39,493 nucleotides of DNA, from the IMG/VR virus record IMGVR_UViG_3300045988_085990, positions 1 to 39,493 of that record; one strand, 5' to 3'. Both the position numbers and the translations under genes were made by a program. Positions 1 through 39,493 of this stretch are shown here, piece after piece. The number at the start of each line of letters is the position of its first letter. Position 1 is the first letter of the stretch. Source of the DNA: a virus. The notes beneath the pieces were generated by a model. That model did no database searches, had not been told where the DNA came from, and saw nothing but the letters and a program-made list of their open reading frames with translations.

Positions 1-37
1 CTTCCTTTAGTTACTTAGGAATACTTAGGGGTTCCTC
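1..37. repeat. 37-nt terminal overlap, identical to 39457..39493 (junction of a circular or permuted assembly)
   Basis: Read directly: cttcctttagttacttaggaatacttaggggttcctc is present at both window ends. Confidence 0.95.
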
Positions 38-55
38 TGTATGTGTGACAATTAA
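32..55 (-). promoter_or_regulatory. Putative phage-RNAP promoter, second of a tandem pair downstream of the RNAP gene
   Basis: Minus strand reads TTAATTGTCACACATACAGAGGAA. The 15-nt core TAATTGTCACACATA is invariant in all six copies, and all are oriented with the genes. Confidence 0.75.
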
Positions 56-78
56 CCAAACAAGTGTTCTTTATAGTA

Positions 79-129
79 GACAAAAGAAGAAGGAAGTAGG
101 AAAGACCTTTGTCTCTACTTACTTCCTTC
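79..129 (-). terminator. Hairpin plus U-rich tail immediately after the RNAP gene
   Basis: On the minus strand, arms GAAGGAAGTAAGTAG (115-129) and CTACTTCCTTC (89-99) pair. An inner AGAC/GTCT pairing extends the stem. The tail is TTCTTTTGTCT. Confidence 0.6.
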
Positions 130-139
130 TCTAGCCGCA

Positions 140-2698
140 TTAGTGAAAAACGAACTTACTATCTAAGATACAGTTGATGTCTAACGAACCCTTTTCAGGG
201 AGTTCAATGTCTAATGGTTCCCCTAACAGCTCTTCAGCGTGTCTCAAGAACTCAGCTAAGGGGTCATGCTCAGTGTACAGCTTGACTAACTCTTGTCTAA
301 TAATACGCCGCAATCGAGCCGCTTCACCGAGGGAAGTCCCAAACGAGTCATGTACGGTACTGAAGTTCACACACCCTTGTCTACTTGCTTCATTAATACT
401 CATCATGAGGTGTGTAGCATCTAGGGAGTGGATGAAGTTCGGAGCGACACCTGTAGCTTGCTTGTGTCTGTCTACGTCTTCGTTCTCACTTACTGTCGTT
501 ACATAGATACGATAGCGTGTGGAGGAGTTACCAAGGCGTAATTGGAACGACTCCGTTTTCCGTGCTAGGTACATCTGCTGAATTGGCAGACCCATAGGCG
601 TCACCCATTCGACAGGCATATCCGCTTTTGCAAGAGCCGCGGCAATCTTCTTTAGACATTCCATACCTTCAATGGCGGCAACGACTGTCGTCTGTACTGC
701 CTTCCAAATTAACTTTGCGAGGTACTGAGCCGCTTGTCTTTCACCGACACCAGCAAAGCAAGGATTGTCCGCCACAGTGTCTTCATAAACCTGGTCAGCA
801 AAACCATACTGCCCACTTCCGTAAGCTAGGGTCATGACAGGACGCTTGCATACTTTGCGATTGATACCATGAGCGAGCCACGCTTCCGCCAACTGCTTCG
901 TTCCCGGCCCAAATGTACCATCCTTACGCTGTTTTCCTTTTAAGGTTCCTTCTATAGCATCTTTCTTAACCATTGTCAAGACCTTATCGGAAACTTCTCT
1001 ATAAATATCTGCTGGCTTGTCATGATCAATCAAGTTGACAGAGGAGCCACCAACAGGGTCACGGAGAAGACAGCTGTAGTGCTGAAGACCTGAGCATGTA
1101 CCGTCATATGCGATTGTACAACGGCAGTCAAAACCTGCTAGGGTCTTATGTGTGTCTAAGTATTCTAAAGCTCTCTTGTATTCCATCGTCCATGCTAAAA
1201 ACTGCCACGGCTTGTCTTGTTCTTGCCACCAAGTAAAGTCCAATGGATTTTCAGCACTAGACAAAATGTTCTGCTTGTTTTCCTCTACCCATGTCACACG
1301 GTCTTCCAGAGGAATTTTGTCATGACCTGCCAGCCCTGCCCCATGAATTGACAGCCACTTGAGGGCGTCGTGAGCGTCTTCAGCAGACACGGGTACAGGG
1401 TCAGCATACTGTAGCAATGCCTTTGTCATGTCGTCCCCTTGAGGGTTGAGGCCAGTCGGAATCGGATAGACACGGCCCCGAAAGTCTATGTTCATAGGGA
1501 ACCAGATTTTGTCATACTTTGCAAAGTCCTCAGCTACTCTGAGAATCATTACGGCTCTCAGGGCCTTCCCTTTGCGCTGGTTTTCCTTATGAATGACTTC
1601 TACCATTTTCTTTTTGTGCGCTTTGAACTGCTTGAGTAGCTCTTCATTTTCCTTAATTTCATCGTAAGCATGAGGGAAGCGTGGGAGTTGTTCGAGAGGT
1701 TTTGTCTCTGCTAGTCCTGCTACCCCACCACCAACACTCAAGTAGTGCTTGATTACTTCTAAGACAGGTTTGTTGATTCTATAGGCCGTTGCTTGAATCG
1801 CATTGACAGCTGAGTACAAACTAGACAAATCAAGTTCATTGAGTCTACTAGTATATAACTTGCGTGTCTGTGAAGACCTTGCGTAGGGGATGTAACGCAT
1901 TAAGGTTTTATTCTGAGACAAAGCCCCATAGTAACCCCCGTCCCACATGCTAGTCCATGGTTTCGGAGGAATAATAGTCGGTACATACGTGATAGCCTGA
2001 CCCACACTCTTGTCCTCTGCCTTAGCGATAGCCTGTAAAAAGATGTCCGTGGGGAGAACTTGTAAGGGCTGTGTCTTGCCTTCCTCAGACACTTCTTGAA
2101 AGACAAAGAAGTCCGTTGTTTCCACGAGTACCGCAAGTAATTGCATACCCAGTGTGGTTCGTTCCTTTGCGGTATGTTTGGTGAACGTAAAGCCTACACC
2201 CTTATAGACATGCTCCATGAAATTCCGACGGTACGAGAAATTGACACGCTCTTTGAGGCTCCGGTCAAAACGCTTGTTTTCTTTGTCTTCAAAAAATGCC
2301 ATTGCTTCTACTTCTGGCTCTAATTCAAGGCCGATTGCACCACCGATATTATTGGCAGTGAGGGAACGCCTCACCATAGCACTAATAGTAATTTTCAAAG
2401 ACAACGTAGCGCAAAGCCTAGCCAATTTTTCCGTGTCACCTTGTAATGCGAGTACATAGTCCTTGACGATTTTAGCGTAGGCAGGTTGTACCCCACGTTT
2501 CGGTTTTACGCAATCTTCTACGAACGCTTGTACATTTGCGGAGTACGTTTCTGCTAGGTGGTTCATGATACCCTGACCGACACGAGTCCGTTCATAGGCT
2601 CCGTCAGCTTTTGCCTTATTCAGCATTTGCAAAGCACGGTTTTCTGCTAAACCTTTGTACATCTTTTCAAGTTCTAACTGTTGTTCTAATGTCATCAT
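140..2698 (-). CDS. T7-like single-subunit DNA-directed RNA polymerase (852 aa)
   Basis: Motifs include RGRVYP, TLAYGS, PNFIHSLDATH and TVHDSFGT, with a C-terminal F-x-F-H-type end. T7 RNAP is 883 aa. An SD (GGAGAGAGGAG) precedes ATGATG. Confidence 0.97.
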   Translation of the reverse strand: MMTLEQQLELEKMYKGLAENRALQMLNKAKADGAYERTRVGQGIMNHLAETYSANVQAFVEDCVKPKRGVQPAYAKIVKDYVLALQGDTEKLARLCATLSLKITISAMVRRSLTANNIGGAIGLELEPEVEAMAFFEDKENKRFDRSLKERVNFSYRRNFMEHVYKGVGFTFTKHTAKERTTLGMQLLAVLVETTDFFVFQEVSEEGKTQPLQVLPTDIFLQAIAKAEDKSVGQAITYVPTIIPPKPWTSMWDGGYYGALSQNKTLMRYIPYARSSQTRKLYTSRLNELDLSSLYSAVNAIQATAYRINKPVLEVIKHYLSVGGGVAGLAETKPLEQLPRFPHAYDEIKENEELLKQFKAHKKKMVEVIHKENQRKGKALRAVMILRVAEDFAKYDKIWFPMNIDFRGRVYPIPTGLNPQGDDMTKALLQYADPVPVSAEDAHDALKWLSIHGAGLAGHDKIPLEDRVTWVEENKQNILSSAENPLDFTWWQEQDKPWQFLAWTMEYKRALEYLDTHKTLAGFDCRCTIAYDGTCSGLQHYSCLLRDPVGGSSVNLIDHDKPADIYREVSDKVLTMVKKDAIEGTLKGKQRKDGTFGPGTKQLAEAWLAHGINRKVCKRPVMTLAYGSGQYGFADQVYEDTVADNPCFAGVGERQAAQYLAKLIWKAVQTTVVAAIEGMECLKKIAAALAKADMPVEWVTPMGLPIQQMYLARKTESFQLRLGNSSTRYRIYVTTVSENEDVDRHKQATGVAPNFIHSLDATHLMMSINEASRQGCVNFSTVHDSFGTSLGEAARLRRIIRQELVKLYTEHDPLAEFLRHAEELLGEPLDIELPEKGSLDINCILDSKFVFH

Positions 2699-2709
2699 TT
2701 TAATCTCTC

Positions 2710-2733
2710 CTCTCTCCTATGTGTGACAATTAA
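2710..2733 (-). promoter_or_regulatory. Putative phage-RNAP promoter directly upstream of the RNAP gene (variant initiation region)
   Basis: Minus strand reads TTAATTGTCACACATAGGAGAGAGGAGAGATTAAAATG. The core is identical to the other copies. The leader contains the SD of the RNAP gene. Confidence 0.65.
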
Positions 2734-2748
2734 CAGAACATCTGTTTG

Positions 2749-2786
2749 GTAGCAGGTAACTTTTTCTATGTTCAGCTACCTGCTAC
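2749..2786 (-). promoter_or_regulatory. 10-bp perfect stem with 18-nt loop between the 76-aa early ORF and the RNAP promoter (possible processing site or early terminator)
   Basis: GTAGCAGGTA (2749-2758) pairs with TACCTGCTAC (2777-2786). No U-tract follows. Confidence 0.45.
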
Positions 2787-2791
2787 TCCTC

Positions 2792-3022
2792 CTACTTGAA
2801 TAGCAAGGCTTGTTTGTACGTATTCTTATGGGTCTTGCCTCCCTTGATAATGACATAGTGTCTGTTGGGGAAGGCCTGCTGAACCTTAGCTAACTCCTGC
2901 TTTACCTTGCGGCCACCTTCTGAGCCTGTGAAGCGGCTGAAAAGACAATAGCCTTGACTCTGAAGATTTTCTATTTCTGCCTCTAACTGGCATGGTCTTC
3001 CTACGTATGCGTAGTAACTCAT
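2792..3022 (-). CDS. Hypothetical early protein (76 aa from the ATG; the ORF track extends to a GTG at 3034)
   Basis: Open frame with AGGAGG upstream and tight packing against the SprT-like gene. No recognisable motif. Confidence 0.6.
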   Translation of the reverse strand: MSYYAYVGRPCQLEAEIENLQSQGYCLFSRFTGSEGGRKVKQELAKVQQAFPNRHYVIIKGGKTHKNTYKQALLFK

Positions 3023-3037
3023 TGCGTGTGTCACCTC

Positions 3038-3586
3038 CTAGTCCCTTACAATCAAGTTGGCTCTCATGGTTTCCCCTGTCGTTAGTTTGTAGACACGAGA
3101 ACCGCCATGCGCTAACAAGTCCTTGACTACCCATGCTCTTTTTGTCTTGTAGCAGTTATATTGGCCATCTTCCCACACTACTTCATACTTGCCCTTAGGC
3201 TGGTTTGCGACAAATTCCTTAGTGACACTAGGGGAAGCTAAGCGAGACAAAGTAAGCCCAAAGTGTTCCCCACATACGACACAAGCCTGTTTGAACTTAC
3301 TCCCATGATGTTCATACATGGGAAGGCAAGCATGAATACATTCGTGTACTAATGTTTCCATGAAAGGCATACCCGTGTCCGTGTCTAAGGCGTATTCGCT
3401 AATTTCAATGCGCGCAAGATCAGAATCATACAAGTAACACCGACCTAGACTCCTCGTCCGCTGGTTGAGTTGGAAAATAACTTCTCTGTCTTCAGCGAAC
3501 TGAGTACGTAAGAATAACACTTCTTGTACTTGTGCATAGACATCGAGACAAAAATCTAATTGCATTTCCGACATTGTTTTTCTCAT
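3038..3586 (-). CDS. SprT-like zinc metallopeptidase-domain protein (182 aa)
   Basis: HExxH occurs in LVHECIHAC, followed by HHGSKF and a Cys-containing segment, as in SprT/ArdC-type protease domains. A strong SD (GGGAGGAATTACC) precedes the ATG. Confidence 0.7.
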   Translation of the reverse strand: MRKTMSEMQLDFCLDVYAQVQEVLFLRTQFAEDREVIFQLNQRTRSLGRCYLYDSDLARIEISEYALDTDTGMPFMETLVHECIHACLPMYEHHGSKFKQACVVCGEHFGLTLSRLASPSVTKEFVANQPKGKYEVVWEDGQYNCYKTKRAWVVKDLLAHGGSRVYKLTTGETMRANLIVRD

Positions 3587-3605
3587 GGTAATTCCTCCCT
3601 TTTCT

Positions 3606-3665
3606 ACTAGTCCTCTAGGGACTTAATCGAGGATACTAAGGATAGCTAGTATCCTCTGTTAAATC
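3606..3665 (-). promoter_or_regulatory. Conserved early intergenic RNA hairpin module, copy A (candidate RNase III-type processing site)
   Basis: A 10-bp stem, GAGGATACTA (3629-3638) with TAGTATCCTC (3647-3656), has an 8-nt loop. The flanks TTTAACAG and TCGATTAAGTCC are shared with copy B and can form a lower stem across a 2x2 internal loop. Confidence 0.55.
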
Positions 3666-3666
3666 T

Positions 3667-4413
3667 CTAGTATTCAGCATTGGGACATACGTCGAGTGCA
3701 AAGATAATGTCTAGGGTATCGTCTGTACATTCAGCGTCCAGAATTTCCGCTTGATATCCATAGTCATACAGGATATCTAAGGCCTGTGCGGGTGTACGCC
3801 CGTCTAGGTCTTCCAGCGTGAAAATCCAATTACCCGTGGTGGTCTCCGTCGTACCTTGTAAGAAGAGCCAGCTGGCTAGTTCACCATCTGTTAATACAGG
3901 AGGTTCCCATGCAAAACTCCCGTTAGGCTTGAACTCCTCATTCCACAACTGTGATTCTATGTAAGCCGTGCTTGTGGCCTCTCCATAGTATTCAGACACA
4001 ATGTCAAGAATTAGTTCTTTGACTTCTTCTAACAATTTCGTGCAAGCGTCCTCGAACTCTCTCCAACTTGAGTCCGCTTGATATTCCCCGAAAAATAGCC
4101 ACACACGACCATTGGGAGACACTTCTAGCCTTGCATTATCGCTAGGGACAAAAACCCCCAATGCTTCTGAAAAAACTGCTAGGTCTAATTCAGTGTAAGT
4201 AGGAGACCATACGAGATTGTTAGGCCATTCAAATTCTTGAATGTTCATGAGGGCGTCGAATGGTTCGGTAAAGATACGTCCGTATTCTTCATTTACCCTG
4301 TCATTAATCAAGGGAAACAAATCTTCTAGCCAGTCCATGCAAGAGGTGACATAGTCCCTTTGGCGATTGACCAATTTTTCCTGAACGTCTTGTGCTAATT
4401 CATAAAATTTCAT
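3667..4413 (-). CDS. Acidic early protein, function unknown (248 aa from the ATG; the ORF track starts at a GTG at 4422)
   Basis: Hand count over the 251-aa ORF gives 50 Asp/Glu against 13 Lys/Arg. An SD (AAGGGAG) lies 8 nt upstream of the ATG at 4411-4413. Confidence 0.75.
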   Translation of the reverse strand: MKFYELAQDVQEKLVNRQRDYVTSCMDWLEDLFPLINDRVNEEYGRIFTEPFDALMNIQEFEWPNNLVWSPTYTELDLAVFSEALGVFVPSDNARLEVSPNGRVWLFFGEYQADSSWREFEDACTKLLEEVKELILDIVSEYYGEATSTAYIESQLWNEEFKPNGSFAWEPPVLTDGELASWLFLQGTTETTTGNWIFTLEDLDGRTPAQALDILYDYGYQAEILDAECTDDTLDIIFALDVCPNAEY

Positions 4414-4444
4414 ACTAGACACTCCCTTCTTTAATTAACTAAGT

Positions 4445-4500
4445 CACTAGTGGACTTAATCGAATACCCTAGAGAGAACCCTAGGGTACTCTGTTAAACC
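4445..4500 (-). promoter_or_regulatory. Conserved early intergenic RNA hairpin module, copy B
   Basis: An 8-bp stem (4465-4472 with 4481-4488) has an 8-nt loop. It has the same flanks (ggacttaatcga ... ctctgttaaa) and the same internal-loop geometry as copy A. Confidence 0.55.
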
Positions 4501-4502
4501 CG

Positions 4503-4937
4503 CTAATGGTCTTCTTCTCCTTCGTCGACTTCTTCATAATCTTCATTGAAAAGTACGTCGTCTCCAGCGTCTACAAGGGCGTCTAAGTCTGGCCAAGGTG
4601 TATCACCGCTGTAGTAGTGTGTGAGGTGGTCGATAATGTCGTCTTTTAAGTCCTCTGCCTCTGCGACTACATCACGACAATCCCCAGATTCTAGATTGCC
4701 GTAGGCATTGAAACGGAAGTAGTCGTCGTTGGGGTCAAATTCCCCGAACCACATCATTTGTGCAATTTCCAGAGGTGTGTAACCGTCTAGAAGTTCATCA
4801 AATTCGTCCATGTCATAATAGATAGAGTCTTCAAAACATCCATCATACGCGTTCATGTCCCGAAGCAAGTAAGCAAGGTCGTCCCCGATTAAGTGTTCAA
4901 CATAGTTACGGATTGCTTGTTCTCTTGTCATTGTCAT
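4503..4937 (-). CDS. Very acidic early protein (144 aa), candidate Ocr-like DNA mimic or anti-restriction protein
   Basis: Hand count gives 43 Asp/Glu against 6 Lys/Arg. It has an acidic C-terminal tail (EDYEEVDEGEEDH). It is the second gene after the host-type promoters, in the position of T7 gene 0.3. Confidence 0.8.
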   Translation of the reverse strand: MTMTREQAIRNYVEHLIGDDLAYLLRDMNAYDGCFEDSIYYDMDEFDELLDGYTPLEIAQMMWFGEFDPNDDYFRFNAYGNLESGDCRDVVAEAEDLKDDIIDHLTHYYSGDTPWPDLDALVDAGDDVLFNEDYEEVDEGEEDH

Positions 4938-5032
4938 AGTAAAATCTCCCTTCTTTTCACTAGGCTTGTCTCATCAGTAGGCAGGTAGCCAGCCTTACCT
5001 AGACAAAGGGAGCTAGTCCCCTTGTTTCGACA

Positions 5033-5290
5033 CTAGTCATGATAGATACGGATGCACCTATCACCATTCCCACGGATGAGGATATATTCACCTTTATCCT
5101 CGATAACATCACCTTTGTGGAGATAGTAAGTCGTTGCTGTGTATTCCATTCGTTCTAACGGTTCAAAGTGAGTTACCGTGAAGCACATGCGCCCACTTTT
5201 AAAGACACCCACTTCTTTAAACAGCCGAGTTTTTGCCATACATGCGACTCTCTTACCGTTTAAAGCCTTATACAGTTCTATTCTTTTCAT
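5033..5290 (-). CDS. Hypothetical first early protein (85 aa)
   Basis: First ORF downstream of the two sigma70-like promoters, with a purine-rich SD (AAAGGAAAGGAA). Confidence 0.65.
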   Translation of the reverse strand: MKRIELYKALNGKRVACMAKTRLFKEVGVFKSGRMCFTVTHFEPLERMEYTATTYYLHKGDVIEDKGEYILIRGNGDRCIRIYHD

Positions 5291-5318
5291 GTTGCTTTCA
5301 TTCCTTTCCTTTGTCTAC

Positions 5319-5347
5319 ATGTTACCATGTTCCTCAACGTTTGTCAA
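5319..5347 (-). promoter_or_regulatory. Host sigma70/sigmaA-type early promoter (proximal)
   Basis: Minus strand reads TTGACA, 17 nt, TAACAT, with TG at the extended -10 position (TGGTAACAT). It lies about 25 nt upstream of the ATG at 5290. Confidence 0.6.
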
Positions 5348-5393
5348 GCACCTTTTTGAATTTCCTTTAAGTGCTTTCCCTTTCGTTGACTAT

Positions 5394-5422
5394 ATGATAC
5401 CGTGTATTACTCCATTTGTCAA
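5394..5422 (-). promoter_or_regulatory. Host sigma70/sigmaA-type early promoter (distal)
   Basis: Minus strand reads TTGACA, 17 nt, TATCAT, with an A-rich UP-like tract (GAAAAAAGTTTGAAATA) upstream. Confidence 0.6.
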
Positions 5423-5729
5423 TAGGTATTTCAAACTTTTTTCAATGGTTCTCTATAATAGTATATATAGATAACAATATGTTTTACACCAATACCAATA
5501 GTTTGTTATAGGAATTACCAGCGGTTATATATGGTATTCCCATAGGTTATTATGCATTGGAGTTATGAGTGGTATTCCGGAGTGTAACATGCAGATATAT
5601 AATTTACTCTATTATGCACTTTGGGAATACTCCCCATACCCAATAGTTACCAATAAGAACCCTTCGTATCCCAAACAGTACCCAATAGGTAAGAAAAAAC
5701 GAACAGATGTTCTAAAAGTATAACCTTGT

Positions 5730-5810
5730 GGAATACCAATAGTACATCTGAGGAATATTATGGAATACCAATAGTACACCATAAGAATAGTATGGAATAC
5801 CAATAGTACA
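5730..5810. repeat. Three direct copies of GGAATACCAATAGTACA
   Basis: Copies lie at 5730-5746, 5762-5778 and 5794-5810. Confidence 0.9.
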
Positions 5811-5843
5811 CAATAGGAATAGTATGATAGAACGAATGTTCTA

Positions 5844-5945
5844 AAAAATATAGGTAAGACAAACAGTTAGGCGTACAAACCTTAGGGAATACAAACAGTA
5901 CACATTAGGTATACTATAGAAAAAATATAGGTAAGACAAACAGTT
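5844..5945. repeat. Perfect 25-bp direct repeat AAAAATATAGGTAAGACAAACAGTT (two copies)
   Basis: Copies lie at 5844-5868 and 5921-5945. Confidence 0.9.
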
Positions 5946-5955
5946 GGAGGTAGAC

Positions 5956-6051
5956 ACAGTTAGTAGTTAAAGAAGTTAGAAGTAGGAACAGTTAGGAATA
6001 CAAACAGTTAGTAGTTAAAGAAGTTAGAAGTAGGAACAGTTAGGAATACAA
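5956..6051. repeat. Perfect 48-bp tandem duplication
   Basis: acagttagtagttaaagaagttagaagtaggaacagttaggaatacaa occurs at 5956-6003 and again at 6004-6051. A third unit starts (acagtt) at 6052. Confidence 0.95.
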
Positions 6052-6315
6052 ACAGTTCACAGTAGGAAGCCTTAGGATACCGAATAGTTCGCAGTGGAAA
6101 TATTGAGTAATGAGAATATTCAGGGATACGAAAGAATACAGGGGTATACGGGGGAACTGCTGTGTGCTGTTCATTCATGTATGTGCTCATAAATTTTTCT
6201 ATGATTTTACTTTTAGGGTTTTCTAGGGCTATCCACGGAGAATAACCCTAGTAAACACATGGGAAAAGATAAGTATAAGGAGGAAAGTAGAAAAGGAAGT
6301 GTTTTTACTTTGTAA

Positions 6316-6541
6316 CACCTAACTGTAATACTGAAGGATTCCTTCAGAACACTAAAGGACTCCTAACTGTAATACTGAGTGATTCCTTACTGTTTTATAT
6401 AAGGAGTAGTTGTTGGTGCTGTTCCTTAGTTAGTTCCTATGGAGTTCCCTTAGAGTTCTCTTAGGGTTCCAGTTGTGTCCCCTTTGAGTTCCTAAGGTTC
6501 GGTGTTCTTTAGGATACTAAAGGACTCCCAACTGTAATACT
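6316..6541. repeat. Dispersed repeats and a palindrome downstream of the right-end promoters
   Basis: A 26-bp repeat actaaaggactcc(t/c)aactgtaatact lies at 6351-6376 and 6516-6541. A partial copy lies near 6318-6335. The perfect palindrome CTGAAGGA-T-TCCTTCAG lies at 6331-6347. Confidence 0.85.
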
Positions 6542-6608
6542 AAGGAATACTAAGGAATACTAGAGGAACAGAGGAAATACTTAGATATACTTTAGTTTTC
6601 CTCTGCCT

Positions 6609-6632
6609 TCCTTCTGTATGTGTGACAATTAA
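6609..6632 (-). promoter_or_regulatory. Putative phage-RNAP promoter after the terminase, pointing into the repeat/terminal region
   Basis: Minus strand reads TTAATTGTCACACATACAGAAGGA. Confidence 0.7.
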
Positions 6633-6636
6633 CGAC

Positions 6637-6660
6637 TTTGTATATATGTGTGACAATTAC
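6637..6660 (-). promoter_or_regulatory. Putative phage-RNAP promoter variant overlapping the terminase stop codon
   Basis: Minus strand reads GTAATTGTCACACATATATACAAA. The TAA of TAATTG (6657-6659) is the stop codon of the terminase large subunit. Confidence 0.6.
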
Positions 6661-7277
6661 CATTTCTTCTTCATAATGTTCCTATTACTACCTACATCTT
6701 CTTCTACTCCATACATCATAGAGAACAGCCCTCTATCTTCATCCAGAGCTGTCTCCAGAAACTCTTCTAACTGCTCATCCAGTCCAGTCTGGTAATCTCT
6801 ATCCATGACATCTAACCAGTAAGACACAGCCATAGTCAGGGCATCTAAGCGGTCATCGTGTGCCAAGGAACCCCTATCTCTACTTAGACGGGTCATCTGG
6901 TAAATCAGCGAATATTTCTGTCCCTTTTCCTCGTACACGCTGTAGTCATCTCGAATAACTGTTTCAGCCATGATAATCTTGTGTCTCATCATAACAGGCT
7001 CTAAGGTGTCTATAATACGAGCTTCCTTCTGTACTGTGTTCTTCACTTCCTGAACCGCACAGGGATAAATACTCGTTAGGATAGGCTTGAACAGCTGGGT
7101 GAACATACCGTCACCAAAGTTTGCTTCTACTACAATCTCATTAACTCCATGGATTTTAGCCTTGTTAGCCAGCTGTGTCAACACGGAATCTGAGTAACCG
7201 TCCTGAAAGCCCCCCACTTCTACTACAAAAAGATACCCATTCAGGTACTTCACGATAGCGTAGGCCGTTTCGTCCTT
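6657..7277 (-). CDS. Terminase large subunit, exon 2 (206 aa plus stop)
   Basis: It continues the T7 gp19 alignment exactly after DPSGRG: KDETAYA, GGFQDGYSD, NFGDGMF, YSLIYQMTR, ALAHDDRLDAL. There is no ATG or SD of its own. Confidence 0.9.
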   Translation of the reverse strand, partial: KDETAYAIVKYLNGYLFVVEVGGFQDGYSDSVLTQLANKAKIHGVNEIVVEANFGDGMFTQLFKPILTSIYPCAVQEVKNTVQKEARIIDTLEPVMMRHKIIMAETVIRDDYSVYEEKGQKYSLIYQMTRLSRDRGSLAHDDRLDALTMAVSYWLDVMDRDYQTGLDEQLEEFLETALDEDRGLFSMMYGVEEDVGSNRNIMKKKW

Positions 7278-8087
7278 CAATCAGCCTATTCGTTCTGCTT
7301 TCCAACCCTTTGAGTGATGTCGTTTTCCTTTAGCCACTAGACGTAAATTTTGGGGTGAAAGATTATGCTCTCTGCAAAAAACAGCAAAAGAAAAAGGCTC
7401 ATATATCGTACCATCAGGTGCAATGAGTCTGAATTTTTCACCCTGTCCATAATTATGAGGAACATTACCTTTTTGAAAAGTAGTAGGATGACAGTCACCA
7501 CATACTGTCCCTGACTTGCGTTTTGGTAAATATTTACCACAAATAGGACAACGAACTGTTTTTCTGTTTCCACCTGCCATTGAGTTCCACCCCATATTCA
7601 TTTTAGGGCGTAGATTATATTCCATTGCTAATGCTTCTTCTTTTGGTAACATAGCAATTAAATCAATTTGAATATTATCCTTACCCAGTTGTCTTAGAAT
7701 TGTGCCAACAGGTCTCTTACTACACATATGCTGACTAAGACGATAGGAAAGACTACGGCGAGTAATACCCACATAACCTTCCTGTATATTTCTGTTTCCT
7801 ACTTCATGAATATGGTACACTTTATATAATCTTGTTTTTTCTCTAAACAATAATATCACTCTCTTTTCTTTTTAGTGTTACGGTACTTCGTTAGGGTACC
7901 TCACTATATTGCTATAGTGTTCAGACTATATCTTCTATCAAAAGATAGTGCGCTGTTTCCACCGAACCATTGCGGTGTACTAATAGTCGTTGAACGTTTC
8001 CTATAAAAGGACTTCGCTGCTGATTGTCTTAGAAAGAGTTCCCAGCAATTAAACGCATTTTTTAACGTAGGAGCAAGGACGTATTTT
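7278..8087 (-). mobile_element. Group I intron (810 nt) in the terminase large subunit gene, carrying a GIY-YIG homing endonuclease ORF
   Basis: The 5' exon end AGGGGU pairs with intron GCUCCU (8069-8074), with a U.G pair at the splice site. The adjacent intron GUCCUU (8075-8080) is a perfect complement of the first 6 nt of exon 2 (AAGGAC), giving P10. The intron ends in G. The region 7860-8060 has several hairpins, including a GCAA tetraloop. Confidence 0.8.
7281..7859 (-). CDS. GIY-YIG homing endonuclease (intron-encoded, about 192 aa; start uncertain, GTG or TTG)
   Basis: It has YKVYHIH...GYVGIT...R..H...E.N (the GIY-YIG module), a Cys4 zinc finger (CPICG...CGDC), NUMOD3-like FQKGNVPHN and a C-terminal HTH-like segment ending KGW. 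Confidence 0.85.
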   Translation of the reverse strand: MILLFREKTRLYKVYHIHEVGNRNIQEGYVGITRRSLSYRLSQHMCSKRPVGTILRQLGKDNIQIDLIAMLPKEEALAMEYNLRPKMNMGWNSMAGGNRKTVRCPICGKYLPKRKSGTVCGDCHPTTFQKGNVPHNYGQGEKFRLIAPDGTIYEPFSFAVFCREHNLSPQNLRLVAKGKRHHSKGWKAERIG

Positions 8088-9185
8088 ACCCCTACCCGAT
8101 GGGTCTATAGCCATAACACACCCTGTATACTTAGCTGTCTCCTTGCTTCTACTATGCTCACGGTAGAAAAAGTCACCCTTAATGGCGACACAGGGAAGGT
8201 CGTTCAGGCGATACTCATAACCACTTGACCAAGACCACTTCAAAGAAGTTTCATCCATATCCACATTAGACACTATCAAGTCCTGTGTCTTCAGGGGGTA
8301 TTTTTCGTAGTCAGACAAGTTAGTATTCAGTTTGAACTGCAAAGAAAACCCTGCTTTACCATAGGAGAGCCTACGTTCCTCGATTTCTTCTTCAGGGAAT
8401 CTGCGAGGGTCAGTCGGCTTTCCTGCGTACAGCGTGGGGTTTTTGTCGTAAGGGATAGCAATAAAAGGAGCTAATTTGTCCCCGTAATACTCACGTTCTT
8501 CAGGTGTCTCAGGGTATACCAATGGAAAAATATAGCAGGAATACCCACGATTCTGAAGCTCATTGTACAGCGACATTTCGTTCTGTGGAGTACCGAGGTA
8601 TATAACCTTACTTCTATCCCCCGGCTTGATAATAGCGTCAAATTCCTTTACATCCTCAAACAGCTTGTCTCTCCGTGTCTGTGTGCTGGAGTTGTTGGGT
8701 ATCTCCACGTCATCGGCGATCAATATGTCTGCACGGCTCCCTGTTATCTGACCCGTAATACCAACAGACTTTACAGAGGGGGAAATATCCGCTACGGCTT
8801 CCCCAACATCAAAAAGGTTCTGTGTGTTACGCTGTCCGTCACGAGGTTTTAGATGAGACAAAAAGTCTAGTAAGTAGATTATCTTTCGGATAAACACTGC
8901 GTTTGCATCTGCTCTGTCTTTACTTGCAGAGATAATGAGACACTTCAGTTGAGGGTCATTCCAAAGTGACCACACAACATAAGCACAAGTGATGAAGGAC
9001 TTAGCTACCCCACGGAACCCTTCAATAATGTATCTCTTCTCAGGGCATTTCATAAGAAGAGTTGCGATTGCATACTGTATGTCTGTTGGTTCAGGAAGAG
9101 CGATTTCATACCAGAGAATAAACAGGAACTTCCTGAAGTCTTTCTTAGCCGCTTCAATTTGCTCTGCTGTCCATTGAACTTGCAC
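8088..9185 (-). CDS. Terminase large subunit, exon 1 (366 aa; GTG start)
   Basis: Strong by-eye match to T7 gp19: FRGVAKSFITCAYVVWSLWNDPQLK, SPSVKSVGITGQITGSRADILIADDVEIP, VIYLGTPQ, YGKAGFSLQF, IDPSGRG. AGGAGG lies about 9 nt upstream of the GTG. Confidence 0.93.
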
Positions 9186-9426
9186 CCTTCACAGCACCTC
9201 CTTCATCTTCATCGTCCAAGAAGTCAGGAAGTTCTTTCGTAACCATAGTCACCAAAGGAGTTGTTGTTTCAGGTGTTGTCTTTAACTCATTGTCTTTCAA
9301 GAACTGTCTGACTTTTGCCAAGAACTGAGGGCTGTGTCTCAAGTCTTCATCCTGAATACCCTCAATCAAGGCGTTTACCTCTTCTTCTGCCAGAATATCC
9401 AGCAGTTTCGGATTGATTTTACTCAT
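9154..9426 (-). CDS. Terminase small subunit, T7 gp18-like (90 aa from the ATG at 9426)
   Basis: DLRHSPQFLAKVRQFLKDNEL resembles T7 gp18 ERRSPQLYNAINKLLDRHKF. Size and position before the large subunit fit. The upstream extension of the ORF runs through a terminator hairpin. Confidence 0.75.
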   Translation of the reverse strand: MSKINPKLLDILAEEEVNALIEGIQDEDLRHSPQFLAKVRQFLKDNELKTTPETTTPLVTMVTKELPDFLDDEDEGGAVKGASSMDSRAN

Positions 9427-9452
9427 ACTACCATCATCCTTTCTCGAATTAC

Positions 9453-9494
9453 GAAAAATAAAACTCCCCATAGGTAAATACACCTACAGGGAGT
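9453..9494 (-). terminator. Strong intrinsic terminator between the lysis-region genes and the terminase genes
   Basis: RNA sense reads ACTCCCTGTAGGT-GTATTT-ACCTATGGGGAGT, a 13-bp stem with two G.U pairs, followed by TTTTATTTTT. Confidence 0.75.
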
Positions 9495-9523
9495 CATACA
9501 CAAAAAATCACGGAAACGGTCTG

Positions 9524-9706
9524 CTACTTTTTCAATTTTTCACGATTCTGTAAGTATCTTTTCTCAGACATGCCATATCTATAAGGATATAAGGCACATC
9601 TTTTAAGTGTACATTTATCTACTTCTTTTATTGAACCAGCACAGCAATCGAGACATTTTTCACGTATAGCTTTCCATAAAGCATCCTTTCTATTTATATC
9701 TTCCAT
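9524..9706 (-). CDS. Small Cys-rich protein (60 aa), possible zinc-ribbon
   Basis: CLDCC...C....C pattern. The start is tightly coupled to the upstream stop (TAATATG). Confidence 0.65.
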   Translation of the reverse strand: MEDINRKDALWKAIREKCLDCCAGSIKEVDKCTLKRCALYPYRYGMSEKRYLQNREKLKK

Positions 9707-9707
9707 A

Positions 9708-10094
9708 TTATCGTGTACACCCCCAAATCAGCAAGCCACCTGCAACGACCCAAGCCAAATCACGCTGTCTTTCCATCCTCTTCACCGACTTATTCAGTGA
9801 GTCCGTTTGCTTCTGCAATTCTGTTAAGTTCTGCTTGTAGTCGGTCAAGTACACTTGTGCTTTCGTCAGCTCTTTCTGAGATTCTGTTAGCTGTGTCTTG
9901 AGCTTCTGAGAGTCCTGTTTCTGCGCTGTTGACTGCTTCTGTAGCTCTGTCACCATCTGTCGTAAGCTGTTGAATTGTTCGATTGACATTTCTACTTTCT
10001 GTGCATGAACTGTAGAAGTAGACACAGAGGGAAAGACACAAAAGCACACCAAGAGCGAAAGACACAAGCAGAGCTTTTTTATTCTGTTGGTCAT
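9708..10094 (-). CDS. Secreted/anchored coiled-coil protein (128 aa): N-terminal signal peptide plus C-terminal TM; unimolecular-spanin-like architecture
   Basis: It has an N-terminal hydrophobic segment with a VHA|Q cleavage-type site, a Q/K/E-rich heptad region and the C-terminal hydrophobic segment LAWVVAGGLLIWGC. It has an ATGA overlap with the upstream gene and a GGAGGGG SD. It sits in the lysis neighbourhood. Confidence 0.65.
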   Translation of the reverse strand: MTNRIKKLCLCLSLLVCFCVFPSVSTSTVHAQKVEMSIEQFNSLRQMVTELQKQSTAQKQDSQKLKTQLTESQKELTKAQVYLTDYKQNLTELQKQTDSLNKSVKRMERQRDLAWVVAGGLLIWGCTR

Positions 10095-10285
10095 TTAACA
10101 TCTTCCCCTCCATCTTTTAAGTCTTCTTCAAGTGCCTCCGCATATGCTTTCAGCACATCAAAATCAATAAATTTGTCTAAAACTTCCACATCTGCTACAG
10201 CCAAATGTGCCATATAATGTAGCAAGGCGTCATCATCCATCTCATTAATCTTTTTACATATTTCTTTGCGAATATTATCAAACAT
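10091..10285 (-). CDS. Small acidic hypothetical protein (64 aa)
   Basis: ORF tightly packed between the endolysin and the next gene. No motif recognised. Confidence 0.55.
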   Translation of the reverse strand: MFDNIRKEICKKINEMDDDALLHYMAHLAVADVEVLDKFIDFDVLKAYAEALEEDLKDGGEDVK

Positions 10286-10287
10286 AT

Positions 10288-10884
10288 CTAATTCAGCTCC
10301 TCATACCATTCGTTCATATCCACATTTGTGCCCCCGATATACTCACTATCGCTCCACTGCCAGCCTGCTACACGTTTATCGGGGTAAGTCTGAGCAAACC
10401 CGTTGTACCCACGGTAATCTGCAATCCAATATGGTACATAATCAGCCAGCAAGTGAGGCCGAATAGAGTTTGTCATATAATCTGTACATTTCAGCGAGGA
10501 AGTGTAAATACCTGCACTGTATCCTGCTTCATTACAAGTGACAATAAAAGCGGAGCAAAGGGCTGTGGTGTCTACCCCTTCTGCAAAACATTTATCAGCT
10601 TCGCAGTCGTACCAAATGCCCATAGGCGGCACATCATCACCGAGCAAGTCCAAGACCGTCTGTGCTTCTTCCCTGGCTCTTTCGGGTGTCTGTGCATGAG
10701 AGAAACAATAGACACCCCAAGGGATACCCCTAGCTTTACATTCTTCTGCGTGTCTTACCCATGTGTCTTCTTCGGAACACCCTTCGGAAATTTTGATGAT
10801 AACACCTTGAACCCCTGCGGCTACTATGGCATCATAATCAATATTGTGCTGATAATAGGAAACGTCAATTACTTTACTGGTCAT
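10288..10884 (-). CDS. Endolysin, GH25 muramidase, single domain (198 aa)
   Basis: The N-terminal VIDVSYYQ...IDYD......GVQGVIIKISEG pattern is typical of GH25. It overlaps the holin stop. No cell-wall-binding domain is evident. Confidence 0.85.
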   Translation of the reverse strand: MTSKVIDVSYYQHNIDYDAIVAAGVQGVIIKISEGCSEEDTWVRHAEECKARGIPWGVYCFSHAQTPERAREEAQTVLDLLGDDVPPMGIWYDCEADKCFAEGVDTTALCSAFIVTCNEAGYSAGIYTSSLKCTDYMTNSIRPHLLADYVPYWIADYRGYNGFAQTYPDKRVAGWQWSDSEYIGGTNVDMNEWYEELN

Positions 10885-11344
10885 CTAATTTGTCCACCTT
10901 CTTCTCTTTTGCAATCTGAGCAAGCGCACCTCTGATAAAACTAGGGATGTACTGCCCATATCCAACACGATCAATGTTTTCAACAATACTAAGGGCCTCT
11001 ACCACTGCAAAGGCTCCAATGAATAACGTCCGTACCATGTGAGTGTTCATTGCTGAATCAAGCAAGACACCCAGACCAATGATAAGGAACATAGTGGCCT
11101 TTTTGTACAGGCCGCGTGTAGCAATCGAACTTGCAAAGGTATGAAGTTTGAAGGAAGCCCAAAGGCCCGTGAGAATATCACAGGCTACAAGGGCTACCAG
11201 GGCATTAATCTGCTCATCCACGCCACCTACAAGCTGATTGAAACACAACCAAGCAATAGAAAAAAGACAGCCAATCTTTACCTCTGTGGCTGTCCATAAG
11301 TTCCATAGTGTGTTAATCATTTTGTGTAGTGTACCTCGTTTCAT
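10874..11344 (-). CDS. Holin, LL-H/TcdE-type (phage_holin_4-like), 156 aa
   Basis: It has multiple TM segments, D.LTG, S...G..KK, and the ALSIVENIDRVG..IP motif. It lies immediately upstream of the endolysin. Confidence 0.8.
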   Translation of the reverse strand: MKRGTLHKMINTLWNLWTATEVKIGCLFSIAWLCFNQLVGGVDEQINALVALVACDILTGLWASFKLHTFASSIATRGLYKKATMFLIIGLGVLLDSAMNTHMVRTLFIGAFAVVEALSIVENIDRVGYGQYIPSFIRGALAQIAKEKKVDKLDDQ

Positions 11345-11358
11345 TTTTCATCTTCCTT

Positions 11359-11520
11359 TTAGTCAGTCTTCTTCCCTACACAGTTCCCATTGTCATCAAT
11401 CATCCAGCCCATACCATCAAGCACCTTATCAATATCGTCTTTGTACTTCGGGAACCTTGCTATAATGTTGTTATACATCAGTTTATGTAAGATAATCTGA
11501 TACGCCAAATATTTAGCCAT
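11359..11520 (-). CDS. Small hypothetical protein (53 aa), below the ORF-track cutoff
   Basis: Hand translation gives MAKYLAYQIILHKLMYNNIIARFPKYKDDIDKVLDGMGWMIDDNGNCVGKKTD. It has an ATGGCTAA overlap with the upstream stop and fills an otherwise empty 168-nt gap. Confidence 0.55.
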   Translation of the reverse strand: MAKYLAYQIILHKLMYNNIIARFPKYKDDIDKVLDGMGWMIDDNGNCVGKKTD

Positions 11521-11860
11521 TTGTAGTAGTCACCCCTTCCATTAAGGTATTCACAGCATCCTCAAGAACTGCAATACGTTCAGATAAAGAAGGTGTCTGT
11601 GTTGTGCTTTCTGGAACCTGTGATATTTCTGTAATTTCAGATTCTTTCGGTTTTTCAACTTCTTTAAGAATCCACTGCGCACCATCCCAGATACATTTGT
11701 GGTCTTCTGGAATTTCAGGGGGCGTTATTTCTACCATGTTGCAAGGAATCTGCCAAGCACCACTGATAGGACTACGGTCTGTAACATCAAGTGTCTTAGG
11801 GCCTTTATACTCCCCTGTTAAGAGGTCAAAGGTATATACTACTTTTGTGTCTTCCATCAT
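11513..11860 (-). CDS. Hypothetical protein after the tail fiber (115 aa), possible fiber assembly or accessory protein
   Basis: Assignment rests on position directly after the fiber gene. The W.DG.W-type segment (IWDGAQWILKE) is reminiscent of tail-fiber assembly proteins. This is weak evidence. Confidence 0.6.
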   Translation of the reverse strand: MMEDTKVVYTFDLLTGEYKGPKTLDVTDRSPISGAWQIPCNMVEITPPEIPEDHKCIWDGAQWILKEVEKPKESEITEISQVPESTTQTPSLSERIAVLEDAVNTLMEGVTTTNG

Positions 11861-11874
11861 GTATTCACTCTCCT

Positions 11875-13545
11875 TTAGTATTTAATTTGTGCAATCAGAC
11901 AACATGCAGGGGGCTGTACGGTATCAGAGTTACCATAGATACTAGAAGAACGTGAAGCATCGAATGTAAACCCATTACCACGGTTAACATGTTGCTCATC
12001 CATACCTAGATGTGAGAACCCTGTAGTGTAATCAGAGAACGCACCACTAGCGGAAGTACCAGCGCCCCAGCCATATGCAGTATCCCCAGGAACTACTGCA
12101 CCTGTAATATTTGGTAATCCTGCACTCTTTGTGCTTAGTTCATCCCCTCCCTGTAAGACTCTCCCCATTGCATTAGGAACCTTTAAAGTATCTGCACTTG
12201 CATCATAAACGTACTTTGTAGCACTATTGGCGCTCCATTCACTATCAGACACACAAAGATTGTTGTCCTGAGCAAATTTAAGTAAGCGAGGATATTCACT
12301 AGCTTTTACTGTTGCTCCATTCGCCTTGATGTATCCATCATTCAGTGTAGGCTTAAGAACAATGTCACCCACACGGTTGCCATCCCTTACATCATCAATG
12401 ATAAATATAGCTGTTCCGTCTGTAATATATTGGCCTGCAAGCTGTGTAGTACCTAAGGCAGGTGGTACAGAGGTAGCTGTTGTGCCTGCTTTAACACATT
12501 CTAATCTTCCCCATGAAGGTAAGTAAGAGGAATATGCAATATCACCTATGGAGTACGCTTTATTCCTCTTCAACATATTGAAGTCCATAGCGTTCTCAGT
12601 GGCTACCCTTGCGCTTTCAGCGGCGTTCTGCTCAGACACACGAGCGGCATTTTCAGAATCCTTAGATTTTGTTTCCGAGGACTTAGCATTGGTTTCAGAA
12701 GTCTTTGCATTAGCTTCCGATGTAGCCGCTTTTGTTTCCGAGGATTTAGCATTGGTTTCAGAAGTCTTTGCGTGTGTCTCAGAACTCTTAGCGTTCGTTG
12801 CGGACGTTGCCGCTTCCTGCGCCTTCGTTTTGCTATACAAAGCCCACTCTTTAGCACTCTGTGTCTTCCCTGTGGTACTATCCGTATCCGCTTCACCATC
12901 TGGAGAATCCGTAGCTTCTGCCCACTTCTTCGCCTTTTGATGAGAGCTTTCGGAGTTGGTTTCAGAAGTATGAGCATTTGTCTCCGAGGTCTTAGCGGCT
13001 TCCTGAGAAGTCTTTGCGGCGGACGCTTGCTTCGTTGCTTCCTGTACCAAGATTGTATTGGTCGTTACAAAACCGTTCTGTACGCTTTCCATGTAGTGCT
13101 TCGTTACTGCGTCTTGAGGGTCTTTGGGGTCTTTTACGTTAATGACACGAGAACCTAAAGCATTAAAATTAACCCCATCAGGATACCTAGACAAAGAGTT
13201 TAGTATAGGGTAGTCCTGAGCTTCTTCAATAAGGTGTAACTGCTGTAAATTCTCCAGTGTCATCTGAGACGCCTTAATAAAAGCCCCATCTGTCCACTCA
13301 ACAATCCTGTCCGAAGGAGTCTCACGGTATACCCTGATAGCTACTCCCACGGCAGGAGTATCCGTTAGGGTAACGCTACGGTCATCCACAGTATAGTCAG
13401 TAAGGTAAGTGAGGGGAGGAGTATCAGCCCCCACTTGTACCTTCACGAACTGCTTATTGATATAGTCGAACCCAAAGTAAAATCTATTTGTAGAGCCATC
13501 TCCCACAAAGGAAACGCTCGCTTTCAAGTTTTGAATATTCACCAT
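11875..13545 (-). CDS. Tail fiber (556 aa): T7 gp17-like N-terminal adaptor, repetitive coiled-coil shaft, tail-collar-like C-terminal domain
   Basis: The N-terminus (GDGSTNRFYFGFDYINKQFVKV ... VEWTDGAFIKASQM) resembles T7 gp17. The shaft has AKTSETNAKSSETKA-type repeats. The C-terminus (ANGATVKASEYPRLLKF ... LKVPNAMGRVLQGG) resembles a phage tail collar domain. Confidence 0.88.
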   Translation of the reverse strand: MVNIQNLKASVSFVGDGSTNRFYFGFDYINKQFVKVQVGADTPPLTYLTDYTVDDRSVTLTDTPAVGVAIRVYRETPSDRIVEWTDGAFIKASQMTLENLQQLHLIEEAQDYPILNSLSRYPDGVNFNALGSRVINVKDPKDPQDAVTKHYMESVQNGFVTTNTILVQEATKQASAAKTSQEAAKTSETNAHTSETNSESSHQKAKKWAEATDSPDGEADTDSTTGKTQSAKEWALYSKTKAQEAATSATNAKSSETHAKTSETNAKSSETKAATSEANAKTSETNAKSSETKSKDSENAARVSEQNAAESARVATENAMDFNMLKRNKAYSIGDIAYSSYLPSWGRLECVKAGTTATSVPPALGTTQLAGQYITDGTAIFIIDDVRDGNRVGDIVLKPTLNDGYIKANGATVKASEYPRLLKFAQDNNLCVSDSEWSANSATKYVYDASADTLKVPNAMGRVLQGGDELSTKSAGLPNITGAVVPGDTAYGWGAGTSASGAFSDYTTGFSHLGMDEQHVNRGNGFTFDASRSSSIYGNSDTVQPPACCLIAQIKY

Positions 13546-16500
13546 TTACCTCCATTCATATTCAAATACTTACGTTGTTCCTGCTTCTTACTCTTACTAC
13601 GAGACTTCTGTGTCTCTTTCTGTTTCTTCTGTGCCTCCTCTACATCATTCGTCCCTGTCACTACCTTCTGAAGCATCTGAATTGGATTGCGAGAAGGTTT
13701 TGTCTCAGGACGTTTCGAGAAGCTATCCTGACTAATTTGTCCCTTGTGCATATCAAGCAAACCAGACAAAACGGCTTGAGTTCCTGCAAACTTATCCAGA
13801 GGGAACATATTCGCAATCGTCTTGCTGTCATCCTGATATACTCGATTATCTACTACAAGGTCATTTAAGGCACTCCATGCACTACCGACACCGTCTTTCA
13901 CGGTATTCAAAGCGGCCACAGCAGGAAGCTGATCTATGTAACTTCCAAGCCCCTGCGAAGAACCACCTTGTCGATTTACAGTAGTACGTACCGTAGGCGC
14001 ACCAGACACAGCTTCGTACAGGTCATTCCCAAAGGATAGCCCAGCCAACAGAGAAGACCTAGTGATACCAGCACGAGCAAAGTTGTCAGGGGTCAGTGTG
14101 TCGTCAAGGAACTTCTTACGTTCAGCTTCATCTTTGTATTTCCAGTTCGCATACACCTGAGTACGCAAGGCCCAAATGCCAGCACCAGCAACAGCAGAAC
14201 TTAACAGCTGTGTCATTGCTTCTTTGTCTGGACGTTCCAAGGCTCTCGCAAGGTGACTGTTAATAGCCATACGGGAGAAGTTCTTGAACTGAAGGAGCAT
14301 CGGGAACAGCCCTGTCTTCGTGAAGTAGTTAGCATTAGACAAGTTAGGCTGAATAATACCTCGCTGAACCGCCTGTGCTGTAAAGGCCCTCATGGAGACA
14401 TAAGAGGTGTAGTCTTCCTCCTGCATCTTCTGAATAGCCTTGAATACGGCATTGGGATCGTTATGGTCAAGGTTTCCAAAGTATTTGTTAATGGTGTCCT
14501 TGAACTTCCCTGTGTCTCTTACTCCTACATTCTTAAAGGCGTTTTCGTTGAACAGGTGTCCTCTGCGCCCCAATACAGCCCAGTCAATAAGGTCAGACAT
14601 AACATCCGCTTCACCCATACTAACTGCTCTTTCTGTCCATGCGCTCAACTGGTTTAGCATAGAGGTAATGTCAGAAGCATAATCTACAGCCGTATTCAGC
14701 TTACCCATGACCTTTGCACGGAGGCCAATACGGTCATACTTAGGTGTTGACAAATCCATAGGATTCAAGAAGTTATACTGTGAGTAGTCAGCGGCAATCC
14801 TGAGTTTCTTCAGCTCATCATGAGACAACGTAGTAGTACGCATCCCATGGAGAATTTTGTCTAACCCAGGAATCATGTTGCCAATAGCTCTCATACCAGT
14901 AACCGACATCATCCCAAAGTTTTCGCCTATCTGATTCAGACCCATATTGGAACCATTCATTGCATAGGACATCTTAGTTAGCAAGCGAACGACACCATTC
15001 ATAGGGTCTTGAGAGCGTTTCGTGCCGTAGCGATACCCAGTAAGCTGTGAGACAACATAGTCGAACTCTTCCAGTGAATCAGACACAGTGCTATGTTTAA
15101 TCAGCCTACGTGTCTCATTAGCCTTACGGAGTTCTCGTTCTATTTTGTCTCTGTAGCCATCAAAGAACGCTCCCATATCCTTGACACCAAGGGAAGCCAT
15201 GGTAGCCTTAGCCGAACTGCGATTTGCCACTTGTTCCATTGTGGAGAAGACATCGTAGTCTCTCAAACACTCATCAAAGGAGAAGTATTCCCCGTTGGGC
15301 ATTGTTTTGTCAGACAGTGCAGAAGTGTCCATGGGGAACCGTCTTTGATACTGCTCTAGCTTGTCCATGTGATTCAGGTCACGCATAGTAACCTTTGCAT
15401 TAGACAAATTACGGTCAATGATACCAAAGGCCCAATTACGAGCTTCTCTGTCTACGTACTCACTGAGTTCCATGTCAGGCTCTTCAATAACACGCATCCG
15501 TTCCAAGGCATCTCTATCAGCGTTCTTGCTGGCATAGTTAGCAAGCCAATCAATGGCATCCTGTTCAGAGTCAAAGTTCGTAAGGAACTCAGCTACTTTG
15601 TCTACATCAGCTCTGCGATAGAAGCCAGTGTCAGGAATATCCTTTGTCAAAGCTCCTGTTCTACGCAAGAACTCCTGCTCCATCTTACGGAAATTCTCAG
15701 CTTGTCTAACAGCTTCCTGAATCTCCTTCGGGAAACCCTCAATGCTTCTACCATACTTCACTTTCTGGTCATAAGCCTGAAGGAACTCCCTGCCAAACTG
15801 TCTACGTACTTTAGAGGGCATACCTGCATGTTGAGCAAAGTAGTCTCTGTAGCACTGCCTCATGCCCCCAATGTATTCTTTAAGCTGTCTCTGCATAACA
15901 CTCTTGCGAGTAGAGAAGTCCAAAGAAATACCTTGAGCATGACGCTCTGCACTTTGTCTAGGGTCGCCAAGCATCTTACGGCCAAAGTCTCTCAGATGGT
16001 TAGACACAGAGTTGGTAAAGTGACCGTAGGTATCACCAAGGTACTTAGAGTCTTCCATTTTACGGCCAATATATTTCATGACACGGCTCTTGAATCCTCG
16101 TTGATTTTCGTCTTCTACTTCTCTCAGTGTCTTTGAACCCATCTCGACATCACTAGTAAAAGCTTCCTGTTCGGCCTTAGACACTGTAGGCTGTTTGTCT
16201 TTCTTAGGTGTTACGTAGCGTTCTGAGACAACACGCTCTTCTGTACGAGGCATGGACATAGGAACACTTACAGGGTCATAGATTTCAGGATGTACAATGG
16301 CGTCATATACAGGGCTATTCTCTCTGACAACTGTACCATTGATAATAAGGGCATCTTCATTTTTCGTATACCCTACGCCAGACTCACGATACAAGATTTG
16401 TTTCAGTCCAACTCGTAAGTCATCAATAGGAACATCTTCACCCTTTGTCTTCTTAATCCAATCCTGCAAGGCACTGGCCTTCTTATCATCCTGCAAGGCT

Positions 16501-18095
16501 TCTTCTGCCAGTTTCACACGATTTACACCTGCTTCAGGGTTTGCTCCCTTGCTAGTGAGGTAAGCGTTCCATGTGCTATCAGACATTGGAGTCTTTCGAT
16601 ACTTTTCAACGGCCTTGCGTACCTTAGCACCTAAAGAAGGAATACTTCCTGCTTTTTGCAAGAGGTCGGTGACTGTAGCGTCTCCAGATAACCCTGCATC
16701 TCTCAGGAGCTTCGAGGCCTTCTTCCCTACTACTTTCTCTACATCTTCTTCAGGAAGCAGTTTGCCAAGGGATTTACCTAAAGCCTTACTTTCCTTTTTA
16801 GACAAAGTAGGAGTTCCACCTAAGAAGTCATCGAGCTGTTTCTCTATGGAAGCCTCCGTAGTGTTTAAGAGGCTATGTGTCTGCATCGCTCTTTTGTCTG
16901 CAATATCCAAAGCACCCTGCACGGCCTGATCCTGCATCCTTTCGGATTGATAAAGGAACCGTTGCATATGTTCACCATTCATAGGAACCTTCAGTTCCCT
17001 CATGGTACGGAGGAAGCGGACACCCGCCCCACCTGCTGTACCTAAGACACCTGCTACTGCGTAGTTGGCCTCATGGATTCCATAGCGTTCTGCCAGTCCA
17101 CTGTCGGCCATATTCAAAGCCCCTTGTACAGCGGCGGACTCAGCAATCTTCATGATACGTTTAGCACCTAAAGACACAAGAGCTTTAGACCCCAGTCGCG
17201 CACCTACCTTTACTAAAAAGGCTTCTTCACCAACAAACGGGATGAGATTAATAGGGTCTAATAGCATCCCCAAGGCTCCACCAATAACCGAGTGAAGACC
17301 AAAGTTAGTTTGTTCTGCCCTCTTCTCTCGCTCTATGTCTTCTTTCTTCATCTTCAGAAGAGCCTTGAACTGCTCAGGATTTTCAGCATTTAACAGTACG
17401 GAATCCTTTGCTACCTTGTTGTCCCCTAAGACTTCATCAAGTAGCTTTATGTCTTCGTCTGTAGCCTTCCATGTGCTGTAGTAGGGGTTAGAGTTCATCT
17501 TAGCCAGCCCGACACGCATAGCCGCAATCGTACCATTTTCATACCACATATTCTTGAATGAGTCTTCCAGCTTTTCCAAGAATGGTCTGTTATTCATCCT
17601 AGCGATTTCCAGAGGAGTTTCATCAAGAATGACATTAAAGGCAGGATTTCCTGTAGTGTGTACTCCACTATTTGCTACAGCATTAGCCATACCTCCAAAC
17701 GTAGGTACTGCCTGACCCATACTTTCAGCAATTTCTCTTGCATAGGAAGCCTGTGAAGGGTACTCGTCCCCATTGCTCCATTCAGCATTTTCTGGTATGT
17801 GTCCCGTTCTCATAGCTTCATCAGCTGCCCCCATACCTCCATAGTGTTCCAGAGCCATCAACTGAATATTACCCCCATAGCGGTCGTACATCTCAGAGGT
17901 CTTTTCATACATGACGGCATCCTGAACCTCAGCAGGAGCGTTCATCGGAGCCACCCCAACATACTCAGGAGCTACTTTTGCGGCATAGGCATCCCAAGTA
18001 CCCTGCATGAACTGATATGCACCTGAAGCACCTGAACCACTTGAATTAGGTAGCGTGTAGTCCATGCCAGACTCTTTGTTGCCTATGTTATACAT
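13539..18095 (-). CDS. Internal virion protein, T7 gp16-like, with N-terminal lytic transglycosylase motif (1518 aa; start uncertain)
   Basis: SLT-type KES...GAYQFMQGTW lies at the N-terminus. Size and position are as for gp16. The only strong SD is 35 nt upstream of the ATG. Confidence 0.88.
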   Translation of the reverse strand: MYNIGNKESGMDYTLPNSSGSGASGAYQFMQGTWDAYAAKVAPEYVGVAPMNAPAEVQDAVMYEKTSEMYDRYGGNIQLMALEHYGGMGAADEAMRTGHIPENAEWSNGDEYPSQASYAREIAESMGQAVPTFGGMANAVANSGVHTTGNPAFNVILDETPLEIARMNNRPFLEKLEDSFKNMWYENGTIAAMRVGLAKMNSNPYYSTWKATDEDIKLLDEVLGDNKVAKDSVLLNAENPEQFKALLKMKKEDIEREKRAEQTNFGLHSVIGGALGMLLDPINLIPFVGEEAFLVKVGARLGSKALVSLGAKRIMKIAESAAVQGALNMADSGLAERYGIHEANYAVAGVLGTAGGAGVRFLRTMRELKVPMNGEHMQRFLYQSERMQDQAVQGALDIADKRAMQTHSLLNTTEASIEKQLDDFLGGTPTLSKKESKALGKSLGKLLPEEDVEKVVGKKASKLLRDAGLSGDATVTDLLQKAGSIPSLGAKVRKAVEKYRKTPMSDSTWNAYLTSKGANPEAGVNRVKLAEEALQDDKKASALQDWIKKTKGEDVPIDDLRVGLKQILYRESGVGYTKNEDALIINGTVVRENSPVYDAIVHPEIYDPVSVPMSMPRTEERVVSERYVTPKKDKQPTVSKAEQEAFTSDVEMGSKTLREVEDENQRGFKSRVMKYIGRKMEDSKYLGDTYGHFTNSVSNHLRDFGRKMLGDPRQSAERHAQGISLDFSTRKSVMQRQLKEYIGGMRQCYRDYFAQHAGMPSKVRRQFGREFLQAYDQKVKYGRSIEGFPKEIQEAVRQAENFRKMEQEFLRRTGALTKDIPDTGFYRRADVDKVAEFLTNFDSEQDAIDWLANYASKNADRDALERMRVIEEPDMELSEYVDREARNWAFGIIDRNLSNAKVTMRDLNHMDKLEQYQRRFPMDTSALSDKTMPNGEYFSFDECLRDYDVFSTMEQVANRSSAKATMASLGVKDMGAFFDGYRDKIERELRKANETRRLIKHSTVSDSLEEFDYVVSQLTGYRYGTKRSQDPMNGVVRLLTKMSYAMNGSNMGLNQIGENFGMMSVTGMRAIGNMIPGLDKILHGMRTTTLSHDELKKLRIAADYSQYNFLNPMDLSTPKYDRIGLRAKVMGKLNTAVDYASDITSMLNQLSAWTERAVSMGEADVMSDLIDWAVLGRRGHLFNENAFKNVGVRDTGKFKDTINKYFGNLDHNDPNAVFKAIQKMQEEDYTSYVSMRAFTAQAVQRGIIQPNLSNANYFTKTGLFPMLLQFKNFSRMAINSHLARALERPDKEAMTQLLSSAVAGAGIWALRTQVYANWKYKDEAERKKFLDDTLTPDNFARAGITRSSLLAGLSFGNDLYEAVSGAPTVRTTVNRQGGSSQGLGSYIDQLPAVAALNTVKDGVGSAWSALNDLVVDNRVYQDDSKTIANMFPLDKFAGTQAVLSGLLDMHKGQISQDSFSKRPETKPSRNPIQMLQKVVTGTNDVEEAQKKQKETQKSRSKSKKQEQRKYLNMNGGKW

Positions 18096-18141
18096 AAACT
18101 GTGCTATTGTCTCTTTTCTGCCTATTTAAGACACCTCCTTT

Positions 18142-20397
18142 CTAACCAAACGCCCTGCGAATATAATCACCAACAGAACTCTGCCAAGAGGAATCCCCTG
18201 GGTCTACGTACTGAGAAGTTTCTGTGTACTTATATGTTGGTGTGTCTTCTTCTTTACTACTCGTTTCTTCCGCAGGCGGGTCGTATGTCTGATTGCCAGA
18301 CTGCTCTAAGTTCGCCTTTGCTTCAGACACAATATCGCTGAGAGCTACCTGTTGATAACCACGAGAAGACAAAAATGTCACCATAGAACTACCATTTGCA
18401 TTACCTGCTACAAAACTGACTTGTACGTCATCGGGATTCACTGTGCCACCACAGTAATCTTTCATACGAGTAGCCAGTACCCAATAGAAGGCAGAACGAG
18501 ATGTGTCTTCGTCCGTACCACCAATGTTTACTAAATTGACAGCACTCTTAGGAATCGGAGCACCATTGAATACGTAATACTCACTAGCAATCTTATACTT
18601 CGCATTATCGCAAGCATCATTCGCAGACATGCCCATAGCCCGAAAGACACGAGCATGACTTCTAAACAGCTCCCGTAAGTCACCTGAGTTAGGATTTGCA
18701 TAAGAGAAGCCTTCGTAAGTATCACCGCCAGCCAGAGGAGGCAAGGAAGAACCAGACAAAGTGTCTTCTATATAAGGAGCTAAGTCGGCGTCTACCTGCT
18801 TCAACTGCTCAGAATTACCTAAGATATTGCGAACACCCATGAATTTGTCTACACCCTCATTGGCAATACAAGCAATAGAAGCCTTTAAGGTGTCTTCAGA
18901 CAAAAGGGAGTTACAAAGCTCAGGAGAACGTTTGTATAGGTCAACTACACGCTGAAGCATAGGAGACATCTCGCCATTGACGGTCAAGCTATTTATACCT
19001 GCCGTAGCGTTGAGATTAGTCGAGCGAGAAAAGGCATTGTGGAAGGCAGGATGATAAGCAAGACGCATAAGCTTTGCCATATCGTTCGGATTGTCATAAT
19101 TCAATGTTCCGATTGCTTCATCTACTGCCAGTAACATCTGTGTCTCATTGAAACCTAAAGCCTTATACTGTTCAGAAGAAGTGGCAATACCGTTGCCCAT
19201 AGCATCCTGTGTCTGTCCATTCATGACAGCTTCAATCTGTGCCTTCATATTCATATTGCCTACCTGAGCTTTTGTTGCGCTTGCGGCGGCGGCTCTCTCA
19301 ATGTTCCTCTGCGCTCTTTGTTCAGCCTCAATAGCAGACAAGCGTCCAGACACAAAGTCAGCGGCAATCTGTTTGTCTTCGGGATTCTCAAGGCCATCTA
19401 CAATAGCGAATAGAGACTTTTTGTCTTTCGCCGTTGACATCTTATCATAGACATCTCGTGTCCTCTGCATCCAGTGTGTCCTATTGGATTCATTGGCAAC
19501 ATCTTTAAATTGTTCTACGTTGATGTAGTCACTGACCTTCGTTGCTCCACCATACAGCGGTGTCTCCCCAATTTTCTGAATCAGTGAGTAGTCCCCTGTG
19601 TTCATAGCTACCGTCTTCAGCATATTCTGGAGAATCTGATAGTTCTTTGTCGGGTCACGCTCCTGTGTCGTGGTAAGCATGTTTCCTAATTGATTTGCAA
19701 AGTTCTCTCTATCCTCATCTGTCCAGTTCCAGCGATTGCGTGTGTTCTCCGAGACAAAAGAGGCGATAGATTCTGAACGATTAATAGACATTTCTTCTGT
19801 CTTTTCTGCAATGAACTTACTGGCTACCTTACCCGTATTCACAACACGGGATTCATACAAGCCATTGTTCAGAGCATACTTATTGTTTACCGTGATATTG
19901 TCCAGATATTTCTGAACGTTCTCATTGAAGAAGTCATCGTAGTTCTGAATTTCCTTCCCTAAATTTTCGGGAAGTTTCATCTGAGACACATATGCCTCGT
20001 ACTTCTTGTGGACTTCTGACGAGATTTCCTGCCCTCTCAACTGGTCTACCATGGCAAGGGCATAAGGGTTATCTTGCAAATCACCAATACCTGCCTGTTG
20101 AAGCATGGCAATACTATTCATCGTAAGCCGAGTATTATGATCGTTCTGACCGTAAAGAATAGGGACAACTTTGTCTGCAATCTCTCTTTGTCGCTTATCA
20201 TAATCTACTTGATACTGCTCCACAGCCGCACTGAGAACACCAAGGGAACGGGCTAAAGCCGCACCCTGTGTTGTTTCAGAAGCCCCGACGTTATCCCCAA
20301 AGCGAGGGAGGATAAGCTGACGTTGATAAGTCTGTGGGGGCTGTTGTGTGAACTGCCTAGCAGTCCCTATCGCATTACTGGTTTGTGTTGTGGACAT
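18142..20397 (-). CDS. Internal virion protein, gp15-like (751 aa)
   Basis: Size (T7 gp15 is 747 aa) and synteny between the gp14-like and gp16-like genes. The SD lies in the end of the upstream gene. Confidence 0.8.
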   Translation of the reverse strand: MSTTQTSNAIGTARQFTQQPPQTYQRQLILPRFGDNVGASETTQGAALARSLGVLSAAVEQYQVDYDKRQREIADKVVPILYGQNDHNTRLTMNSIAMLQQAGIGDLQDNPYALAMVDQLRGQEISSEVHKKYEAYVSQMKLPENLGKEIQNYDDFFNENVQKYLDNITVNNKYALNNGLYESRVVNTGKVASKFIAEKTEEMSINRSESIASFVSENTRNRWNWTDEDRENFANQLGNMLTTTQERDPTKNYQILQNMLKTVAMNTGDYSLIQKIGETPLYGGATKVSDYINVEQFKDVANESNRTHWMQRTRDVYDKMSTAKDKKSLFAIVDGLENPEDKQIAADFVSGRLSAIEAEQRAQRNIERAAAASATKAQVGNMNMKAQIEAVMNGQTQDAMGNGIATSSEQYKALGFNETQMLLAVDEAIGTLNYDNPNDMAKLMRLAYHPAFHNAFSRSTNLNATAGINSLTVNGEMSPMLQRVVDLYKRSPELCNSLLSEDTLKASIACIANEGVDKFMGVRNILGNSEQLKQVDADLAPYIEDTLSGSSLPPLAGGDTYEGFSYANPNSGDLRELFRSHARVFRAMGMSANDACDNAKYKIASEYYVFNGAPIPKSAVNLVNIGGTDEDTSRSAFYWVLATRMKDYCGGTVNPDDVQVSFVAGNANGSSMVTFLSSRGYQQVALSDIVSEAKANLEQSGNQTYDPPAEETSSKEEDTPTYKYTETSQYVDPGDSSWQSSVGDYIRRAFG

Positions 20398-21102
20398 TTA
20401 CCACCCTCCTTTCGGATATGTCCATGTCATAGGGAATGTATTTGTATACGTAGGAAGATTAAAGTGATACTGGTAGTTGTTACGATATGCATAGGGATTT
20501 GTGTCGTATCTATTCTGTGCTCTCCACCACGTATCTAATCCCATCCCCTGTGACTGAGCAGAGTTCAATGCGTTCTGATAGGAGTTATATACGTTCAGTG
20601 TACCCCCTGCAATATTACCCAGCAAAGACAAATAACTTGGCATCTGCGGGGCCTGAGCCTTAATGTTCGCAATCTCATCCATAGCCGAACGTTTAGCCAT
20701 CTCTTTGTTGAGACTGATTTCATCTGACTGTCGTTCATAGACATCTTTGATACCTGACAGAGTTCTCAAGGTATCCGCATGAGCCGCTCTCTGCAAAGCT
20801 CTACCAGTACGGGAATCACCACCCGTTTCTTCATTGATAGCCGCGCGTACAGAAGATTCCAGACCGAGAGCGTTTGTCTGTACCTTCATAAGACTATTCA
20901 CAGCAGAATCAAAAGCATCCACACGCTGTAATTCATAATTTTGGAAAGTATACGCTAAGTTCTTGCCTACTGCATGTGCTCGCTGAGACAAGGCCCTCGC
21001 TTGTGCTTTTGCATTTTCTCTTTGGTCTTTCCAAGACATATAGTTCCCAACTAGATTTAAACCTAGCTGTGTCGCTCCCATAGCAGTTGAAGCAAAACCC
21101 AT
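20398..21102 (-). CDS. Internal virion protein, gp14-like (234 aa)
   Basis: The N-terminal hydrophobic segment and Q/A-rich helical region resemble T7 gp14. Synteny after tail tubular protein B. Confidence 0.7.
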   Translation of the reverse strand: MGFASTAMGATQLGLNLVGNYMSWKDQRENAKAQARALSQRAHAVGKNLAYTFQNYELQRVDAFDSAVNSLMKVQTNALGLESSVRAAINEETGGDSRTGRALQRAAHADTLRTLSGIKDVYERQSDEISLNKEMAKRSAMDEIANIKAQAPQMPSYLSLLGNIAGGTLNVYNSYQNALNSAQSQGMGLDTWWRAQNRYDTNPYAYRNNYQYHFNLPTYTNTFPMTWTYPKGGW

Positions 21103-21116
21103 AGAATCACCTCCTA

Positions 21117-23435
21117 TTAAACATTCTTGAATCGAGCTGTGTAATTAGCTTCATACCCACCTCCAATGAGAGACAAAGGAAGCGGAGTGTCATTGATTAC
21201 CTTAATAACTGTGTCTACATTGCGTTTTCGTACAGGAACCTTAAATGTCCCTGTTCCAAACCCAGATGTACCCAGTTTATACAAAGAAGCACGTTTGTTT
21301 GTCAAAATATACTGGTATTTATCATTCACGATTACTTTCATGTATCCTGACTCTGCATAGTCAAAGAATACTGTACGGAGCATCAAGCGATAATCAGGTG
21401 AAGATACTGTAGAGCCTTGCTGGTCTTTCTCCTTCAGGTAGATAGTAGACAAAGTCATTTCAAAGGTGTAGGGAATACCCACGATAACCTTATGACCAAA
21501 GTCTACACTATCATCTTTCAACAACTTTAGTGTCGTTGTGTCTGACTCAAATAGAAGACCATCCTCTGTAACACACTGAACAATACCAGACAAACCCTTG
21601 AAGACCTTATCAACATTCAGGTACAAATAACCATCCTGTTTGTCTTCACAGTTATCTGTCGTCAGTGTTACTTCTGTCTTTCTGTCAAGCATTACTCTGA
21701 ACTGCTCAGTTTCTCTGTAGTCCTCTGTATTATAGCTCATTGTGATAGATTCCAAGTATACGTCATTATTCGCATACTTTACTGCCATATACAAGGTAGA
21801 GCCTATGAAGTCAGCCCCTAAGATTTCACCTGCGAATTTCCATTTAGACCATGCACTTTGCACCCGATTCCCATTCAAGTAAAGATACTTATAGACATAT
21901 ATGGCATTGGGTTCCGCTGTAGTCAGTGATAAAAGCAAATTGTCATTGGAGCTACCTGTCATTTTGTACACATCATTGGGGATATAATAAGGAATATGCG
22001 CTGTCACATCTTCGGCATCTTTGGTGTCGGTATAGTATTGTGCTACTCGATACTCATTTACAGACGCAAAATCTGCCCTCTTAGAGACAAAGTACACAGA
22101 GTTACCTGCGCCAACAGGGACTACATCTGTGTCTGAAGTGAACTCAGTAATGTTGTCTAATCGAGCGTTCTTAGGAGACAAAGTACCATCTGAAGTCAGA
22201 GCAAACTGTGTCTGCCCTGAGAATATGTACAGTGAACCTGAGAAGGGAATAGCGTTATACAAAATGGATACTTTATTGTTTGGTGCATTAGTGTCTATGG
22301 GGTCATCATCCTGCACATCGACTACACTATCCATCCAGAAATTGAATAAGTCAGAGGAAGAAGACAAAATGATATTCTCTCCAGACAAAAATCCTAGACG
22401 GTTCCGATAGAAAAACAAGTCATTAATGGTATTGTTGATAAAAGAAGGTACTTCATTTGAATCCTCATCCCCTGTCTTACGGGGTTCCCATTCGAGGGGC
22501 TTGAAGACAAATGTACCATCTGCCTTACGTATCAAGGCGTGTGGCATTGTTGTGTTATCTATGGTGTTGTCAATTCCAGTCTTTACGGTTTCCTTCCAGA
22601 GATTCTCAGAAGCAGAGTATTTGACATAGTAGTCGTCATCCGCATTAGATTCCCCACGAACCGCTACGGTATAGCCGTCTGGAGCTGAAGCAGGCAAGTT
22701 AGTGAATTTGTCGATGTAGGTAGTAATACCTACTAAACCAAGATTGTTAAGACCGTCTTGCGTTCTTACACTCGTAATGTTTCCATGAACTCTCAACCAT
22801 GAACTACCTAGGTCTACTGTCCACCCCTTATCGCGAAGCCGCGCGGTGAGTGTTTCACAAATATAGTCTGTTGTGATCTCCTTCACGTGCCTTGCCTCTC
22901 CCCCATCAGGAGTTTCGTAACCGACTTCATCCTCCCCATTTAGCCACACGCGGTACTTTCTACCATACTGCCCCTGTTTGACATTAAGGAGACACCCCTG
23001 TGAGGCCATTGTGTCTTCTGTCTTATTTCCAGACATCCTAGCTTTGACCGTTTTATTTAAGACAAAGGTATAGTCAGCAACAGTGACAACTCTAAGTTGA
23101 GTGTATGGCTTTGTGAGATTGTCTATATAATTTGCATCCTGCATCTCCACTTGTTTCTCTACACCATCCAGAGTAAAGACACGAATTTTTCCTGAAGAGA
23201 TAAGCATGATGTATCTTTCTGTCTCATCACGATTAATTAAATGTACATAGTACGGAACACCTTCAGCCGTAAATAATTTTCCATGGTTTATAGTCGGGGG
23301 TCTTTTCTGAAGTCCTCCTGCTTCTGTACTGTAGCCGTTAATCTGCTCCTCTAGCTGTGCGGCGTGTCGTAAGCGAGGTGACTGCTGGGATACTCCACCG
23401 ACAAAATTATCAATTCTCTGTGTTACGTTACTCAT
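21117..23435 (-). CDS. Tail tubular protein B, gp12-like (772 aa)
   Basis: Size (T7 gp12 is 794 aa), synteny and an ATGA overlap with the gp11-like gene. Confidence 0.85.
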   Translation of the reverse strand: MSNVTQRIDNFVGGVSQQSPRLRHAAQLEEQINGYSTEAGGLQKRPPTINHGKLFTAEGVPYYVHLINRDETERYIMLISSGKIRVFTLDGVEKQVEMQDANYIDNLTKPYTQLRVVTVADYTFVLNKTVKARMSGNKTEDTMASQGCLLNVKQGQYGRKYRVWLNGEDEVGYETPDGGEARHVKEITTDYICETLTARLRDKGWTVDLGSSWLRVHGNITSVRTQDGLNNLGLVGITTYIDKFTNLPASAPDGYTVAVRGESNADDDYYVKYSASENLWKETVKTGIDNTIDNTTMPHALIRKADGTFVFKPLEWEPRKTGDEDSNEVPSFINNTINDLFFYRNRLGFLSGENIILSSSSDLFNFWMDSVVDVQDDDPIDTNAPNNKVSILYNAIPFSGSLYIFSGQTQFALTSDGTLSPKNARLDNITEFTSDTDVVPVGAGNSVYFVSKRADFASVNEYRVAQYYTDTKDAEDVTAHIPYYIPNDVYKMTGSSNDNLLLSLTTAEPNAIYVYKYLYLNGNRVQSAWSKWKFAGEILGADFIGSTLYMAVKYANNDVYLESITMSYNTEDYRETEQFRVMLDRKTEVTLTTDNCEDKQDGYLYLNVDKVFKGLSGIVQCVTEDGLLFESDTTTLKLLKDDSVDFGHKVIVGIPYTFEMTLSTIYLKEKDQQGSTVSSPDYRLMLRTVFFDYAESGYMKVIVNDKYQYILTNKRASLYKLGTSGFGTGTFKVPVRKRNVDTVIKVINDTPLPLSLIGGGYEANYTARFKNV

Positions 23436-23995
23436 CGTGTTCCCACCTCAGTTACAGACGTATTATTGAAGACATTCGGTTTCTGTGTGTCTAACTCGTA
23501 GGTCATAACATCTGCGTATGCTTTAGCAAGCTCTGTATTAAGGGACTGCTCTAACTCTGCGTCTCCTAGAAAACGAGTAGCGAAAGACAAAGAAGCCCTT
23601 ACGGTTACATATTTACGAAAGACAGCTGGTAGTTCTTCAAAGGGTAGTTCTTGTACTACATTAGTAAGCACAAGATTTCCCGTGAACTTATCCGTATAAT
23701 CAGACACATTGAAAAAGAAACCCCCACGGTTCCTATAAGTATTCGGTACTCTCAACAGTGAGGTGTCCCATTTTATACGCCCTGTGTTTACGTCAGGACT
23801 CAATGTAAGTGTAGGAATTGTATTGAAGTCCCAACCTTCTTGCTGTATTTCCTGACTTACAGCTTTCAACATTTTGTCTGCTACAGAAGCGTCAATGTTT
23901 TGCTCAATCTCCTCCAAAGTGACAACACCGTCGGAACCAATAGAGGTCAGAATTTCGTTGACGGCATCTAGTTCAGTCAAAGGTGTAATAATCAT
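23432..23995 (-). CDS. Tail tubular protein A, gp11-like (187 aa)
   Basis: The N-terminus (LTELDAVNEILTSIG...TLEE) resembles T7 gp11. Size and synteny fit. Confidence 0.85.
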   Translation of the reverse strand: MIITPLTELDAVNEILTSIGSDGVVTLEEIEQNIDASVADKMLKAVSQEIQQEGWDFNTIPTLTLSPDVNTGRIKWDTSLLRVPNTYRNRGGFFFNVSDYTDKFTGNLVLTNVVQELPFEELPAVFRKYVTVRASLSFATRFLGDAELEQSLNTELAKAYADVMTYELDTQKPNVFNNTSVTEVGTR

Positions 23996-24009
23996 TGTAA
24001 GCCTCCATA

Positions 24010-24046
24010 ATAATAAAAATAAGAGGGAGTTCCTAAGAACCCCCTC
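24010..24046 (-). terminator. Hairpin plus U-tract terminator just after the major capsid gene (analogue of T7 T-phi)
   Basis: RNA sense reads GAGGGGGTTC-TTAG-GAACTCCCTC, a 10-bp stem with one G.U pair, followed by TTATTTTTATTATT. Confidence 0.8.
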
Positions 24047-24059
24047 AACAAATCACCTA

Positions 24060-25049
24060 TCATTCACTAGCAGAAATACAACCGATTGCCGTAGCTTCAG
24101 GACGGAGACCACCATGGCCCATGGAATATTTAGCGACAAGCTGAGTTGCCTGATATTCGATACGACGACCAGTTTCTACTGCAAGGTCTTTCAACTTAAC
24201 CGTACCCACAGCCGTATGATGAGCGGCAACAAAGACACATTTGTCTTTATAGAGAGCCGGGAAGTCGTGAGCTGTGCCAGAACGCAATACGTGAGTACCA
24301 TCTGCCCCACCATCCGTAAGGTGAGGAACTTCGATGATATTGAAGCCAGCAATCTTAGTAATGTTACCGTCAGTCAAAGTACCAACAGCACCGAAGTCGC
24401 GGTTGATAGCGTTCCAAGAAGCTACCAGAGCGGCCACACCGTCAGGCTTCATGTAGACATAACGTTCCGTAGCAGGTACATACTGGTTAGAGAATTTAGC
24501 TTTCAGTTCGAGAAGCATCTGAACAATCATCTTGCCTTCTGCTTCAGTGATACCCATATCAGAAGCACCAAGCTTTTTGTCTAAGATGACACCTTTGCCA
24601 AGGCCCGTAATATTTTCCTTCTGTTCAACAGCCAGTTTAGCGATTTCAGCAAGGATAGCACCGTCAGCAGACACAGCCAAAGCTTCACCCATCTGCTTAG
24701 AGTATTCGTTACGGACATCAAAGTGAGACATAGCTTCGTAGATGTCTGTTACCATCTGGTCAGAAGTCAGTAAGCCGTCAATGCCAATAATCTTTTCGTT
24801 ATGCGGAATAGCTTCACGAATTTCATCCAAGGACTGACCAGCACCCAAGTAAGCGGCTTTTGCCCGACCCATTACAGGGAAGGAAGCGGACTTACCAGAG
24901 GAAATGGTACGCATCAAATGATTGTTGATCGCCAAGGCAGAACGTTCAAATGCGGAAACAACTTCACCCGAAAATACTTTAAGAAAACCTGCTAATGCGT
25001 CTGTCTGACCCTGATTAAGACCCGGCTGGGAAATGTTTGTTAATGCCAT
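24060..25049 (-). CDS. Major capsid protein, T7 gp10A-like (329 aa)
   Basis: By-eye alignment to T7 gp10: FLKVFSGEV, ISSGKSASFPVMGR, GFNIIEVPHLTDGG, HHTAVGTVKLKDLA, AKYSMGHGGLRPEA. Confidence 0.96.
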   Translation of the reverse strand: MALTNISQPGLNQGQTDALAGFLKVFSGEVVSAFERSALAINNHLMRTISSGKSASFPVMGRAKAAYLGAGQSLDEIREAIPHNEKIIGIDGLLTSDQMVTDIYEAMSHFDVRNEYSKQMGEALAVSADGAILAEIAKLAVEQKENITGLGKGVILDKKLGASDMGITEAEGKMIVQMLLELKAKFSNQYVPATERYVYMKPDGVAALVASWNAINRDFGAVGTLTDGNITKIAGFNIIEVPHLTDGGADGTHVLRSGTAHDFPALYKDKCVFVAAHHTAVGTVKLKDLAVETGRRIEYQATQLVAKYSMGHGGLRPEATAIGCISASE

Positions 25050-25065
25050 AATTTATCAATCTCCT

Positions 25066-25791
25066 TTAAAATAATTTAGAATTAATAACTTTCTGTTCAA
25101 TTTCACGGGTATACGACTTGTCTTTCCCATATCGAGGGTCAGCCATAGCCGCTACCATTTCTTGCTTAGAATTAAAACCAACATTAGTAGACACAGCACC
25201 ACTACCACCCATAATCGTGGGATTGCTAGAACCCATGGTCTGTACCATGTCTGCCTTAATACCTCTGAGCATCGTCTGAATCGCCATTACGTTACCACTG
25301 TTCATAGTGTCGTTCCACATCTTTTTATAGTCGGCGTTCTGCTGAGAAGCAAAGGTCTGTAATTTAATAAACTCTTCCTGACCACCTGCACTTTCTACTA
25401 CGTGTCGAGCAAGACGATCATATTCAGCTTCCATACCGCGGATATATGCATCGACAACAGACTTAGGATACCCTGCTTTTTCAAGGCTCTGTAACTGTTC
25501 TGCCGTGAGTTCACCTTTCTCTGTATAGGTTTTCTCAAGGTCAGCCCAATCAACACCTTTAGATTCCAAGTCGTTTTTCAGGTCTTCATTAGCCTGTGCC
25601 TGTGCATCTGCTCGTTGCTGTACATTATCGTCTACATCCTGTCCCGTAGGCTCAGGAGTCTGCTCTTCAGGAGCTTCTGTAGTTGTAGTTGTTGTTGTGT
25701 CTTCAGGGACAATGTTAACTTCCATCCCTGTGTTTTCAGTTACCTGTACATTATTCTGCTGTACCTGTTCCTGAACATTTTCCTGTTCCAT
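25066..25791 (-). CDS. Scaffolding protein, gp9-like (241 aa)
   Basis: Acidic, low-complexity N-terminus. It lies between the portal and capsid genes. Confidence 0.8.
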   Translation of the reverse strand: MEQENVQEQVQQNNVQVTENTGMEVNIVPEDTTTTTTTEAPEEQTPEPTGQDVDDNVQQRADAQAQANEDLKNDLESKGVDWADLEKTYTEKGELTAEQLQSLEKAGYPKSVVDAYIRGMEAEYDRLARHVVESAGGQEEFIKLQTFASQQNADYKKMWNDTMNSGNVMAIQTMLRGIKADMVQTMGSSNPTIMGGSGAVSTNVGFNSKQEMVAAMADPRYGKDKSYTREIEQKVINSKLF

Positions 25792-25794
25792 TCA

Positions 25795-27312
25795 TTAACC
25801 TCCTTGTTGTTCTGGCTGAGACATAGCTTGCATTGCCATTTCCTGTCCCATTGCCATTTGTTGCTCTTCTTCAATCTGTTGCTGTGTCTTTACGAGACCT
25901 TCTGTTTCGACACCTGCCCCCGTAAACATATTCAGGAGCATGACATTCCAATTAATCATGGCCTGAGCATTGGGAATCTGAGATACCAAGCTCAATACCG
26001 TAGCATACTTCTCTAAATCGTGTCCCCGTCCCAAAGCATCCAAACCAGTTGTGATTGTCGGTTCCACTGTTCCTTCAGGTAAGTTCGGAACCTCACCTGT
26101 GCTCTGGAGCTGGTTCATGATTCTACGTACAAGAGGTAACTGTAATTCCTGCGACAAAATGGAGTATACGCCACCTAATGTGTCTTCCAGTTCTCCAGCT
26201 ACCGTGCGTACTTCCTCTGCGGTGACTCGTTCAGCATTACGCTGTACCACAGAAGACAAAAGAAATGCATAAGACAAACGGGCTTCGATTGCATCTGCCG
26301 TCTGTTTTGCTGTGTTGAAGTCATAGTATTTCTCAAGCTGTAATACACCAATATCTTCGATACGCCCTGGGATGAAGTCGCCACTAGTAGCGTTCTCCAG
26401 CTTCTTTGCCCGTGTTACTCCATTAGGATTGACAAGGAAGTAGATATTAGCCGCAATCGTAGACAGCTTGAAGATTGCTTTAGACAAGTTCTCAAGGGAC
26501 TTTAAGTCACCAAGATATTCCTCAACAAAGGAACGTCCGTAAGACTCACCATCCATTTTGACCATGCGAATAGGTAAGTAAGGAGTTTTCAGTACAGGGT
26601 AACTCTGCTGGCTCCCCTGAATCGGTGTGTCTTCTACTTCCTGATACGCCAAGAACTGGTCGCCACTCCGACATACATGCGTGTATACCTCGATGAGGTC
26701 TTCAGGCTTCTTGTCGGTCTTAATCAAATTCTGAACTGTAACGTCCAGTGTCGAATAAGCCACTTTGTCTAATGTAACAATCTGAATGACGTTACCAAGG
26801 CCATCCCTTTGAATGACATAATTACTAAGACGGTACATCTTAATACCACCTTCAGCAGGTGGAAGGAATAATAGAGCATTGCCAGCAACAATACACTGCT
26901 TCAAGGCTTCTAACACAGTAACTCGAATCTGGTTAGACTCAATGTACTTCATGATTCTATTCTCAATCTGCATGAGAGCCTGTTCTACCTGAGCTTTTGT
27001 GTCTTCTTGTCCCTGCGCCATGTATTCCGACAAAACTTCGTCCGACATACCTAATCGGAAAAACGGACTGTTCGGAGGCATCAAGGCAAGTATGAGTTTA
27101 GAAGCCAGATTGTTAATACCCCGTGCGCCTACAGACTGATATGGTGTGTCATAATTCTTACTCTTATCATCGTTCTCCTCAGGGAATAACGACGGAATCG
27201 TAACCTTTGCACAATCAACGGCTCGCTGAATATACGGTTGTCTGTCATTCTTCAGTCTGTTATAGGTCTTCTTTGCTCCCTGTTCCTGTAACTCTTGAAT
27301 TGTGATGTCCAT
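25795..27312 (-). CDS. Portal (head-tail connector), T7 gp8-like (505 aa)
   Basis: Long collinear matches to T7 gp8: YNRLKNDRQPY..TIPSLFP, GARGINNLASKL, DGESYGRSFVEEYLGDLKSLENL, GGVYSILSQELQLPLVR. Confidence 0.96.
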   Translation of the reverse strand: MDITIQELQEQGAKKTYNRLKNDRQPYIQRAVDCAKVTIPSLFPEENDDKSKNYDTPYQSVGARGINNLASKLILALMPPNSPFFRLGMSDEVLSEYMAQGQEDTKAQVEQALMQIENRIMKYIESNQIRVTVLEALKQCIVAGNALLFLPPAEGGIKMYRLSNYVIQRDGLGNVIQIVTLDKVAYSTLDVTVQNLIKTDKKPEDLIEVYTHVCRSGDQFLAYQEVEDTPIQGSQQSYPVLKTPYLPIRMVKMDGESYGRSFVEEYLGDLKSLENLSKAIFKLSTIAANIYFLVNPNGVTRAKKLENATSGDFIPGRIEDIGVLQLEKYYDFNTAKQTADAIEARLSYAFLLSSVVQRNAERVTAEEVRTVAGELEDTLGGVYSILSQELQLPLVRRIMNQLQSTGEVPNLPEGTVEPTITTGLDALGRGHDLEKYATVLSLVSQIPNAQAMINWNVMLLNMFTGAGVETEGLVKTQQQIEEEQQMAMGQEMAMQAMSQPEQQGG

Positions 27313-27591
27313 TTAGATATTCAGTCCACTATAGCTAGAGCTACCAGAGGAACGAGAATTGTCACTGTTGATAAGCAAACTAGCTTTGCCCTTCTTTTTC
27401 TTCTTCTCTGTGCCTAATGCAGGAGATTCTGGAACATTGGAAGCCGTACTAGGAACTACCTGTGCCGCCGATACATTAGGAGCAGATACATCGGCAGTCT
27501 TACCAAAACCAAGGACGTTACCCACAATATCAAAAGGGGCAGACACAACTCTCTTAATTGCTTTACCAATACCACCCAAATTAATCACCAA
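27313..27591 (-). CDS. Small virion-associated-like protein (about 90 aa; start uncertain, TTG or GTG)
   Basis: Gly-rich N-terminus, a KKKKKGK tract and a Ser-rich C-terminus. It lies just before the portal gene, like T7 gp6.7/7.3-class proteins. No ATG start. Confidence 0.5.
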   Translation of the reverse strand: MVINLGGIGKAIKRVVSAPFDIVGNVLGFGKTADVSAPNVSAAQVVPSTASNVPESPALGTEKKKKKGKASLLINSDNSRSSGSSSYSGLNI

Positions 27592-27763
27592 CCCTTTCTA
27601 ATAAATTAATTACTGCGTAGACACCTCTCATATATGAAGGCAGTTTGTCTTCCGTAATAGAAGTAGTTAAGAAGTAGTCTACATCAAAATATTCTCTAAG
27701 ACACCCCACGAGTTCAGGGGAAGTCATGAGTTCCAAATCTGATAATGTGTCATCTTTACGCAT
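27581..27763 (-). CDS. Hypothetical protein (60 aa from the internal ATG)
   Basis: An ATG at 27761-27763 has a GGGAGGGG SD and an 8-nt overlap with the upstream stop. The longer ORF-track version overlaps the GNAT gene. Confidence 0.5.
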   Translation of the reverse strand: MRKDDTLSDLELMTSPELVGCLREYFDVDYFLTTSITEDKLPSYMRGVYAVINLLERVGD

Positions 27764-28247
27764 CTTCAGCCCCTCCCATATAGACAAAAGTAGGGTACGA
27801 CTTAGAGTACCCCACCTTCGTATAACTATTATTTTTACCAAGAAATGCTCCCGCGTAGACAAAGGCGCAATCATTGGCATCACCCATGTCCTTGAGGAAC
27901 TGAGCCGCAATCCTGCCAAACCCAGCATACTTAGGATTCATAGACACAACAAATAATTCCTCAAGTACCCTCAAGTTATCGGCCCACCATGCAAAATTTG
28001 TATTCAAGACAAAAGCGACTGCACCTACAAAATCACCGTCTTCAGTATAGAAGTAGGCAATGTTCTTTGTCTTATTCAGCTCACTAATTGTCATCCATGC
28101 ACAATCTTTATCAGCAAACTTTTCGCATAGTGGATTATTGTGTCTAAGTTCCCACAGCCTCTCAGTGACTTCATAAGCTCTTTCTGCGGTTTCCCCATAG
28201 TGTACTATGAATCGGGTTCCCAAAGCCTGATAGATCCTGTTTTCCAA
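27756..28247 (-). CDS. GNAT-family N-acetyltransferase-like protein (163 aa, TTG start)
   Basis: The segment EELFVVSMNPKYAGFGRIAAQFLKD resembles GNAT motif A (xxGxG/A). AAGGGTGA lies upstream of the TTG. Confidence 0.6.
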   Translation of the reverse strand: MENRIYQALGTRFIVHYGETAERAYEVTERLWELRHNNPLCEKFADKDCAWMTISELNKTKNIAYFYTEDGDFVGAVAFVLNTNFAWWADNLRVLEELFVVSMNPKYAGFGRIAAQFLKDMGDANDCAFVYAGAFLGKNNSYTKVGYSKSYPTFVYMGGAEDA

Positions 28248-28960
28248 TCGTAATCACCCTTTTCATGTAAGATGTAAGCAAGACGGGCGTTCTTCAGAGC
28301 TTCCTTGGCATCTCCTTTGTAAGCTCTCAAGACCGTATCCCACGTATAACCAAGTTCATCTAGAAGACGGGTTGCCTTTACCTCACCAAACCCAGAAGCA
28401 CCTTTATAGTTATCTGTGGTGTCACCCATGATTGTCTGCTTCAAATGCCATCGACGGGCATCTTCCTTTGTTGTTTCAAAGTATTCATTACGCATAAAAT
28501 CATAGAACTTTCCTTCGATAGCCCGAAAGTCTTTGTCTCCGCTAACGAGAACATAATCTCCTTCAAGCTCTTTTGTCAGAAGTCCACAACAATCATCTGC
28601 CTCTAAATGAGGTTCCATGTAGCAGACAAAGTTTTCACGTATCCATTCACGCATGGGATTGAAGCAGATAGGTCTTCGCTTACTCGTTCGGTTTCCCTTG
28701 TAGTCTCTGAATACTTCTTCATTCCTGAAGTTGACATTATCTTTGTCTGTGAGACACATGAACCATCGGTATTCCCCTTTGTACTTATAGTGGTCAAGGA
28801 TTTTATCCGACAGCTCTTTTGCAAAGTTAGAGAAGTACGTAGTGGCTTCCCTCATATCACAGTGAAGTGTCCAGATGTCGTTGCCCCAATGTACAGGCTT
28901 TTCACACTCCAGCAAAGAGACAAAGAGGAGCATGTCGGCATCAAAAATCAAATTCATCAT
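28205..28960 (-). CDS. 5'-3' exonuclease, T7 gp6-like (251 aa)
   Basis: Matches to T7 gp6: EPHLEADDCCG, LVSGDKDFRAI, RRWHLKQTIMGDTTDNYKG. Confidence 0.9.
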   Translation of the reverse strand: MMNLIFDADMLLFVSLLECEKPVHWGNDIWTLHCDMREATTYFSNFAKELSDKILDHYKYKGEYRWFMCLTDKDNVNFRNEEVFRDYKGNRTSKRRPICFNPMREWIRENFVCYMEPHLEADDCCGLLTKELEGDYVLVSGDKDFRAIEGKFYDFMRNEYFETTKEDARRWHLKQTIMGDTTDNYKGASGFGEVKATRLLDELGYTWDTVLRAYKGDAKEALKNARLAYILHEKGDYDWKTGSIRLWEPDS

Positions 28961-29538
28961 TAGCTAAACGAACAACTCCTTTCTGTACACATATCACATT
29001 TCATGAAGTCTCTATCGAAAATCTCAGGACAAGCCTTTGCCAACTGTTTCTGAATCTCCATAGCCAACTGTCGGTGTTCCTGTTGCGCTCTCTTGCACAT
29101 ACGCTTAGGAAGATATTCATACCACGAACGGAAATTACCAGTGATTACTAAGGTATACTCAGCACCCTTCGGCAACAGGTAAGCGGCATCTTCTTTCTTG
29201 ACAGCTTCCTGATAGACATAAGCGTAGTCTGCCATGTGTTCCTCCAGCAGTTTGTCAATATATTCGATACCCGTCTTGTGATATGTCTTCAGCTCACAGC
29301 CTCTCGAACTCTGTACCGTAAAGGACAAGTGTCGATGTCGAGTAAGTTGGAGTAATACCGACGTAGACACAGTAATTTCAAAAGACGCATAGCAATGTTC
29401 GAGGACAGACAAATGACCTGCCTCAATCGCTTTCTGCACAGTCTTTACACCAAGGGGACGCTGGTAACATTCCCCCATGGCGCGACGAATTAAAGTTAAA
29501 GGGTCAACTGTCATAGACAGAAGTTGTACGTTAGGCAT
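28960..29538 (-). CDS. thyX: Flavin-dependent thymidylate synthase ThyX (192 aa)
   Basis: ThyX signature RHRHLSFTVQSSR (RHRxxSxxxxSxR). Confidence 0.92.
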   Translation of the reverse strand: MPNVQLLSMTVDPLTLIRRAMGECYQRPLGVKTVQKAIEAGHLSVLEHCYASFEITVSTSVLLQLTRHRHLSFTVQSSRGCELKTYHKTGIEYIDKLLEEHMADYAYVYQEAVKKEDAAYLLPKGAEYTLVITGNFRSWYEYLPKRMCKRAQQEHRQLAMEIQKQLAKACPEIFDRDFMKCDMCTERSCSFS

Positions 29539-29704
29539 TTCCTAATTCCTCCTCTACATAAACTTCTTGTGTCTCTTCATCTGTTTCATACGGAAAACCA
29601 AAGGGGTCTTTGTCTACCATCGTTTCAGCTTCTTCAATAGAGTCAGCTTCCACAATGACCGTAGAGTCTCTATTGTAATTAATGTGGACACGATATTTAT
29701 TCAT
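29531..29704 (-). CDS. Small acidic hypothetical protein (57 aa), below the ORF-track cutoff
   Basis: Hand translation gives MNKYRVHINYNRDSTVIVEADSIEEAETMVDKDPFGFPYETDEETQEVYVEEELGNA. Its stop overlaps the thyX ATG, and it fills a 170-nt gap. Confidence 0.55.
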   Translation of the reverse strand: MNKYRVHINYNRDSTVIVEADSIEEAETMVDKDPFGFPYETDEETQEVYVEEELGNA

Positions 29705-29708
29705 CTAG

Positions 29709-30374
29709 CTACCACCCCTGTTTCTTGCAAAACTCAATAATCATATTTGCCCGTTTCAGCATTTCTTCAGCATTGTCTTCTGCTTCCTTCTGTGTTTTGA
29801 ATACGTTACCCATGGCATACATAACAGAATCCTGAATGAAATATTCACTAAGCCCAAAAGTCGTGAAATGGACTAACCCATCTTTTAATACATAGTGGCA
29901 CGGTTCCATAAAAGCAGGTTTCCGGGGTTCAGCCAGCTTTTCCTTCAGGCGACAAAGAGCCAACCCCATACCTAAACGAAAATCCCATTTGTCTTGTGGA
30001 GCCTTCTTAGCTTTTGCTTCTACATCACCCTGTTTCACCTTGATAATGGAGTTTTCTTTGTCTACATAGCACTTCACTTTTTCAGGGTCAAGACCTAAGT
30101 ATTCTGCAAGAAGATGTGTCGTAGGAGGCAGTTTTCTGAATCCATCATCTTTTAAATGAATGTCAGCCATATCATAAGCATTTCTTTGTGTTTCAGGGTA
30201 TGGGTCACGGGAGTTAATATCCCAGAACCACAAATGTACCCCGTATGCCCCTTTCAATCTAACCGAGAAGTCATTTTTGTCTACCTCCACAATTACTGCA
30301 CCTCCAGGGAACTTGTCAGCCTGTTCTCCTGTAACCACAACTTCCATACCTACTTTTGCATCTTCAAATTTCAT
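29709..30374 (-). CDS. Hypothetical protein (221 aa from the ATG; the ORF-track TTG at 30401 is unlikely)
   Basis: A perfect SD (AGGAGGAAACAAT) precedes the ATG at 30372-30374. No motif recognised. Confidence 0.75.
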   Translation of the reverse strand: MKFEDAKVGMEVVVTGEQADKFPGGAVIVEVDKNDFSVRLKGAYGVHLWFWDINSRDPYPETQRNAYDMADIHLKDDGFRKLPPTTHLLAEYLGLDPEKVKCYVDKENSIIKVKQGDVEAKAKKAPQDKWDFRLGMGLALCRLKEKLAEPRKPAFMEPCHYVLKDGLVHFTTFGLSEYFIQDSVMYAMGNVFKTQKEAEDNAEEMLKRANMIIEFCKKQGW

Positions 30375-30391
30375 ATTGTTTCCTCCTGTTC

Positions 30392-30547
30392 CTAATGGCA
30401 ATCTGCCCAGTTCTTACCAATCTTACCTTCCGTATCTAATTGACACCTGAAGTTGAAATATCGCTGTGTGTCTCTCATAGCCTGTTGAGCTTCCTTAATG
30501 ACAATTTCAGCAATGCCTTCAGTACGACAGGCAATCTGTTGCTCATC
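30392..30547 (-). CDS. DNA polymerase, exon 2 (51 aa plus stop)
   Basis: Hand translation gives DEQQIACRTEGIAEIVIKEAQQAMRDTQRYFNFRCQLDTEGKIGKNWADCH. This aligns with the T7 gp5 C-terminus HDEIQVGCRTEEIAQVV...NFRCLLDTEGKMGPNWAICH. Confidence 0.92.
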   Translation of the reverse strand, partial: DEQQIACRTEGIAEIVIKEAQQAMRDTQRYFNFRCQLDTEGKIGKNWADCH

Positions 30548-31165
30548 CTTACTGTATTCCCTTATTACTAAGGGTGTCGGACTATATCATTAGCATATGA
30601 GGTTTATGCTACTAGGCGCTTCGGGTAACAGGGGAATCACACCCCTACCCCTACTCCTTACGGATAGTCTCTACGCTTTCCACTCTCTAATCCACTTACA
30701 TGTGGTAGAGAACGACACACCAAATACTTTAGACAAAGCTATACCTGTACAATGATTTTTCATCCAATATTCTTTAGCTTTATCCTTACGTTTCTTATAA
30801 CGCAAGTGGTTATCTTTCTTAGCATGTTCACTTCCTTCGAGCATTTGAAGGTGTTCAATATTACAACATGCTCTATTTTTGCATATGTGGTCTATTTCAT
30901 ACCCTTCTGGTATCTTACCATATGTCTGTTCCCAAACATAGCGATGATACATAACCAATGGGGATCTACCCTTACCATTACGTGTGGGGCGGTATCTGAA
31001 ATAACCATCTGCATTTAATTTGTGTGACGTAGGGACAATGCATCCATTATCCAGTTTCTTCAAAATCAATGGTTTACCTCGCATATGTCCTCCTGTGGCT
31101 TAGTTCGGTATTGCCCCTTAGGGGTTTCACCGAGTTCACCTAGTTTAATGTGCACAATGAAGTCT
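30548..31165 (-). mobile_element. Group I intron (618 nt) in the DNA polymerase gene, carrying an HNH homing endonuclease ORF
   Basis: The exon end GUGCAU pairs with intron GUGCAC (31150-31155), with a U.G pair at the splice site. UCAU just 5' of it can pair with exon 2 AUGA (P10). The intron ends in G. The 3' part has hairpins, including CCCTTA-GTAA-TAAGGG (a GNRA loop) and a GACTAT...ATAGTC pairing. Confidence 0.85.
30671..31084 (-). CDS. HNH homing endonuclease (137 aa), intron-encoded
   Basis: HRYVWEQTYGKIPEGYEIDHICKNRACCNIEHLQ (HNH with a Cys cluster). AGGAGGACAT SD. It has a C-terminal HTH-like tail. Confidence 0.88.
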   Translation of the reverse strand: MRGKPLILKKLDNGCIVPTSHKLNADGYFRYRPTRNGKGRSPLVMYHRYVWEQTYGKIPEGYEIDHICKNRACCNIEHLQMLEGSEHAKKDNHLRYKKRKDKAKEYWMKNHCTGIALSKVFGVSFSTTCKWIREWKA

Positions 31166-32863
31166 ATGCACCCATGCCATAAGCTGAAAATCCTTGCCAT
31201 GGTCTAACCCAAGGTTCAGCAAGAGTTCCTCTGTACGTACAATCCAGTATTTACAGACGATAGCTCCTGCTGACTGTAACAAGAGATTCAGCGCACTGTG
31301 GATTGACCGAGTATAAAGTAAGCGGCCATCCAGACCCTTCAGGTAACGTGTCTTCCATTCCCTTTGTCTCATTTCCACGTTGTAAGTAGACAAAAGGTTT
31401 TTGACACTTTGCTGGAGCTTCTTGATAGCAGGTGTTGCCTTTAAGAACTTCTTCCGTAGTTCTGCACCATGCTCCGCTGTACCTCCAACAATTTCTCCAA
31501 TCTTTGCGTCTCCTGCACCATAAAGGAACCCATACACAAACGTCTTTGCCATGTTTCTCTCTGGCAATCCTGCGGCCATCTGATTCTTCGTGTGGATGTC
31601 CCCTTCGACACATTCATGTGCATACTCCCCGTTGTCAAAAGGATATAAGTAGTGGGAGAGACACCTAAGTTCCAGACCACAGGCATCCACGCCAGCCTGA
31701 AACCAGCCATCGGGAACCGTGAATAACTCACGACACTCTGCACCGTATGGAGAACCAACATGAGGAACCTGTGCAATGTTGGGATGTGAGTGTGTCGCTC
31801 TACCTGTAATAGCACCATTGGGATTCACTCGCCCATGTAAGCGACCATCAGAAGACACAAGTTTCATCCAACCATTTTTACCATCCCTGAGCTGTCCTAA
31901 CCGTTTAGTCAGGAGTAAGTTAGTAGAAAACAGCTCTGCCAACTCCTTGACTTCTTCAGAAGCTTTCGGGTCTTTCTGAATGAGCTTGAATGTCTCTTCG
32001 TTCAGCTGTATGTTCCCGTTGTCGTTCCACATGTCGTCATTGTCGAATGGATAGCCATAGTGGTCTTTCAGAATCCACAGGATTTGCTGGCGGCTGTTGG
32101 GGTTGAACTCCTTGTATCTCTGAATGGGAACGCCCTTCTTATAACCCATCTTCGCATTGTCTCTCTTAGGGACAAACACTTTGTCGGGAATCTTTGGGCA
32201 TTTGTCCGCCAACTTAGACAACACTTTCTCCTGCTCTGCAAGAAGGGTAGACAAAAGCTTTTTAGCCTTATCCATATCAAAGGTAAAGCCATTCTTCTCC
32301 ATCTTCTGCATCAACCACTGTGCCTTATGCTCCAGATCAAGAGCCTGTACCGTTGTCTTCTTCTTACGACATTTGTTGTATAGAGCTTCTGTGACAACTA
32401 CGTCCTGCTCATTGTAGTCCAGCATCTCTTCGTTGAAGATCGCCCAGACATCATCTGCTTCATAGTCGCTGGCATATGTCCCCTTGAGAACTCCTAAGCG
32501 ATAGCCATACGCCTTCAGAGAGTGTGAGCCATAGAGTCGAGAAGGTAAGACACCTGTTCTTGTTAGTTTGTTGTCGATGTAGTTAATCTCAGAGAATACC
32601 AAACGAGCATAGACCAACGTGTCTACTACTTTGTCTTTTCCTATATGGAACCACGGAAACACCTTAGAGATAGCTGGAATGTCGAACGCTATAATGTTAT
32701 GCCCACAAATTGTGTCACCGCTCATAAGCATCCGCACCCCAGCTTCTACTTCGTCAGGGCTAAACCTGTACATTTTATTCTCTTTGGTGTCCTTGATACA
32801 CATACAGTGAATTTTTGTCATATCCTCCAGCAAACCGTCTGTTTCAATGTCGAATATTAACAC
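31166..32863 (-). CDS. DNA polymerase (family A, T7 gp5-like), exon 1 (566 aa)
   Basis: Exo motifs FDIETDG, GHNIIAFDIP and YNEQDV. Pol motif A is DACGLELR. Motif B is RNMAKTFVYGFLYGAG. Motif C is interrupted after MAWVH. Confidence 0.93.
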
Positions 32864-32873
32864 AAAATCACTC

Positions 32874-33026
32874 CTATTCTGTGTACTGTTTTAACTCCGC
32901 AATCTTTTTAGCATACTCCTGTTCGAGTTTTGTAAAGGTTTCCGTTGCCTTAACAAGCATCTTATGCGCCATAATGACACGCTTGTTGTGGCAGTACGTC
33001 TCCACTCGCTTCAGAATTTTTAACAT
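32874..33026 (-). CDS. Small hypothetical protein (50 aa from the internal ATG)
   Basis: The ATG lies 1 nt after the nrdD stop. The helical, charged sequence ends KIAELKQYTE. The longer ORF-track version overlaps nrdD. Confidence 0.45.
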   Translation of the reverse strand: MLKILKRVETYCHNKRVIMAHKMLVKATETFTKLEQEYAKKIAELKQYTE

Positions 33027-33027
33027 T

Positions 33028-34815
33028 TTAATCACTATCACCTGCCTTATTGTAGATACGCAACCCAGCTTCCTTCTGTCTTGCTTCGGAAAAACTAGAA
33101 ATACGTTTGAGATAACCAATGACCCGTGTCGCATAATCAATGTCTTTGGAACCACACTTTGTACAGTGATTTTCCGTATTGACATTGATAAAACCACAGT
33201 CATTACACAATGTCATGAGAACGTTAAATGTCCAATAATTTACTCCCAGCTTCCCTGCCATACAAATCAGTTCATACGCCTGTTCCTTAGACATAAGCTG
33301 TTCCAAATTGAGATGACAAGCAGAACCACCATCAAGCCACTGCGTATTTTCCTTTCCATGAAGTCTCAGTTTGTCGATAATGTTATAGGAGTCATCTTCT
33401 ACAGGGAAGAAATAGCTGTTGTAACATCCCCGTGGAACCTGCAAGCCATCTTCCTTGTCCCACTTTGCGTTTTTGACACCGAGGTTTTCGGCAGGTACAA
33501 ATTCAGTATTAAACTTAACACCTGTCAGCTTCTTCCACTCTTTGTTATTATCATAAATTTCCTTGAGATACTGAGAGAAGAAGGTTGTGTCGGCTTTACC
33601 TCGTTCAAACTCAGACGCTTCCAGCATCCCATTAATACCAATGGTGCAAAACTGCTTGTCTAAGCTAATAAATCCTGTAGAGTAAGCAGGAAGCAAGCCA
33701 CCTTCAATGTAGTCCTCGATGACAGCTCTGTGAGCCAAGAGGTACATATGGACTCGTCCAAGTAACTTTGAAAACGCTTCTTCCTTTGTCTGTACATAAC
33801 GATTCATATTGATCGTGATGACCTGTACGGAACCTGTAGACACCCCACCTGCACCCAATGTATAGGAGAATGTGTTGTCCGTGAACTCGTTACGCAAGCG
33901 ACAGCAGGAAGACAAAGAGTCTACACTATCACTCTCATAGACAAAGAAGCTCAGGCCCTTAGACATTTCCTCAGCACATGCCCATGCAAAATGTTTGTCT
34001 TTCGGTTTCCCTTCAGCATCCACCAAGAGGGAAGCGGTCAGTACGGGATACGTGAGTAACGCACGTTCTCGCTCTTGTCTAAACCATTCCATAAAGAACA
34101 TCTGCAATTTGCGGAATGTACCTTCGTATACAGGCTGTGTCCCGTCGGGAAACTTAAAGCCCCCAAACAGCTGCTCAAAGTAGAAACGGTCTAATACCGA
34201 GATATTCCAGAAGACACTCTGATTACCACGAGCAGAAGCAGGCTGATTCAAGGCATACACTACACCCTGCAAAGCCTGTCTAACATCCGCTGTATGCAAG
34301 TCAATGTAGTCATCTCCCCATGTCTTCTTTGCAAAATAATCAAAATACAAAAGGAACTCTACCGTAGCGATAGCCCCTGCAAATCCAGAAGCCACCTGAT
34401 ATACAAGGTTGACAAAGGAACCACAGAAACTATGGATGTTCCTTGGTGCTTCGCTTGTGCCTCCCAGCGGTTTCGTACCATGGAGTAGGAAGGGGAAAAG
34501 TGTGATAGACGCACAGTAAGGACGTAAGGAAGTTTCATCATGGATATAAATTCTATGTTCTTCGATGTCCTCAATGTACTTCTCAGCTAACTTCTCACCA
34601 TACATCTCCGTGAGTTTCCGCTGTACTAAAGCACGGTTTACCTGAATGGTATCAGGCTTATACATCTCAGCTTCCAAGATACCAATATTCTTTGTGTCTA
34701 CATTGGCATTAGCATCCACCAAGGAACCACTTGCACTGTTCTGACTGTGAATGTAGTGGTCAATGTATTTAATTTTCTCTTCAATCTGTTCTTTTGTTAA
34801 ATTAAGTAACGGCAT
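33028..34815 (-). CDS. nrdD: Anaerobic (class III) ribonucleoside-triphosphate reductase NrdD (595 aa)
   Basis: C-terminal zinc ribbon CNDCG...CTKCG followed by the glycyl-radical motif TRVIGYL. It is adjacent to the activase gene. Confidence 0.92.
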   Translation of the reverse strand: MPLLNLTKEQIEEKIKYIDHYIHSQNSASGSLVDANANVDTKNIGILEAEMYKPDTIQVNRALVQRKLTEMYGEKLAEKYIEDIEEHRIYIHDETSLRPYCASITLFPFLLHGTKPLGGTSEAPRNIHSFCGSFVNLVYQVASGFAGAIATVEFLLYFDYFAKKTWGDDYIDLHTADVRQALQGVVYALNQPASARGNQSVFWNISVLDRFYFEQLFGGFKFPDGTQPVYEGTFRKLQMFFMEWFRQERERALLTYPVLTASLLVDAEGKPKDKHFAWACAEEMSKGLSFFVYESDSVDSLSSCCRLRNEFTDNTFSYTLGAGGVSTGSVQVITINMNRYVQTKEEAFSKLLGRVHMYLLAHRAVIEDYIEGGLLPAYSTGFISLDKQFCTIGINGMLEASEFERGKADTTFFSQYLKEIYDNNKEWKKLTGVKFNTEFVPAENLGVKNAKWDKEDGLQVPRGCYNSYFFPVEDDSYNIIDKLRLHGKENTQWLDGGSACHLNLEQLMSKEQAYELICMAGKLGVNYWTFNVLMTLCNDCGFINVNTENHCTKCGSKDIDYATRVIGYLKRISSFSEARQKEAGLRIYNKAGDSD

Positions 34816-35032
34816 GTCTCACCTCTTTCTCCATGTCCTCCGCATAAATGCACGGAGACAAAGTTTTATCCCCTACAACTACGGTAGGAAACAGCTCAAA
34901 TTCTTTTGATTCAGTCACACACGTTACCTTAAAGGCTACGTTCGGAAATTTCTTGACTACCTTTGGAAGTCCTTTAAGAAGTGTGTCGCAATACATACAA
35001 TCTTTAATGACATAAATACTTACTTCCATCAT
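34802..35032 (-). CDS. Glutaredoxin/NrdH-like small redoxin (76 aa)
   Basis: CMYC (CxxC) near the N-terminus of a fold about 75 aa long. It lies between nrdG and nrdD. Confidence 0.7.
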   Translation of the reverse strand: MMEVSIYVIKDCMYCDTLLKGLPKVVKKFPNVAFKVTCVTESKEFELFPTVVVGDKTLSPCIYAEDMEKEVRHAVT

Positions 35033-35511
35033 TTGTCTCCCTTGTGAAATTTATAGTTCTGTACTTCGAGGAACAGCTGGTTCGTGTCGGGATTGTCCAG
35101 ACCTCCCAGCTCTTCTCTGTATGCACCCACTTTTACCCAGCGACAATACTTACAAGCTGTGAATAAATCCATAGCATCCCAAGCTCCCAAGTAGATACCA
35201 ATGTTGATACCTAAGTTGTGGAGAGGCTTCAGTACAGTCTCAGCAAATTCTTCAAAGTCCATGTGATTACGATTACCACCCATGAAGAGTACCGTATTGG
35301 TAACACTCTTGTAGCTCTTGATGAGAGACAAAAGCTCTTCGGATGTCAGTTCATTGCACTCATGTGTATCCCACAGGTAATCACTGTGACACCCCCTGCA
35401 ATGACATTCACATTTTCCTAAGTTGATGACCAGTGAGATTTTGTCAGGGATTTCATTCAGCGTGACACCATGAGAATACACAGGAATTTTAAAATTCTGC
35501 TTCATCATCAT
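35029..35511 (-). CDS. nrdG: Anaerobic RNR activating protein NrdG (radical SAM), 160 aa
   Basis: CxxxCxxC cluster within CECHCRGC. Size and adjacency to nrdD fit. Confidence 0.88.
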   Translation of the reverse strand: MMMKQNFKIPVYSHGVTLNEIPDKISLVINLGKCECHCRGCHSDYLWDTHECNELTSEELLSLIKSYKSVTNTVLFMGGNRNHMDFEEFAETVLKPLHNLGINIGIYLGAWDAMDLFTACKYCRWVKVGAYREELGGLDNPDTNQLFLEVQNYKFHKGDK

Positions 35512-37081
35512 CTTCCTTCTCTGCTATTTCCAAGCGATCTGTTTTTCTGTTGTATGTCAGGTAGCCTCCTATGCCAGTCTCACCTGTGAAGCGGTTTTTT
35601 AAGACACGTACACGAGTAGTGTTTCTCAGCTCTTCATTTGACTCCTGCTGGTTCCTTTCCAACCCCAGTACGATGTCTGAAAGTTGTGAGATAGCGTGGG
35701 AACCTCTGAGTTGTGCCAGTGAGGTAATACCACCTTCTTCATGAGACTTCTGAGAGTTGTCAGGTCTTCGCAAGTGTGATATGACAATCATACCCACCCC
35801 TGTCTCTTCTACAATGCTTCTCATCTGTGTCATGAGGTAGTCAATCAGTTTTCGCTCATTGTCCCCCTCCAATCCAGAGATAGCGATAGACACATGGTCG
35901 AGAACAATGAAGTCACACTCCTCAGAAATAGCTAAATATCGAATCTTGTTTAGTAAGTTGTCACCCTCAAGACTTCCAAAGTGATTGTAGAGTACGTAGT
36001 TTCCTGTCCCCAGTGTCTCATCAAATGCCTTCCGATACTCTTCTTCACTGATAGCGTGTCTTGAGAGGTGCAACCGTACACCCGTGTGTATAGACATAAG
36101 TCCCACAGAGGTACGCTTTACATTTTCCTCAAGCATCATGCATCCTACTTTGAGGTTTTTCTTGACCCCCAAGTCGTACATGATTTGCCTTACAAACGTT
36201 GTCTTGCCTACCCCTGTACCTGCGGTAACGACAACGAGTTCCCCCTTGCGGAGTCCCTTTGTCATGTCATTTAGCGGAATATCCCAAGGGTATGTATAGC
36301 TCATTTCGTCTTCTTCGCTGTCTATCATCTCCCATAAGTCAGCACCATTGACAATGCCGTCTGGTTTGTATGCCTTAGCGTTCCAAATAGCATTGACAAC
36401 TGACTGTCCCTTGTTAGCTAGTAGACACTCGTTAGGGTCTTTCATGGGCAAATTAGCCACCTTTAGACCCTTCAGAAGTCCAGCGCAATCTTTAACAGCT
36501 TTTCTACCGGCTTCGTCCATGTCAAACATCAAGATGACCTCATCAAACTGTGAGAGCCATTCCATGTTGTGTGTCAGGACTTTCTTTGCTGAGGCCACCC
36601 CACATGGGATAGACACAACTGGATACTTATTATTCTGTAATTGTGATACCGTGAGACAATCAATCTCACCCTCTGTAATAACTAACTTTCCTCTGCTCTC
36701 AAAAAGCTCTTGACCAAAGAAACGCTTAGATATTTTACCTAGTGTTTCAAAGGTTTTGTCTTGATACCTAACTTTCTGGCCTATCAGCTCCCCCGCATCG
36801 TCAAAATAACATGCGACCTGTACGGGCTTTCCATTGTGATACCCTGTATAATAGTGGTATTTTTCACACGTAGTCGACATGATTCCACGACGCTTTAAGG
36901 GGGTGATAGACAAAGAGGTAAGAGGAATCAAGTTTGTTGTATGTGAACCCTGTGCTACAGCTCCTCTAATGGTTTGACAAGAAAAACAATAGGTATGACC
37001 ATCGCTATACTCTGTCAAAGCATCAGAAGAACCGCAGTCAGGGCAAGGGAGGTGTGTTTTAATCGGTTCGCTGTAATTCAT
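35489..37081 (-). CDS. Primase-helicase, T7 gp4-like (530 aa)
   Basis: N-terminal zinc finger CPDCGSSD...CFSC. TOPRIM motif ITEGEIDC. Walker A motif TAGTGVGKTT. It has a DnaB-like C-terminal domain. Confidence 0.93.
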   Translation of the reverse strand: MNYSEPIKTHLPCPDCGSSDALTEYSDGHTYCFSCQTIRGAVAQGSHTTNLIPLTSLSITPLKRRGIMSTTCEKYHYYTGYHNGKPVQVACYFDDAGELIGQKVRYQDKTFETLGKISKRFFGQELFESRGKLVITEGEIDCLTVSQLQNNKYPVVSIPCGVASAKKVLTHNMEWLSQFDEVILMFDMDEAGRKAVKDCAGLLKGLKVANLPMKDPNECLLANKGQSVVNAIWNAKAYKPDGIVNGADLWEMIDSEEDEMSYTYPWDIPLNDMTKGLRKGELVVVTAGTGVGKTTFVRQIMYDLGVKKNLKVGCMMLEENVKRTSVGLMSIHTGVRLHLSRHAISEEEYRKAFDETLGTGNYVLYNHFGSLEGDNLLNKIRYLAISEECDFIVLDHVSIAISGLEGDNERKLIDYLMTQMRSIVEETGVGMIVISHLRRPDNSQKSHEEGGITSLAQLRGSHAISQLSDIVLGLERNQQESNEELRNTTRVRVLKNRFTGETGIGGYLTYNRKTDRLEIAEKEDDDEAEF

Positions 37082-37421
37082 CTTTGAACTCTTCCTCTAC
37101 TATGTCTGCATAGTCCTCGTGAAGCATCTTCACTAAATCATCCAGACGCTTTTTCTGTAAGTTCGATAGTGTGTCTTTAGATTCAGCGTCCACAAGGATA
37201 TAAACGCCACAAGCACTATAAGGAAGTTCGCTACCCCCGACTGCTTCAAAGGGTCGCATGAGGTCGAGTTCGCCATTTTTGAGAACTACAGCGTGAAACG
37301 GTAGCGAGAACGCTCCTTTTCTTCGTGCTTCCTTCAACAGTTCGGAGACAGTTTTTCCTTCTAGGTCTTTATAGACAAAGGAGTAGAAGAGTGTTTCTTC
37401 TCTGTCTCTGAATTTAAACAT
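37059..37421 (-). CDS. Degenerate T7 gp3.5 (lysozyme/amidase_2) homolog, truncated (120 aa); predicted catalytically inactive
   Basis: Collinear by-eye alignment with T7 lysozyme residues about 6-115 (FK.R, VSELLKEARRKG vs VREIRQWHKEQG, FHAVVLKNG vs YHFIIKRDG, AVGG vs AVGS). The Zn-ligand His is replaced by Ser. The C-terminal His/Lys/Cys segment is missing. It is syntenic between the gp3 and gp4 genes. Confidence 0.7.
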   Translation of the reverse strand: MFKFRDREETLFYSFVYKDLEGKTVSELLKEARRKGAFSLPFHAVVLKNGELDLMRPFEAVGGSELPYSACGVYILVDAESKDTLSNLQKKRLDDLVKMLHEDYADIVEEEFKDELQRTD

Positions 37422-37422
37422 G

Positions 37423-37893
37423 TCACTTTCCTTTCTTTTTTAGTTTGGGACTGATTTGTCCTTCTTCTTTAAACCAAGACTCAGGGATTGTGTTTCCAAT
37501 GTGGTACTTGAAGCCATTCTTCTCACACCACTTACTCGCTGTTGTCTTCAAACTTTGAAATTTAAAGTCTTTAGGGAAGACAAAGCGGATGTCGAGTTCT
37601 GGGTACTGTCGTTTTACCTTCAGCATCTTCCCTCGTGCTTCACTATCCAATGAGCCTCTGTAGAATCCTCCTCTTTTACCCACACGGACAAAGCCGCCTT
37701 CCCCATTCTTTGCCTCAACAATAATGCCGTTTGGCAAGACAAAATCAGGAGTGTACTTGTGCTTTACCGTGTACTCTAGGGAGAACTCTTCATAGTGATA
37801 TTCTTTCTTCTTCTTGTCAAGGTTAGCAGTAAGTGTGTCTTCATACTTACTTCGTTTTGTCTTAGCAGGTGTATGGAAACCACCTGTGAACAA
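37423..37893 (-). CDS. Endonuclease I (Holliday junction resolvase), T7 gp3-like (156 aa, TTG start)
   Basis: HKYTPDFVLPNGIIVEAK and QYPELDIRFVF ... KWCEKNGFKY ... IPESWFKE match T7 endonuclease I. Confidence 0.92.
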   Translation of the reverse strand: MFTGGFHTPAKTKRSKYEDTLTANLDKKKKEYHYEEFSLEYTVKHKYTPDFVLPNGIIVEAKNGEGGFVRVGKRGGFYRGSLDSEARGKMLKVKRQYPELDIRFVFPKDFKFQSLKTTASKWCEKNGFKYHIGNTIPESWFKEEGQISPKLKKKGK

Positions 37894-37894
37894 C

Positions 37895-38434
37895 TTAGAA
37901 GTCTACCTCGTCGTCCAGCGTGGTTTCTGTCTCATCATCCGTATCTCGCTTCTTAAATGTCAGTTCGTCAGAACCGTCTTTAGAATACTTAACGAGATTT
38001 GTAACCATCAAGCACTGAAGGTACAGGCGAACACCCCACTTCTTTGTGCTTTCATAGTACAGTTTGGGATTGACGACAACTTCTACGTCGGAACCATTGC
38101 CAATAAGAACGTCTTCGGGAATCAGTTCGCCGTATTCATTGTAGACAGGGATAACCTTCGATTTTTCTACCCCTGTTGCCTTGTCTTTATACACATGCTT
38201 AGTTTTAACCTTGACCATTTCCAGACCTGCGTCTGTAGTTTTAATCGGCATCGTGATGTCACCTAACATCTTCTTGCCTGCAAATTCTTCTTGACATTTA
38301 GCTTCAAAGTATGCCTTCATCTTTGCTAAGTTTTCGTCAGGCATCAAAACCTGCATCGAGAAGCCTACAGGCTGGCCGTTGTATGTTTCTGGTGTTCTAA
38401 TTTTTGCCCAATATGCTTTACCTTTAATTTTCAT
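37895..38434 (-). CDS. ssDNA-binding protein, T7 gp2.5-like (179 aa from the ATG at 38434)
   Basis: The acidic C-terminal tail ends in an aromatic residue (DDETETTLDDEVDF), as in gp2.5. AAGGAGA SD. It is syntenic before endonuclease I. The ORF-track upstream extension overlaps dut. Confidence 0.8.
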   Translation of the reverse strand: MKIKGKAYWAKIRTPETYNGQPVGFSMQVLMPDENLAKMKAYFEAKCQEEFAGKKMLGDITMPIKTTDAGLEMVKVKTKHVYKDKATGVEKSKVIPVYNEYGELIPEDVLIGNGSDVEVVVNPKLYYESTKKWGVRLYLQCLMVTNLVKYSKDGSDELTFKKRDTDDETETTLDDEVDF

Positions 38435-38936
38435 TTGCTTTTGTCTCCTTTGTTTCTGTGGTAGACCCAAAGCCACCACTGCGTTTTTTGTTTTGGATAG
38501 GGTTAATGTGTTTTCTTTCCTCTGTATGTGTGACAATTAATTCAAATCCCCACTTCAGGGTAGAAAAAGGCACTAATTGTGCTATCCGAGTACCACTTTT
38601 GATATGAATTGAGTTTTTAGACAAATTGTCAAGTAGTAAGCAGATTTCTCCTTTGTAGTCTGAGTCAATCAGACCGACGCCATTAGACAAACGGAGAGGA
38701 GTCTTCAGGCCAACACTTGACCGTAACATAATATGTACTTGCATCCCTTCAGGAATATCTAAAGAAAATCCCAAGGGGACTAATGTTCCTTTACCCCGAA
38801 TACTGAACGGCTCAATGACGACATCATCAGGGACAACAAGGTCTGCTCCTGCTGAACCCTGTGTCTTGATTTGAGGTACTTCAATGCCATCCCGTAAGGG
38901 TTTGAATACGATAGACAAAGGTTTTTTAGTCCTCAT
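38424..38936 (-). CDS. dut: dUTPase (170 aa from the ATG at 38936)
   Basis: Motifs GSAGADL, RSSVGLK, GLIDSDYKGEI, RIAQLV and C-terminal RSGGFGST. Confidence 0.92.
   Translation of the reverse strand: MRTKKPLSIVFKPLRDGIEVPQIKTQGSAGADLVVPDDVVIEPFSIRGKGTLVPLGFSLDIPEGMQVHIMLRSSVGLKTPLRLSNGVGLIDSDYKGEICLLLDNLSKNSIHIKSGTRIAQLVPFSTLKWGFELIVTHTEERKHINPIQNKKRSGGFGSTTETKETKANEN
38517..38540 (-). promoter_or_regulatory. Putative phage-RNAP promoter embedded in the dut coding sequence, upstream of the SSB gene
   Basis: Minus strand reads TTAATTGTCACACATACAGAGGAA, identical to copies 32-55 and 39381-39404. It is read in-frame as ELIVTHTEE between dUTPase motifs 4 and 5. Confidence 0.7.
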
Positions 38937-39351
38937 CTGCCAGTGCTTCACCTCTTTCAAGTTTTGCTAACCAATGCTCATAGACACGAATCTTGTCCAC
39001 CTCTTTCTGAATGTCGTCCTTGTGTCCCATGCGTAACCGGTATTTCAAAATGTTACCTTTGATGAAGCCTTTAAGTTCTTCTTTGGTAAACATCTTTTCC
39101 ATGACCTTGATAGGTTCGACAACAGCTTCTAAGTAGTGCTTGTCATGCTTGTCATGTTCTTCAACTTTCTGCACTCTGTCGTCACTGACAAGAATATACG
39201 TGTCAGTACCACGCAAGCGAACTTCATAGCACAAGACACCTGACAGCTCCATATGCCTCTGGATTTCTCCGTACACATAGTCATCATCAATGCCGTCAAA
39301 CTTACGCACATCGACACGGACTGTTTCATAATCACGCAAGACTTTCTTCAT
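38926..39351 (-). CDS. DUF3310-like protein with an extra N-terminal domain (141 aa)
   Basis: C-terminal EPIKVMEKMF...FIKGNILKYRLRMGHKDD...KIRVYEHWL resembles the DUF3310 signature. AAGGAGG SD. It is the first gene after the tandem promoters. Confidence 0.7.
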   Translation of the reverse strand: MKKVLRDYETVRVDVRKFDGIDDDYVYGEIQRHMELSGVLCYEVRLRGTDTYILVSDDRVQKVEEHDKHDKHYLEAVVEPIKVMEKMFTKEELKGFIKGNILKYRLRMGHKDDIQKEVDKIRVYEHWLAKLERGEALADED

Positions 39352-39380
39352 CTCGTTACCTCCTTGAAATTTTGTGTTCT

Positions 39381-39404
39381 TTCCTCTGTATGTGTGACAA
39401 TTAA
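39381..39404 (-). promoter_or_regulatory. Putative phage-RNAP promoter, immediately upstream of the first DNA-metabolism gene
   Basis: Minus strand reads TTAATTGTCACACATACAGAGGAA. It lies 30 nt upstream of the ATG at 39351. Confidence 0.75.
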
Positions 39405-39456
39405 TTTTGCCCTAGGAATACTTAGGAATACCTAACTATACTTACTCCTAAATAAT

Positions 39457-39493
39457 CTTCCTTTAGTTACTTAGGAATACTTAGGGGTTCCTC
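39457..39493. repeat. 37-nt terminal overlap (second copy of 1..37)
   Basis: Identical to nt 1-37. Confidence 0.95.

Follow-up and report, generated by a model that had tools for sequence, protein, structure and literature searches.

Six minus-strand elements of a circularly assembled T7-like phage genome as very probable promoters of its own RNA polymerase

The window analysed here (the whole of IMG/VR virus record IMGVR_UViG_3300045988_085990, 39,493 nucleotides) carries six copies of a short element that, judged from sequence comparisons, are very probably the promoters of the T7-type RNA polymerase (RNAP) encoded by the same phage. Their consensus is undescribed; the system itself (a T7-type RNAP with promoters of its own) is of a well-known kind, and a private consensus is to be expected because the phage is a divergent T7-like one. 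The added value of the analysis lies in an allelic series (two residues, two bases), a transcription plan without late promoters, and a prophage link to Megasphaera.

The ends of the window overlap by 37 nt (positions 1-37 equal 39457-39493), so that the assembly is circular, with 39,456 bp, and represents a complete T7-like genome (about 39.5 kb). A megablast search with 20 kb revealed no DNA-level similarity to GenBank phages. Gene content and order are T7-like when read on the minus strand:

First part, minus strand: non-coding repeats (6608..5450), sigma-70-type promoter matches, small early genes including a SprT-like one, RNAP gene (2698..140)
Middle part, minus strand: DUF3310/kinase-like gene, dUTPase-like gene, gp2.5-like SSB gene, endonuclease I, primase-helicase, NrdG and NrdD, DNA polymerase
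Late part, minus strand: portal, scaffold, capsid, tail tube, internal proteins, fibre, split terminase large subunit
5422..5394, minus strand: near-consensus sigma-70-type match, TTGACA-17-TATCAT
5347..5319, minus strand: near-consensus sigma-70-type match, TTGACA-17-TAACAT with TG
5450..6608, minus strand: non-coding region with short direct repeats, downstream of a tandem pair of elements; probable genome-end region

Both sigma-70-type matches closely precede the first early ORF (5290..5033), and the host RNA polymerase is likely to use them as early promoters.

The element is defined by a 15-nt core, TAATTGTCACACATA, of which a scan of the whole 39.5-kb window found six exact copies, all on the minus strand. 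Because all large ORFs lie on that strand, the first-pass annotation was right to speak of the gene strand, and each core falls inside one of the six 24-nt spans that it had listed; its statement that three copies are identical over 24 nt also stands, TTAATTGTCACACATACAGAGGAA being shared by 55..32, 38540..38517 and 39404..39381. The copies are (span, with the plus-strand coordinates of the core in parentheses):

32..55, minus strand (core 40-54): first copy downstream of the RNAP gene, TTAATTGTCACACATACAGAGGAA, with orthologous copies in relatives
2710..2733, minus strand (core 2718-2732): 19 nt before the RNAP start codon, TAATTGTCACACATA followed by GGAGAGAGGAGAG
6609..6632, minus strand (core 6617-6631): second copy of the tandem pair, 28 nt past the first, TAATTGTCACACATACAGAAGGAAGG, facing the 1.2-kb non-coding repeat-rich region
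6637..6660, minus strand (core 6645-6659): first copy of the tandem pair, whose own TAA (6659..6657) also serves to end translation of the terminase large subunit
38517..38540, minus strand (core 38525-38539): inside the 3' end of a dUTPase/dCTP-deaminase-like ORF (38960..38424)
39381..39404, minus strand (core 39389-39403): 38 nt before the ATG of a DUF3310/nucleotide-kinase-like gene (39351..38926)

The expectation that an exact 15-mer repeats even once by chance in 39.5 kb is far below one, and the number of matches to the core with up to three mismatches (eight) was reached in none of 100 dinucleotide shuffles. With a weight matrix built from the six sites, these score 32.6 to 44.4 bits, while the runner-up reaches 5.6 bits on the minus strand and 2.3 on the plus strand; the scan thus returned six sites only, and no weaker or degenerate extra copies on either strand of the window. 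A search of the window for 11-mer families with one mismatch allowed gave no convincing second repeated motif, the recurring words (TTTGTCT, AGACA) being composition-like and located within genes.

The copy in front of the RNAP gene implies autogenous transcription of that gene from its position 19 nt before the start codon; the position is kept in relatives, where the 3' end of the copy is degenerate. An AAGGAGG ribosome-binding site separates copy 39381..39404 from the ATG of the DUF3310 gene, and copy 38517..38540, upstream of the gp2.5-like SSB gene, is the last before some 32 kb of replication, structural and packaging genes. The copy at 32..55 sits on the circular junction (it was not double-counted) and is followed by a spacer of 92 nt made up of short CCTAAGTA-type repeats; on the circle the two post-RNAP copies are 107 nt apart. 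Four relatives have three copies after the RNAP gene against two in the window, which lacks a 73-nt unit that in relatives is located between two identical copies. When window positions 39381-39493 and 1-55 were compared with L011 10046-10250, the 37-nt assembly overlap was found just upstream of the missing unit. The loss is either a real recombination deletion or an assembly collapse; since the unit is bounded by identical copies, the true copy number could be seven if the assembly has collapsed it.

In the tandem pair, the first copy continues as ATATATACAAAG and not as a purine run. In all sequences compared (6637-6660 of the window; L199-L258, L278, L363) an AT-rich tail takes the place of the purine run, and in most lineages the tail ATATATACAAAG is kept even where the 3' part of the second tandem copy differs wholly. 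Conservation of this tail in place of a purine run suggests that the first tandem copy has a separate function.

The polymerase to which we assign these sites, and the part of it that matters for promoter choice, are placed as follows:

140..2698, minus strand: T7-type single-subunit RNAP, 852 aa
494..556, minus strand: codons for RNAP residues 715-735, which align with the T7 specificity loop

From end to end the protein can be aligned with T7 RNAP (phmmer against the T7 RNAP chains in PDB, E 1e-126, residues 6-851), and the RNAPs of relatives carry the Pfam domains RPOL_N and RNA_pol. As many as 2738 GenBank phage records match it, the best at about 36% identity. By alignment, R721 corresponds to T7 R746, G723 to N748, R730 to R756 and Y732 to Q758; the two arginines of T7 (R746 and R756) are hence retained, whereas N748 and Q758 are replaced by G and Y, and the loop is one residue shorter between the arginines.

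Relatives were obtained by scanning IMG/VR for the core and for RNAP relatives, their DNA being 82-93% identical. Among 16 related genomes the copies within a genome change in concert at core positions 8-9, which read CA, CC or TC, and four promoter types are discerned:

Type A: TAATTGTCACACATA + CAGAGG; positions 8-9 CA; genomes with 6, 7, 7, 5, 5, 2 and 2 sites
Type B: TAATTGTCCCACATA + CAGAGG; positions 8-9 CC; genomes with 7 and 7 sites
Type C: TAATTGTCCCACAGA + GTAGAGG; positions 8-9 CC, with a changed 3' part; genomes with 5, 5, 5 and 4 sites
Type D: TAATTGTTCCACAGA + GTAGAGG; positions 8-9 TC; genomes with 5 and 2 sites

The rule of one type per genome has a sole exception. In two Megasphaera sp. 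assemblies, and in the short Logan contig L035, whose RNAP is the same, the copy that precedes the RNAP gene is type-A-like (CA), though the RNAP and the remaining copies are of type C. This is in line with a swapped early module, and it follows that not every copy need be cognate. In the one copy that lies within a coding region the core is invariant, while surrounding synonymous sites vary. Whole-collection scans with the type B and type C cores gave mostly single chance matches and no further genomes.

The promoter types are mirrored in the polymerase. Across an RNAP alignment of ten genomes (L032 not counted), residue 719 alone among 852 positions distinguishes type A (Q) from types B and C (R); it lies two residues ahead of R721, the equivalent of T7 R746. 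Substitution Q719R goes with a change of A9 to C, and R728L with a change of C8 to T. The covarying residues are confined to the specificity loop, with none elsewhere among 256 variable positions. The switch between Q719 and R719 is seen inside two separate RNAP clades, and therefore does not go back to one inherited event: in one clade the window and L024 stand against L030 and L031 (95-96% identity), in the other L025 and L026 stand against L033 (98% identity). As a test by prediction, the R728L variant P0076 was chosen from the RNAP protein alignment alone and its contig fetched afterwards: C8 is changed to T in all five of its sites, a previously unseen type, while the control P0074 (R719/R728) has type C promoters. 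The independent covariation events among related genomes are few, about two for Q/R and one for R/L, plus distant Q lineages. In protein-DNA recognition generally, Gln is paired with A:T and Arg with C:G, and Arg is lost when C:G becomes T:A; the pairings Q719-A9, R719-C9, R728-C8 and L728-T8 are consistent with this textbook behaviour of side chains and bases. Together these observations back the earlier proposal of an RNAP/promoter pair with its own specificity. Covariation of loop and promoter is also known between T7 and T3, as with N748D; here it concerns the equivalents of Q744 and Q754, and not 748 or 758.

The claim that the element differs from known consensus sequences holds as well: a blastn search of GenBank phages with a 34-nt probe gave two chance partial matches only, and no report of the motif as a promoter was found in the literature searched. 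Its make-up is that of the T7 group (T7, T3, K11, SP6): a strand-specific element of about 23 bp with an AT-rich 5' part, CAC, and a purine-rich start; the length, the AT-rich part and the purine-rich start had been recognised by the first-pass annotation. The consensus of SP6 contains GTGACAC and that of K11 GGCACAC, and core positions 6-12 of the window (GTCACAC) resemble both. Unlike the T7 group, the window elements lack TATA before the start and have CAC one base nearer to the TAAT part, and the genome has only six or seven copies and no class III (late) promoters. In their places, several sites parallel T7 phi-1.1A/B, phi-2.5 and phi-OR, and a hairpin after the capsid gene parallels T-phi. 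As with phi-1.1A and phi-1.1B (the primary origin of T7), promoters are paired after the RNAP gene with a repeat-containing spacer; as with phi-OR, promoters after the last gene face the genome end, an arrangement that is family-wide. Their positions suggest possible roles for these sites in replication and packaging. For the tandem pair (spacing 27-28 nt, with the conserved tail on its first copy) we know of no T7 counterpart. Cyanophage Syn5, from a marine host, is another T7-like phage that has very few promoters and a consensus of its own; it shares both features with the window, and its consensus sequence is not known to be related.

The same sites might be bound by another phage protein, as operators, iterons or packaging signals that mark origins or ends and not transcription starts. 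Indeed, copy 55..32 and both tandem copies, half of the six, face non-coding repeat-rich DNA and no gene directly, the first tandem copy has its own family-wide conserved 3' part, and the equivalent sites of T7 also serve in replication and packaging. Every copy, however, is oriented with the genes, and three of the six stand at promoter distance from ribosome-binding sites; the layout is of the T7 type, the variation follows residues of the RNAP specificity loop, and a replication or packaging role would most simply act through RNAP binding, as it does in T7. Binding by another protein is therefore highly unlikely in our judgement.

Identity of the copies would also be expected if they were selfish or neutral repeats homogenised by gene conversion, with hitch-hiking as the reason for their link to RNAP alleles, and recombination between copies does occur (the 73-nt unit lost from the window). 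Against such an origin, the positions of the sites are kept down to 38% RNAP identity while their sequence is replaced, and the covarying residues fall only in the specificity loop. Moreover, L199, with a terminase C-part 100% identical to that of the window, carries a different promoter type, so that promoter type is independent of flanking divergence. We regard this account as scarcely credible. Even less can be said for promoters of the host RNA polymerase with TTGTCA as a -35-like hexamer: the hexamer agrees with TTGACA at five of six positions, yet none of the six sites has a sigma-70-type match on the gene strand in a consensus scan (matches overlapping the core are on the opposite strand only), near-consensus host-type promoters are found elsewhere (5422..5319), and no covariation with the loop of the phage RNAP would be expected; the probability is close to negligible. 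Promoters of the phage RNAP thus remain the preferred reading of the six elements.

The start site within these promoters is probably A17 or G18 of TAATTGTCACACATAC-A-G-AGG, with an uncertainty of 1-2 nt. The first-pass annotation had placed it at G18 (CA|GAGG), by an anchoring on TAAT that we reproduce, and this stands in part: most related lineages have a pyrimidine at position 17 and purines from 18 onwards, which favours G18, whereas anchoring on CAC gives A17. Fixing +1 at A17 through the CAC of T7, T3, K11 and SP6 was considered and found not decisive, given the purine run from 18 in most lineages; in all lineages the run starts at 17 or 18. The CAC at core positions 10-12 is conserved family-wide and is followed by ATAC, or by AGAGT in type C. 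The bases before the presumed start, ATAC or ACAGAGT, differ from the TATA that T7, K11 and SP6 have there; some relatives (L194, L298) do have CACTAT.

The consensus of the window, on the sequences compared, is lineage-specific and a member of a wider family, TAATTG-NNN-CAC-N5-purine, in metagenomic phages. Around the RNAP gene the layout is preserved in lineages whose RNAP is 58%, 57% and 53% identical, and every one of them has a consensus of its own (TAATTGTCCCCCGTTATGGAGAAG, TTATTGTCCCACTATTAAGAG and TAATTGTCCAGTAGTATAGAGAG, respectively). In the general layout a single site precedes the RNAP gene and two or three follow it, another precedes the SSB gene, and a tandem pair follows the terminase gene; the same set (with two sites after the RNAP gene) is found in a lineage with 38% RNAP identity. 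The tandem pair is kept even where the terminase C-part is only 65% identical, with CA, CC, TC, GG and GC as alleles of positions 8-9. Among 80 further RNAP loci, many lineages have 2-4 identical copies of the form TAATTG-NNN-CAC-N5-purine run flanking the RNAP gene, and in this family the NNN triplet and the specificity loop appear to vary together. A Q at the equivalent of position 719 is always accompanied by C8-A9 (six lineages), K by GG, and R by xC or Gx, and also by xGA triplets. A family-wide code of one residue for one base was dropped, R and K at this position accompanying several triplets. With more than 600 terminase relatives in IMG/VR, the window is part of a large uncharacterised clade of T7-like phages with a minimal plan of six or seven promoters that is kept across deep divergence.

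This plan does not extend to the late genes. The first-pass annotation had found no copy before the structural genes, and the weight matrix agrees: there is no site from 38517 to 6660 on either strand. Whole-contig exact scans of close relatives gave no late-region sites, nor did the 43-kb contig of the lineage with 38% RNAP identity. Of the two explanations offered earlier, long read-through and divergent late promoters, the former is favoured, there being no weaker sites, no second motif, and the same picture in the 38% lineage. The simplest explanation on this evidence is that transcripts from the pre-SSB promoter read through over a long distance; because the site set is kept without late copies in the 38% lineage, the absence of late promoters is a conserved trait, and read-through into the late genes looks like a family trait. 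One possible interruption is the best terminator-like hairpin of the window:

24023..24046, minus strand: 10-bp stem followed by TTATTTTTAT, directly after the major capsid gene

From these elements a course of transcription can be proposed. Host RNA polymerase would initiate at the sigma-70-type promoters near 5420 and 5345, and would transcribe the early genes and then, reading on through a strong hairpin, the gene for the RNAP. The new RNAP would bind TTAATTGTCACACATA, its specificity loop presumably reading positions 8-12 (as the covariation supports), and would initiate 2-3 nt past the 15-nt core, at A17 or G18 of ...ATAC-A-G-AGGAA. From the copy in front of its own gene a positive feedback would arise. 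The two post-RNAP copies and the pre-SSB copy would serve the genes of nucleotide metabolism and replication and, by about 32 kb of read-through, those for structure and packaging, with partial termination expected at the post-capsid hairpin. From the tandem pair downstream of the terminase gene, transcription would run into the genome-end region, as from T7 phi-OR. The strong hairpin that precedes the promoter in front of the RNAP gene has a 13-bp stem (-26 kcal/mol, z -3.65).

The promoter before the RNAP gene is directly adjoined by a further element:

2734..2749, minus strand: palindrome-like element CCAAACAGATGTTCTG; its end is 1 nt upstream of the promoter that precedes the RNAP gene

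In relatives its form is perfect, a 16-bp CCAAAC-N4-GTTTGG, and in nearly all of them it abuts (by 1 nt) both the promoter before the RNAP gene and the third post-RNAP copy; the 73-nt unit absent from the window includes it. Palindrome sites were noted at 2734-2749 and 56-71 of the window (minus strand) and in L007, L011, L012, L015, L027-L033 and L191-L193, and a further free-standing copy occurs about 360 nt upstream. By its sequence and place the palindrome looks operator-like.

A comparable arrangement has been described for LUZ100, a Pseudomonas phage of a T7-like lineage with temperate features, in which eight phage promoters with a private consensus were mapped by transcriptomics, one of them (phi-1) directly upstream of the RNAP gene and another before the capsid gene (PMC10134795). 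Its authors propose a positive feedback under repressor control, with sites for a MarR-like regulator flanking phi-1 (PMC10134795). Like LUZ100, the window has few phage promoters and one right before the RNAP gene, in the window with an abutting palindrome. In contrast to LUZ100, it has no capsid-gene promoter, its relatives carry an XRE-type HTH gene and not a MarR-like one, and the host phylum differs.

Two relatives with 90% RNAP identity, L033 and L034, are prophages in Megasphaera sp. (GCA_041327815.1 and GCA_027494185.1, respectively). They adjoin host TetR and RND-efflux genes, contain IS insertions, and have genes for a tyrosine integrase and an XRE-type HTH protein; the more distant relatives L193 and L195 have a tyrosine integrase too. 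A search of the early region of the window gave no match to an integrase or HTH gene, and for this reason the window seems to be a virulent phage within a clade that is in part temperate. Scans of the GTDB representative genomes found neither RNAP relatives nor the type C 24-mer, so that the host link rests on the two NCBI Megasphaera sp. assemblies (found through a protein index). No report that ties Autographiviridae to a host among the Negativicutes was found in the literature searched, and the Megasphaera prophages extend temperate T7-like phages to this group.

A joint reading of these results has five parts: the RNAPs and promoters would form a natural orthogonal series in which Q719R re-targets A9 to C and R728L re-targets C8 to T; the phages would make up a T7-like clade, not described before, that infects gut Negativicutes (Megasphaera) and has temperate as well as virulent members; the RNAP gene behind its own promoter with the abutting palindromic operator would be a positive-feedback switch; this switch could decide between lysis and lysogeny; and one promoter would express the entire 30-kb middle and late region. 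That all five hold together, allelic series, new Megasphaera clade, switch and single promoter, we consider a little short of probable. If verified, a pair of RNAP and promoter whose polymerase shares about 36% identity with that of T7 would be a candidate part for orthogonal transcription, and the natural variants suggest that two loop residues set two promoter bases, giving three or four closely related pairs that are possibly mutually orthogonal.

Several further features of the genome deserve mention. Repeats in region 5450-6608 consist of CTAAGTAT, GTATTCC, and periodic units of 16 and 32 nt, while CCTAAGTA-type repeats fill the spacer between the post-RNAP promoters (1-31 with 39405-39493) and are also present in L197 (47% RNAP identity); the two repeat regions are candidate genome-end and origin regions. 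The heptamer ATCTGTT, the core of the T7 class II pause/termination signal, occurs eight times antisense; its single gene-strand copy (5708..5702) lies within the terminal non-coding DNA, is followed by CGTTTTTTC, and may mark a pause site like that of a concatemer junction. Two early spacers (3587-3666 and 4423-4502, minus strand) are mutually similar, with paired hairpins (tttaacagag..ctag..tcgattaagtcc..), and recall the RNase III processing sites between the early genes of T7. An extra, off-type promoter-like site, TAATTGTGCCACATA, stands before a 247/251-aa early gene at L012 6664 and L192 675; the matching spot in the window (4423-4445) reads TTAATTAAAGAAGGGA, as if the core had been deleted.

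The gene for the terminase large subunit is in two pieces, both on the minus strand: an N-part of 378 aa (9185..8049) and a C-part of 207 aa (7280..6657). The stretch at 7275-8176, between the two, holds a group I intron (RF00028, 8176..7902, 80.4 bits, Rfam) and an HNH endonuclease ORF (7859..7281); L011, L012, L020 and L021 are without window positions 7275-8086 and hence represent intron-less terminase alleles. A second group I intron is probable in the DNA polymerase gene (30402-31144, minus strand), where an HNH ORF (31084..30671) and 269 nt of non-coding DNA separate the 572-aa ORF of the DNA polymerase from one of 230 aa, with an RF00028 match at 30785..30558 (29.6 bits, E 1.9e-5, below the Rfam gathering score). 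The tail-fibre-like ORF (13545..11875, 556 aa) has eight in-register 21-nt (7-codon) tandem repeats at 12646-13017. Finally, genes for NrdD (595 aa) and a NrdG-like activase (160 aa) are located between those for primase-helicase and DNA polymerase (33028-35511, minus strand), and such anaerobic ribonucleotide reductase genes fit a strictly anaerobic host.

Follow-up and report, generated by a model that had tools for sequence, protein, structure and literature searches.

Does a T7-like phage whose RNA polymerase (RNAP) gene is directly preceded by a copy of the phage's own promoter transcribe that gene with its own enzyme, and what could keep such a gene silent? The question is raised by the window, which is the whole stretch of DNA analysed here: the complete 39,493-nucleotide (39.5-kb) record of a T7-like gut podophage, with 37-bp direct terminal repeats (1-37 = 39457-39493) and a gene orientation that is minus strand throughout. 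The preferred reading, to which we give a probability of roughly 0.6, is that the RNAP of the phage initiates at a functional promoter in 2732..2710, and that the RNAP gene is partly self-transcribed in a positive feedback.

The polymerase gene and the phage promoter in front of it

The features that make up the polymerase unit are listed below.

140..2698, minus strand: T7-type single-subunit RNAP gene of 852 amino acids, ATG at 2698, with Pfam matches to RNA_pol (E=2.6e-104) and RPOL_N
2707..2712, minus strand: Shine-Dalgarno (SD) sequence GAGGAG as read from the sequence, 8 nt before the RNAP ATG and inside the predicted initially transcribed region
2710..2732, minus strand: phage-type promoter before the RNAP gene, TAATTGTCACACAT AGG AGAGAG, an exact copy of the 15-mer repeat
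32..54, minus strand: consensus phage promoter directly after the RNAP gene, an exact copy of the 15-mer repeat and the analogue of T7 phi1.1A
54, 2732, 6631, 6659, 38539 and 39403 (first base of each), gene strand: copies of the 15-mer TAATTGTCACACATA, intergenic or at gene ends

The window RNAP aligns over its full length with T7 RNAP structures (E about 1e-126), while the closest RNAP of a cultured phage is 36% identical. When cultured phages were searched for DNA close to the window just short patches of 71-78% identity were found, and the GTDB species genomes gave no relative of the window RNAP. Relatives were gathered from IMG/VR (nine, with RNAPs 89-97% identical), from three metagenome contigs and from prophage copies. 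The close set consists of 14 relatives whose RNAPs are 89-97% identical to that of the window; L019 is more distant (58%), as are L020 and L021 (46% and 43%). In L009, an IMG/VR contig of 41.6 kb, the RNAP gene (6001-8563) is frameshifted by four single-base indels when compared with L002, but these are probably assembly errors rather than the mark of a pseudogene.

The 15-mer TAATTGTCACACATA has six exact occurrences in the window, all on the gene strand, while about 1e-4 would be expected by chance for an exact 15-mer in 39 kb. A scan of the window allowing up to eight mismatches to the 23-mer consensus gave no further credible copy, late region included. Since the late region has no phage promoter, the late genes must be read from the three to four promoters adjoining the RNAP gene. 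Directly after the major capsid gene there is a strong terminator-like hairpin, GAGGGGGTTCTTAGGAACTCCCTC followed by TTATTTTTAT (24023-24046, minus strand), which is the analogue of T7 Tphi. Downstream of the RNAP gene the relatives have three promoters (+2644, +2761, and +2834 from the ATG) against two in the window. The ends of the window record fall between the promoters at 54 and 39403, within near-identical repeats, and the assembly may have lost one promoter copy by collapse, or 37 bp may understate the true terminal repeat. No known RNA family was found in window 1-7000 at E<=1.

The copy at 2732 has its 15-nt core at 2732..2718 (minus strand), at a distance of 20-34 nt upstream from the RNAP ATG. 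It was originally predicted that a promoter-core copy ends 12 nt before this ATG, which is confirmed, the copy being an exact match to the 15-mer. The stretch 2732..2710 reads TAATTGTCACACATAGGAGAGAG, while the consensus reads ...ATACAGAGGAA. The recognition half, 2732..2719, is the same in all six window copies. After the 15-mer four copies continue with CAGA(G/A)GGAA, while GGAGAGAGGAGAGATTAAAATG is found at 2732 and TATACAAAG at 6659. The copy at 2732 differs from the four consensus copies at positions -3..-1 and +1, in keeping with the prediction that its initiation region is divergent. Its start is predicted at about A2715, which is the T7-equivalent position 18, and with this start the leader would be about 17 nt long and made up of the SD. 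A likeness of GTTCTGTT to the class II pause signal of T7 (ATCTGTT) was also considered, but dropped because the relatives do not conserve it.

A phage promoter before a phage RNAP gene is already known, and is ordinary in many T7 relatives outside T7 and T3. The novelty that the original prediction saw in this arrangement was overstated, as such promoters are annotated in gh-1 and EcoDS1, and a feedback model has been published for LUZ100 (PMC10134795). The accompanying statement that gene 1 of T7 itself is transcribed by host RNAP holds in essence, since beside gene 1 the T7 record shows the E. coli C promoter and no T7 promoter. T7 and T3 resemble the window in the order of host promoters, early genes, RNAP gene and then tandem phage promoters (phi1.1A/B), and in having an element just before gene 1. 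However, in T7 and T3 this place is taken by the E. coli C promoter and the RNase III site R1, with no phage promoter. The one phage promoter that they have upstream is phiOL, which lies at the extreme left, ahead of the whole early region, and the early terminator TE is found after gene 1.3, not before gene 1.

In the gh-1 record phi1 lies about 100 nt before the RNAP gene, overlapped by the minor terminator Te1 and with an RNase III site upstream, while in the record of EcoDS1 (Kayfunavirus, K1F-like) a 'promoter phi' is placed 70 nt before gene 1. A k-mer test for a promoter before the RNAP gene recovers both gh-1 and EcoDS1, and is negative for T7, T3, SP6, Dickeya JA10, and Vibrio N4. The gh-1 and K1F-like phages differ from the window in being lytic phages of Proteobacteria whose promoters have the full consensus and lie 70-120 nt before the RNAP gene; an operator-like dyad is not described for them. 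The closest parallel is the Pseudomonas phage LUZ100, in which terminator T4 is followed by phi1, a phage promoter with a mapped start site, and then immediately by the RNAP gene (Putzeys et al., 2023, PMC10134795). The model put forward for LUZ100 starts from read-through by host RNAP, after which positive feedback sets in; a repressor is also proposed, with the promoter as its target (PMC10134795). LUZ100 is a temperate-type T7-like phage with the order terminator, phage promoter, RNAP; compared to such a unit the window has the phage promoter directly before the RNAP gene, but lacks an integrase and an intact terminator. The start site of LUZ100 was mapped experimentally, while that of the window is predicted from the sequence. 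The repressor proposed for LUZ100 is MarR-like and its host is Pseudomonas, whereas here the dyad is LexA-type and the host is Megasphaera. Autoregulation of a kinase plus the RNAP has also been predicted for phiA318 (PMC4099482).

Conservation and co-variation with the specificity loop

Every one of the 14 close relatives has the promoter copy, at 33-39 nt before its RNAP ATG. L019 has a dialect of its own, TAATTGTCCC..., with the copy about 200 nt before the RNAP ATG, while a search of L020 and L021 for repeated promoters gave no recognisable promoter family. Three dialects are otherwise seen: TAATTGTCACACATACAGAGGAA in group A, TAATTGTCCCACATACAGAGGAA in group B, and TAATTGTCCCACAGAGTAGAGGAA in group C. 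The recognition half is invariant save for position 9, where the RNAP-upstream copy always has the A or C of its own genome. The sole difference between the specificity loops in the RNAP alignment is Q719 in group A against an arginine in groups B and C, and A or C at position 9 tracks Q719 or R in nine relatives, with the RNAP-upstream copy following. The Q719 codon is found at 542-544 in the window, and the residue aligns to Q744 of T7 RNAP, which is among the residues altered in laboratory-evolved specificity variants (PMC11880802). Q719 goes with promoters reading ..TGTCACAC.. and R719, in relatives, with ..TGTCCCAC... The RNAP tree displays four clades, (A1,B) against (A2,C), and this grouping implies that the A/C switch took at least two events or was moved by recombination, and that the copy before gene 1 followed each time. 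The Q719R / position-9 pair is a clean natural specificity switch in this polymerase lineage. As the copy at 2732 is kept in every relative with a recognisable promoter family and co-varies with the specificity loop, it is a genuine and selectively maintained member of the family, which supports the original prediction of a phage-type promoter before the RNAP gene.

The initiation half behaves differently from the recognition half. In the RNAP-upstream copies of the relatives positions 15-17 are variable, whereas A18 and G19 are invariant, and these two bases become +1 and +2 if the first T of TAATTG is taken as -17, as in T7. On the 3' side of CACAT the RNAP-upstream copy never matches the consensus in any relative. 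In L001, L007, and L008 this copy has TAGAGGA at positions 17-23, which is the same as in the group C consensus promoters. That the divergent initiation region attenuates the copy at 2732, as had been suggested, is at most a possibility, as the consensus promoters of relatives with 90%-identical RNAPs also begin AGAGG at the same position. The SD is found downstream of the predicted +1 in every relative. An invariant recognition half combined with loosely kept bases at -3..-1 and a fixed purine start suggests a functional promoter rather than a decaying one.

All consensus promoters of group C (L004-L006; for instance L004 7012, 7130, 7206, and 8071) have an altered initiation half, CACAGAGTAGAGG, which is one base longer than CACATACAGAGG, and the RNAP is nonetheless 90% identical. 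This points to weak constraint on positions -4..-1, or else to a start that has moved. A diverged promoter-like copy, TAATTGTGCCAC(A/C)TAAAG(A/G)AGGAAG, is found before an early gene in L002 (194), L005 (3413), and L009 (5122), and is absent in the window.

The upstream region in temperate and integrase-less phages

Upstream of the promoter three further features bear on how the RNAP gene is first transcribed.

2749..2786, minus strand: hairpin with a 13-bp stem and a 12-nt loop, no U-run; RNAfold -21 kcal/mol, z=-5.8
2792..3022, minus strand: orf76, which immediately precedes the RNAP unit and encodes a conserved 76-aa protein; in all relatives its identity is 83-97%
5319..5422, minus strand: two sigma70-type early promoters, TTGACA-17-TATCAT (5422..5394) and TTGACA-17-TAACAT (5347..5319)

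Both the hairpin (2786..2749) and the palindrome AACAGA-TGT-TCTGTT (2748..2734) described in the original prediction are present. In the window the hairpin stem is followed by CAAACAG, and a terminator consensus scan finds nothing at the hairpin. In 12 of the 14 close relatives (L002-L009, L016, L032, L035, and L036) a stem of 17-20 bp is followed directly by TTTTTAT; the hairpin of the relatives has a 2-nt bulge in the stem and a calculated energy of -26 kcal/mol. The relatives with 46% and 43% RNAP identity also have a hairpin and a T-run directly before the RNAP gene. In the window and L001 deletions took part of the 3' arm of the hairpin and the entire T-run, and the window hairpin is probably the decayed remnant of an intrinsic-terminator-like element. 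The idea that the hairpin and the palindrome are regulatory elements is borne out to the extent that the former is terminator-like in the relatives and the latter contains what appears to be an SOS-box-type dyad. No sigma70 site with at least 10 of 12 matches was found between the hairpin and the RNAP ATG in any relative. A stretch after the pre-RNAP hairpin, TTTATACCC (L021 3880-3895; L002 1945-1960; L019 9760-9775), is kept down to 43% RNAP identity and is far better conserved than the DNA around it.

The host-type promoters that had been proposed at 5319-5422 are present, and in the relatives early sigma70-type promoters are kept 2-3 kb upstream of the RNAP gene. No terminator-like site was found on the gene strand between 5319 and 2698. 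The orf76 protein has no PHROG or Pfam match, and its AlphaFold model (pLDDT 81) gives a best PDB fold match of only E=0.09. Ahead of orf76 the temperate relatives have an extended -10 (TGATATACT) with a box on either side, and this 55-bp two-box promoter-like module is cleanly deleted in the window and L001.

RNAPs 90% identical to that of the window are encoded inside Megasphaera chromosomes, where the efflux gene flanking the prophage is 98-99% identical to those of M. elsdenii and M. intestinihominis. The left arm of the prophage contains a tyrosine integrase, a 65-aa HTH_3 repressor, five operators, a 120-aa HTH protein, orf76, the terminator, the promoter and the RNAP gene. An integrase is found in L004, L005, L007-L009, L016, L017, and L019, while the complete 39.5-kb window record has no PF00589 match and the gene is absent at the homologous place in L001. 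In L016 (4869-12562) and L017 (Megasphaera sp. GCA_041327815.1 and GCA_027494185.1) the T7-like prophage adjoins an RND efflux operon, and its RNAP region lies between two identical DDE_5 IS copies, so that this prophage is possibly disabled. Between the divergent HTH_3 and HTH genes of L016 (8890-9100; also L005 2600-2800 and L009 3970-4180) there are five operator-like repeats, ACAACCAAAYGGATGT, two of which lie in the spacers of TTGACA-type promoters. This looks like a CI/Cro-type switch in a T7-like phage.

The window phage looks like a virulent derivative, in which the dyad and the decayed hairpin would be what is left of a lysis/lysogeny switch that the Megasphaera prophages have intact. 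As it lacks the integrase, the boxed orf76 promoter and the 3' arm and U-run of the terminator, its RNAP gene, like that of L001, would first be transcribed by host RNAP together with the early genes, as in T7; in the window this would be read-through from 5422/5347, which can reach the RNAP gene now that the U-run is lost. The retained phage promoter would then act as a booster, and the feedback loop of the window is probably that rather than the only route. The importance that had been ascribed to the promoter in this particular phage was accordingly overstated, given a terminator without a U-run and possible host read-through from 5422/5347; with nothing to halt that read-through, the promoter may contribute little. 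Taken one step further, the module would work in the temperate relatives, whereas in the window essentially all RNAP mRNA would come from host read-through and the promoter copy would merely persist. The decayed terminator, the deleted boxed orf76 promoter and the missing integrase, shared by the window and L001, are consistent with this, as is the lack of a terminator between 5319 and 2698. Still, such a relic is unlikely, because the recognition half and the AG at +1/+2 are perfect in both phages despite deletions a few bases away. The RNAP genes of the window and L001 are only about 92% identical, so promoter decay would have had time to show.

The hairpin could also be an RNase III processing site or an mRNA-stabilising site, like R1 before gene 1 in T7 and T3, instead of the remnant of a terminator. 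Its position in the window is that of R1 in T3, and its long perfect stem without a U-run would fit such a role. T7-type R sites typically have a bipartite stem of about 20 bp with an internal loop, however, and the pre-RNAP hairpin has no such loop; TTTTTAT directly after the stem in 12 of 14 relatives, and a hairpin with a T-run in the distant relatives too, make this explanation less likely than a terminator remnant, though still conceivable.

The SOS-box-type dyad and proposed control of the polymerase gene

The hairpin is separated from the promoter by a short dyad that recurs at other places in the window.

2736..2747, minus strand: SOS-box-type dyad AAACAGATGTTC (reverse complement GAACATCTGTTT), preceding the promoter TAATTG by 3 nt and overlapping the palindrome 2734-2748
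58..69, minus strand: a second dyad of the SOS-box type, GAACACTTGTTT, preceding by 3 nt the TAATTG of the promoter at 54
5830-5841 and 5701-5712, minus strand: two more SOS-type dyads, both perfect, GAACATTCGTTC and GAACATCTGTTC, within the repeats of the left end, where there are no genes

In 15 sequences compared, the promoter is flanked by CCAAAC-N4-GTT(C/T), whose half-sites are invariant and whose 4-nt spacer takes five different forms. Such a combination is typical of sites bound by a dimeric protein. On the opposite strand the flank becomes GAAC-N4-GTTT, and GAAC-N4-GTT(C/T) precedes lexA three times in each of three Megasphaera genomes (e.g., GAACACATGTTT and GAACAAACGTTT). These lexA boxes are the classical Firmicute SOS (Cheo) box, and the dyad matches them at 8/8 positions. 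Upstream of Megasphaera recA no box was found, but recA follows cinA in a cinA-recA operon, which makes this region uninformative. The window has four GAAC-N4-GTT(C/T) boxes in all, against 2.1 +/- 1.4 in shuffled sequences, and none of them lies in a credible gene. The dyad at 58..69 has the same offset in L004, L005, L008, and L016. The dyads at 5841 and 5712 are each preceded by TTTTA, and both lie upstream of the early promoters. In L019 the layout is box, -10, box, hairpin, box and phage promoter, and the distance from dyad to promoter is 8 nt instead of 3.

Since the dyad does not co-vary with the immunity region, host LexA seems a better candidate ligand than an XRE repressor, although both may bind. 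If instead the dyad were the operator of a phage-encoded repressor of the XRE/Cro-CI type, the module would be a classical immunity target. Five operators, AACCAAAYGGATGT, are indeed found between the 65-aa HTH_3 and 120-aa HTH genes in L005, L009, and L016, the RNAP-proximal site of L005 matches the XRE operator at 14/14 positions, and the operators of some relatives share 12-14 nt with the dyad. This assignment is nevertheless doubtful, as L019 has different operators (TGTAGTGACAATGT, three copies) and the same dyad, while L004, L006 and the window have kept the dyad with no XRE gene. In addition, the XRE operators are without the second half-site GTTC, whereas the dyad equals the lexA boxes at 8/8 positions. 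The idea that the dyad is a degenerate copy of an XRE operator was downgraded for the same reasons, namely that L019 keeps it beside different operators and that the other-strand reading is a full match to a lexA box.

Combined with the preferred reading of 2732..2710 as a working promoter, these observations suggest a conserved control module made up of an intrinsic terminator, an SOS-box-type dyad, the phage promoter, the SD and the RNAP gene. In the temperate Megasphaera prophages this module would keep the RNAP off. Once LexA, or a repressor sharing its site, is removed, some host-RNAP transcripts would leak past the terminator, and the polymerase would then amplify itself and lock in. What the sequences show directly is the features themselves, how they are conserved and how they co-vary. 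A start near A2715, self-amplification by the RNAP, a stop at the hairpin and binding of LexA are all inferred, the last from the identity of the motif. The L004-type genomes have strong unboxed early promoters, and the proposed module does not account for their silence as prophages.

A more specific proposal, which we put forward tentatively and consider rather less than evenly supported, is that a host LexA box at -32..-21 against a T7-type promoter turns the RNAP autogene into an SOS-triggered, self-locking lysis switch, from which the window phage is a virulent escape derivative. DNA damage would free both the boxed orf76 promoter and the RNAP promoter from LexA, and leakage through the terminator would give the first RNAP and then self-amplification. 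The window phage would have deleted the boxed promoter, the tail of the terminator and the integrase.

It is very unlikely that the RNAP binds -17..-5 of the 2732 copy yet initiates poorly, the site serving as a roadblock or sink in negative autoregulation. In its favour, the match to the consensus is limited to the binding half and -3..-1 are off-consensus in all relatives. Against it, the expected start has A18 and G19 without exception, phi1 of LUZ100, the known case, initiates, and -3..-1 seem loosely constrained, group C having other bases there than groups A/B in its consensus promoters too. A T7-type RNAP sitting on a promoter is, moreover, a poor roadblock.

Parts of the proposed switch have engineered or natural counterparts. 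Dubendorff and Studier reportedly described, in 1991, a synthetic T7 autogene with the RNAP gene under its cognate promoter, and in the T7lac promoters an operator is set against a T7-type promoter as a gate, downstream of +1. Both of these are engineered, and while the T7lac operator lies downstream of +1, the dyad of the phage lies upstream, at -32..-21. Among natural systems, the lysogeny of the tectivirus GIL01 is maintained by host LexA (PMC4551915). GIL01 is likewise a temperate phage of a Firmicute, and its promoters contain boxes for host LexA, whether in place of a CI repressor or alongside one (PMC4551915). It belongs to another virus family, however, its boxes lie in host-type promoters, and the small co-repressor gp7 is needed (PMC4551915). 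Here one candidate box type abuts a promoter for a single-subunit RNAP. Within the literature that was searched, three things are new: a LexA-type dyad set against a T7-type promoter, Megasphaera as the host, and the series of decay from temperate to virulent phages.

This one family holds both prophages and integrase-less members, and it therefore shows which parts are kept and which are discarded when a temperate T7-like phage turns virulent. The promoter and the dyad have been kept, while the terminator, the boxed host-type promoter and the integrase have been discarded. If the dyad is a LexA site, it would explain how a dangerous autocatalytic polymerase is silenced in T7-like prophages of a gut Firmicute, and would provide a natural design for repressor-gated orthogonal RNAP circuits. 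If the SOS-switch reading is true, this would be the first natural operator-gated promoter for a single-subunit RNAP under a global regulator of the host.

Follow-up and report, generated by a model that had tools for sequence, protein, structure and literature searches.

A group I intron with a GIY-YIG-type endonuclease gene in the large terminase gene of a T7-like phage

The interrupted terminase gene

How does a phage obtain an intact large terminase from a gene whose reading frame is broken in the nuclease motif, and what is the 810-nt insert that breaks it? The question is raised by the window analysed here, that is, the whole stretch of 39,493 nt (IMGVR_UViG_3300045988_085990), which is a circularly assembled T7-like genome with bases 1-37 repeated at 39457-39493. 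All of its genes are on the minus strand, and they form a T7-like set comprising single-subunit RNA polymerase, primase/helicase, DNA polymerase, NrdD, and portal, capsid, tail and internal-virion proteins. No GenBank phage was matched when 25 kb of the window were searched by megablast, and no deposited isolate corresponds to this phage.

The upstream part of the terminase gene (terL exon 1) occupies 9185-8088 (-) with 366 codons from a putative GTG start at 9185, and was recognised from the ORF list and its translation, the PHROG assignment as terminase large subunit and colinearity with PDB 8dgc_E. It ends in ...VMAIDPSGRG with GGU (8090-8088) as last codon, and the frame continues for 12 further codons inside the insert (KIRPCSYVKKCV) before a stop. 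The frame resumes 810 nt downstream at 7277, where exon 2 (7277-6657 (-), 206 codons plus stop) begins with KDETAYA and encodes the RNase H-like nuclease domain (PF22530, PDB 8dgc). The first-pass annotation had described just such a frame, halted after IDPSGRG and taken up again as KDETAYA, and its coordinates agree with the 8088/7277 junction.

Exon 2 alone covers positions 8-108 of PF22530 (T7-terminase RNase H-like domain in Pfam) with 124.8 bits; the full range, a contiguous 1-108 of 108 positions with 140 bits, is covered only once the exons are joined. The joined 572-aa protein aligns with the T7-type terminase structure PDB 8dgc_E over aa 11-546 (E 6e-183), ungapped at the junction ('idpsgrgkdetgya'). 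It is likewise colinear with intron-less homologs, including a human-faecal phage contig (CIDPSGRG/KDETGYA, the slash marking the insertion point here and below) and Roseobacter phage CRP-804, so that the alignment with such homologs which the first-pass annotation had proposed for locating the insertion places it, ungapped, at IDPSGRG/KDET. Of 2674 GenBank phage records, 1894 have the junction region uninterrupted, meaning that one piece covers 80% or more of the query spanning the junction. Full-length colinearity with a solved TerL and an intact RNase H-like nuclease domain after joining identify the protein as a T7-type large terminase (gp19), and the alignments support an intron that divides this gp19-like protein between DPSGRG and KDE, at the start of the nuclease domain.

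The intron itself is placed at 8087-7278 (-), 810 nt, by the Rfam match (RF00028), the intron-less homologs and covariation in the pairings P1, P10 and P9.0. Non-coding RNA makes up about its first 228 nt, after which comes a 192-codon ORF (7859-7281). The predicted spliced sequence at 8088/7277 reads ...GGUAGGGGU/AAGGACGAA..., i.e. IDPSGRG/KDET. Since splicing shifted by +1 or +2 yields an identical product, the mRNA sequence alone is insufficient to fix the junction; solely 8088/7277, and not the shifted junctions, has U preceding the 5' splice site and G closing the intron, as the rule demands.

The intron RNA and its splice-site pairings

The search with the Rfam group I model that the first-pass annotation had recommended gave a match to RF00028 at 8176-7902 (-) that scored 80.4 bits (E 4.9e-19; gathering score 50) and is the sole Rfam match in the window; every homologous intron tested passes the same threshold. 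The ribozyme core, delimited from the Rfam alignment, coordinates, covariation and the minimum free energy (MFE) fold, lies at 8057-7882 (-). On this strand it comprises P3 (8057-8052/7954-7949), P4 (8047-8042/8023-8018), P5 (8037-8027), P6 (8017-8015/7996-7994), P6a (8011-7999), P7 (7990,7988-7984/7928-7923, with C7989 bulged and forming a pseudoknot with P3), P7.1 (7977-7960), P8 (7948-7935, CUAUC at 7948-7944 with GAUAG at 7939-7935), J8/7 (7934-7929), P9 (7919-7902, with a GCAA loop) and P9.1 (7900-7882). There is no P2, P1 being joined to P3 by 9 A-rich nt, and no structured 3' domain follows the ORF. Subgroup IA2 is defined by the presence of P2 and a P7.1/P7.2 hairpin pair between P7 and P3', and because P2 is missing and only one hairpin (P7.1) lies in that interval, the intron is referred to as IA-like, without formal assignment. 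Of the four hairpins quoted by the first-pass annotation one was mis-transcribed, as its CUAUCUU arm is present but the AAGAUAG arm is absent on the RNA strand.

Homologous elements were gathered by an IMG/VR search with alignment of the intron-ORF homologs, and covariation was assessed in 17 non-redundant homologous cores, K1E included, over 11 helices (P1, P3, P4, P5, P6, P6a, P7, P7.1, P8, P9 and P9.1). Paired cells amounted to 92%, compared with 71% in column shuffles, and double-sided changes were found in 40 of 59 pairs, values that 0 of 500 shuffles attained; when the 3' partners were slid by 1-3 columns as a control, pairing fell to 33-45%. All 11 helices are backed by compensatory changes, including the P3/P7 pseudoknot, and P7, a 6-bp helix with a bulged base, is 100% paired with two covarying pairs (A-U to G-C and U-A to C-G). 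When the window sequence is folded by itself, the plain MFE structure contains the non-pseudoknotted helices (P1, P3-P6a, P7.1, P8, P9 and P9.1), and the z-score of the core MFE is modest (-2.09). By the covariance-model score and the covariation in every helix tested, the earlier proposal of a group I intron is confirmed.

The splice-site pairings are in agreement with this core. In P1 (8095-8067 (-)) the exon end GUAGGGGU (8095-8088) pairs over 8 bp with GCUCCUAC (8074-8067), the internal guide sequence, and U8088.G8074 forms a wobble pair at the 5' splice site; the shorter AGGGGU/GCUCCU pairing with its U.G pair, proposed from the first reading, is thus present and extends further. The Rfam alignment had placed P1/P2 inside exon 1; we discarded this placement and kept the P1 whose exon strand changes together with the guide. 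The P10 guide GUCCUU (8080-8075 (-)) adjoins the P1 guide on its 5' side and pairs 6/6 with the first exon 2 bases AAGGAC (7277-7272), the perfect complementarity noted before. At the 3' end, U7280 and U7279 pair with A7920 and A7921 of J7/9 to form P9.0 and are followed by omega-G, G7278 (7280-7278 (-)), the G that had been named as last intron base. The endonuclease stop UGA (7283-7281) immediately precedes these bases, and both the end of the ORF within 3 nt of the splice site and the layout with the core first and the ORF last had been read correctly.

These pairings change in concert among the relatives. The P1 guide tracks the exon, as for instance in exon GAACUGGU with guide GCCUGUUC, and P10 occurs in four distinct guide/exon 2 versions, the window's among them (GUCCUU/AAGGAC, AUCCUU/AAGGAU, AUCUGC/GCAGAU and GUCUGU/ACAGAC). 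P9.0 covaries as AA/UU, AC/GU and GA/UC, with complete pairing in 13 of the 17 distinct sequences. In the relatives compared, U ends every 5' exon and G ends every intron.

A separate observation concerns the relatives and not the window. About half of those at the same terL site are without the P8 hairpin (e.g. L010, L012-L030 and L033-L035), and these P8-less introns sit in an essential gene and still score above the Rfam threshold. The P10, P9.0 and terminal G elements abut or overlap the endonuclease stop codon. It is possible, if doubtful, that the whole group represents a lineage of strongly reduced group I ribozymes in phages, all lacking P2, in which P10, a P9.0 of 2 bp and the terminal G alone would define the 3' site. 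If the P8-less variants splice, P8 would prove dispensable in a naturally occurring group I intron, and the family would then offer a graded natural series, from a P8 of 5-7 bp to none, for the study of minimal cores; no report of natural P8-less group I introns came up in a literature search. Related terL genes also carry up to three group I introns at conserved motifs.

The endonuclease, its transfer and alternative readings

The ORF in the 3' part of the intron (7859/7850-7281 (-)) has 192 codons if started at GTG 7859 or 189 if started at TTG 7850, and ends in TGA at 7283-7281. TTG 7850 is the more likely start, because the relatives begin with MF/YR-EKTRLYKVYHI. A hairpin sequestering the start was looked for, and nothing conserved was found. 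The predicted protein has an N-terminal GIY-YIG-type domain (about aa 10-97), a CxxC...CxxC zinc ribbon (aa 104-123) that links the two domains and is deleted in some relatives, and a C-terminal I-HmuI/NUMOD-like DNA-binding domain (about aa 140-190). The C-terminal assignment is in line with the similarity of the last ~50 aa to the I-HmuI DNA-binding region in 1u3e (profile E 0.0026, Foldseek E 3.2e-4).

The GIY-YIG assignment made in the first-pass annotation holds for the family and not for the score of the window protein itself, which leaves PF01541 (GIY-YIG) unmatched even at E<=10 and has only weak zinc-ribbon and NUMOD matches in Pfam; by sequence (phmmer) nothing meaningful was found in the PDB. 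The databases contain 67 homologs with 49-90% identity, and among 37 aligned homologs PF01541 is matched at E<=0.01 in 19 and PF22083 (I-HmuI NUMOD-like domain) in 26. Homologs 52-66% identical to the window protein exceed the curated PF01541 cutoff of 22.6 bits, namely P0022 (66% identical, 28.3 bits), P0060 (31.8 bits) and the endonuclease of Klebsiella phage Henu2_3 (24.5 bits). Invariant in the 37 homologs are Y12, Y15, Y29, G31, R40, H44, E80 and N92, which we take to include the GIY and YIG tyrosines and the active-site Arg, Glu and Asn, with catalytic roles assigned by analogy with I-TevI; their invariance implies purifying selection on the endonuclease. The AF2 model has a pLDDT of 85.6 overall and >90 over aa 11-80, with the order beta-beta-alpha-alpha-beta-alpha in the N-terminal domain. 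A Foldseek search of this model against the PDB returned no GIY-YIG structure and matched the C-terminal DNA-binding domain only. On the strength of the close homologs and the conserved residues, with the window protein itself below Pfam significance, we accept the ORF as a GIY-YIG-type homing endonuclease at the family level, with predicted activity.

A related ORF is found in forty IMG/VR loci (L006-L045), in every case within a T7-type terL and at the codon boundary DPxGxG/xDE. A search with exon 1 gave 80 related terL loci, only 3 of which contain the intron, and none of the 12 closest terL relatives (84-99% aa identity) is interrupted. One of the intron-less relatives, L054, has 93% nucleotide identity, and its site reads ...ATGGCTGTTGACCCTTCTGGTAGGGGT/ACTGACGAAAC.... 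The intron has its nearest counterparts elsewhere: compared with the introns of L006-L009 its core is 99% and its ORF 95-96% identical, whereas the terL exons of these loci are ~59% identical to those of the window, except for the last ~30 nt of exon 1, which are 97% identical. Nine positions within 150 nt to either side of the insertion point separate the window from all 7 closest intron-less relatives, and at 9 of 9 the window has the L006-type base. Six of these positions cluster at -21, -19, -13, -10, +2 and +3, where the changes convert V-DPSGRG/T-DE to I-DPSGRG/K-DE and create the exon 2 sequence that is perfectly paired with the P10 guide. The resulting patch of ~24 nt of exon (8108-8088, -21 to -1, and 7277-7275, +1 to +3, all on the minus strand) encloses the intron and is bounded by -28 and +12, where the donor type departs from the window.

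Endonuclease-initiated homing in which flanking exon markers are co-converted would be expected to leave such a patch, a putative co-conversion tract, and L006-type phages are the probable donor lineage. I-TevI cuts upstream of its insertion site and causes exon co-conversion, and the short upstream tract would fit a cut some tens of bases upstream, as for I-TevI. The intron was probably acquired recently and is probably mobile and active. A blastn search of the intron against GenBank phages matched only the ~70-nt P3-P6 core, which is common to many unrelated phage introns, and these matches are uninformative on ancestry.

Taken together, we consider it most probable (roughly 0.9) that the insert is a mobile group I intron whose removal from the pre-mRNA restores the terminase and whose GIY-YIG-type endonuclease drives homing; splicing itself, the endonuclease activity and the cleavage position are inferred. 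The whole terL gene would be transcribed into a single pre-mRNA, in which the 5' 206 nt of the intron would fold into a compact ribozyme with P1 and P3-P9.1, without P2 and with P7 and P3' separated by an extra hairpin. A 12-nt internal guide (GUCCUU-GCUCCU...) would align the end of exon 1 through P1, with U.G at the cleavage site, and the first six bases of exon 2 through P10. Exogenous guanosine would attack after U8088, and the 3' splice site, ~580 nt downstream, would be positioned by P10, the 2-bp P9.0 and the terminal G7278, so that exon ligation would restore ...IDPSGRG-KDET..., the first catalytic strand of the nuclease domain. During mixed infection, the endonuclease encoded by the 3' 0.58 kb of the intron would cut terL alleles that lack the intron close to where it inserts; as the break is repaired on an intron-plus template, the intron and a short piece of adjoining exon would be copied in.

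Three other readings of the locus have to be weighed against this one. If the insert were kept in the RNA, the terminase would consist of two non-covalently assembling polypeptides, exon 1 with its 12-residue tail and exon 2 started at TTG 7280, with a free-standing endonuclease gene between them. The claim in the first-pass annotation that exon 2 lacks a start codon does not stand literally, since an in-frame TTG exists at 7280-7278, where the ORF list starts, preceded by a weak AGG 4 nt upstream, and GenBank annotators list such loci as two terminase CDSs. However, the TTG is unconserved, being replaced by TCG or AAG in some relatives, the split point falls within the first strand of the nuclease fold, and the halves are separated precisely by a complete, covarying group I core whose guides track the exon sequences; we regard an assembly from two separate chains as highly improbable. 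An intein was rejected together with it, given the stop 12 codons into the insert, the absence of intein domains in a Pfam search and the unconserved exon 2 start codon. A group I intron whose endonuclease is an inactive relic, and which arrived by ordinary homologous recombination and not by endonuclease-initiated homing, would be consistent with the subsignificant Pfam score for GIY-YIG, with the N-terminal domain that lacks a structural match and with the donor patch, as plain recombination would also leave a short one. We nevertheless find a relic distinctly unlikely, because the ORF is intact, GIY-YIG-type residues stay invariant across the 37 homologs with identities as low as ~50%, terL genes that are ~40% different share the same unit of intron and endonuclease, and the donor tract is tightly centred on the insertion site.

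The third reading leaves the mobile intron in place and concerns how it splices, namely only if translation or a protein of phage or host assists it, and not autonomously in vitro. We judge such a strict dependence rather unlikely, as the catalytic-core elements are all intact and conserved, P10 and P9.0 too, and the T4 sunY intron, of comparable layout, is self-splicing. With no P2 and no 3'-terminal structured domain, an ORF that ends 3 nt from the splice site and a 3' site ~580 nt from the core, efficient choice of the 3' splice site may still need translation or protein help. Some phage group I introns are indeed active in vivo but not in vitro (PMC11878797).

The practical relevance lies in gene calling, as TerL is a standard marker for finding and classifying tailed phages and introns of this type split it into two or three 'terminase' ORFs plus an endonuclease; recognition of the intron restores one 572-aa TerL. 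The locus also offers a clean natural example of probable recent homing in uncultured gut phages, with intron-minus siblings, a probable donor lineage and a ~24-nt exon patch in public data, and the L054-type site would serve as a defined test substrate for the endonuclease. The current understanding of group I introns or of terminases is unchanged by the finding, and the most unusual features, P8-less introns and up to three terL introns, belong to relatives and not to the window.

Relation to known phage introns

In the T4 nrdD (sunY) intron with I-TevII the catalytic core precedes the ORF, and the 3' splice site lies a long way downstream. I-TevI, from the T4 td intron, is a modular protein with a GIY-YIG domain, a zinc-finger linker and a C-terminal DNA-binding domain. 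The window intron differs from both T4 introns in its host gene, in the lack of P2, in its single P7.1-type hairpin and in the lack of a structured 3' tail, and the DNA-binding domain of its endonuclease resembles that of I-HmuI, not that of I-TevI.

Group I introns in terminase genes have been described in several other phages. One is reported from Lactobacillus phage LL-H (PMID 7496530, as cited in PMC9610469), others from prophages of the Bacillus cereus group (PMC2504315), and multi-intron terL genes with experimentally shown splicing from the Bastillevirinae (PMC11878797). These introns likewise lie in terL, sometimes several per gene and at conserved motifs, but they belong to unrelated terminase lineages and phage families, with other insertion sites and endonucleases. 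In T7-like phages, group I introns are also known from other genes, as in Pf-WMP3 (PMC3428280) and in the work of Bonocora and Shub 2004 (as cited in PMC11878797). In Ralstonia phage BOESR1, terL is interrupted at another site (EANFG/DG) by an intron with an unrelated, GIY-YIG-like ORF; hhalign of our family profile against this endonuclease aligned mainly the C-terminal part, with a probability of 73%.

The closest counterparts are found in isolated Autographiviridae, where homologs of the endonuclease lie inside terL in coliphage K1E, Lelliottia phage phD2B, Vibrio phage VEN and several Klebsiella and Salmonella phages; similar matches were found for phages ZH4, P284 and PA28, which were compared by endonuclease only. 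The first-pass annotation held that a terminase intron was undescribed for T7-like phages, and this is contradicted by the literature, since a terminase intron with a homing endonuclease gene is reported for phD2B and K1E in the Autographivirinae (PMC4246154) and the large-terminase group I intron of K1E is listed among homologs of IA2 introns (PMC2504315), as well as by Henu2_3, in which an intron occupies the same boundary. In Henu2_3 (PQ394119) it is the second terL intron that lies at the codon boundary identical to the window's (DPAGCG/GDE), with an Rfam group I match of 59.6 bits and an endonuclease that is 51.6% identical and annotated as GIY-YIG. This phage differs in that a further intron interrupts the Walker B motif, P8 is longer and the zinc ribbon is lacking, and its GenBank annotation gives split terminase CDSs only.

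In K1E, where gp40.5 lies between 40A and 40B, the host gene is a T7/SP6-type TerL as in the window, with an Rfam group I match of 63.6 bits at the end of exon 1. In both phages the core comes first and the ORF last, the insertion is in the DPxGxGxDE nuclease motif, and gp40.5 is homologous to the window endonuclease (36% identity over 94%). The K1E intron differs in lying 6 nt (2 codons) further upstream, at DPAG/GGKNGDE as read from its P1 (GCUGGU/GCCAGC) and P10 (ACCUCU/GGAGGU), and its endonuclease has no zinc ribbon, unlike that of the window. K1E and phD2B are enterobacterial phages and do not come from gut metagenomes. The intron described here is a further example of a published kind, the terL introns with homologous endonucleases in the T7-like phages K1E and phD2B.

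P8 in the homologous terL introns

The P8 hairpin of the group I ribozyme core is absent from about half of the introns homologous to that in the large terminase gene (terL) of the window. In the window's own intron P8 (7948-7935, minus strand) is minimal, with 5 bp and a UUUU loop. Among the related IMG/VR loci, the P8-less introns are those of L010 (2207-2446), L012, L013, L014-L030 (2276-2500) and L033-L035, together with a second intron in L014 (3455-3687). In these, 5-7 nt separate P3' from the invariant AAGAUAUAGUC. The P8 segment, which occupies about 59 positions in the Rfam alignments, is shrunk to 0-1 nt. The P8-less introns still score 52-79 bits with Rfam, and the gene that they interrupt, terL, is essential. 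Our literature search turned up no description of group I introns that naturally lack P8.

Additional introns in terL

The window terL has a single intron only, while one or two additional insertions are present in related T7-like terL genes. These lie after the Walker B 'ADD' (query aa 159|160; L006, L008 and L013-L017), at query aa 179|180 (L027), near EANFG at about aa 420 (L018, L028 and L030) and at 1241-1486 of L003. Group I identity was confirmed by Rfam for several of them, namely L008 802-1051, L006 1393-1587, L018 3228-3626, L014 3455-3687 and intron 1 of the Klebsiella phage Henu2_3. In this group of T7-like phages, terL is an intron hot spot.

Candidate promoters and other genes

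The plus-strand motif TATGTGTGACAATTAAC, which reads GTTAATTGTCACACATA on the coding strand, occurs six times in the window, at 40-57, 2718-2735, 6617-6634, 6645-6662, 38525-38542 and 39389-39406. Two copies sit at the terL stop and one immediately upstream of the RNA polymerase gene, and all six may serve the phage polymerase as promoters. The intron (8087-7278, minus strand) contains none of them, and no separate promoter is therefore evident for the endonuclease. The source name of one endonuclease homologue is uncultured Veillonella sp.

The phage has a gene for an NrdD-like anaerobic ribonucleotide reductase at 33028-34815, in keeping with an anaerobic host in the gut. The tail-fibre gene (11875-13545, minus strand) shows a 21-nt (7-codon) tandem periodicity at 12646-13017.

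Genome form and possible end region

The first and last 37 bases of the window (1-37 and 39457-39493) are identical, and the window is therefore a circularly closed assembly of a genome of about 39,456 bp. Owing to its permutation, the minus-strand RNA polymerase gene (140-2698) adjoins the window start. The long non-coding stretch at 5490-6560 contains AATACCAATAGTAC... repeats spaced at 32 nt (5732-5820), 16-nt-periodic repeats (5939-6066) and three copies of ACTCCTAACTGTAATACTGA (6315-6553). On the T7-like map this stretch is placed between the early end and the late end, and it may represent the genome-end or terminal-repeat region.

Follow-up and report, generated by a model that had tools for sequence, protein, structure and literature searches.

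The DNA polymerase gene of the phage examined here is interrupted within catalytic motif C, between VH and DE, by an insert that we take, with a probability of about 0.93, to be a mobile group I intron of subgroup IA2 belonging to the phiI/W31/13a family. The window, the whole stretch of DNA that was analysed, comprises 39,493 nucleotides (positions 1 to 39,493 of IMG/VR virus record IMGVR_UViG_3300045988_085990). The case is built on the anatomy of the insert, its homology and conservation, the covariation of its helices, the empty-site alleles of related phages and its lateral distribution; from these we infer that the window copy splices and that its endonuclease is active.

Results

The polymerase gene is split between His and Asp-Glu of motif C

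The genes around the polymerase all lie on the minus strand. The polymerase ORF (32863-31145, minus strand) matched the Pfam families DNA_pol_A (1.8e-28) and RNase_H_2, the latter corresponding to the N-terminal exonuclease domain. It reads as far as ...DFQLMAWVH, after which RLHCAH and a stop codon follow. An insert of 618 nt (31165-30548, minus strand) separates this part of the gene from its C-terminal codons, and its removal restores the reading frame. The genes and signals of the region are as follows.

31166 to 32863, minus strand: DNA polymerase exon 1, 566 codons with a GTG start, ending ...MAWVH of motif C
30548 to 31165, minus strand: predicted group I intron of subgroup IA2, 618 nt, starting after U31166 and with G30548 as its terminal nucleotide
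31145 to 31147, minus strand: in-frame UAA, six codons into the intron, which terminates the unspliced reading (RLHCAH and stop)
31089 to 31094, minus strand: Shine-Dalgarno sequence AGGAGG of the HNH gene, 4 nt ahead of the ATG, at a position conserved in homologues
30671 to 31084, minus strand: putative HNH homing endonuclease gene, 137 aa plus stop, 414 nt, in the P6 loop
30395 to 30547, minus strand: DNA polymerase exon 2, 51 aa plus stop, whose first residues are the catalytic Asp-Glu of motif C

Exon 1 spans the exonuclease domain and the polymerase domain as far as MAWVH, as seen both with Pfam and in the alignment with T7 gp5. The translation of exon 2, DEQQIACRTEGIAEIVIKEAQQAMRDTQRYFNFRCQLDTEGKIGKNWADCH (DEQQIACRTE...NWADCH), follows in frame once the 618 nt are removed. 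The predicted splice would join CAU to GAU GAG, the 31166/30547 junction reading ...GGGUGCAU/GAUGAGCAA..., and would give a polymerase of 617 aa with an intact HDE motif. The final 122 residues of this product align without gaps to positions 575-698 of T7 gp5 (E 5e-46; 1skr and others), and its MAWVH/DE superimposes on the MAWVHDE of T7 with no gap at the junction. No in-frame ATG, GTG or TTG was found between the upstream TGA and GAT, the first codon of exon 2, and a search for ORFs of 30 aa or more covering exon 2 returned none.

A first-pass annotation of the window had placed an insert at 30548-31165, between H and D of motif C, with a polymerase ORF that ends in RLHCAH and a stop after MAWVH and a C-terminus that lies 618 nt downstream, in frame once the insert is removed. 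The coordinates and all the sequence elements it listed were recovered, on the minus strand, and the point of insertion is fixed by the gapless T7 alignment together with the empty-site alleles described below. Judged from the sequence, a correct annotation of the family A, T7-type polymerase of this phage has to join two exons, with a product of 617 aa.

Covariation argues for a group I fold of the insert

A search with the Rfam group I intron model, which the first-pass annotation had suggested as a check, gave a divided answer: RF00028 matched the window intron at E 1.9e-5 when only an E-value threshold was applied, but the score of 29.6 bits lies below the gathering threshold of 50 bits, at which the polymerase intron was not matched and an intron in the terminase gene was the sole match in the window. 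The elements J6/7-P7, P8, J8/7-P7' and P9 were convincingly aligned in the window, and the 5' half of the model was misplaced into the ORF. When the model was run on L028, a natural ORF-deleted copy that is 94% identical to the window intron, the score rose to 41.9 bits (E 2e-9), likewise below 50, and P1, P3, P4, P5, P8 and P9 were placed correctly. The shortfall from the gathering score is attributed to the 414-nt ORF in P6 and to the P7.1/P7.2 insert.

Because the Rfam score was below threshold, homologues were collected. Using blastn, 152 phage records were matched at approximately 70% identity over a stretch that begins 15 nt ahead of the splice site and extends through exon 2, and 29 loci came from viral contigs scanned with the HNH protein; the structure alignment consists of 19 sequences from these blastn records and HNH-scan loci. 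A model of 63 base pairs, covering P1, P10, P3-P9 and P7.1/P7.2, was written by hand from the window sequence, with its helices numbered from 1 to 14. Its main elements are listed below; pairs are called compensatory where both sides change.

31166 to 31171, minus strand: P1 5' strand, exon GUGCAU, with U31166 as the predicted 5' splice-site U of the U·G pair
31150 to 31160, minus strand: internal guide sequence, UCAUU (P10 5' strand, 31160-31156) followed by GUGCAC (P1 3' strand, 31155-31150)
31137 to 31143, minus strand: P3 5' strand CUAGGUG, with partner CGCCUAG at 30618-30612; 5 of 7 pairs compensatory
31105 to 31133, minus strand: P4 (UCGGU/ACCGA) around P5 (CCCC-UAA-GGGG), helices 4 and 5, aligned to P4/P5 of RF00028 in L028
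31095 to 31104, minus strand: P6 5' strand AC-UAA-GC-CAC, helices 6-8, with AU/GC/GU exchange at the outer pair
30664 to 30669, minus strand: P7 5' strand GACUAU (R element), with partner AUAGUC at 30585-30580 (S element)
30623 to 30663, minus strand: P7.1, GUA linker and P7.2 (CC-GUAA-GG; GGG-G-UAGGGG...CCCCUG-UUA-CCC)
30592 to 30610, minus strand: P8 hairpin AGCAUA...UAUGCU, helix 13; 5 of 6 pairs compensatory
30559 to 30574, minus strand: P9 hairpin CCCUUA-GUAA-UAAGGG, helix 14; 100% paired, 4 of 6 pairs compensatory

Standard pairs occupied 96.8% of the cells across the 19 homologues, compared with 86.0% in shuffled alignments and 35-48% when the partners were slid by 1-3 columns. Compensatory changes were found in 28 of the 63 pairs (18.2 in shuffles), and they are concentrated in P3, P7.2, P8 and P9. 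The covariation score was 0.353 against 0.149 in the control, a value reached in none of 500 shuffles and in no slid control. Since a structure derived from the window favours the percentage-paired measure, RNAalifold was also run on the ORF-less columns. It recovered P1, P3, P4, P5, P6, P7.1, P7.2, P8 and P9 unaided; P7 falls outside its prediction because it is a pseudoknot. On the strength of this comparative model, we regard the group I fold of the insert as real.

At the splice sites, P1 is modelled between exon GUGCAU (31171-31166) and intron GUGCAC (31155-31150), with the U·G pair present in 19 of 19 homologues. P10 would pair UCAUU (31160-31156) with GAUGA (30547-30543), the first 5 nt of exon 2. 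The two guide-sequence helices (1 and 2) are 98.2% and 95.8% paired in the 19 homologues, the second figure being that of P10. The last intron nucleotide is G in the window (G30548) and likewise in the 18 homologues aligned to it. P7 (helix 9) is 99.1% paired and hardly varies, as would be predicted of the helix that binds guanosine, and it agrees with the RF00028 consensus GACUA / GAUAUAGUC. Next to it, P7.1 is followed by A-GUA and then by P7.2, whose inner stem is GGGGUGUGAUUCCCC; 7 of the 11 pairs in these helices (10-12) are compensatory and the GUAGG bases are invariant. P6 is the model's weakest and most weakly supported part, because its 3' strand is coding: the partner at 30683-30673 (GUG-GC-GU) also forms the final codons and stop of the HNH ORF. 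The P2 helix is absent from the intron architecture. Subgroup IA2 is distinguished by P7.1 and P7.2 lying between P7 and P3' and linked by G-U-A (PMC3428280), and the window intron has both helices with the GUA linker.

The pairings picked out at first pass correspond to named helices of this model. GUGCAU/GUGCAC with U·G at the splice site is P1; UCAU/AUGA is P10, which proved one pair longer; GACUAU/AUAGUC is P7; GGGGUGUGAUUCCCC lies in P7.2; AGCAUA/UAUGCU is P8 and CCCUUA-GUAA-UAAGGG is P9. The proposed terminal G is G30548, and the assignment to group I itself is supported by structure and covariation, by RNAalifold and by the Rfam alignment of L028.

The P6 loop holds a full-length HNH gene

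The ORF inside the intron matched Pfam PF13392 (HNH_3) with 60.8 bits and 9.9e-17, against a cut-off of 24.8. Its product shares 64% amino acid identity with the HNH protein of the phage 13a intron, and the DH..N..CCN..HL motif (DH-x4-N-x4-N-x2-H) is kept in every complete homologue aligned. The Pfam match, the 13a homology and the conserved motif bear out the HNH endonuclease that had been proposed within the insert. The sole match when PDB sequences were searched with the HNH protein was a T-cell receptor (E 0.015), which was judged spurious. When the window was searched for a second copy of the intron or of the HNH gene, none was found.

Related genes were met in other arrangements. Free-standing homologues of the intron HNH protein (60-62% identical) lie directly downstream of an uninterrupted polymerase in L021 (2501-2902) and L022 (2246-2617), which resembles an arrangement that Bonocora and Shub reportedly discussed in 2009 in connection with the origin of mobile introns. 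The homologous ORF of L021 has no obvious in-frame ATG and adjoins a run of five A's. The L028 copy (2420-2838) carries an internal deletion of approximately 200 nt in the HNH ORF and looks like a degenerating endonuclease gene within an intact ribozyme. In L012, L014 and L018, the HNH ORF has no UAG before P7 and continues through P7 and P7.1 (...WKVQRLSETE followed by a stop), which illustrates the 'core creep' described in PMC3073962.

The intron resembles those of T7-group coliphage polymerases

In the RefSeq annotation of phage 13a (NC_011045), gene 5 consists of two joined pieces with an HNH CDS between them, and its junction is the same as that of the window gene: the 13a sequence reads ...catggcatgggtgcat/aaac... 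at the 5' side and ...acagaaag/gatgag... at the 3' side (...tgggtgcat/a...g/gatga). The two introns share approximately 75% nucleotide identity over their whole length. The introns of phiI and W31 (Bonocora & Shub 2004) are described in PMC3428280 as IA2 introns without P2, with GUA-linked P7.1/P7.2, an ORF in P6a and an insertion at site 881 (E. coli Pol I numbering); the W31 endonuclease, I-TslI, is named there as a related HNH homing endonuclease. The precedent among T7-like coliphages noted at first pass is stronger than had been claimed, with the same family at the same site in 13a and in phiI/W31 (881, PMC3428280). The likeness to phiI and W31 (absence of P2, P7.1/P7.2, an HNH ORF in the P6 loop and the H/D site) is drawn from descriptions, and the sequence comparison is with 13a. 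We take site 881 to be the His of the HDE triplet in Pol I motif C (QVHDE). The window intron is assigned to this described phiI/W31/13a family and is not a new kind of intron.

Within the family, the window intron differs in the sequence of P8 and carries compensatory substitutions in P3, P7.2 and P9. Its host gene is far more distant: the 617-aa window polymerase is only 41-48% identical to those of the T7 group. The nearest sampled relatives of the window phage are metagenome contigs, and its best matches among named records are human faecal phages. A related ribozyme 3' half with an HNH gene was also seen in L023/L024 (2388-3001), in a polymerase 41% identical to that of the window; the 5' end of that intron is different, without the GUGCAU/GUGCAC P1, and its P7.2 is shortened.

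IA2 introns with HNH genes in phage family A polymerases are also known from cyanophage Pf-WMP3 (I-PfoP3I) and from SPO1, SP82 and Bastille (I-HmuI family). The Pf-WMP3 intron likewise has its ORF in P6a (PMC3428280). The introns of Pf-WMP3, SPO1, SP82 and Bastille are inserted at site 674 and that of phiL7 at 676, as compared with 881 here (PMC3428280).

Close relatives carry an empty site

A scan with exon 1 returned relatives with polymerase amino acid identities of 96-98% (13 loci), 79-91% (6 loci) and 62% (2 loci), and motif C was uninterrupted in all of them, for example ...ATGGCATGGGTACAC/GATGAACAG.... The 13 relatives with 96-98% identical polymerases, which include L032-L037, have an empty site of the type ...TGG GTA CAC/GAT GA.... 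The alleles of the close relatives read ...TGGGTACAC/GATGA..., the L032 type being TGGGTACAC/GATGAA and the L035 type TGGATACAC/GATGAG. Compared with the spliced form of the window gene, intronless relatives are exactly colinear and 91-94% identical in nucleotide sequence.

The polymerase tree places the window among 13 intronless rows, nested in a clade of 14 (SH-aLRT 97, 100 and 99 for the nested clades). The window is the only intron-bearing member of that clade among the data examined, in which many of the contigs compared carry one IMG dataset number. The distribution of the intron on the tree requires at least six gains or losses. The nearest intron copies, in L003-L008 and L028, are 93-94% identical to the window copy over the intron and 98-99% identical in the 5' ribozyme part, whereas their polymerases share 53-54% amino acid identity with that of the window, and nucleotide identity amounts to 66-69% over the final 300 nt of exon 1. 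These comparisons indicate that the window copy is a lateral acquisition, because close relatives have an empty site and the nearest introns sit in polymerases that are only 53-54% identical.

The exon sequences next to the insertion site were compared in the same way. Exon 1 ends in GUGCAU in 19 of 19 intron-bearing alleles, as compared with 5 of 31 intronless ones. Relative to its six closest intronless relatives, the window differs at position -4 from all six (GTG instead of GTA) and at position -1 from four (CAT instead of CAC). These synonymous flank differences would fit either a short co-conversion tract or selection for P1. On the other side, the opening 52 nt of exon 2 are identical to those of the intronless L035 and L037, and no conversion of exon 2 was detectable in the comparison with intronless relatives. 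Co-transfer of exon 2 from a T7-like donor had been considered, prompted by its 63% identity to T7 (a hand count) against 41-48% for exon 1. It was rejected, as the first 52 nt match L035/L037 and the C-terminus is the more conserved part in all comparisons.

Presence and absence of inserts was also seen elsewhere in the material. The exon-1 protein of the intron-bearing 13a (L001) is identical to that of the intronless viral contig L051, so that the same presence/absence polymorphism exists within the T7 group itself. Five close relatives of the window (L042, L043, L046, L047 and L049) and four other loci (L003, L004, L012 and L028) have further inserts of 655-690 nt that interrupt polymerase motif B (residues 442-448, AKTFVYGFLYGAG). 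The insertion points are two, close to each other: one follows AKTF and the other GFL. Within the inserts lie ORFs of 147-203 aa that show Endo VII/HNH-like motifs (VVDHNH...LLCHNCN). The equivalent position in the window is at approximately 31520-31540 on the minus strand, where motif B is uninterrupted. Counting the motif C insert, this phage group has three or more polymorphic sites for intervening sequences in a single gene.

A second, unrelated intron lies in the terminase gene

The gene for the terminase large subunit contains an intron at 7902-8176 (minus strand) that scores above the RF00028 gathering threshold (80.4 bits, E 4.9e-19). Like the polymerase intron, it is a group I intron with a homing endonuclease inside, in an essential gene of the same phage. 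A second and unrelated intron in the terminase had been anticipated at first pass and is upheld: the two introns have only a core-like stretch of 27 nt in common. A common origin of the two was rejected, as sequence comparison gave no meaningful similarity.

Discussion

Proposed splicing and homing, and the alternatives

We propose that the intron is transcribed within the polymerase mRNA, where the UCAUU-GUGCAC guide would form P1, including the U·G pair, by binding the last bases of exon 1, and P10 by binding the first bases of exon 2; the P3-P9 core with P7.1/P7.2 would fold. A free guanosine would then attack after U31166, exon 1 would attack after G30548 under the guidance of P10, and the ligated mRNA would encode the 617-aa polymerase. 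Splicing would be obligatory for the phage, because the truncated protein would be missing the motif C Asp-Glu and no in-frame start codon is available to exon 2. Ribosomes entering the intron would halt at the UAA (31147-31145), just beyond the guide sequence, and the HNH protein would be translated from its own AGGAGG ribosome-binding site. During mixed infection, the HNH enzyme may cut or nick intronless polymerase alleles near the insertion site, and repair would then copy the intron into the cleaved allele; the analogy is with I-PfoP3I, for which cutting or nicking of intronless alleles has been shown (PMC3428280). Pointing indirectly to homing are the scattered distribution of the intron on the polymerase tree and the donor-type bases of the exon flank.

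The alternative that survives best, although we consider it unlikely, accepts splicing and denies homing: the HNH protein would be inactive or would have been kept for a different purpose, for instance to exclude competing phages or to assist splicing. The spacing of only 4 nt between its Shine-Dalgarno sequence and the ATG is in keeping with this, and so is the divergence of approximately 7% between the intron and its nearest sampled relatives, which implies that the invasion was not very recent. Against it, the ORF is intact, the catalytic motif is conserved, and the six or more gains or losses demanded by the polymerase tree accord with an intron family that is still mobile.

It is very improbable that the insert has decayed into an intron unable to splice, leaving the polymerase gene broken, whether in a defective genome, a non-viable variant or an assembly chimera. 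A score below the RF00028 gathering threshold would be compatible with decay, and degenerating copies do exist elsewhere (L028, short of approximately 200 nt of the HNH ORF). In the window copy, however, all 63 modelled pairs are standard (the model having been built on this copy), the U·G pair and the terminal G are present, the R and S core elements agree with the Rfam consensus, the HNH ORF has kept its full length and its motif, and exon 1 ends in GUGCAU, as is needed for P1.

Some phages do have split family A polymerases, but the separate translation of a 572-aa N-terminal and a 51-aa C-terminal chain without RNA splicing, which the first-pass annotation had itself raised against an intron, is scarcely credible here: the exon 2 frame has no ATG, GTG or TTG and no ORF of 30 aa or more covers it, the two chains would part within motif C, with its His on one and the metal-binding Asp-Glu on the other, and the RNA in between has a group I fold whose pairs covary.

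Implications

The mobile-intron reading that we prefer reveals no new mechanism. With it, the phiI/W31 intron family would reach beyond T7-group coliphages into a distant T7-like lineage whose nearest relatives are metagenome contigs. The reading also bears on annotation, as automatic gene callers would report such a locus as a truncated polymerase and an orphan HNH gene, which is the case in several database records. The intron-plus and intron-minus alleles, with exons 91-94% identical, form a natural pair suited to measurements of homing, co-conversion and target tolerance.

The odds seem to us evenly balanced that the intron jumped across a deep divergence between phage lineages with an acquired exon-side tract of approximately 12 nt or less (GCAUGGGUGCAU). 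If this is true, the target of the HNH enzyme would be little beyond the near-universal codons of motif C, and the intron family would be a broad-range invader of family A polymerases in gut T7-like phages.
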